This document shows, in pieces, positions 1 through 39,417 of a DNA stretch of 39,417 nt (positions are counted from its first letter, which is position 1; every line of letters starts with the position of its first letter). The translations under genes were made by a program, and so were the position numbers. The stretch spans positions 1-39,417 of the forward strand of contig JBCNVD010000006.1 in NCBI GenBank assembly GCA_039630345.1, given 5' to 3'. The notes beneath the pieces were generated by a model that saw nothing but the letters and a program-made list of their open reading frames with translations, was not told the DNA's origin and ran no database searches. The DNA is from Aquificaceae bacterium (lineage in GTDB: Bacteria; Aquificota; Aquificia; Aquificales; Aquificaceae).

Positions 1-2
1 TA

Positions 3-3101
<3,099 letters not shown>

Positions 3102-3110
3102 ATGATTAAT

Positions 3111-4943
3111 TTAATCCAGCCTGCCAAGATGCAAAAGAAGTGCGGTTATGGCAGCAGGGGTCACCCCGTCGATCCTGCTTGCCTGACCTATGCTAAGAGG
3201 TCTTAGCTGAGATAGCTTTTGTCTTGCTTCGGTTGATAGCCCCGGTATGGTGTTATAGTCAATGTCCTGAGGTATTTTAAAGCTTTCAAGCTTGCGAAGC
3301 CTTTCAGAGAGTTTTTGCTCTCTTTGAATATATGGTTCGTATTTTAGCTCTATTTCAAGAACTTCTCTAAGGAGCTTGCTCTTTGGAAGTTTTAGGCCCA
3401 GCTTTTCAAGCTCGTCTATTTCAAGATTTGATGTAAGTAGCTGGGTTGGGGTATATGTCTTTGGGCCACCTGAGGTGCTTACTTCTACTTTTGTAGATCT
3501 TAGGTTTTCAAGCCAGAAATTTAGCTCTTTAGAGAGCTCTTTTATAAGTTTGAATTCTTCTTCTTTTAAAAGCCCTAGATTATAAGAGAGCTCTCCAAGG
3601 CGAAAGATTGCATTATCCTGCCTTATGCTAAGGCGGTTTTCAGAGCGAGAGGTAAAGAGCCTGTAAGGTTCGGTCACCCCTTTTGTAACAAGGTCATCGA
3701 CCATGATGCCAATGTAGCTCTGGCTTCTTTGTAAAACTATCGGCTCTTTCCCGATTGCCCTTAGGGCTGCATTGATGCCTGCTAGAATCCCTTGCCCCGC
3801 TGCCTCTTCGTAGCCGGTGGTGCCGTTTATATTGCCTGCGTGAAATAGACCCCTTACTTTTTTGCTCTCAAGAGTGGGAAAGAGCTCTGTTGGCATAACC
3901 ATGTCGTACTCTATTGCGTAAGCGGGTCTTATGAGTTTTACATTCTCAAGCCCTGGTATTGTTTGATACATTTGCCACTGGAGCTCTTCAGGAAGAGAAG
4001 TCGAAAGCCCGTTTGGATAAATTTCTATGCTGCTTAAACTCTCTGGTTCTAAAAAGACCGTGTGATGGTCCTTGTCTTTGAATCTCACAACCTTGTCCTC
4101 TATGGAGGGACAGTATCTTGGGCCAACGCCTTTAATTAAACCCCCATAAAGGGCAGTTCTGTGGAGGTTTTCCTGTATTAATCTGTGAGTCTCTGGCGTT
4201 GTGTGGGTTATGTAGCAAAGCACCTGCTCTTTGCCTGGGTTAAAGTAGTATTGCCCCTCTGGCTCTGTAAAGAGTGAAAACTTTGGCGCGGGTTCATCCC
4301 CGGGCGCTTTTTCTAAAATGCTAAAGTTTATCGTTCTTGCGTCAAGTCTTGCAGGAGTGCCCGTTTTGAATCTGGAGAGCAAAAACCCGTGTCTTTTATA
4401 AAACTCATCAAGCCCGGAAGTTGGCGGCTCTCCAGCCCTCCCTGCAGGAATTACCCTATCCCCTATAAAGATTCTCCCATTTAAAAATGTCCCTGTGGCC
4501 ACTACCACAGCTTTGACCGGGTATTCTTCTCCTTTTCTGGTCTTTATTTTATAAACCTGATTATTTTTAAGCTCTATATCTATAACTTCATCCTCTATAA
4601 CGATAAGGTTTTCGTAGCTATTGCATACTTCTTTCATATAGAGCCTGTAGAGTTCCTTATCTGCCTGTGCTCGCACTGACCAGACGGCTTTACCCTTTTT
4701 TGTATTTAAGGTTTTAAACTGAATGCCGGTTTTATCTATTGCCTTTGGCATCTGACCACCAAGGGCGTCTATTTCTCTTACAACTATACCTTTTGCTATC
4801 CCGCCTATGGCGGGGTTACAGGACATTTGTCCTATGTTTTCTCTATTTATGGTGAAAATGGCGGTTTTTACGCCCATTCTGGCGCTTGCAAGAGCTGCCT
4901 CTATACCCGCATGCCCTGCCCCCACTACCGCAACCTCAAACAT
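3111..4943 (-). CDS. mnmG: tRNA uridine-5-carboxymethylaminomethyl(34) synthesis enzyme MnmG (GidA)
   Basis: [15 protein letters not shown] motif, [44 protein letters not shown]; start moved to ATG at 4943 (MFEVAVVG) to avoid overlapping tsaB. Confidence 0.96.
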
Positions 4944-4958
4944 AAGAAAATAATTTAA

Positions 4959-5519
4959 ATGCACATCCTTAGCCTTGATAGCTCTTTTGTTTTAAATGTC
5001 AGCGTCCTTAGAGGAGACAAGGTTATCAAACATCTCTTTCTCGACGATGGTAAAAAGACGCTCGAGAACCTGCCATCTGTTTTTGAAATTGTGGATGTAA
5101 AACCTTCTGAAGTGGACGCCTTTGCAGTATCTTTAGGCGTTGGATATTCAACCTCTTTGAGAATTGGCATAACTTTTATGAAAACTCTTGCCTACATTCT
5201 AAAAAAGCCAATAGTTGGCTATGAAAACCTGCTTGTAATGGGAAAGTTTATCAAATCTCCCGAAACAAGAGCTTTTATTTTAAAAGTTTCCCAGAGTTAC
5301 TACCACAGAGTTTTCGTGCAAAATTCCCCGGGACCCATTTCTGAAGGTTTGCCCGAGTGTTTTAGCATCAGCATCAAAGGCAACGCAAGCGCCAATTTAG
5401 AGCTTGAGTACTTTCCTTTTTCAATCTATGGGGGAATTTATGCCTTTGAAAAACTCCTCGAGGGAGGTGATTTTTCGCCTATGAATTTGGAACCAATTTA
5501 TATGCGCCCTGCGCTTTAG
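4959..5519 (+). CDS. tsaB: tRNA threonylcarbamoyladenosine biosynthesis protein TsaB (short, divergent)
   Basis: ILSLDSS N-terminus; [15 protein letters not shown] resembles the TsaB GPGSFTGLRIG motif; [12 protein letters not shown]-terminal EPIYMR. Confidence 0.82.
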
Positions 5520-6466
5520 CAAAGATCTTTGTAAGGGGCGGTGCTTAAGTACCTGTCTCCTGCATCTGGCAATATCACTACTATCACCCCCTCTTTGATG
5601 CTTTTGGCGACCTCTATAGCGCCAAGGAGCGCAGCCCCGCACGACTGACCTGCCAGTATTCCCTCTCTTTGCGCCAGGGCTTTTGTCATCTCGTAAGATG
5701 GCTCGGTCTCTACAAATATAGTTCTATCTACCTGAGTTTCGTCGTATATCCCTGGCTTTATAGAGCTCTCCATGTGCTTTAGACCCTCTATGCCGTGAAA
5801 AGGATAAGCTGGCTGAACTGCAATCGCCTCAATTGATGGCTTTAAAACCCTTAACCTCCTTGAAGTGCCCATAAGGGTTCCGCCCGTTCCAACACCTGCC
5901 ACCAGATGAGTCACCCTGCCTGCAGTTTGATGCCATATCTCAACGCCTGTTGAGTAAAAATGTGCCCGCCAGTTGGCGGGGTTGTTATACTGATCTAAAT
6001 ACACAAACCTGTCTGGAAACTCTTTTACTAAATTTCTGACAAATAAAATCGCCCCGTCTGTTCCCTCCATGGGGTCTGTCAGGTAAACCTTTGCGCCAAA
6101 GGCGCTGATTATTCGCTTTCTCTCTTCGCTTACATTCGCAGGCATAGCCAGCTCTACCTTTATTCCAAGGGCGCTTCCTACCATCGCAAGGGCTATGCCG
6201 GTATTTCCAGAAGTTGCATCTATTACGGTTTTGCCCTCTTTTATAAGCCCTTTTTTGATTGCGTCCAGAAACATACTAAGAGCGGGTCTGTCTTTTACCG
6301 AGCCACCCGGGTTAAAGCCCTCTAATTTGGCATAAATTTCCACGCTCTTTGGTATATCCTCTGGCAAACATCTTGATAGTTTCACAAGCGGGGTATTACC
6401 CACAAGCCCAAGCACAGAGTTTCTTAGTTTTCTATAATCTTCGTCGTGCTCTCCAAGGACCCACAT
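5516..6466 (-). CDS. cysM: PLP-dependent cysteine synthase (CysM/CysK family)
   Basis: VGNTPLV, KLEGFNPGGSVKDR (PLP lysine), ATSGNTG, GVGTGGT, PDAGDRYLS. Confidence 0.87.
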   Translation of the reverse strand: MWVLGEHDEDYRKLRNSVLGLVGNTPLVKLSRCLPEDIPKSVEIYAKLEGFNPGGSVKDRPALSMFLDAIKKGLIKEGKTVIDATSGNTGIALAMVGSALGIKVELAMPANVSEERKRIISAFGAKVYLTDPMEGTDGAILFVRNLVKEFPDRFVYLDQYNNPANWRAHFYSTGVEIWHQTAGRVTHLVAGVGTGGTLMGTSRRLRVLKPSIEAIAVQPAYPFHGIEGLKHMESSIKPGIYDETQVDRTIFVETEPSYEMTKALAQREGILAGQSCGAALLGAIEVAKSIKEGVIVVILPDAGDRYLSTAPYKDLC

Positions 6467-7471
6467 CTATAGCCTTAAAACTAGCTTACCAAGAGCTCTT
6501 GACTCTTCAAGAATCAAATGGGCTTTAGTAATGTCGCCAAGGTCAAAAACCCCACCTATGACTGGCTTTAGCTTACCCTCCATATAAAATCTAAAGAGCT
6601 CGAAAACACTCCAGGATGGACCCATGTAAAGCCCCATTAAGGAGATGTTTCTTGAGAATACTTCTCTTATATTTAGCTCGAAGCTGTTTCCCGCAGTGGT
6701 TCCGAAAAATACCAGCTTCCCGCCGCTTTTCAAACACTTTATGCTTTTCCCGAAAGTTTGACCCCCTACGCTATCGACAACTAAATCAAAGCCCCCCAGT
6801 TTCAGGGCTATCTCTTCAGGGCTTTGTCTATAGTGGTTAAAAACCTCGGAAGCTCCTAAGCTTTTGCATAGCTCCAGCTTTTCCTCGCTTCCTGCGCTTG
6901 CAACGACATATGCGCCTGCGATTTTTGCAAGCTGGATTAAAAAACTACCAACCCCGGAAGCCCCCGCCCATATAAGAACGCTCTGACCTCTCTCTAGGCC
7001 CCCCTTTAAAAAAAGAGCGCTATAGGCGGTAATGCCCGCAAGAGCAATGCAGGAAGCCTCCTCAAAACCCATCCCATCTGGAATTTGAATTAGATTCCTC
7101 TCTGGCAAACTGATATACTGTGCGCTTACTCCATTTTCTTTAAACCCAAGGAGTCTATATTCACTGCAAAGATGGTCTTTGCCCTCTCTACAATGTCTGC
7201 AAACTCCGCAGGAAAGCCCGGGCAAAACAAGCACCCTTTTGTTTTTTAACCTTCCAGAAAGAGCAACACCACTTGCATCAGAGCATACTAAAAGAGGCAA
7301 ATTGGGTTTATAGCTTAAAATTCCTTTCCTTACCCATATGTCAAGTCTGTTTAGCCCTATGGCTTTAACCTCAACCAGAGTCTCTCCCTCTTTTGGCTCT
7401 GGCTCTTTTAGCTCTTTATGGTATTTCAGGCAATTTACATCGCCAAAGCACTCTAGCAAAACACCTCTCAT
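6467..7471 (-). CDS. Zinc-binding medium-chain dehydrogenase/reductase (quinone oxidoreductase-like)
   Basis: GroES-like N-terminus; structural Zn motif CGVCRHCREGKDHLC; AGASGVG Rossmann motif; C-terminal GKLVL. Confidence 0.88.
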   Translation of the reverse strand: MRGVLLECFGDVNCLKYHKELKEPEPKEGETLVEVKAIGLNRLDIWVRKGILSYKPNLPLLVCSDASGVALSGRLKNKRVLVLPGLSCGVCRHCREGKDHLCSEYRLLGFKENGVSAQYISLPERNLIQIPDGMGFEEASCIALAGITAYSALFLKGGLERGQSVLIWAGASGVGSFLIQLAKIAGAYVVASAGSEEKLELCKSLGASEVFNHYRQSPEEIALKLGGFDLVVDSVGGQTFGKSIKCLKSGGKLVFFGTTAGNSFELNIREVFSRNISLMGLYMGPSWSVFELFRFYMEGKLKPVIGGVFDLGDITKAHLILEESRALGKLVLRL

Positions 7472-7857
7472 TAAAGGCTCTCTATAAGCTCTTTTACAAG
7501 AGTCTTTATCTGCTCTCTTATTTCTCTAAAAAGATTTATATCTCCCCCCACGGGGTCAGGTATCTCCCAGTGAATAGACCTTGCCCCTTTAACATCAGGG
7601 CAAAGACCTGAGCAAACGGTTACTACAAGGTCTAAATCCTTTGGCAAACTCTCGATCCCCTTTGGATAGTGAGAGCTTATATCAATTCCCTCCTCTTTCA
7701 TAACCTCAATTGCAAGAGGATGCACCCTCTGCCCGGGGTTTGAGCCTGCTGAGTAAATTTCTATATCAGGTCTTTTCAAACTGGCAAAGTGCCTTGCGTA
7801 TCCTTCTGCCATCTGGCTCCTTGCCATATTTGCAGAGCATATAAAGGCTATTTTCAT
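7471..7857 (-). CDS. arsC: Arsenate reductase / low-molecular-weight phosphatase family
   Basis: P-loop CSANMARSQMAEG, SAGS, VMKEEGIDIS, HWEIPDP. Confidence 0.82.
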   Translation of the reverse strand: MKIAFICSANMARSQMAEGYARHFASLKRPDIEIYSAGSNPGQRVHPLAIEVMKEEGIDISSHYPKGIESLPKDLDLVVTVCSGLCPDVKGARSIHWEIPDPVGGDINLFREIREQIKTLVKELIESL

Positions 7858-7864
7858 ACTTTCA

Positions 7865-9427
7865 TTATAGAAAATCCTGCTGGCAGGTTTCTCCCTTTGC
7901 CCCCTTTTTGCAAGAGAGCCTCAAAAGAGCTCTATTTATAGCATCAGTAAAGGCAAATAAACTGGCTCTTATTATATCAACATCCACGCCTCTTCCGCTT
8001 GCATAAGCGCCATTTAGCTCTATGCTAACTCTTGCCTCCGCCTGAGCGTCAGTGTTTGGCGTAAGCGCTTTTATGGAAAAGTCCAAAAGCTCAACCTCAA
8101 TGCCGCAAGCCTTTTGCAAAGCTATAACTACCGCGTCAACAGGACCGTTGCCAGTAGCTGTTGCGGTCTTTTGTTGCCCCTGAAAATCAACCACCACAGT
8201 GGCGCTTGGCAACAGCCTTTCACCTGTTTGAACCTGAAAGTGCAAAACCTTTACCTGCTCAACCTTTTCAGGTCTGAAGACCTCTTCGTATAAAAGAGCT
8301 TCGAGGTCTTCTTCGTAAACCTGTTTTTTCCTATCAGCAAGGAGCTTAAACTTCTCAAAAAGTCTCTCCAGCTCTTCAGAACTTACTTTTACCCCCATAG
8401 ACTCTAGCTTGCTCTTTAGAGCGTGTCTTCCTGAGTGCTTACCAAGGACTATTCTAGTGTCCGGAAATCCCACCTCTTTTGGCGAGATAATTTCATAAGT
8501 TAGAGGATTTGACAAAACCCCGTGCTGATGAATGCCAGATTCGTGCGCAAAGGCATTATCGCCGACCACTGCTTTGTTTGGAGGTATAGAGCTTCCTGTG
8601 ATTCTGCATAGCAGCCTGCTTGTTTTATATAGCTCCTGGGTGTTTATATTGGTGCTTAAGTTTCCAAAGTAGTCTTTGCGAACCCTCAGAGCCATTACGA
8701 TTTCCTCGAGCGATGCGTTTCCTGCCCTTTCGCCAATGCCGTTTATGGTGCATTCAACCTGCCTTGCGCCCGCTTTTATTGCGGATAGAGAGTTTGCAAC
8801 AGCCATCCCAAGGTCATCATGGCAATGGACGCTTATTATTGCCTTATCTATGTTTGGAACAGAATTGATAATATCCCTTATAAGCTCTTGAATTTCAAAA
8901 GGCGTGGTGTATCCTACGGTGTCTGGTATATTTATAACGCTTGCCCCTGCCTTTATGGCTTCTTCTATGACCCTGAACATAAACTCTCTTTCGCTTCTGG
9001 TTGCATCCTCGCAAGAAAATTCAACCTCAGGCGCTAAATTTCTTGCTAGCTTCACAGCCTCTTTGGCTCTTTCGAGAACCTCCTGAGGCGACATTCTGAG
9101 CTTGTATTTCATATGAATTTCAGAAGTTGCAATGAAAGTGTGAATTCGCCAATACTCTGCAGCCTTTAAAGCCTCAGCGGCTATTTCTATATCAGAGCTT
9201 ATCGCCCTTGCAAGAGAGCAGATCTTTACCCCCTTTACCTCCTTTGCAATTAGCTTTACAGCCTCAAAATCACCTTTTGAAGCTGCTGCAAAACCTGCCT
9301 CTATTACATCAACCCCGAGCCTTGCGAGCTGATGCGCCATCTGGAGCTTTTCCTGAGCGGTCATTGAAAACCCGGGCGCTTGCTCGCCGTCTCTTAATGT
9401 AGTGTCAAAGATATAAACCCTGCTCAT
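7865..9427 (-). CDS. leuA: 2-isopropylmalate synthase
   Basis: DTTLRDGEQAPG, HCHDDLG, NGIGERAGNA, HESGIHQHG, GKHSGR; C-terminal regulatory domain GNGPVDA. Confidence 0.95.
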   Translation of the reverse strand: MSRVYIFDTTLRDGEQAPGFSMTAQEKLQMAHQLARLGVDVIEAGFAAASKGDFEAVKLIAKEVKGVKICSLARAISSDIEIAAEALKAAEYWRIHTFIATSEIHMKYKLRMSPQEVLERAKEAVKLARNLAPEVEFSCEDATRSEREFMFRVIEEAIKAGASVINIPDTVGYTTPFEIQELIRDIINSVPNIDKAIISVHCHDDLGMAVANSLSAIKAGARQVECTINGIGERAGNASLEEIVMALRVRKDYFGNLSTNINTQELYKTSRLLCRITGSSIPPNKAVVGDNAFAHESGIHQHGVLSNPLTYEIISPKEVGFPDTRIVLGKHSGRHALKSKLESMGVKVSSEELERLFEKFKLLADRKKQVYEEDLEALLYEEVFRPEKVEQVKVLHFQVQTGERLLPSATVVVDFQGQQKTATATGNGPVDAVVIALQKACGIEVELLDFSIKALTPNTDAQAEARVSIELNGAYASGRGVDVDIIRASLFAFTDAINRALLRLSCKKGAKGETCQQDFL

Positions 9428-9448
9428 TTAAATGAAAATAATTCTCAC

Positions 9449-10555
9449 TCATTTGCTTGTCAATGCGCTCTTGATTGCCCCAAATCCACCAACTGATGAT
9501 AAAAAAATACAAAACACCAAAACCGCCTTCGGCGAAAATTCGTATAACCCCCCCTGAATGGCTCCCCCAAAAAGAGCCCCAAGACCCATAGCCCCCTCAA
9601 GAGCCCCAAAGTGCCTTCCCCCACCTTCTTTCGTGGCTATTAAGACTTTAGAGACACTCTCTAAAGCCCCAAGAGAGAGCCCCCAGAGGATGACCCCTAT
9701 GGCATCAATGTATTGACTTCCCAAAAGCCCAAAAGGCGTAGCCACTATAAGAGCGCAAAGCCCCAAAACGCCATAAAATAAAGAGCGCGAAAGAATCTCA
9801 CCAAATATCAAAGAGCCAATGCCCGCAAAAGCCATCCCAAGAGCATAGAAGATAGCGACCTCACCTGCGGAAAGACCTCCTCTAATGAGGTCAATTCCCA
9901 CTATTCCAAAGGATAAAACCCCTGCTTGCAAAAAGCCAAAGCCCCAAACCCCTGACCATAGCCCTTCTTTAGAGCTCTCCCTTTTAAAACTATCTTTATA
10001 AACTCTTAGAGCAAAAAACAGAACAAAAAGCGACAAAATCGCAGGAATAGAAAGAGAGGCAAATACTTCTTTATAGGAAAAACCCAAACTAAAAGCAACG
10101 TATACAAAAAAAGGCCCCAAAAGCGCCCCAATCTGGTCAAAAAATCCGTAAATGCCAAAGCCTCTAGCGTAGCCGATGGATTTGCTTATGTCTTTAATCA
10201 CTATGTCTCTTGCAGGAGAGCGCATGGCCTTGCCGAGCCTCTCTATCCAGAATAGAAAAGAGACCGCAAAGATATTTTGAAAAACCCCCAAAAGCCCAAC
10301 GCTTAAATTTAAAAAATACCCTGCAAAAAGTAGCCTCTTTGGACTTATCCCCCTCTCTATCATCACCCCAAAGGAGTATCTGCTTAAATAACTAAGAGCT
10401 TCCCCAAAGCCTGTTACTGTGCCTATTAAAAAGGCGCTTGCGCCGATGCTTTGAAGATAGGGCGCAAGGATTGACCTTGCGCCTTCGTATGTAAAATCCG
10501 CAAGAAGACTTACTATTCCAAAAAGCCTTATTAGCCTGAGATTTTGACTATGCAA
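9449..10555 (-). CDS. MFS transporter
   Basis: Many hydrophobic segments; SLLADFTYEG and ERLGKAMRSPARD motifs typical of an MFS subfamily. Confidence 0.85.
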   Translation of the reverse strand: MHSQNLRLIRLFGIVSLLADFTYEGARSILAPYLQSIGASAFLIGTVTGFGEALSYLSRYSFGVMIERGISPKRLLFAGYFLNLSVGLLGVFQNIFAVSFLFWIERLGKAMRSPARDIVIKDISKSIGYARGFGIYGFFDQIGALLGPFFVYVAFSLGFSYKEVFASLSIPAILSLFVLFFALRVYKDSFKRESSKEGLWSGVWGFGFLQAGVLSFGIVGIDLIRGGLSAGEVAIFYALGMAFAGIGSLIFGEILSRSLFYGVLGLCALIVATPFGLLGSQYIDAIGVILWGLSLGALESVSKVLIATKEGGGRHFGALEGAMGLGALFGGAIQGGLYEFSPKAVLVFCIFLSSVGGFGAIKSALTSK

Positions 10556-11213
10556 GATGCTTTTTGAAAAATTCTATCACCTTCTTCCAGACCTCTTTTG
10601 CCATGCTTTCTTTGTAAACCTCCGGCCTTGAATCGTTAAAGAATGCATGATTTACCCCGCAGTAGATTTCAAACCTTGCGTCTATTGAGTTTTCGTTGCA
10701 TTTGATGATGGCTTTTGTTACATCCTCAAGGCTTACAAATTCGTCCATACCCGCATGGATTGCATAAACCGGCGCAACTATCTTTGCAAAGTCAATTTCT
10801 ACGATGTTATAAAGCCCATAAAAAGGCACAAGAGCGCTAACATCAGCGCCAAGTTTTGCCCCCGCAAGCCAGGTGCAGGTTCCGCCACAGCAAAATCCTG
10901 TTATCCCTACTTTGCTATTCGTCTCTCGCTTTAGGAAATTGGCAGCTTCTCTTATTGCTTCCATCGATTCTGCAAGGCGAGTATTAAAGAGCTCTTGCAT
11001 AAGGCTGGAGGCAGTTTGCGCGTCAGATGCGGTTTTTCCCCCATAGAGGTCTATTCCAAAGGCTGTAAAGCCTTCCTGGGAAAATCTGTCGCAAACTGAC
11101 TTTATATGCTCTACCAGTCCCCACCACTCGTGGATAACTATAACTGCCCCTATGCTCTCTTTTGGCTTTGCAAGATAACCGCTTATGTTGCCAACATTTA
11201 TCATCTCGCCCAT
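10548..11213 (-). CDS. Dienelactone hydrolase family protein
   Basis: IHEWWGL, nucleophile motif GFCCGG, HAFFND catalytic His; SD AAGGAGGG upstream. Confidence 0.9.
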   Translation of the reverse strand: MGEMINVGNISGYLAKPKESIGAVIVIHEWWGLVEHIKSVCDRFSQEGFTAFGIDLYGGKTASDAQTASSLMQELFNTRLAESMEAIREAANFLKRETNSKVGITGFCCGGTCTWLAGAKLGADVSALVPFYGLYNIVEIDFAKIVAPVYAIHAGMDEFVSLEDVTKAIIKCNENSIDARFEIYCGVNHAFFNDSRPEVYKESMAKEVWKKVIEFFKKHLA

Positions 11214-11229
11214 GGACTTTCCCTCCTTT

Positions 11230-11247
11230 GGTGTAAAATTCTACACC
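11230..11247. promoter_or_regulatory. Palindromic bidirectional promoter element between the dienelactone hydrolase gene and rpsT
   Basis: GGTGTAAAATTCTACACC inverted repeat containing TAAAAT (+, 11234-11239) and TAGAAT (-, 11238-11243). Confidence 0.55.
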
Positions 11248-11259
11248 GGAGGTGATTTA

Positions 11260-11544
11260 ATGGCAAATACCCGCCAATCTATCAAAAGAGCAAGAAGAGA
11301 CCAAAGGAGAAAGGTTCGCAACCGCCAGCATCTATCAAGGATGAAAACTTATATAAGAAACTTTCGCAAGCTAGTCCTTGAGGGAAAGCTTGAAGATGCT
11401 GATAAATACCTCCCGCAGGTAGTTAGCGTCATTCAACACACCGCTTCAAAAGGTGTCATTCACAAAAACGAAGCCTCAAGAAGGGTCTCTCGCATATATA
11501 AGCTTTTTAACTCCAGAAAAAACAACTCTCTCTCTCAAAATTAG
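11260..11544 (+). CDS. rpsT: 30S ribosomal protein S20
   Basis: MANTRQSIKRAR...SKGVIHKNEASRRVSR; SD GGAGGTG before ATG at 11260. Confidence 0.95.
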   Translation: MANTRQSIKRARRDQRRKVRNRQHLSRMKTYIRNFRKLVLEGKLEDADKYLPQVVSVIQHTASKGVIHKNEASRRVSRIYKLFNSRKNNSLSQN

Positions 11545-12945
11545 CAAGCTCAAAAAGTAAATCCCTGCAAGCAAAGGAACTTCAAAAGCCAGGCTTTTGC
11601 CCTCTGGCTTTATAAGCAGAATAAAGACGCTCATAACTGAGCTTGAAATAAGAGCCTTGATAAACCCCCCATAGAGGAGTTTTAAGCTAATTAATCTATA
11701 AGCGCCAAAGGCAATAGAGGCCAAAAATCCAACCAAAGACGACACAAAATTTCCAAGAGCGAGCCCATAAATGCCCATACCAAAGTAAAAAGCAAACAAA
11801 AACCCGGCAAAAGCTTCTGAAAAGACGCTTAAAATAGACACAGTCAGCGCAGTCTTTAATCTACCTTTGGCAAAGTAAAGACTTGCAATAACTTTCTGGA
11901 TAGAGAAAAAGATAAGCCCAAGAGAGTATATCTGAAGCACCTTACCTGCAATGTATGCATCTTCTGATGTAAAGTTCCCTCTTAAGAAAAGTAGCTCTAT
12001 GATTTCGAAAGATAGCAAAAATAGCCCGAAAGTTGCAGGAAGAGATATAAGCACAACCAGTCTTATACCAAGGTTCAGGTTTTCTTTTTGCATCCTCTCT
12101 TCTGACAGCATCGAGAGCAAAACCGTTGCAACCCCGGCAGAGACCATCCCGAGTGGCAATTGAAATATCCTGTTTGCATAATAAAGATAAGAAATTGCAC
12201 CTTCTTTTAAAAAAGAAGCCATAAAAGTATCCACAAAAATGGATATTTGCGAAACCCCAAAGCCAAGAAGGGCAGGAGTTAGGTTTTTAAAAACAGTTTT
12301 TAAATCTTTGTCTATGTAAGTATTTAGGTATATCTCTTTTCTTGCGCTAAATAGCTGAAAAAGAGCCTGAAAAAGCCCCCCAAGGAAAACCCCTATTGCA
12401 AGGGCATCTATTCCAAGGTCTTTTGCACCAAAAGTGATGACAAGGGCAAAAATCAGGTTAAAAACCCCCTGGGCGCTTGCAGGGACAAAAAACTTCCCCT
12501 TTGAGTTTAAAACCGCCCCCGCTATTGAGCCAACTGTTAGAAAAAAAACATAACTAAAACAAAAGCGCGTTAGATATGTTGCAATCTCAAGCCCTTCAGA
12601 GCCCTTGCCGGGCGCAATTGTTTTGACAATCACATTAGCAAAAATCGCCCCAAGGGCGCTAAGGATCAAGCTCAAAAGCCCAAGATAAAAAAGCACCGAG
12701 CTTGCAAAAGCTCTCTCATTGCCTGATTCTTTTCGCCTTACCAAAATAGGCACTATTACGGCATTGAGCCCGCCTTCCCCGAGGATTCTTCTTAATGTGT
12801 TTGGAATTCTAAAAGCCACAAAGAAAGCATCGCTTATATAAGAAGCCCCAAAGTGGTAAGCAATGGCAAGGTCTCTTAAATATCCAAGAGCTCTTGATAT
12901 GCCTACTGCGAGGGAAAACGACAGAGACTTTCTAATAAGACCCAA
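11476..12945 (-). CDS. murJ: Lipid II flippase MurJ (MviN)
   Basis: SRALGYLRD, DAFFVAFRIPNTLRRILGEGG, YANRIFQLPLG; polytopic membrane protein; TTG start. Confidence 0.93.
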   Translation of the reverse strand: MGLIRKSLSFSLAVGISRALGYLRDLAIAYHFGASYISDAFFVAFRIPNTLRRILGEGGLNAVIVPILVRRKESGNERAFASSVLFYLGLLSLILSALGAIFANVIVKTIAPGKGSEGLEIATYLTRFCFSYVFFLTVGSIAGAVLNSKGKFFVPASAQGVFNLIFALVITFGAKDLGIDALAIGVFLGGLFQALFQLFSARKEIYLNTYIDKDLKTVFKNLTPALLGFGVSQISIFVDTFMASFLKEGAISYLYYANRIFQLPLGMVSAGVATVLLSMLSEERMQKENLNLGIRLVVLISLPATFGLFLLSFEIIELLFLRGNFTSEDAYIAGKVLQIYSLGLIFFSIQKVIASLYFAKGRLKTALTVSILSVFSEAFAGFLFAFYFGMGIYGLALGNFVSSLVGFLASIAFGAYRLISLKLLYGGFIKALISSSVMSVFILLIKPEGKSLAFEVPLLAGIYFLSLLILRERVVFSGVKKLIYARDPS

Positions 12946-12948
12946 CTT

Positions 12949-13185
12949 TTAACCTATAGAGATGTCTTTTGCTTCACCAAGGACTTTTATATCTACGATT
13001 TTAGAAAAGCTATCTATAAGCTCCATCGCTTTATCAAATGTGTCCGGCGTTGATATTACATATACCATATTCTGAGAGTTTTCTGGAGTTCTTATGATTG
13101 CATATCTTCCAGCCCCGTCAAAGAGTGCGTTTAGGAGTCCTATCTGACGCTTTTGAACCTCAAGAAGTATAACCTTTGCTCTCAT
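12949..13185 (-). CDS. Small hypothetical protein (DUF4911-like)
   Basis: 78-aa ORF filling the gap between dnaX and murJ; IGLLNALFDG..AIIRT pattern resembles DUF4911 (from memory). Confidence 0.6.
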   Translation of the reverse strand: MRAKVILLEVQKRQIGLLNALFDGAGRYAIIRTPENSQNMVYVISTPDTFDKAMELIDSFSKIVDIKVLGEAKDISIG

Positions 13186-14530
13186 CTGTTATTATTTTTG
13201 CGTCAAATTCCTTTCTGACCATTTCTTTGTATTCGTTGTCTTCTTTTATGATTTCAAAGTTTATCCTTGGGTCTACTGATTTGATTTTCTGCATGTCCTT
13301 TTCTGAAAATTCCCCGCCAAGTAAATAAAATGTTATTTTATCTGGTTTTTCTTCTCTTTTTACTGTCTTTAGCAGGTTAAAAAGCTGCGGATCAAGGTTT
13401 TTCTGAAGTTTTTCCATAATGTCTTCAGTGTAGCTTATGTTTTGAAAGAGTTTTGATATGGGAAGAATCTCCTTGACTATGAGGGTTTTTATTATTGCGG
13501 TTTCGTATGCTAAAAGCGGGTCTCTTCCGCGCGCCTCTTGGCGCGCGCTTTGGATTAATTTTTCTAAATATAAAAGTGCCTCGATAGGAACATCCTGGCT
13601 CTCATAGAAGCTATCTGCCCTTAGGAGTTTTTTTGGCTCTTTGAGTGCTTTGAAAAGTAGCATATTGTGAATTTCTGTCTCAAGGTCTAGCCAGAAGCGC
13701 TGGAGGTTAAACCCGGCTCTATAGAGGTTTCTTAGTTCCAAAAGAGCCTCGTCCACATTTGAGTTAAGGAGGAGCTTTATAAAGTCCCTGACTTTTGAGA
13801 GTGATACAAAGCCAAGGGCTTCTTCCAGGAGCTGTTTTGTCACTTTTGGAGCCATGATGCTTACTTGCTCCAGAATCGAAAGAGCGTCCCTGATTCCGCC
13901 ATCGCTTAAAAGTGCTATTTGCATAAGGGCTTCTTCTTCAAAGTCTATGTTCTCTTGCTTGCAGACTTTGATTAGGTGCTCTTTTATCAGCTTTGGCTCA
14001 GGAGAAGTTAGAAAAAATCTCTGACAGCGAGAGACTATCGTGGGCGGAAGCTTTTCGTATTCTGTGGTGCAGAGGATAAAAAGGGTTTTGCTTGGTGGCT
14101 CTTCAAGGGTCTTTAAGAGCGCATTAAAAGCCTCTTTGGTTAGCATATGAGCCTCGTCCAGAATAAAGACCTTATATTTGCCCTTTATGGGCAGATATTG
14201 TGAGCCTTCGCGAAGAGCTCTTATGTCGTCAATGCCCCTGTTTGACGCGGCATCTAGCTCTATTAAATCCGGAAAGCTCTGGCGCTCTATGGATGTGCAG
14301 TTTTCGCATATCCCGCATGGCTCTCCTGATTGGGGACTTAGGCAGTTAAGGGCTTTTGCAAGGAGCCTTGCAAGGGTCGTTTTGCCAGTGCCTCTTGGAC
14401 CGGTGAGGATATAGCCGTTTGATACCTTAAGTCGCTCCGCGGAGGTTTTTAAAATTTTTACGACATGAGAGTGACCTACGACCTCTGAAAACTTCTTTGG
14501 TCTGTATTTGTTTGCCAAAGAGGTTGGCAT
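13160..14530 (-). CDS. dnaX: DNA polymerase III subunit gamma/tau
   Basis: KYRPKKFSEVVG, GPRGTGKTT, Zn motif C..C..CENC, ELDAASNRG, DEAHML, SRC; SD AAGGAG. Confidence 0.95.
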   Translation of the reverse strand: MPTSLANKYRPKKFSEVVGHSHVVKILKTSAERLKVSNGYILTGPRGTGKTTLARLLAKALNCLSPQSGEPCGICENCTSIERQSFPDLIELDAASNRGIDDIRALREGSQYLPIKGKYKVFILDEAHMLTKEAFNALLKTLEEPPSKTLFILCTTEYEKLPPTIVSRCQRFFLTSPEPKLIKEHLIKVCKQENIDFEEEALMQIALLSDGGIRDALSILEQVSIMAPKVTKQLLEEALGFVSLSKVRDFIKLLLNSNVDEALLELRNLYRAGFNLQRFWLDLETEIHNMLLFKALKEPKKLLRADSFYESQDVPIEALLYLEKLIQSARQEARGRDPLLAYETAIIKTLIVKEILPISKLFQNISYTEDIMEKLQKNLDPQLFNLLKTVKREEKPDKITFYLLGGEFSEKDMQKIKSVDPRINFEIIKEDNEYKEMVRKEFDAKIITDESKGYTS

Positions 14531-14573
14531 CTTAACTCCTTGCCTTATCTTAATATTTTAGGAGGAATAAACC

Positions 14574-17015
14574 ATGTTCGAGAAGTTCACCGACAAGGCA
14601 AGACAGGTTATCCTGCAAGCAAGAGAGGAGGCCATGGAGCTTGGCCATACATACCTAGGGAGCGAGCACATACTTCTATCTTTAATAAAAGAAGAAGACC
14701 TTCCCTCTTTGGTTATATCCCGCTTTGGTCTTACAGTGGATAAAGTCAGGAGGGCAATCACAAGCCAGATTACAAAAGGAAACCACTCAGGGGAGATACT
14801 CTTTGCCCCTGATGCGAAAAGGGTTTTGGAGTTTGCAGTAGAAGAGGCGAGAATCCTGCACCATCAGTTTGTGGGTCCTGAGCATTTGCTTATTGGTGTT
14901 GTGCGCGAAAAGACAGGCCTTGGCGGAAGGGTTTTAAGAGGCTTTGGACTGGATGAGTATTCTGTAAGAAGAGAGCTCTTGCAAATCCTTGGCGAGCTTC
15001 CGCCTCAGGAAAGTGCAAAGCACGCCCCTACGCCAAACCTTGATAGATTCTCAAGAGACCTAACCCAGATGGCCAGAGAGGGCAAGTTAGACCCTGTGAT
15101 TGGAAGGGAGAGAGAAATCGAAAGGGTCATTCAGATTCTTGTAAGGAGAAGGAAAAACAACCCGGTTTTGCTAGGTGACCCAGGCGTTGGTAAAACCGCG
15201 ATAGTAGAGGGACTCGCCCAGAGAATAGCAGCCCGTCAGGTTCCTGAACCTTTGCAAACCAAAAGGGTGGTTGCCCTTGACCTTGCAGCTTTGGTTGCAG
15301 GCACAAAATACCGCGGTCAGTTTGAAGAGCGCTTAAAAAACATTCTCAAAGAGCTTGAAAAAGCGCCGCATGTAATACTTTTTATAGACGAAATTCACAC
15401 CTTAATAGGCGCAGGTTCTGCAGAAGGGTCTATAGATGCTTCGAATATGCTAAAGCCCCCGCTTGCCAGAGGTGAAATTCAGGTAATAGGTGCAACGACT
15501 CTTGATGAATATAGAAAATACATCGAAAAAGACGGAGCCTTGGAGCGAAGATTCCAGCCAGTTATAGTAGAGCAACCGTCTCAGGAAGATGCTATCAGGA
15601 TTCTCTTTGGTCTAAAGTCAAAGTTTGAGGAGTTTCACAATGTTGAATATACAGTCGAGGCCGTTGAAAAATCTGTCCAGCTTGCGGAGCGCTACATAAC
15701 CGAGCGTAATCTGCCTGACAAAGCAATTGATGTCCTGGATGAGGCCGGCTCTTTGGTAAAGCTTCGAGCCTATAAATTGCCCCCGGAGCTGAAAGAGCTT
15801 GAAGATATGATTAAAAGTCTAGAGGTCAAAAAAGAAGAGGCTGCCAACTCCCAGGATTATGAAAGAGCTGCAAAACTCCGCGACGAGGAGCTACGCCTTC
15901 GTGCAAGACTTGAGAGTTTAAAAGCAAGATGGAAGCAGGAAATGACCGCAACGCGCCCTAAGGTTACTCAGGAAGATGTTGCGGAGGTGGTTTCTGTCTG
16001 GACTGGCATTCCCCTAAGGAGAATCCACGAAAGCGACATGCAAAAGCTTCTAAACATCGAACAAGAATTGCACAAAAGAGTAGTAGGTCAGGAAGAGGCA
16101 ATAAAGGCAATAGCCCGTGCAATAAGGCGTTCAAGGGTTGGTCTAAAAGGTAGGCACAGACCCATAGGCACTTTTCTCTTTCTTGGTCCAACTGGAGTTG
16201 GCAAAACCGAGACCGCAAAGGCTCTTGCTGAATATCTTTTTGGTTCAGAAGAGGCTCTAACTAGATTTGACATGTCTGAGTATATGGAAAAGCACACTGT
16301 TTCAAGGCTCGTTGGCGCGCCCCCGGGGTATGTAGGTTACGAAGAGGGAGGTCAGCTAACAGAGAGGGTAAGGAGAAGACCCTATTCAGTGCTTTTATTT
16401 GACGAGATTGAGAAAGCTCATCCGGATGTTTTTAATATCTTTCTGCAGGTCTTTGATGATGGTAGATTAACGGATGCAAGCGGTAGAACCGTTGATTTTT
16501 CAAATACCATCATTATCCTGACCTCAAACCTTGGTGCAAGACTTATCACTCAGGGTTCAAACATGGGCTTTGAGAAAAAGTTTGGCATGCTTGACTATGA
16601 GCAGATGAAGAAAAATGTGCTCGAGCAGGTTAAAAAAGCCTTCAATCCAGAGTTTTTAAACAGACTCGATGAAATCATCATCTATAAACCTCTCCAGAGA
16701 GAGGATGTTTCAAAAATCATCAATCTTATGCTCGAAGATGTTAATAAAAACCTCTCTGAGTGGAGCGTGCAGGTTAGCTTTGACGAGAGTTTTGTCAACT
16801 GGCTGATAGACAACGAATATAGGCCAGAGTATGGCGCAAGGAGCGTCAAAAGAGCGCTTCAGCGTAATGTAGAGGATTTGCTTGCAGAAGAGCTCCTAAG
16901 AGGTTCTCTATCTGATGTAGAGATGGTGGAAGTTTTTGTATCAGAGGGCAAGCCGGCTCTTAGGCCTGTAAAAGCCAGGGAAAAGCTAGAAGAAGTGATT
17001 TTCAAGCAAACCTAG
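14574..17015 (+). CDS. clpC: ATP-dependent Clp protease ATP-binding subunit ClpC
   Basis: Two Clp-N repeats; two AAA+ domains ([16 protein letters not shown]); UVR-like coiled coil ([12 protein letters not shown]); MGF ClpP-docking loop; SD AGGAGGA. Confidence 0.95.
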
Positions 17016-20000
17016 CTGCGGCCGGGTTCTCCACGGGGAAGACCCTGGAGACCCCCTCTCTTGCACTCACTCCGATGACTTTTGTAGCATAACTTGCAAG
17101 TACCTCTCTTAAGGTCACTACTATAAACTGCGCATTTTGAGAGCGTTGACTTATAAGTTTTGCTACAGTTTTTGCGTTTGCTTCATCAAGATGTGCATCT
17201 ACCTCGTCAAAGTAATAAAAGCAAGAGGGTCTATAATCCTGGATTGCAAAAATTAGAGCAAGAGCCCCTAAAGTTTTCTCTCCCCCGGAGATTGCATCAA
17301 GAAACTGCACCTGCTTACCCCTTGGCTTTAGCATCATTTGCACCCCGCCTGAAAAAGGGTCGTCTTCTCTTTCAAGAGTTAAAAACGCCTGACCGCCGGG
17401 GGATAGCTCGGCAAAAATCTTTTTAAAGTTTCTATTTATGGCGTTAAATGTTTTGATAAAAGTTTTTAACTTTTTTGAATCTATTTCTTCTATCAGGGAT
17501 AGGATGCTTTTCCTCTCTGAATTTAATTTGTCTAATTTTGAGCTATGCTCGTCAAATCTTGATTTGACCTCCTGATAATCTTCCTCGGCTTTAAAGTTTA
17601 TGTTGCCTAGCTTCTCTAGTTCAAGGGAGAGTTTTTTAATCTCCTTTTCGATCTGTGACTGGGAGAGTTTATCAAGACCTTCTTCCGCTGGTTTTTTAAG
17701 ATTTTGTATGGACAGGCTGATGTTTGATTCCTCTTCTTTTAACTTTTGCAGTTCTGATTTTAGATTAAGCTCTTCGTTTTTGAGTTGCTGTAGCTTTAAC
17801 TCAGCAATGCCGCATAAGGATCGCTTTTTATTGAGATTTGTCTCTATACTGTCTTTCTGAGTCTTTAAATTATAAAAATCAGAACCCAGAGAGTTTAACT
17901 CTATCTGCTTTTGCAATTTGAGAGCTCTTTTGTCTTCTAGCTCCTTTTCAAGCTCAAGTAGCTTTTGAGTGGATTCTTTGATGGAGTTTAAAATTCCGGT
18001 ATATTTTAGCTCCAGATTTGACACTTCGCCAGTCTTTATTAAAATTTCTTTTTCCAGATTCTGGATAGAGTTATTTTTCTCTTCCAGTATGGAAGAGATT
18101 TCTTCTCTTCTTTTTCTTATATTTTCAAGGCCTGAATTCTGAATTTCCTGTAATATGTTCATTTTTCTTGTCAGAAGAGTTGAGATTTGATTTTCTATAG
18201 AGCTAATATTTTCTTCTGCGGTTTTTATCTCTGTCTGAGTTTTTTCTATTGACCTATTTAGGTTTTCTATGTAAGAGGTTGCACTGCTTATCTTTTTTTG
18301 AATCTCTTTGATTGAGTTAAAGGCCTTTTCTGCCGATTGTTGAAGGTTTTTTATTTCTCTTTTGTTGACGCTTTCCAGAGCTTCTGCTGAGATTATTTGA
18401 GTGGATAGGTTGTTAAATTCCTGCTTTTTGTGGTCTATTTCATTTCTAATAGATTCTAGCTTCTCTTCCAGTCTTTTAAGCTCCTGAGCGTAAAATGCCC
18501 TGCTTAATTCTGAGCGCTCGCTTATAAATCCGCCCGAGATGATACCCGTTTTTTCAAACAGTTCCCCCTCAATCGTTACGATTCGATATAGCCCCGCAGG
18601 TGCAAGTTTTGCATCGCTAAAGGTCTCTACAAGAATCGTATCTCCAAATACAAATTTTGCAACTTTCTCAAAGCGCTTTTCAAATTCCACTAAGTTTACT
18701 ACAAAGTCTATTGCGCCTTTTATTCTGGGCAAGGATGAGGGAATTTTGGTATCTTTAATGCGGTTAAGGGGGATAAAGCTCATACGACCCAGAGAAGACT
18801 CTTTCAAGCGACTTATGCAAAGCCTCGCGACATCTTCGTTTTCCACGACTATATAAGACATCCTGCTCCCTGCGGCAACCTCAACTGCCTTTGCATATAT
18901 GCTGTCTTTTAGACTAATTAGATCTCTAAATCGTCCAAAAACGCCACTTATTCCATCAAATATCTGTATGTCTTCTGAGGCGTTTTTGAGTTTTAGTCTT
19001 AAGGTCGATATTTCCTCTATAAGTTTGTTTTGCTCGGATTCAAGCTCTTTAATTTCATTATAGACTTTCTGCTTCTTGGTTTTTAGTTGCTCTAAATTGG
19101 TTTGAGAACGGCTTTTTTCAAGCTCAGATATTGTTTTGGTGTATTCTCCAAGGACTTTCTTTTGCTCTATTTCCTGGGTTTTTAAGTTCTCTAACTCAGA
19201 AGAGGTGCTTTTGAGTTTATTTAAAAGATTGCTATGTTCTGTTTTTAGCTTTTCAAGATTGGAGCGACCTGCAGAAAGTTTTGACTGAAGTTCTTGCTGG
19301 AGAGATTCTAACTTTTCCAGCTCACTGAGTGTGTTTGAGAAGATATTTTCCTTTTCAAGAAGCGTCTTTAGCTCTTGATCGAATTTTTCTCTAAGTTCTT
19401 TAAACTCCTTTTTTAACTTACCAAGATCTGTTTGCTTTTGCTCTAGCTGTTGCTTTTTTTGTTTTAATTGATCTTCTAGCGATGTTGCATCAAGTTGAAG
19501 AGAATTTATATTCCTATTTGTAGACTCTATTTCAGTATTTAGCTGGTTTTCTCTGGATTCGAGACTTTCAAGCATTTGACCAAGTCTTCCCAGATGTTCC
19601 CCAAAGGGCAGGATTTCCCCCTCTAGCTTCTTTAGCTCCGACTCGAGATTTGATATTTGAGCTTTGAGCTCTGACAACTCAGATTCAGTCTTCTCTGCTT
19701 CCTGAGCTTTCTCTTCGATAGAGTCTAGAGTTTCCTGAATTTTTTCTCTTAGAGAGCTTAGTTTTTTCTCAAGAAGCAGATATTCAAGTCCGGACTTTCT
19801 TTCCAAAAGCCTTTTATGGGTATTTAAAACATTTAATTCGTTTTCAAGGCGCTCGAGCTGGGTTTTTAGCTCTTCCTGAAGGGTTTTTAATTGCGTTAGT
19901 TTTACCTCGACTTCCCCAAGGTCTTCCAGTGCTTTGCTGCGCTTTTGGTCGTATTCTCCTATGCCTGCTATTTCTTCAATTAGCTTTCTTCTCTCTACAG

Positions 20001-20457
20001 GGCTCATTTTGATAAATCGCACAACATCGCCCTGCAAAACCACATTGTAGCCATTTTCGTAAATGCCTGCTTTTGATAAAAGCTCTAAAAGATCCCTTTC
20101 GCGAACGCCTGCGCCATTTACCCTAAAAACTGAGCGCCCCTCGTGGTCTATTTTGCGAGAGATAACGACCTCTTGCCCAAGTTCAAAGAGCCCTTCGTTA
20201 TGAAAGTGCACCTCCACCAGTGCATGATTGGCTCTATCAGACCCTTTTGAATATATAAGATACGAAAGGTTTTTTGCCCTCAGCGCTCTTGCGCTTGCTA
20301 TACCAAGAGCAAAAGATATTGCGTCTCCTATATTTGACTTTCCTGCTCCGTTTGGACCAACTATCGCCAGAAAGCCAGGCGCCAGAGGAATCTCCAGCCT
20401 CTGTTTGCCATAGGATTTAAACCCCTCTACTACTATCTTTTTTATCCAGGCTCTCAC
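17002..20457 (-). CDS. smc: Chromosome segregation protein SMC
   Basis: GFKSY, Walker A GPNGAGKS, long coiled coils around a hinge (GVFG...GRMSFIPL...GIISGG), signature ISGGEK, Walker B FDEVDAHLD; GTG start. Confidence 0.95.
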   Translation of the reverse strand: MRAWIKKIVVEGFKSYGKQRLEIPLAPGFLAIVGPNGAGKSNIGDAISFALGIASARALRAKNLSYLIYSKGSDRANHALVEVHFHNEGLFELGQEVVISRKIDHEGRSVFRVNGAGVRERDLLELLSKAGIYENGYNVVLQGDVVRFIKMSPVERRKLIEEIAGIGEYDQKRSKALEDLGEVEVKLTQLKTLQEELKTQLERLENELNVLNTHKRLLERKSGLEYLLLEKKLSSLREKIQETLDSIEEKAQEAEKTESELSELKAQISNLESELKKLEGEILPFGEHLGRLGQMLESLESRENQLNTEIESTNRNINSLQLDATSLEDQLKQKKQQLEQKQTDLGKLKKEFKELREKFDQELKTLLEKENIFSNTLSELEKLESLQQELQSKLSAGRSNLEKLKTEHSNLLNKLKSTSSELENLKTQEIEQKKVLGEYTKTISELEKSRSQTNLEQLKTKKQKVYNEIKELESEQNKLIEEISTLRLKLKNASEDIQIFDGISGVFGRFRDLISLKDSIYAKAVEVAAGSRMSYIVVENEDVARLCISRLKESSLGRMSFIPLNRIKDTKIPSSLPRIKGAIDFVVNLVEFEKRFEKVAKFVFGDTILVETFSDAKLAPAGLYRIVTIEGELFEKTGIISGGFISERSELSRAFYAQELKRLEEKLESIRNEIDHKKQEFNNLSTQIISAEALESVNKREIKNLQQSAEKAFNSIKEIQKKISSATSYIENLNRSIEKTQTEIKTAEENISSIENQISTLLTRKMNILQEIQNSGLENIRKRREEISSILEEKNNSIQNLEKEILIKTGEVSNLELKYTGILNSIKESTQKLLELEKELEDKRALKLQKQIELNSLGSDFYNLKTQKDSIETNLNKKRSLCGIAELKLQQLKNEELNLKSELQKLKEEESNISLSIQNLKKPAEEGLDKLSQSQIEKEIKKLSLELEKLGNINFKAEEDYQEVKSRFDEHSSKLDKLNSERKSILSLIEEIDSKKLKTFIKTFNAINRNFKKIFAELSPGGQAFLTLEREDDPFSGGVQMMLKPRGKQVQFLDAISGGEKTLGALALIFAIQDYRPSCFYYFDEVDAHLDEANAKTVAKLISQRSQNAQFIVVTLREVLASYATKVIGVSAREGVSRVFPVENPAAARFA

Positions 20458-20475
20458 TTGAAATTTTAGTATAAC

Positions 20476-21735
20476 TCAACACTCAAAAAGGTAATAAACA
20501 CCATCGAACTCTCTACCGCGCAGCTTTAGCCGACAGCTCTTTTCCAGCTCCTTTGACTTTGTGATTACAAGCCCTGAAGGGTTTTCAACGCTCTTTATGC
20601 ATCTACTGAGATAAAAAACAACAGCTGAGTTTTCTGATTTGTAAAAATAAATCTCGCTATTTTCGCCAGCAAGAGACTCTCTAACGAGCTTTGTAAAGCG
20701 AAGATTTTCCACCTTTGGCAATAGCAAAATCATAAAACCCAGCAAAAGCCCGGAATAAACAAGGACTCTCTTTAGATAATCCCACGAGATGGATAGACCG
20801 ATTATCAGCGCTATTGCGGGATAAGAGGGTAATATGTAGTGATGAAGACGGTTTTGAGCAATTGTAAAAAACCCCACAACAAATATAGCCCACAGCAAAA
20901 GACTAAAAAGCCCGTCGCGATTTTTTCCAAAACTCTTAAGAGCTGGCAAAAACCATACAAAAGCAAGTGCTAAAACTATCAGATAATAGTAAACAGGGGC
21001 AGGATGGACCTCTCTTGCGCCTGTAAAGCGCATAAGATTTTCAAAGAGAAAAAACCTGTAGAGATATTCAAATCCAAAGCTATAAACCATTGCGACATAC
21101 CACCAGATAGATACCAGCAAAAATATAGCAATGCCTCTTGGCTTTAGAATCTTTAAGTCTTTTCTCAAGATAAAATATATGCCAGTTGCCAAAAGAGGTC
21201 CTACTGGACCTTTGGTAACCATGCTAAACCCAATAAAAGCCCAGCCAATTAAAAATTTATTCAAAAGCCACAAGTAAAGCCCAAGCAGGATAAAGAAAGT
21301 ATTGAGCATCTCTGGAACAAAAGCCCTTGATTCTATCCACATATGTGGCACTGATAGCAAAACCAGAGCTCCTTTTAGGGCGCTTTCGCGATTTGAGATG
21401 ATTTTGCCTATGAGAAAGGTCAAAAAAACAACCCCAATTGCGCTAAGACCAGAAACAAGTCTTGCACTAAATTCGTTAAATCCAAAAAAGATAGAACTAA
21501 GACTTGCACTCCAGTATAGCATCGGCGGTTTTTCAAACCTTGGAAGGCAGTTATAGTATGGCTCTATAAAGTTTTTGGTCTTTAGCATATGAATCGTTGC
21601 AGCTGCATTTCTGCCCTCGTCAGGGGAAGTAAAGCTAAAGAGCCAGGAACCAAAGATAAAAAAGTAAAACCCCAGGGGGATAATTAGCCAAAGAGCCAAA
21701 CGCTCAAGAAAATACTCAGACTTCCTACTATCCAT
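20476..21735 (-). CDS. ArnT/PMT-family (GT-C) membrane glycosyltransferase, possibly a lipid A glycosyltransferase
   Basis: PDEGRNA, RFEKPPMLYW, ARLVS, TKGPVG, HYILP motifs of the ArnT family; start uncertain (52-bp overlap with upstream gene). Confidence 0.85.
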   Translation of the reverse strand: MDSRKSEYFLERLALWLIIPLGFYFFIFGSWLFSFTSPDEGRNAAATIHMLKTKNFIEPYYNCLPRFEKPPMLYWSASLSSIFFGFNEFSARLVSGLSAIGVVFLTFLIGKIISNRESALKGALVLLSVPHMWIESRAFVPEMLNTFFILLGLYLWLLNKFLIGWAFIGFSMVTKGPVGPLLATGIYFILRKDLKILKPRGIAIFLLVSIWWYVAMVYSFGFEYLYRFFLFENLMRFTGAREVHPAPVYYYLIVLALAFVWFLPALKSFGKNRDGLFSLLLWAIFVVGFFTIAQNRLHHYILPSYPAIALIIGLSISWDYLKRVLVYSGLLLGFMILLLPKVENLRFTKLVRESLAGENSEIYFYKSENSAVVFYLSRCIKSVENPSGLVITKSKELEKSCRLKLRGREFDGVYYLFEC

Positions 21736-22175
21736 CCTGCCACAACATCAACAGGGTAGTGAACGCCCATATAAACCCTTCCATAGCCAATTAAAAGAGC
21801 ATAAATCAGCCCTTGCCAAAGTCCGCACATAAATAAAGTTCCTGCAACCACTGCAGATAGCGCGCTATCGCCTGAGGGGAAAGACTTGAGCTTGAGATTT
21901 TCAAGCACATAAACGCCCTGTAAAGAAATGGATGGGCGCTTTGCTCTTACAATTCTTTTAAGCACTGCAACGATTATCCCGCAAATTATAAGAGCAAATA
22001 TATAAGGTATTACGAGAGAGCTATCAAGAAGATAAATAACTGGCAAGAGTGCAATGCCGAACCAACCCTTGCCAAATAGGTAAAACCTTTTAAAAAACCC
22101 GTCCAAGAACTTGCTTCTTCTTGAATTTATTGCAAAAAAAACCTCTCTGTTGAGAGGAAAGTCCTCAACATTCAT
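21684..22175 (-). CDS. PAP2-family membrane phosphatase, LpxE-like
   Basis: K-x6-RP (KRIVRAKRP), PSGD (variant of PSGH), R-x5-H (RVYMGVHYPVDV). Confidence 0.85.
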   Translation of the reverse strand: MNVEDFPLNREVFFAINSRRSKFLDGFFKRFYLFGKGWFGIALLPVIYLLDSSLVIPYIFALIICGIIVAVLKRIVRAKRPSISLQGVYVLENLKLKSFPSGDSALSAVVAGTLFMCGLWQGLIYALLIGYGRVYMGVHYPVDVVAGWIVGSLSIFLSVWLFG

Positions 22176-22594
22176 AAATATTTAAATGTTATGCTACCTG
22201 ATTTAACTTCCTGCACTTCAAGAGTGAGTTTCTCTTTTGAAAGATATTGCACAAAGCCTTCAATTAATCCCATCAGGAAGTAAATGAGCGGTGAGCTAGA
22301 TAAGTCTCCTTCCATTGCATGGGTAAAAGCATCTTTGTGAAAGATTATCTGTCCTTGCTCTTTGAAAACCTGCTCGGCAAAGCCAAGCTCTTGCATAAGC
22401 ACGCAGCTTCTGAGTATTGCATCTTCCCGGGCCAAGGTTTCGGGAAAATGTCCCATTATGTTTTCAAACATTTTTGGACCTGCTTGCCTGCCAGAGTCGC
22501 GAAGGACTGCTTTTGAGCCCTTATCCCCTATGACGCTCTTTACCCCCTCTGCCATTTTCACTATAGAAAAGACCAAAATTTCTGGATCTATCAT
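22172..22594 (-). CDS. Hypothetical protein, V4R/HNOB-like ligand-binding fold
   Basis: Pattern G..gskavl...G...G, ELGFA, FLMGLIEGF resembles V4R-clan proteins; has its own extended -10. Confidence 0.55.
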   Translation of the reverse strand: MIDPEILVFSIVKMAEGVKSVIGDKGSKAVLRDSGRQAGPKMFENIMGHFPETLAREDAILRSCVLMQELGFAEQVFKEQGQIIFHKDAFTHAMEGDLSSSPLIYFLMGLIEGFVQYLSKEKLTLEVQEVKSGSITFKYL

Positions 22595-22612
22595 AAGGTA
22601 TATAATACCATA

Positions 22613-23971
22613 TCAGCCTATAGCACCGTAGGTGCGGGCTCTAAATTTAGCCCCAAGAGAAAGTGCAAGCTCTCTGGTTTTATCTATGTCTACCCCCGGA
22701 TAGTCAACGGCACTTGCTATGACTTCAAAGCCATTTTGCAACGCCTCTTTGATAAATTCGCAAACTTTATGGAAAGTATCAGCCCTTACGGGCTTGCAAA
22801 TGAGATTATAAGTCTCATCGTTCTGGGCATTTAGACTAACAGACCAGATGTCAATAAGTCCTTTAAGCTCTTTTAGACGCTCTTTAGGTGTAAAGCTTAG
22901 CATAAGGCCGTTTGTATCGACCCTGACCCTTTTTGCGCCTTTTGATTTAAGCCATGCGCTTACTTCCTTAAGGGTATCAAAGCGCAAAGTGGGCTCTCCA
23001 TAACCACAGAAGACGACCTCTTCGTAAGGAGTTGGGTCTTTGATTGCCTCAATTATCTCCATAGTGGAAGGGTCTCTCTCAAGCCACACCCAGTGACCCT
23101 TAACAGTAAAGTCTCGCTCGCGCTCTCTTTGACAAAATACGCAATGCAGGTTGCATCTGTTTGTAAGGTTTATATAAAGCCTGTTGTTTATAACATAAGT
23201 TATGGTGTTTGAAGGTCTTTCAAGACCGAGATTGAAGAGTTTTTTGGCATTCTGGGATGTCATTCTGATGATATCTTCCAGGTTGCTATTTGGGACCAGT
23301 TTAGAGAGCTCTTCAGCAACGTATATGAGGTTTTTCGGCGTGTTTTTCTGACCCCTTTTTGGCTGAGGGGGTAAATAAGGTGAGTCTGTTTCTATGACTA
23401 TTCTGGTCGTTGGCGTTTTTGAAGCGACTAATCTTAGCTCTTTTGCCCCCGGATAAGTTAAAATGCCCGAAAAAGATATGTAAAAACCCATATCAACGCA
23501 TGCCATCATAAACTCATATGAACCTGTAAAGCAGTGCATGACCCCGCCTGTTTCGTGAGCTCTTTCTTCTTTTAAAATTTTTAAAGTTTCCTGATCTGCC
23601 TGACGGGAATGCACAACCAGAGGAAGCCCGAGCTCTCTTGCAAGCCTTATGTGCTTTCTGAAAGACTCTTCCTGTATGTGAGGGGGCGAATAGTTTTTAT
23701 AAAAGTCAAGACCTGTTTCGCCTATGGCTTTTACCTTTTTGCTTGAGAGGGCCTTTTCTTTTAGCCACTTTATGTCGCAGGACTCTGCATCATGCGGATG
23801 AAAGCCAATGGCACAAAAGACTTTTTGGTTGCTATCTGCGAGCTCTATGGCTTTTTGAGATGTCTCAAGGTCGTATCCAACAGTTATTAAATATTCCAAA
23901 GAACCATCTCTCAAGGTAAGTTCAAGCTCATCAGAGTCAAGCAAGCTAAGGTGGCAGTGAGTGTCTATCAT
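22613..23971 (-). CDS. TatD family nuclease fused to C-terminal radical SAM domain
   Basis: MIDTHCH, GFHPH, IGETGLD, VHSR, MHCF, ETDSPY (TatD); YINLTNRCNLHCVFC (CxxxCxxC), FCGYGEPT, DTNG (radical SAM); start moved to ATG at 23971. Confidence 0.9.
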   Translation of the reverse strand: MIDTHCHLSLLDSDELELTLRDGSLEYLITVGYDLETSQKAIELADSNQKVFCAIGFHPHDAESCDIKWLKEKALSSKKVKAIGETGLDFYKNYSPPHIQEESFRKHIRLARELGLPLVVHSRQADQETLKILKEERAHETGGVMHCFTGSYEFMMACVDMGFYISFSGILTYPGAKELRLVASKTPTTRIVIETDSPYLPPQPKRGQKNTPKNLIYVAEELSKLVPNSNLEDIIRMTSQNAKKLFNLGLERPSNTITYVINNRLYINLTNRCNLHCVFCQRERERDFTVKGHWVWLERDPSTMEIIEAIKDPTPYEEVVFCGYGEPTLRFDTLKEVSAWLKSKGAKRVRVDTNGLMLSFTPKERLKELKGLIDIWSVSLNAQNDETYNLICKPVRADTFHKVCEFIKEALQNGFEVIASAVDYPGVDIDKTRELALSLGAKFRARTYGAIG

Positions 23972-23990
23972 AAGAGAAATATTAACCCTT

Positions 23991-24083
23991 CTATTTATCA
24001 AAAAATCGCCCGTAAAAGCCAAGCAGGAAAAATAGCCCTATAGAGAGTAAAACCAAAGTCAGAAAGTAGAAGAATACATCCAT
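23991..24083 (-). CDS. Candidate 30-aa single-pass membrane protein
   Basis: MDVFFYFLTLVLLSIGLFFLLGFYGRFFDK; one clean TM helix, fills the comM-tatD gap. Confidence 0.4.
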   Translation of the reverse strand: MDVFFYFLTLVLLSIGLFFLLGFYGRFFDK

Positions 24084-25534
24084 GGCGTGTTGAGAGCTAT
24101 TGCAAGAGCTAGGTGCTCTGACTTGATGTTTTCGCTTAGCTCCATGTCCGCTATGGTCCTTGAGAGTTTTATCAGTTTTTCTTCTGCGCGCGCTGAAAGC
24201 GCGCGCGCTCTGGTTAATTTTAGAAGAATATCTTCGCACTTTTGTGAGAGTTTGCAGTGCTTTTTGAGCTCGTTTGTATCAAGATGGGCGTTAAATGTCA
24301 GTTTTTCCCCGGATCTTTTGCTTTGAGCCATAAGGGCATTATGTATGCGCTCTTTTGAGGGCATCTCTCCGCTACCATTGGGGTTATTTATCCATATTAC
24401 TATGTCAAATCTATCCAGTAAAGGCCCTGAGATTTTTGACTGGTATGATTTTATGGCATTTGGCGTGCATACGCACCTTTTGTTGGGGTTTTGGTAGTTT
24501 CCGCAAAGGCAGGGGTTGGTGGCAGCAACCAGGGTGAACCTTGCGGGAAAGGTCGCTTTGCCTTCTGCTCTTGAGATATGTATCTGACCTTCCTGCATGG
24601 GCTGGCGAAGAGCTTCAAGAGACTTTCTGCTAAATTCCGCAAGCTCGTCAAGAAACAAAATGCCCCTGTGGGCAAGCGAAACCTCACCCGGCTGGGGCTG
24701 AGAGCTCCCACCTACCAAAGCCACATCCGAGGCGCTATGATGGGGTGCGCGAAAGGGTCTTTCGTAAATCAGTCCACCTGAGTTTATACCGCAGGCGCTA
24801 TAGATTCTTGTTACCTCAAGGGCTTCTTCAGTTGAAAGTGGCGGCAAAAGATCTTTTAAAGCCCTTGCGATGGTGCTTTTGCCACTTCCTGGGGGTCCAA
24901 CCATCAGAAGGTGGTGCTGACCTGCGACGCACGCTTCCATGGCAAGCCTTGTAAGCGGAGAAACCCTTATGTAAGGGCCAGCAAACTGATGGAAGTTTTC
25001 CAAACCATCAGGCGGTTTTATAAAGACCGCTTTTTTATTTAAAACTCTCTCAATTTCGGATATGTGCTCTAGAGGGAATATCTCTAAACTCTTTATGTTT
25101 TTAAAATCCTGCAGGTTTTCATAAGGTATTACAAACTTTTTGTATCCTGCTTCGTGCATCCCAAGGGCATATGCAAGTAAGCCCCTGCAGGCTCTTACGC
25201 TTCCGTCAAGAGATAGCTCGCCTAAAAACACAACATCCTGAGGGACTTGAAGGTTTTTAATAAGCGCAATAATGCCTGTGGCTATAGGAAGGTCAAACAC
25301 GCTTCCGGACTTTTTAAGCTCTGAAGGCGAAAGATTAACAGTTATTCGCCTCTTTGGAAACTCAAAGCCACAGGATTTTAGCGCAGACCTGACCCGCTCC
25401 TTTGCCTCTATGATTGCTTTGTCACCAAGACCTACTATGTTGAGTTGCATAAGTCCGGGGGATATATGAATCTCTACATCAACCTCGATGCTCTGAACGC
25501 CAATTAAGCTACAGCTCTTTACCCTGCAAAACAT
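24059..25534 (-). CDS. comM: YifB/ComM family Mg-chelatase-like AAA+ ATPase
   Basis: Lon-like N domain (ITVNLSPSELKKSGSVFDLPIA), GPPGSGKS, PFRAPHHS, GEVSLAHRGILFLDE, NPCLCG, ISGPLLDRFD. Confidence 0.92.
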   Translation of the reverse strand: MFCRVKSCSLIGVQSIEVDVEIHISPGLMQLNIVGLGDKAIIEAKERVRSALKSCGFEFPKRRITVNLSPSELKKSGSVFDLPIATGIIALIKNLQVPQDVVFLGELSLDGSVRACRGLLAYALGMHEAGYKKFVIPYENLQDFKNIKSLEIFPLEHISEIERVLNKKAVFIKPPDGLENFHQFAGPYIRVSPLTRLAMEACVAGQHHLLMVGPPGSGKSTIARALKDLLPPLSTEEALEVTRIYSACGINSGGLIYERPFRAPHHSASDVALVGGSSQPQPGEVSLAHRGILFLDELAEFSRKSLEALRQPMQEGQIHISRAEGKATFPARFTLVAATNPCLCGNYQNPNKRCVCTPNAIKSYQSKISGPLLDRFDIVIWINNPNGSGEMPSKERIHNALMAQSKRSGEKLTFNAHLDTNELKKHCKLSQKCEDILLKLTRARALSARAEEKLIKLSRTIADMELSENIKSEHLALAIALNTPWMYSSTF

Positions 25535-26214
25535 CAGCTAATTATCGAATGCCATAGCATAAGCCCATCGCGAAAAGAGAGAATGTCTTCTGAAGCTCGC
25601 TCCGGGTGTGGCATAAGCCCAAAGACATTGCCCTCTTTGTTCATAATTCCTGCTATGTTCTCTATAGACCCGTTTGGGTTAAAAGAGCTATCTATCTCCC
25701 CCTGTGGTCCGCAGTATCTAAAGAGTATCAAAGACCTTGATTTCATCTCCTGAAGGTTTTTTTCATCTACAAAATATCTACCCTGAGAGTGCGCTATTGG
25801 CATTTTGATGACTTCTTTGTCTCTATAGCGCTTTGTAAAGCGAGAGTTTGTATGCTCTACCCTGAGGTTTACTGCTTTGCATACAAACCTGAAAGGGTCG
25901 TTTTTTAAAAGAGCCCCGGGCAGAAGTTTTAGCTCTGTAAGAATCTGAAAGCCATTGCATATGCCTATAACAGGCTTTCCTCTGCTTGCGAAGTTATATA
26001 TCTCCTGGCCAAGGCTGGTTCTTGAGGCGATAAGCCCGGCTCTTAAATAGTCGCCAAAAGAAAACCCCCCGGGCACTATGATGCAGTCAAAGTCAGAGAG
26101 CTTAGGGCTATTGATATCGACGATTCTTGCATCCTGCTTTAGTAAATCCCTAAGGACATAAAGAGTGTCATAGTCGCAGTTAGAACCCGGAAAAGAACAA
26201 ATCCCAAACCTCAT
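25534..26214 (-). CDS. purQ: Phosphoribosylformylglycinamidine synthase subunit PurQ
   Basis: FPGSNCD, PGGFSFGDYLRAG, GICNGFQ, NPNGS, MPHPER. Confidence 0.96.
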   Translation of the reverse strand: MRFGICSFPGSNCDYDTLYVLRDLLKQDARIVDINSPKLSDFDCIIVPGGFSFGDYLRAGLIASRTSLGQEIYNFASRGKPVIGICNGFQILTELKLLPGALLKNDPFRFVCKAVNLRVEHTNSRFTKRYRDKEVIKMPIAHSQGRYFVDEKNLQEMKSRSLILFRYCGPQGEIDSSFNPNGSIENIAGIMNKEGNVFGLMPHPERASEDILSFRDGLMLWHSIIS

Positions 26215-26423
26215 TCTATTAAAAACTCTTCAACAAGCGGGTTTACCAAAAACTTCTCCGCAATCAGCCTTGCCTCAGAGGGGTCTCTTAGGTCAAGCTC
26301 TACTATCTTTCCAACCCTCAAGCTATATACCTCGAGCCCACTCTGCTTTAAAAGCTCACGGATGGCCCTTGCTTCCGGATCTAAAAGCCCCTCTCTTGGC
26401 ATGATTATGACTTTTACCTTCAT
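26211..26423 (-). CDS. purS: Phosphoribosylformylglycinamidine synthase subunit PurS
   Basis: LLDPEA, RVGK, LVNPLVEEF; directly upstream of purQ; start moved to ATG at 26423. Confidence 0.9.
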   Translation of the reverse strand: MKVKVIIMPREGLLDPEARAIRELLKQSGLEVYSLRVGKIVELDLRDPSEARLIAEKFLVNPLVEEFLIE

Positions 26424-27064
26424 CAAGGCACGATTATACACATCAAAAACCCGGGCAACATATCAATTGGCTTTATTTTCATCTCAAGCCCGAGAATATC
26501 AAGAGCGCTCAAAATCAAAAGCCCCCCGCCTACAAAGAGAGCTCTTGAGATAACCCTCTCGCTTAGAGCCTGCCCCATAACAAAGGCAAGATAAGTCAAA
26601 AATAGCTGAAAAATTAGCACAAACCCTGCAGAGACAATAACCCCTCGCCCCAAAGATGCCGAGAGAAAAATTGCGGAAAACCCATCCATCAAGGACTTTG
26701 ATATCAAAATAGAGCTATCTCCCTTTGTGCCTTCAAGGATGCAACCAAGAAACGTAAGAGGCCCCACGCTAAAGATAAGAGACGCCCCTATAAATCCCTT
26801 TTCGTATTGAGAAAACTCAAAGCGCGCCTTTCGGCGCAAAAACCACCCCACAATCGCCCCCAAAGAGAGGCAAAAAAACGCCCTTATCAGGTCTGCATCG
26901 CCTCTATTTATGAGGTCAATTCCTAAAAGCAGGGTAAAGACCCCTATCGCACCCCTTATTGAGGTTATAATCCCCTCTGGCAGTCTTTTGCCGGCTATTA
27001 AGCCAATGATAGAACCAGTTAAAACCAGCGAGGCGTTTAATAAACTTCCAAAGCCTATAAACAT
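26423..27064 (-). CDS. DUF554 family membrane protein
   Basis: GSLLN...GSIIG, GFIGASLIFSVGPLTFLG, KSLMDG motifs; hydrophobic. Confidence 0.82.
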   Translation of the reverse strand: MFIGFGSLLNASLVLTGSIIGLIAGKRLPEGIITSIRGAIGVFTLLLGIDLINRGDADLIRAFFCLSLGAIVGWFLRRKARFEFSQYEKGFIGASLIFSVGPLTFLGCILEGTKGDSSILISKSLMDGFSAIFLSASLGRGVIVSAGFVLIFQLFLTYLAFVMGQALSERVISRALFVGGGLLILSALDILGLEMKIKPIDMLPGFLMCIIVP

Positions 27065-28254
27065 CAGGCTTTTTGAGCCTGACTGAAAATATCGTTCATC
27101 ACTCTTGCCATAAATTCAGCTCTGTCTGAGGGGGTAAAGTTTTTCTCTACAGTTTTTCTTGCGTTTTGACCTATCTTTTCAGCTTCCTGCGGGTTTTCAA
27201 GGTAAAAAACGAGCTTTTCCTCTATATCTGCCCTGTCAAGTGGCAAATACGTAATTACGTCTTCGCCGGGGGTAAAAAACCCGGGCAGGGTCATTCTAAA
27301 ATCCAGCATGGGAGCACAGCCAAGGTAAGCCACCTCAAGCGGTGTAAAGCCAATCCCTGTAGGGACCGCATGCGGAAAGCTAATCATGCAAAGCCTTGTT
27401 CTGGATAAAACCTCAAGAGCGTCTTGCCAGTTTTTTATATCTATATGCTCATGCCCTTCTTTTAGCTCGCCTTTATATGGTCCAAGGACTTTAAGCTCCA
27501 TGCCCTCAAGAAAGCTAAGGATATACCAGCGCTTTTTGGCAGTCGCCAGCGTTGCAATCTTTGCGAGAAGACCAATCTCTTCAAGGCTGTTTTCCTTTGC
27601 CCAGTTTGAGTATTGCTCCTGAAAGTCTATATGAAATAAAGACAATACATAATCCTTTGCGGAAAGAATCAAAGCCTCAGGGTTTCTAAATAGATATTCA
27701 GAAAGTTCATAAGCAAAGGGTAAAAACTCTTTTGGAATCTGTGGCTCTATTTCTTTTAAAATCAGCTCAGGGTCTGCAACAGGTCCAAGGAAGACAAAGG
27801 GAATATCTTTTTGAGAAACTTCCGGCATCATAGAGCCATCCACAAAAGGAGCCATATATAAAACCCCTCTGTTAAAGCCCATGTAGCTAAGACTTTGAGA
27901 GTATTTAATGTCAGTTAAAAAATATATAAAATTGTTTGCATCTTTGATGCTATAAAGCGAAGGGGCATAAAATATAGGGTCATCAAAAAACAAACTTATA
28001 TGCACAAATCCAAGAGCATCAGAAAGTATGCTTTTTTTACCCTCCTGTTCGCTAATTAGTATTCCAGTGCCGTTTATATCCAGGCTAAACATCGGCTGAA
28101 AACTTACAAATTCATCAACAACGCTTTTGATGTTTGACTCATTTATAAAAAACTCTTTTGTCTCTATTGAGTGTTTGCTAAGCTCTCTTAAGAGTCCCTT
28201 TATGTGTCTATAGATGCCAAGGTCTCCTTCCTGCGAGATAAACGCAACTCTCAT
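27064..28254 (-). CDS. Glycosyltransferase (GT-B, CgeB/Glyco_trans_1_2-like)
   Basis: FFDDP; C-terminal EVAYLG...[10 protein letters not shown]...[16 protein letters not shown] pattern; start moved to ATG at 28254. Confidence 0.72.
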
Positions 28255-28278
28255 GCTGGATATTATAATTTGCAAACT
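28255..28278. promoter_or_regulatory. Overlapping bidirectional -10 elements
   Basis: ATTATAAT gives TATAAT on + (28264-28269) and on - (28262-28267) in a 24-bp divergent gap with no SD. Confidence 0.7.
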
Positions 28279-29280
28279 ATGGCGAAAATTTATTACGACC
28301 AGGATGCAAGTCTTGACTTTCTAAGGGATAAAACGGTCGCAATCCTTGGCTATGGAAGCCAGGGTCATGCCCATGCTCTTAATTTAAAAGACAGCGGTAT
28401 CAAAGTCATCGTAGGGCTTCCTCAAAAGAGCTCTTCAAGGTCAAAGGCTCTATCTGATGGCTTTGAGGTTTTAGACCCAGAAGAGGCCTCAAAAAGAGCA
28501 GACATTATAATGTTTCTAACCCCTGATAGCATCCAGCCAAGGCTTTACAAAGAGGCTGTAGAGCCTCATCTAAATGAGTCCAAAACTCTGGCTTTTGCCC
28601 ATGGCTTTAACATCCACTTTGGACAGATAGTTCCTCCCAGGAATGTGGATGTTTTTATGGTAGCTCCCAAAGGGCCCGGGCATTTGGTTAGATGGATGTT
28701 TGAAGAGGGCAAAGGCGTTCCTGCTCTGGTTGCAATTTATCAAAATCCCTCCGGCAAATGCCTTGATGTTGCTCTCTCTTATGCCAAGGGACTTGGATGC
28801 ACTCGCGCAGGGGTTATAGAAACTACATTCAAAGAAGAGACAGAAACAGACCTCTTTGGCGAGCAGGCAGTTCTTTGCGGTGGGGCAACTGCCCTTATAA
28901 AGGCAGGCTTTGAAACCCTTGTAAAAGCAGGATATCAGCCAGAGGTTGCCTATTTTGAATGCCTGCACGAGCTAAAGCTGATTGTAGACCTTATTTACCA
29001 GTTTGGTATCTCAGGCATGAGATATTCAATATCAGACACTGCCAAATACGGCGATGTCACAAGAGGCGAAATGATATACAAGGCAGTAAAACCTGTAATG
29101 GAGCAAATTCTAGAGCAAATTCAAAAAGGCCTTTTTGCAAGAGAGTGGGTTTTGGAAAATCAAAGCTCAAGAGCTGTATATCATGCCCTTTTGAAAGCCG
29201 ATGAGGCGCACGAAATTGAAAAGGTAGGCAAATCTCTGCGCGCGATGATGCCCTGGATTACTTCAAAAGACCTTAAATGA
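28279..29280 (+). CDS. ilvC: Ketol-acid reductoisomerase
   Basis: [53 protein letters not shown]; start at ATG 28279. Confidence 0.97.
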
Positions 29281-29867
29281 ACCTCACTTCAAGGCGTGAA
29301 AGCCTTAAAAAGTTCTACCTTGCGCCTGCCTTTTTGTTTTTTAAGCTTGGCGTGCATCCAAACTTTATAACCCTGCTTTCGCTTGGCTCTGGCATTATAA
29401 GTGCGCTTTTTTTCTACTTTCGTGAGCCTGTTTTTGGCTCTTTTTTTCTTCTTCTATGCGGAATTTTTGACCTCTCGGATGGGGAGCTGGCAAGGCTCTC
29501 TTCAAAAACCTCTGGCTTTGGCGCAATTCTTGACTGGTGCGTTGACAAAGTAGTTGACATTTTCGTCCTTGGTTGTATAGGTCTATCCTACTCTCACGAC
29601 TTTGTTGCCCTTGGTGCAATATGCTCATCCACCATTCACTCCTTTTTAAAGCCACTTTCTCATTCAGAGATATCTGCCTCTCTTAAAGAGAGGCTAGAGT
29701 CTGTTGGGTTTTTTGGAAGACCGGAGACACACATTTTGATTATCCTCTGTGGCATATTAGAAGGCTTTAAACTCTTCTCTGCCCTGGAAGCTGGGATTTT
29801 TCTGGTGTTTTTATTTAGTTCTCTTTCTCTCAGCCAGAGAATTTTTTATATTTTAAGGCACTCATGA
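29277..29867 (+). CDS. CDP-alcohol phosphatidyltransferase family protein
   Basis: PNFIT; signature DLSDGELAR...GAILDWCVD. Confidence 0.88.
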
Positions 29868-30514
29868 GGCCATATTTGCTTGTGGTTTCTGAAATAAGTC
29901 TTGACGGAAAGCTTACCTTAAGTAGGGGCACTTCCAGCAAACTGCTTATGAGCTCCATGGACGAGGAGGGTTTTAAATACCTTCACGAGCTTCGCGCAAA
30001 GGTTGATGCGATAATGGTCGGCTGTGAAACCGTAAGAATTGATAACCCGAGTCTAACTGTCAGGTTTGTAAAGGGTAAAAACCCGGCGCGCGTGGTCCCT
30101 TGTTCTACCGGCGATATACCTCTTGATGCAAATATCTTTTCCCCCGATGCGCCAACATATATTGCAGTTTCAAAAAGAGCTCCAATTGAGCGAATAAGAG
30201 CTTTAAAAGAGGTTTGCTCTGATGTTTTGATTTTAGGCGAAGAAAAGGTTGACATTGAGCTCCTTCTTAGAATGCTCTATCAAATGGGCTTTAAGAGCCT
30301 TATGGTAGAGGGCGGTGCGCTTTTAAATTACGAGCTATTTCGTCTTGGACTTGTTGATGAGCTTAGACTTATTCATCTTTCTGTGGTCGTAGGCGGTGAG
30401 GATGTGCCTTCGCTTGTTGGAGGTAAGTGCCTTGAGGTGCCTGCAAGATTTCGCCTGCGTTCTCACTTCAAAAGGGGCAATCAGCTAATTAGCGAGTGGG
30501 AAGTTGTAAAGTAG
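29864..30514 (+). CDS. RibD C-terminal-only pyrimidine reductase (2,5-diamino-6-ribosylamino-4(3H)-pyrimidinone 5'-phosphate reductase-like)
   Basis: SLDGK, HELRAKVDAIMVG..TV..DNPSLT, MVEGGA, LVDEL; no deaminase domain. Confidence 0.85.
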   Translation: MRPYLLVVSEISLDGKLTLSRGTSSKLLMSSMDEEGFKYLHELRAKVDAIMVGCETVRIDNPSLTVRFVKGKNPARVVPCSTGDIPLDANIFSPDAPTYIAVSKRAPIERIRALKEVCSDVLILGEEKVDIELLLRMLYQMGFKSLMVEGGALLNYELFRLGLVDELRLIHLSVVVGGEDVPSLVGGKCLEVPARFRLRSHFKRGNQLISEWEVVK

Positions 30515-30517
30515 GTC

Positions 30518-30549
30518 TTGACTTTGCGCGTTAGCGCGCTTGATAATTT
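30518..30549 (+). promoter_or_regulatory. Putative sigma70 promoter of tRNA-His
   Basis: TTGACT (-35, 30518-30523), then GATAAT/TAATTT about 18-20 nt downstream, just before the tRNA. Confidence 0.5.
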
Positions 30550-30559
30550 CTAATCTTAA

Positions 30560-30636
30560 GGAGAGCGTAGCTCAGCTGGTAGAGCAGTGGACTGTGGATC
30601 CACGGGTCGCGGGTTCGAATCCCGTCGCTCTCCCCA
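30560..30636 (+). tRNA. tRNA-His (GUG)
   Basis: Acceptor GAGAGCG/CGCTCTC with encoded G-1 and C73; D-arm AGCTCAGCTGGTAGAGC; anticodon arm GTGGA-CTGTGGA-TCCAC; GGTTCGAATCC; encoded CCA. Confidence 0.96.
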
Positions 30637-30643
30637 AGTAAAG

Positions 30644-31501
30644 ATGCAAAGAGAGTTTTCAAAGCTGATTTTAACTCTAAGAGAGTTTTTTGCATCAAGG
30701 GGATATCTGGAGGTTTTTACCCCCTATCTTTACGAGTATCCAAACATTGACCTCAATGTAGAGCCTTTATATGTTGAGGTGAGTCATTGCGGAAAGAAAA
30801 AACTTATGTGGCTACATACCTCCCCTGAGCCTGCTATGAAGAAACTTCTGGTCAGTTTAAAACAGAGTATTTTCCAGATTGCGCGCGTTTTTAGAAACTC
30901 AGAGTGTGGCAGGAGAAATCTTACTGAATTTACGATGCTTGAGTGGTATAAAGTTGGGGCAAACTACAGGGATTTGATTGAGGAAGTTTTTGACCTTCTT
31001 GGGTTTCTGGGCTTTAAAGTTTATGGCTCAATTAGCCTTGAGGAGGCTTTTTATAAATATCTAAAGATAGAACTCTCTGAAAGAGAGGATAAACTCATAA
31101 AGAGCGCAAGAGATCTGGGTATTGATGCTCTATCCTGGGATGAGGCTTTCTACGGGCTTTATGCAAAGCTTGAGAGTTTTCTGGGCTTTGAGGGCGCAGT
31201 TGCGGTTTTTGACTTTCCGCCGAAGGCGGGTTCTTATGCAAAAATCTCAAACTCAAAAGCGGAGAGATTTGAGGTTTATTTAAAAGGCATAGAGCTTGCA
31301 AATGGCTGGAGCGAGGAAAGAGACCCTGAGGAGCTCCTTAGGCGTGCAAGAGTTTTTGCAAAAGACCTTAAAGTCGACGAGGAGTTTTTCAAACTTTGCA
31401 GAGATTTGCCTGAGTGTGCGGGCTGTTCAATAGGTGTTGAGAGGCTTTTTATGCTCTTTTATGACCTTGATAGCCTTGAAAAGCTCAATATTTTGCAGTG
31501 A
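30644..31501 (+). CDS. epmA: EF-P lysine aminoacylase EpmA (GenX/PoxA; LysRS catalytic-domain paralog)
   Basis: LHTSPE.AMK, FRN.E.GR...EFTMLEWY, ERFEVY..GIELANG, G.SIGVERL; no anticodon-binding domain; start at 30644 after the tRNA. Confidence 0.85.
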   Translation: MQREFSKLILTLREFFASRGYLEVFTPYLYEYPNIDLNVEPLYVEVSHCGKKKLMWLHTSPEPAMKKLLVSLKQSIFQIARVFRNSECGRRNLTEFTMLEWYKVGANYRDLIEEVFDLLGFLGFKVYGSISLEEAFYKYLKIELSEREDKLIKSARDLGIDALSWDEAFYGLYAKLESFLGFEGAVAVFDFPPKAGSYAKISNSKAERFEVYLKGIELANGWSEERDPEELLRRARVFAKDLKVDEEFFKLCRDLPECAGCSIGVERLFMLFYDLDSLEKLNILQ

Positions 31502-31925
31502 TGTAGTCCGCGACCGTTGAAGCCGCTATTGAATGGGGCTTTACAACCGGTTTTAAGCCCTGAGCCAGCACAAATCCTATGGCTTCTTTTAAGATGATGC
31601 TTGAGCTATGCTGTGGACTTGGATTTATGTCAAGATGAACTTCAAAGCGTCTGTTGCCGACTACTTGCGATATCTCAAGCGCTAAAAATACAGCTCTGCT
31701 TACCTCTTCTAAAAGTCTCTGCCTTAGAGAGCGAATTCTTCTTACTCTTTCTACCTTCCAGAAGATCTTTGCGCCTCTGGAGGAGTCTATGTGGATAACA
31801 ACCACCGATACAAAAACGGTGTCTGACTTTACCTGCCTTGAATCACAGCCAACATAAATTGAGGTGGTTTCTGAAGTCTTTGCTATAAACTGCTTTACCT
31901 CTTCAAGGTCCTTCAGCTGAGGCAT
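31485..31925 (-). CDS. Ribonuclease H-like YkuK family protein (DUF458)
   Basis: IYVGCDS, SLRQRLLEEV, EVHLDIN, VKPHS.AAS.VAD motifs. Confidence 0.82.
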   Translation of the reverse strand: MPQLKDLEEVKQFIAKTSETTSIYVGCDSRQVKSDTVFVSVVVIHIDSSRGAKIFWKVERVRRIRSLRQRLLEEVSRAVFLALEISQVVGNRRFEVHLDINPSPQHSSSIILKEAIGFVLAQGLKPVVKPHSIAASTVADYITAKY

Positions 31926-32259
31926 CTTCAGCTCTTTTTGGTAGTCTAAAGTCCACTGCCCTAAAATGAGAAGGTCTGAAAAAGACCCAGCTTTTGAAGT
32001 TTTCGTAAGTTCTTGAATAGCAAACTTCGCATAAAAGTCCGTCTTCTACGAGTTTTGAGTTATCGTCACAGCATTCAGATAGATTCCAGAACTCATAATT
32101 GTCGTGAAAGACCATAACCCCACAGCTTTTGCATCTGTAAAGTTTGCAACCTTTTGAGTTTAAAAATGCCTCGAGGTCTTGGGTTATATCTAAATTATCT
32201 TCTTCAAACACATTTTTAAGAAATTCTATCTGTTTTTGAGTTAGTTCAGTTATTTTCAC
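31903..32259 (-). CDS. Hypothetical Cys-rich, putative metal-binding protein
   Basis: CKSC...CC...CEVC; overlaps both neighbours (translational coupling); GTG start at 32259 preferred. Confidence 0.65.
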   Translation of the reverse strand: MKITELTQKQIEFLKNVFEEDNLDITQDLEAFLNSKGCKLYRCKSCGVMVFHDNYEFWNLSECCDDNSKLVEDGLLCEVCYSRTYENFKSWVFFRPSHFRAVDFRLPKRAEDASAEGP

Positions 32260-32704
32260 GGTCTTTCTTTCTACAATCAGAGCATATGCCAAATATCTCA
32301 AGTCTGTGGTTTAGTGGCAAAAAGTCGTATTCTTCACAGACTTTTTCCTGGAGCTCCTCTATGTCCTGGTGGTTAAACTCTATGATTTTTCCGCATTGCA
32401 CACATACCAGATGTTCGTGGTGTGGCTTTCCTGCAACGAATTCGTATATGGTTCTGTTGCCAAGTTTTATGACCTCTCTTATTGCGCCAAAGTCCTGCAA
32501 CAGTCTTACGGTTCTGTAAATGGTGGAGCGACTTGCAAAAGAGCCGTTTTCCTGATTTGAAATCCAGCGAACGAGCTCCTCTATCTCAAAGTGAGAGCCA
32601 TAAGATGCTACCTTGTCCACAAGGTCTATCCTTCCTTTGGTTACCTTAAAGCCCTTTTGCCTGAGAAACTTCTCAAACCTGGTTTTGACCTCCTCCACTC
32701 TCAT
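32246..32704 (-). CDS. fur: Fur family transcriptional regulator
   Basis: HFEIEEL, SRSTIYRT, HHEHLVCVQCG, HRLEIFGICSDC; start moved to ATG at 32704. Confidence 0.92.
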   Translation of the reverse strand: MRVEEVKTRFEKFLRQKGFKVTKGRIDLVDKVASYGSHFEIEELVRWISNQENGSFASRSTIYRTVRLLQDFGAIREVIKLGNRTIYEFVAGKPHHEHLVCVQCGKIIEFNHQDIEELQEKVCEEYDFLPLNHRLEIFGICSDCRKKDRENN

Positions 32705-32741
32705 GATATTAATTATAGCTCTCATATGATATTAATTATAT
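32703..32741. promoter_or_regulatory. Tandem Fur/PerR-box-like operators over the fur promoter and start
   Basis: ATGATATTAATTATA at 32703-32717 and 32726-32740; each reads TGATATT-A-ATTATA, close to the 7-1-7 TGATAAT-n-ATTATCA consensus. Confidence 0.65.
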
Positions 32742-32780
32742 TTTTTATGCTAAGCCTAGCTATAAGAGTCGTTTATCGGT

Positions 32781-34829
32781 TTAGGCCATATGATCAGGTG
32801 CTTTTGTATCCTGCTTGCTATCTTGGCATACCACCTCAAAAAATGTGCTAAAGGGGACTCCAGTGCCGGATATTAAGGCGTTTCCAGTTGTTAAAGAAGA
32901 TAGACCGCTTATTAAATCTTCTCTGGCTTGCTCTATAAATGTCTTTAGCGTCTCAAGGTCGCTTGAGTTTACTATTCTGAAAAGAACCTGAGTGTTTAAT
33001 TGAGATAGAACATACTTGCTTACCTGCGCTGGTCTTTGAGTTATCACCGCCAGCCCGAGATTAAACTTTCTGCCCTCCGATGCTATTTTTCTAATCATTA
33101 TTAGAGAAAGGTTTTCTTTGCCAGAGGATGTATCGCCATAACCTCTCTCAGGGGCAAAGTTATGGGCTTCTTCAATTATTACCAATCTTCTCTTTCTGTT
33201 TGTTTTATTGTTGTTGAAAATTTTACTCAGGACAAGACCTGCTATGTTTGTTCTTGTTTCCGGGTCTGTAAGCCGGGAAAAGTCAGCTATTACTATCTTT
33301 TTGTCTGAGTTTATTAATGCTTTTATCTTATCGCAGGTTTGTTGTTGATTGCTGAGCGCATTTTCCCCGTAAAGTTCTTTCAGTAGATTATTTATTTGTT
33401 CTTTTATTCGCTCTGGTTCTTCCACTTCTATGTCTGTATGGTTATCCTGATCTTTTGATTTCTTTGTTTTTTGTTTTTCGTCTTCTACTTTTAGCTCATT
33501 TAATATCTCCTCTAGGCTTCTCTTGCATAGCTCAGAGCTCTGCACTGATGGTCTTATGTACTTTTCCAGCATGGAACTGTTGTCTCTTGCGAGGTTGGAG
33601 TTTCCGGTAACAAGTCTTGCAAACCCTGCTTCTTTAATCAGTTCCTGCACCTGCTCTGCGTATACAGGAAACAGAGACTCTTCAAAGGTTATTAATTGGG
33701 CGCTTTGCAATGGAGATATTTCCTCATAATACTCCCCATGGGCGTCAAAAACAATTATTTGCAAGTCCTCTATGGTTTTTGATAGCTCTGGTATTAGTTT
33801 CTTTTTAACAAAGTAGCTTTTGCCAGAGCCTGTTGTGCCAACAACTAATAGATGCCTCTTTAGAACCTCGCTTGCATCAAAGTAGACTTTTGTATCTGAG
33901 TTTTTTAACTTTCCAATCGGAATGGGTTTTTCCATCTTAAACCCGGAAGAGTTGCTTTTAAGAGCCTCTTCAAGGGATTTTTCTGAAGCTTTATATACTG
34001 GCTTTCCTGCCTCAAAAGGTCTTTGGGGCATATCTAACTTGGAATCTTTGAGTTTTCCAACTACTTCCACCGTGGCTATTTCCACAATGCCTGAATTTGA
34101 ATTAAGGTAAGAATAGATTGCAAACTTTCTCCAGTCTGGATCTTTTGAGTTTGAGAATATTTTTTTAAAGTCTGAAATAGGGGCAAGAACCTCTGACTCC
34201 CTGGAAGAAAAAGGGTTTGCAAAGAAGCTTGTGTTGTATGAATATATGCTACTTACTCTCCCAAGAACCTCTCCGTCTTCATCTACTTTCACATAAGAGT
34301 TTATCTCTATGGGTTCAAGCAAAATAAACTCAAAAGACTGCGGGCGCACCGGGTTTAAAACAAAGCCTACAAGGTCTTTTTTTAGCGGGTAAGAGTATTC
34401 ATTTTTGATTTTCTCAAAGTAATCAATAGCTTGCTTTACCTGAGCTGGGTCTTCGCTGTAGTGGGCCCCTACCTCTATGTTTCCCGTGGATATGTCAGAT
34501 AGTCCGCTATCTGTATAGTTAGCCGAGCCCAGAACAACCTTGCTTTCGTCTATTATTAAAAACTTGGCGTGTAATCTATCGCAAAGGTAAACATGCCCCC
34601 CTGCTTCTTTTATTTTTCTAAAAACTCTCGCATCCGTTATTTCAGAATCCTTTATCTCGCTTGCTCTTAGTATTATCTGTATATCTAGGTTTTTAGATTT
34701 TGCTATGTCGATGAGCTCTTCGAAGTATTTACCCCTTATCCAGGCAGAAGCTAGCTTCAGGCTCTTGCTTGCATTTTTGGCGGAATCTTTTACCCTTTCG
34801 TATATCCCGTCGCTGGTTAGAAATTCCAC
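32781..34829 (-). CDS. PLD (HKD) nuclease domain fused to HAS-barrel and HerA/DUF87 ATPase
   Basis: LHAKFLIID-x6-GSAN (HxKxxxxD); HAS-barrel-like region; HLLVVGTTGSGKS, VFDAHGEY, IIEEAHNF, EGRKFNLG...TQRP; GTG start. Confidence 0.88.
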   Translation of the reverse strand: MEFLTSDGIYERVKDSAKNASKSLKLASAWIRGKYFEELIDIAKSKNLDIQIILRASEIKDSEITDARVFRKIKEAGGHVYLCDRLHAKFLIIDESKVVLGSANYTDSGLSDISTGNIEVGAHYSEDPAQVKQAIDYFEKIKNEYSYPLKKDLVGFVLNPVRPQSFEFILLEPIEINSYVKVDEDGEVLGRVSSIYSYNTSFFANPFSSRESEVLAPISDFKKIFSNSKDPDWRKFAIYSYLNSNSGIVEIATVEVVGKLKDSKLDMPQRPFEAGKPVYKASEKSLEEALKSNSSGFKMEKPIPIGKLKNSDTKVYFDASEVLKRHLLVVGTTGSGKSYFVKKKLIPELSKTIEDLQIIVFDAHGEYYEEISPLQSAQLITFEESLFPVYAEQVQELIKEAGFARLVTGNSNLARDNSSMLEKYIRPSVQSSELCKRSLEEILNELKVEDEKQKTKKSKDQDNHTDIEVEEPERIKEQINNLLKELYGENALSNQQQTCDKIKALINSDKKIVIADFSRLTDPETRTNIAGLVLSKIFNNNKTNRKRRLVIIEEAHNFAPERGYGDTSSGKENLSLIMIRKIASEGRKFNLGLAVITQRPAQVSKYVLSQLNTQVLFRIVNSSDLETLKTFIEQAREDLISGLSSLTTGNALISGTGVPFSTFFEVVCQDSKQDTKAPDHMA

Positions 34830-34914
34830 TGGAAAAATTATAACCTCTTTAAAAAAGCCCTGAAAGGGGTAAAATCTGCATTAAGTGACCTTTAGGCTGG
34901 TTTAATATCTTCTT

Positions 34915-37698
34915 GTGGATGCAATCATCGTAAAAGGGGCTCGCCAGCACAACCTTAAAAACATCAGCGTGAAAATACCCAAAAACACCCTTACTATAAT
35001 CACCGGCCCTTCTGGTTCAGGTAAGTCCTCTCTGGCTTTTGACACCATCTACGCCGAAGGCTATAGAAGGTATGTTGAATCTTTGTCTGCATATGCAAGG
35101 CAGTTTCTTGGCGTTTTGGAAAAGCCAGATGTAGACTCTATAGATGGGCTTTCGCCCGCTATCGCTATAGATCAAAAAACCACCTCCAAAAACCCACGCT
35201 CCACGGTAGGCACTATCACTGAAATCTTCGACTATCTTAGGGTTTTGTTTGCAACGATCGGAAAGCCCCACTGCCCGGAGTGTCTAAGACCCCTCAATGG
35301 TCTTCCTGCCCACGAGATCTTAGAAAGAGTCTGGCAGGATTCGGCAGGCATGCGAATAGCCATCCTTGCACCTCTCGTTCGCGAAAAAAAGGGCGAATTC
35401 AGAGAGCTTTTGAAAGACCTTGATAGAAGGGGCTTTTCCAGAGTCAGGGTAGACGGGCAATACATGCGAATAGCAGAAGTTCCGCCCCTTGAAAAAAACA
35501 GAAAACACAACATAGAGCTCGTTCTTGACAGGTTTACCTTTGAAGATTTTGAACGCCCAAGAGCTTTAAATAGCATCGAAAAAGCCCTGGAAATATCTCA
35601 GGGTCTTGTGCTTATTCACAATCTTGATAACTCTTCGGAAGAGCTCTATAGCGAAAAGCTCATGTGCCCGGAGCACGGCTTTACCATTCCTGAGCTATCT
35701 TCGAGGCTTTTCTCCTTTAACTCACCTCTTGGGGCCTGCAAGACCTGCAAGGGGCTTGGGGTAAAGTGGGAAATTGACGCAAAAGCCATTATTAATCCAA
35801 AACTTCCCGCAATAAATGCCTTCAAGATAACAGAGTCAGGACTTTTTGACTACATTCGCTTCTCTGTGCAAAACATTCTAAAAAAACTTGGCTATGACCC
35901 TCAAACGCCCTTTGGCGAGCTCCCTGCTGGGGTAAAAGACCTTCTGCTATATGGGGGCAAAATCCAAAATGCCCAATTTGAAGGCATTATTCGCCACCTT
36001 GAGAGGCGATTTTTCGAAGAAGACTCCGAGCGCATACGCGAAGAAATAGGCGAATACATAAGAGAGCTCCCATGCCCGGATTGCAAAGGCGCAAGGTTAA
36101 GACCCGAAGCTCTCGCGGTTTTTGTAGGCAATAAAAACATCCACGAAATTTGCACCATGCCACTCTCTCAGGCAAGAGAGTTTTTTATCTCTCTTTATGA
36201 AAATCTACCAAAGCGCGAGCTTGCGCTCGCAGAGAGACTCCTTGAGGAAATAAATCAAAGACTCTGGTTTTTAGTAAGCGTGGGGCTTGACTATTTAGAG
36301 CTTTCAAGGAGCGCAACCACCCTCTCCGGGGGCGAGATGCAAAGAATCAGACTTGCAACCCAGATTGGCTCAAAGCTAAGCGGGGTTTTGTATGTCCTTG
36401 ACGAGCCTTCGATAGGTCTTCACCCAAGAGATACCCAAAGACTCATAAACACCTTAAGAGAGCTCAGAGACCTTGGAAATACCGTCATAGTTGTAGAGCA
36501 TGACCCTGAGACTATCTTAAGCGCAGACTGGATAATCGATATGGGCCCAGGGGCTGGCGAAAATGGCGGGAGGATAGTTGCGCAGGGCACATGCGAGGAT
36601 ATACTCTCACACCCGGAGTCTTTAACAGGTGCATACTTATCTGGCAGGTTATCTATCCCGGTTCCTGAATCAAGAAGGGTTCCCGATGGCAGGCAAATAA
36701 CCATAGTTGGTGCAAAACTTCACAACCTTAAAAACATCACCGTAAAAATACCCGTGGGTCTATTTGTTTGTATAACCGGCGTTTCAGGCAGTGGAAAGTC
36801 AACGCTGATTTACGACATTTTGTGGAATTATGCACGCGGGGTTTTGTCTGGTTCTGACGCAACAAAAGAAGGCTTTGACGAAATTCTTGGTCTTGAGCAA
36901 TTTGACAGGGTTATTAACGTAGACCAATCGCCAATTGGCAGAACGCCAAGAAGCAACCCCGCAACTTACACAAAAATATTTGACCAAATTAGAGAACTCT
37001 TTGCCAAAACCCCGGAGGCAAAATCGAGAGGTTATACATCAAGCAGGTTTTCTTTCAATGTCAAAGGTGGCAGATGCGAAGCCTGCGAAGGCGAAGGGGT
37101 CATAAAGGTCGAGATGCACTTTTTGCCCCCGGTTTATGTAACCTGCGATATTTGCAAGGGCAGGCGATACAATAGCGAAACGCTTCAGATAAGGTACAAA
37201 GACAAAAACATCGCGGAAGTTCTTGATATGACCGTCTCTCAGGCTATGGAGTTTTTTGAAAACATCCCCGGCATTAGAAGAAAGCTAAAGCTCCTTGATG
37301 AAATAGGTCTTGGGTATATAAAGCTTGGTCAGCCCGCAACTACCCTCTCAGGCGGCGAAGCTCAGAGGATAAAGCTCGCAAGAGAGCTCTCAAAAAGAGA
37401 CTCGGGCAAAACGCTCTATCTTCTGGATGAGCCAACCACCGGACTTCATATGGATGATGTAAGAAAGCTCATAGAAATCATCCAAAGGCTCGTAGATAGA
37501 GGCAACACCGTTGTTGTTATAGAACATAACATTGACGTTATCAAATGCGCAGACTGGGTTATAGAACTGGGTCCCGAAGGGGGCTTAGGTGGCGGAAGGG
37601 TTATTTGCGAGGGAACCCCTGAGGATGTTGCCTCGTTTGAAGATTCTCACACAGGGTTTTTTTTAAGAAAAGCCCTCTTTAGCCAGAGAGGTCTTTAG
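34915..37698 (+). CDS. uvrA: Excinuclease ABC subunit A
   Basis: GARQHNLKN, GPSGSGKSSLAFDT, Zn fingers, two LSGGE signatures, second Walker A GVSGSGKS. Confidence 0.97.
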   Translation: MDAIIVKGARQHNLKNISVKIPKNTLTIITGPSGSGKSSLAFDTIYAEGYRRYVESLSAYARQFLGVLEKPDVDSIDGLSPAIAIDQKTTSKNPRSTVGTITEIFDYLRVLFATIGKPHCPECLRPLNGLPAHEILERVWQDSAGMRIAILAPLVREKKGEFRELLKDLDRRGFSRVRVDGQYMRIAEVPPLEKNRKHNIELVLDRFTFEDFERPRALNSIEKALEISQGLVLIHNLDNSSEELYSEKLMCPEHGFTIPELSSRLFSFNSPLGACKTCKGLGVKWEIDAKAIINPKLPAINAFKITESGLFDYIRFSVQNILKKLGYDPQTPFGELPAGVKDLLLYGGKIQNAQFEGIIRHLERRFFEEDSERIREEIGEYIRELPCPDCKGARLRPEALAVFVGNKNIHEICTMPLSQAREFFISLYENLPKRELALAERLLEEINQRLWFLVSVGLDYLELSRSATTLSGGEMQRIRLATQIGSKLSGVLYVLDEPSIGLHPRDTQRLINTLRELRDLGNTVIVVEHDPETILSADWIIDMGPGAGENGGRIVAQGTCEDILSHPESLTGAYLSGRLSIPVPESRRVPDGRQITIVGAKLHNLKNITVKIPVGLFVCITGVSGSGKSTLIYDILWNYARGVLSGSDATKEGFDEILGLEQFDRVINVDQSPIGRTPRSNPATYTKIFDQIRELFAKTPEAKSRGYTSSRFSFNVKGGRCEACEGEGVIKVEMHFLPPVYVTCDICKGRRYNSETLQIRYKDKNIAEVLDMTVSQAMEFFENIPGIRRKLKLLDEIGLGYIKLGQPATTLSGGEAQRIKLARELSKRDSGKTLYLLDEPTTGLHMDDVRKLIEIIQRLVDRGNTVVVIEHNIDVIKCADWVIELGPEGGLGGGRVICEGTPEDVASFEDSHTGFFLRKALFSQRGL

Positions 37699-39417
37699 TG
37701 ATTTGCTCTTTTGAAGGTCTATTATTGCCTTTTGTTTTGCTTGCATAGTACATAAGAGGTATCAAAAATAGCGTCAAAATAGTCGAACCTATAGTTCCAA
37801 AGATTATCGAGATTGCAAGACCGTTGAAAATAGGGTCAAAAACAAGCACGAAAGCCCCGACTATTATGGCAACCGCAGTCAGCACTATTGGCCTTGTCCT
37901 TATAACACCTGATTCAACAACCGCAACATGGGGCGCAACCCCTTGCTGTATTCTATGCTGTGCAAAATCAACCAAAAGTATGGAGTTTCTAACGATAATC
38001 CCCGCCAGAGCTATAAAACCAATCATCGAGGTTGCCGTAAAGAAAGCCCCCATTATCAAGTGTCCCGGCACTATTCCAACAAGAGTGAGCGGTATAGGTG
38101 CCATTATAATGCCCGGCACTTTAAAGTCTTTGAACCATCCAAGGATTAACACATACATAACAAAGAGCGCAATCGCAAACGCCAGCCCAAGATCTCTAAA
38201 GACCTCAAGGGTTATGTGCATCTCACCATCCCACTTTATGTAAATTCCGTCCTCCACAACTGGCTGCGATAGCCAGAGTTCTTTGATTTTACCAAAAGGT
38301 GTTTGTAGGTTTTTAATCTCATCTCTTACATCCAGCACCGCATAAAAAGGTGCTTCTTCTCTTCCTGCAACATCGCCAATTACATAGTTGACTCTTCTTA
38401 AGTTTTTGTGATATATCGTGCTTGGCACTGGTTCTTTACGTAGCTCTACCACTTCAGATAGCGGAACTAAATTCCCGCTCTGGCTTATGAGCTTGAGACT
38501 ATTTAGAGCTTCTATGGACTTTAGCTTCTCGTCCATCTTTATAACTATCGGGGTATGCTCTGTGTCTGTATTCTGGATAATGCCAATTTGCTTTCCGCCA
38601 AAGAGTGATTGGAGTGTTATAACGACCTCTTCTTTGTTAAGCCCTGCCTTTAGAAGTTTTTCCTGATTGATAATTACGCTTATAAGGTCTGTTTGATCTT
38701 CTAAATATATCCCCTCGTCAGTTACGCTCTTTGAGTTTTTGAAAATTTTGAGAACTTCTCTTGCAACGGATTCTTGGGTTTTTAATTCAGGCGCATAAAC
38801 TTCTGCAACGACAGGCGAAAGCACCGGAGGTCCCGGCGGAACTTCAACCACCGCAACATACTTTGCACCGCTTTTGAAAGCAACCTCTCTAACAAGTGGT
38901 CTTAGCTTTTTTGCAAAATCGTGCGATTGCTCTTCTCTTTTGTCTTTGTGGATTAAGTTAATTTGAATATCAGCCAGATTTGAGCTGTTTCTAAGATAGT
39001 AATGTCTTACAAGACCGTTGAAGTTAAAAGGAGAGGAAGTCCCAACATAAATTTGATAGTTTGAGACGAGCGACTGTTTGGAGATTATGTTTGCTATATC
39101 TTTTGCAACCTCGAGGGTTCTCTCAAGGCTTGTGCCCTCTGGCATATCAAGAACTACCTGAACCTCGCTCTTGTTGTCGTATGGGAGCATCTTAACCACT
39201 ACCGCTTTTGAAATCAAAAGCCCTATAGATAGCATCAAAAGCAGGACATTTAAGAAATAAAATGCGTATCTTTTGACATTGCTTGCCAGCATCGGTGCCA
39301 TAATCGAAGAGTAAAACCTCCAGTAAGCGCCGGTTTTATGGTCTTTTTCCGCTTCTCTTTTTGTAAATTGATCTCTAAGGAGGATATAACTGGCCCAGGG
39401 GGTTATTATAAAAGCAA
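37679..39417 (-). CDS. RND efflux transporter permease (AcrB/AcrD/AcrF family), 5' part outside window
   Basis: GIIVRNSILLVDF, RTRPIVLT motifs; frame stays open from 39301 to the window edge (AFIITPWAS...). Confidence 0.9.
   Translation of the reverse strand, partial: AFIITPWASYILLRDQFTKREAEKDHKTGAYWRFYSSIMAPMLASNVKRYAFYFLNVLLLMLSIGLLISKAVVVKMLPYDNKSEVQVVLDMPEGTSLERTLEVAKDIANIISKQSLVSNYQIYVGTSSPFNFNGLVRHYYLRNSSNLADIQINLIHKDKREEQSHDFAKKLRPLVREVAFKSGAKYVAVVEVPPGPPVLSPVVAEVYAPELKTQESVAREVLKIFKNSKSVTDEGIYLEDQTDLISVIINQEKLLKAGLNKEEVVITLQSLFGGKQIGIIQNTDTEHTPIVIKMDEKLKSIEALNSLKLISQSGNLVPLSEVVELRKEPVPSTIYHKNLRRVNYVIGDVAGREEAPFYAVLDVRDEIKNLQTPFGKIKELWLSQPVVEDGIYIKWDGEMHITLEVFRDLGLAFAIALFVMYVLILGWFKDFKVPGIIMAPIPLTLVGIVPGHLIMGAFFTATSMIGFIALAGIIVRNSILLVDFAQHRIQQGVAPHVAVVESGVIRTRPIVLTAVAIIVGAFVLVFDPIFNGLAISIIFGTIGSTILTLFLIPLMYYASKTKGNNRPSKEQITKDLSG

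Follow-up and report, generated by a model that had tools for sequence, protein, structure and literature searches.

The window analysed here, a stretch of 39,417 nucleotides from an Aquificaceae bacterium (assembly GCA_039630345.1, contig JBCNVD010000006.1; genome G000 below), contains a gene in which a PLD domain, a HAS barrel and a HerA ATPase follow one another in a single chain. The question raised by this locus is whether such a fusion would be a self-contained, ATP-driven nuclease and, if so, whether it would act against invading DNA or on the broken ends of the cell's own chromosome. The features on which the analysis is based are collected in Table 1.

Table 1. Coordinates in the window of the fusion gene, its domains and motifs, and its neighbours.
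Feature	Position	Strand	Basis
PLD(HKD)-HAS barrel-HerA fusion gene, 682 aa	32781..34829	-	ORF and Pfam; AlphaFold pLDDT 88, pTM 0.81
Single-HKD PLD domain, residues 1-148, Nuc/NucT/Zucchini size and fold	34386..34829	-	Pfam PLDc_2; Nuc 1bys Z 19.5; NucT TM 0.77-0.80
HxK(x4)D(x6)GSxN motif, H87-N104	34518..34571	-	Invariant, 61/61 fusion rows
PLD residue E119	34473-34475	-	Invariant, 61/61 fusion rows
HAS barrel, about residues 152-281	33987..34376	-	Pfam PF09378; model strands; aligns with HerA N-terminal domains
Insert of ~48 residues in HAS barrel, residues 198-245	34095..34238	-	Alignments
HerA ATPase with helical insertion, residues 300-668	32826..33932	-	Pfam, structure match, alignment
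HerA Walker A, GTTGSGKS, residues 331-338	33816-33839	-	Sequence, alignment
HerA Walker B, EEAH, residues 553-556	33162-33173	-	Sequence, alignment
HerA EGRK, residues 585-588	33066-33077	-	Sequence, alignment
HerA TQRP, residues 597-600	33030-33041	-	Sequence, alignment
TATAAT, 7 nt upstream of GTG	34837..34842	-	Sequence
uvrA, divergent neighbour, 85 bp away, outside the system	34915..37698	+	Adjacency limited to this genus
fur, downstream neighbour, outside the system	32246..32725	-	Pfam, neighbour comparison

The fusion ORF (32781-34829, minus strand) begins with GTG and encodes 682 aa with no internal stops, indicating an intact gene. Three Pfam families were matched over their cut-offs, namely PLDc_2 at residues 17-141 (E 1e-13), the HAS barrel PF09378 at residues 160-261 (E 1e-6) and the DUF87/HerA central domain PF01935 at residues 303-537 (E 4.5e-26). 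With its HAS barrel followed by an ASCE ATPase, the chain fits the HerA family of the FtsK-HerA superfamily. Each chain carries one HxK(x4)D motif, at H87, which is followed by GSAN and by E119. The single HKD motif, HAS barrel and complete HerA of the original prediction are borne out by Pfam, by the motifs and by the fold matches described below. As judged from alignments, the insert in the HAS barrel is shorter in one clade of the family (the resident clade, see below) and much shorter in unfused HerA, and its aromatic residues are conserved in the other, mobile branch. No transmembrane stretch was found in the protein (best 19-residue hydropathy 1.12), and the PLD domain, with 21 K+R versus 24 D+E, is not net basic.

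An AlphaFold model, built on 93 family sequences, was compared with 48,161 solved chains. Residues 152-668 aligned with Sulfolobus HerA 4d2i over 422 residues (Z 32.4, rmsd 5.1), and the closest structures of this motor part are archaeal repair HerA proteins (9x1m/9x1l, 4d2i). Residues 1-151 aligned with Nuc 1bys over 144 residues (Z 19.5, rmsd 2.0). It is important to mention that the top of this fold ranking is a tie between Nuc (19.5), the two-domain bacterial phospholipase 7e0m (19.1) and NucT (18.9); Zucchini and BfiI were matched with Z 16.8 and 15.9, and the PLD domain folded alone again gave a mixed match list, as in the whole model. The domain had been predicted to be of the nuclease type, and its motif, its size and the Nuc match agree with this, whereas the tie with phospholipase 7e0m does not discriminate. 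Its size of 148 residues and the lack of any membrane segment speak for the Nuc type rather than a lipase.

Of 7,999 candidates scored in the protein search, 134 were matches. The 95 best of them, query included, have E values of 3e-57 or better, and nearly all of them contain both PLD and HerA domains; 93 of the best 95 entered the family alignment, two fragments being left out. When 1.84 billion representatives were searched with a profile, the top 52 matches included 41 members of at least 600 aa; strict motif patterns fit 28 of these 41, and the other 13 depart from them, mostly by a minor alteration of GSxN. Distant members reach 720-760 aa, and databases annotate members of the family as DUF87 or PLD-domain proteins. 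The fusion is a sizeable family and not a rarity. In a set of 61 fusion rows, drawn from loci thinned to 80% identity together with database proteins and additional genomes, PLD residues H87, K89, D94, G101, S102, N104 and E119 are invariant throughout (61/61), as are ATPase residues G331, G336, K337, E554, E585, G586, R587, K588, Q598 and R599. Since the catalytic residues of both halves are invariant in all rows, both halves are taken to be under selection for catalysis. The motor had been described as intact, and this invariance extends to its Walker A and B, RK finger and QRP sensor residues.

At E<1e-20, the PLD profile of the fusion found matches in 103/177 other genomes of the phylum (by bacterial family, f1 63/89, f2 24/50, f3 3/8, f4 0/2 and f5 13/28), which are counts of PLD-domain matches rather than of full genes, in genomes many of which are incomplete. 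At the same threshold the domain is absent from the single-contig genomes G035 and G038. Named loci of the fusion family belong to Aquificota, Acidobacteriota, Kryptoniota, Thermotogota, WOR-3, Zetaproteobacteria and archaea; they were recovered with an alignment query of genome contigs, a single-sequence query having given none. Split copies of the fusion are present in G108 and G175. Two plasmid records match it, one over the full length, and the Aquifex aeolicus plasmid ece1 carries a broken copy in pieces (51% identity). A viral origin was considered and rejected, the three viral-contig matches being all to the ATPase part alone.

In a quick tree of 67 rows, 26 rows form a clade (SH-aLRT 100), here called the resident clade, which tracks genera and whose members have retained housekeeping neighbours; the non-resident members are mixed across phyla. 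The window protein groups with Pyrinomonadaceae and Ca. Kryptonium rows in this tree (SH-aLRT 96) and in a second quick tree of 30 rows (SH-aLRT 100). A single clade for the 14 rows from the window's family was rejected (AU p 4e-45), although this group was chosen after the first tree and the rejection would also arise from two old paralogues. Both types of fusion, resident and non-resident, are found together in G009, G019, G024 and G027. The window gene belongs to a mobile, horizontally spread branch that crosses phyla.

No neighbour family is conserved across the 104 fusion loci. Near non-resident members we found McrBC (G027, G155), type III R-M genes (G168, L018; remnants in L053), Csm/Cas6 clusters (G173, G177) and AbiEii/PIN genes (G024, G165, G166, G036), as well as Piwi (L016), GmrSD (L112) and WYL (L057, L061, L081). 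Defence neighbours were present in 16/34 non-resident contexts versus 2/16 resident ones (Fisher p 0.026; 18/34 non-resident contexts are without one), in a tally that was coded by hand, that includes related and hence non-independent genomes, and whose groups were drawn up once the tree and the neighbours had been seen. It counts distinct contexts out to 3 ORFs; a locus of unclear clade, or flanked by fewer than two ORFs, was left out, and RHS, dynamin and YacL neighbours were not counted as defence. The excess in the mobile branch is suggestive, and the defence option of the original prediction gains support from these neighbours together with the cross-phylum spread of the branch. A patchy distribution in defence islands had been proposed as the mark of such a role: the distribution is indeed patchy, as in f5 and f2, and defence neighbours are frequent in the mobile branch, whereas the resident clade lies among housekeeping genes.

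Three of these loci deserve a separate description. An archaeal family member (L016:867-5184) overlaps a downstream 806-aa Argonaute whose catalytic aspartates are apparently kept. In L276:892-10488 (G155), a PLD-HerA gene, a trypsin-like protease, a second HerA-domain protein, McrB and McrC are co-directional, and this run is a candidate defence operon. Downstream of the family member in L280:2022-7766 (G041) there are three co-directional ORFs (292, 579 and 1060 aa), for which no Pfam match was obtained.

In the window itself, the fusion is located between uvrA and fur within a group of housekeeping genes. As had been noted, these neighbours include no NurA or Sir2 partner. To call the gene "stand-alone" is nevertheless an overstatement, because the genome contains an unlinked NurA-like gene, and in this phylum linkage of nurA to herA is not the usual state. 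The head-to-head position with uvrA had been put forward as an argument for repair. This argument fails because the adjacency is restricted to the window genome and its congener G043 (2/104 family loci); in the other three uvrA-containing loci, and in G001, G010, G084 and G089, uvrA lies elsewhere relative to the fusion. A link with fur was likewise dismissed: Fur also follows the family gene in L010, which is attributed to chance because it is just 27% identical to the window Fur. No integrase was found in the window, and the sole tRNA lies 2.1 kb from the fusion.

The TATAAT before the GTG of the fusion had been singled out in the original prediction; it is present, and its spacing is typical of this genome. 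A -10-like hexamer lies 6-8 nt before the in-frame start of 157/998 long ORFs of the genome, and the genome-wide counts per position are 42-65 at 6-9 nt versus 7-26 elsewhere, a peak that suggests many leaderless transcripts. No -35/-10 pair was called for the fusion gene in a consensus promoter scan, and its TATAAT is likely a leaderless-type promoter, a pattern common in the genome. The fusion is AT-richer than uvrA, as had been remarked (GC 39.7% versus 46.4%), but among 507 genes it lies at the 13th percentile while uvrA itself lies at the 92nd. A recent foreign origin by composition was rejected, since the GC (13th percentile), GC3 (30th) and codon distance (90th of 123 genes) of the fusion are not unusual.

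Several further observations were made in the window. Between the fusion stop and fur (32695-32740), the promoter and start of fur occur twice as nearly identical tandem copies, each with a -10 hexamer and an ATG; the second ATG (32704) is more probably the true start, and each copy also resembles a Fur box. A 132-aa ORF with two CxxC motifs (31903-32301, minus strand) lies between fur and an RNase H-like gene and gave no Pfam, NCBIfam or PADLOC match. A tRNA-His (30561-30636) overlaps the mechanical start (30587) of an EpmA-like ORF, whose true start is therefore later. Finally, a TatD DNase is fused to a radical SAM domain at 22613-24022 (minus strand).

The reading that we prefer has two parts. 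As a biochemical model, an ATP-coupled nuclease acting on DNA is probable; that this would be an ATP-driven, self-contained DNase directed against phage or plasmid (mobile) DNA has about an even chance of being correct. In HerA machines, DNA enters at the helical base and the HAS ring is the putative exit, NurA and DUF4297 bind at that ring (excerpts of PMC9960219 and PMC11291478), and the RK pair is a trans-acting finger (PMC11291478, excerpt). PLD nucleases are dimers with one shared active site that cleave through a phosphohistidine (excerpts of PMC5714352 and PMC2853115), and BfiI cuts without metal (PMC2853115, excerpt). By analogy, the fusion would form a hexameric ring that pumps double-stranded DNA toward the HAS exit and into its own paired PLD domains, which the short linker would place at that exit. 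Pairing of these domains would give up to three active sites, and the insert of the HAS barrel might, as a guess, hold them. Loading at free DNA ends would provide the rule by which self is told from non-self. A more elaborate scenario, which we regard as unlikely, is that of a one-gene antiviral DNA shredder moving between hot-spring phyla, a HerA ring with PLD blades of its own, which one bacterial family would have domesticated and kept as the sole HerA. There it would substitute for the missing RecBCD/AddAB, possibly by means of both these PLD domains and a NurA encoded elsewhere.

Housekeeping end processing is the most probable of the rivals. Here the fusion would be the cell's HerA and would resect or clear broken ends with SbcCD, by means of its PLD domains, an unlinked NurA-like nuclease, or both. 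The genome was at one point taken to be without NurA; the Pfam search had missed the gene, and a local profile found it (C28:38970-39893), downstream of obg, with both DG motifs and on another contig than the fusion. SbcD is also present on another contig, an AddA/RecB-type nuclease was not detected in this genome, and the fusion is the sole HerA found in it; repair stays a live rival for these reasons, although we consider it rather doubtful. In f1, 70/72 HerA-domain rows with E<1e-17 belong to the fusion family (by-eye comparison, with at most 28 candidates scored per genome), 82/89 genomes have a NurA-like gene, and a strong AddA/RecB nuclease match was obtained in one genome only (G070). 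In five f2 genomes (G111, G112, G113, G115 and G124), the resident gene is succeeded co-directionally by obg and then, within 0-2 genes, by nurA. The best family match (NF040819, far below its cut-off) and the closest structures are repair HerA proteins, and the housekeeping surroundings of the window copy, like those of the resident clade, count against a defence role. The fusion and the NurA-like protein also diverge at similar rates (64/66% and 53/52%): between G000 and G043 the fusion is 64% identical, the NurA-like protein 66% and UvrA 92%. Fast evolution of the fusion was accordingly rejected, since it changes as quickly as the NurA-like protein does, and for the same reason there is no sign of an arms race.

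Against end processing, 23 f1 genomes have a NurA-like gene but no fusion PLD match, and these include the single-contig G035 and G038, in which there is no strong HerA match at all; some of the 23 are incomplete or have a contig-cut copy (G022, G041). The NurA-like gene may have a HerA-independent role in f1, because it is present also in genomes without a strong HerA match. Genomes of f2 and f5 have an unfused HerA as a separate gene in addition to the fusion, and often an AddA/RecB-type nuclease as well. From these absences in f1 and the separate HerA in f2 and f5, we conclude that the fusion is dispensable and not tied to NurA. Moreover, linkage of nurA to the fusion is seen only in the resident clade in f2, where obg-nurA adjacency exists also without a fusion nearby and where NurA is of a different type (0/50 matches to the f1 NurA-like profile). 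The PLD domain tethered to the HAS barrel may, in addition, block the NurA site. The nearest unfused HerA proteins lie beside nurA in 0/74 loci within 2 ORFs, by a phylum NurA profile that may be insensitive. Complementarity with AddAB was sought as well and rejected: some f2 genera have both and others neither. As a separate observation, a gene of ~600 aa lies directly before an unfused HerA in L300 (G011 C1:366559-369465) and L301 (G004 C125); both genomes are without a fusion match, and in G011 the ~600-aa gene is a weak NurA match.

Two other explanations are less probable. The ring might cut chromosomal DNA and push it into neighbouring cells, thereby spreading its own gene, in the manner of Thermus TdtA. 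This hexameric ATPase of the HerA family is encoded on a mobile element, and its NurA-like nuclease and a restriction enzyme are required if transfer is to be efficient (PMC5365140, excerpt). Thermophile hosts, spread across phyla, R-M neighbours and weak matches to CedD and CedB would fit DNA donation, but we hold it to be improbable: beside family genes there is no recurrent integrase, membrane channel or transfer gene of another kind, the protein has no transmembrane stretch, and the Ced matches, which fall well short of their cut-offs, score less than the HerA matches. Alternatively, the PLD domain might act on RNA, nucleotides or lipids, the HerA ring being a sensor and scaffold, as in Sir2-HerA, that triggers growth arrest. 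Scores as good as that of Nuc were obtained for Zucchini, PLD3 and a bacterial phospholipase, the domain is not net basic, and NucT cuts RNA as well as single-stranded DNA (PMC5714352, excerpt). We hold such a substrate to be very improbable for a soluble, single-HKD domain of Nuc size (148 residues) that is placed where DNA would putatively leave a DNA motor, and a nuclease acting on DNA remains the model that we favour.

Literature searches found no paper on a PLD-HAS-HerA fusion, although supplements of comparative surveys could list it. Iyer et al. 2004 reportedly linked HerA ATPases to PLD/Nuc-type nucleases, with Aquifex included. The architecture probably appears in that survey. Term look-ups in the parts covered of PMC12839542, PMC10853773, PMC6546367, PMC2743648, PMC4158269, PMC11090510, PMC11442185 and bioRxiv 10.1101/2025.07.10.664194 returned no such fusion. 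The parts and logic of the fusion are already known, and the surprise is moderate; it is a real single-chain form of HerA plus nuclease, and the family is apparently uncharacterised. Known HerA machines use a separate effector, while with a fused single-HKD domain six half-sites would be fixed on a six-fold ring; the structural question is then how two-fold active sites are seated on a six-fold motor. The fusion offers a one-gene, thermostable system for assay. The existence of a mobile branch with defence neighbours and of a resident clade in genomes without detected AddAB permits a direct test of the interconversion of defence and repair, and the fusion may bear on DNA-end processing in these bacteria.

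Among known systems, Nuc, NucT, Zucchini and BfiI share with the fusion the HxK(x4)D(x6)GSxN signature and the fold (excerpts of PMC5714352 and PMC2853115); the PLD domain of the fusion differs in being tethered to a predicted hexameric motor, without a signal peptide or a sequence-recognition domain. A PLD nuclease is combined with an ATPase in defence in SauUSI (7clg), DISARM DrmC, Mokosh, Azaca and the HKD-SF2 protein PbeA, as in the fusion (excerpts of PMC10853773 and bioRxiv 10.1101/2025.07.10.664194); the motor of SauUSI and PbeA is a helicase, whereas that of the fusion is predicted to be a HerA ring. The fusion has weak profile matches to DrmC, MkoB/C and ZacB, confined to the PLD domain, and the DrmC match is below the given cut-off; in PADLOC, suggested earlier as a check on a defence role, three downstream neighbours have no match. 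The TdtA-NurA transjugation module of ICEth1 also combines a HerA ring with a nuclease in a thermophile, is mobile and has R-M genes nearby (PMC5365140, excerpt); its separate NurA-like gene and integrase-bearing element do not recur at fusion loci.

HerA-NurA (Sulfolobus 4d2i, Thermococcus 9x1l/9x1m, Deinococcus 7f6d; PMC9960219, excerpt) gives the best sequence and structure matches and has, like the fusion, a HAS barrel, an ASCE ATPase with a helical insertion and a nuclease placed at the HAS ring. There, however, a separate NurA dimer is encoded by a linked gene, whereas the fusion has a PLD/HKD domain in the same chain, a family-specific insert in its HAS barrel, and a locus without nurA, mre11 or rad50. 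DUF4297-HerA (Hailibu) and Sir2-HerA (Nezha) share with the fusion the RK-finger HerA motor (PMC11291478, excerpt; 8xau, 9c1m, 8j4u, 8wiv), and with its family the effector on the HAS ring and relatives in defence neighbourhoods; no DUF4297 or Sir2 Pfam family was found among the scanned neighbours of relatives. The fusion scores below the cut-offs of NCBIfam NF040819 (131 bits, cut-off 970) and of the antiphage HerA profiles NF042943 (113/800) and NF042944 (84/850). Because these scores are far below cut-off and a linked partner is absent, the fusion, though it would operate in a similar way to both, is a member of neither HerA-NurA nor DUF4297-HerA. The antiphage systems consist of two genes, with 12 DUF4297 effectors on 6 HerA subunits according to the excerpted description, whereas the fusion is one gene with a fixed 1:1 stoichiometry and a PLD-type effector predicted to be metal-independent.
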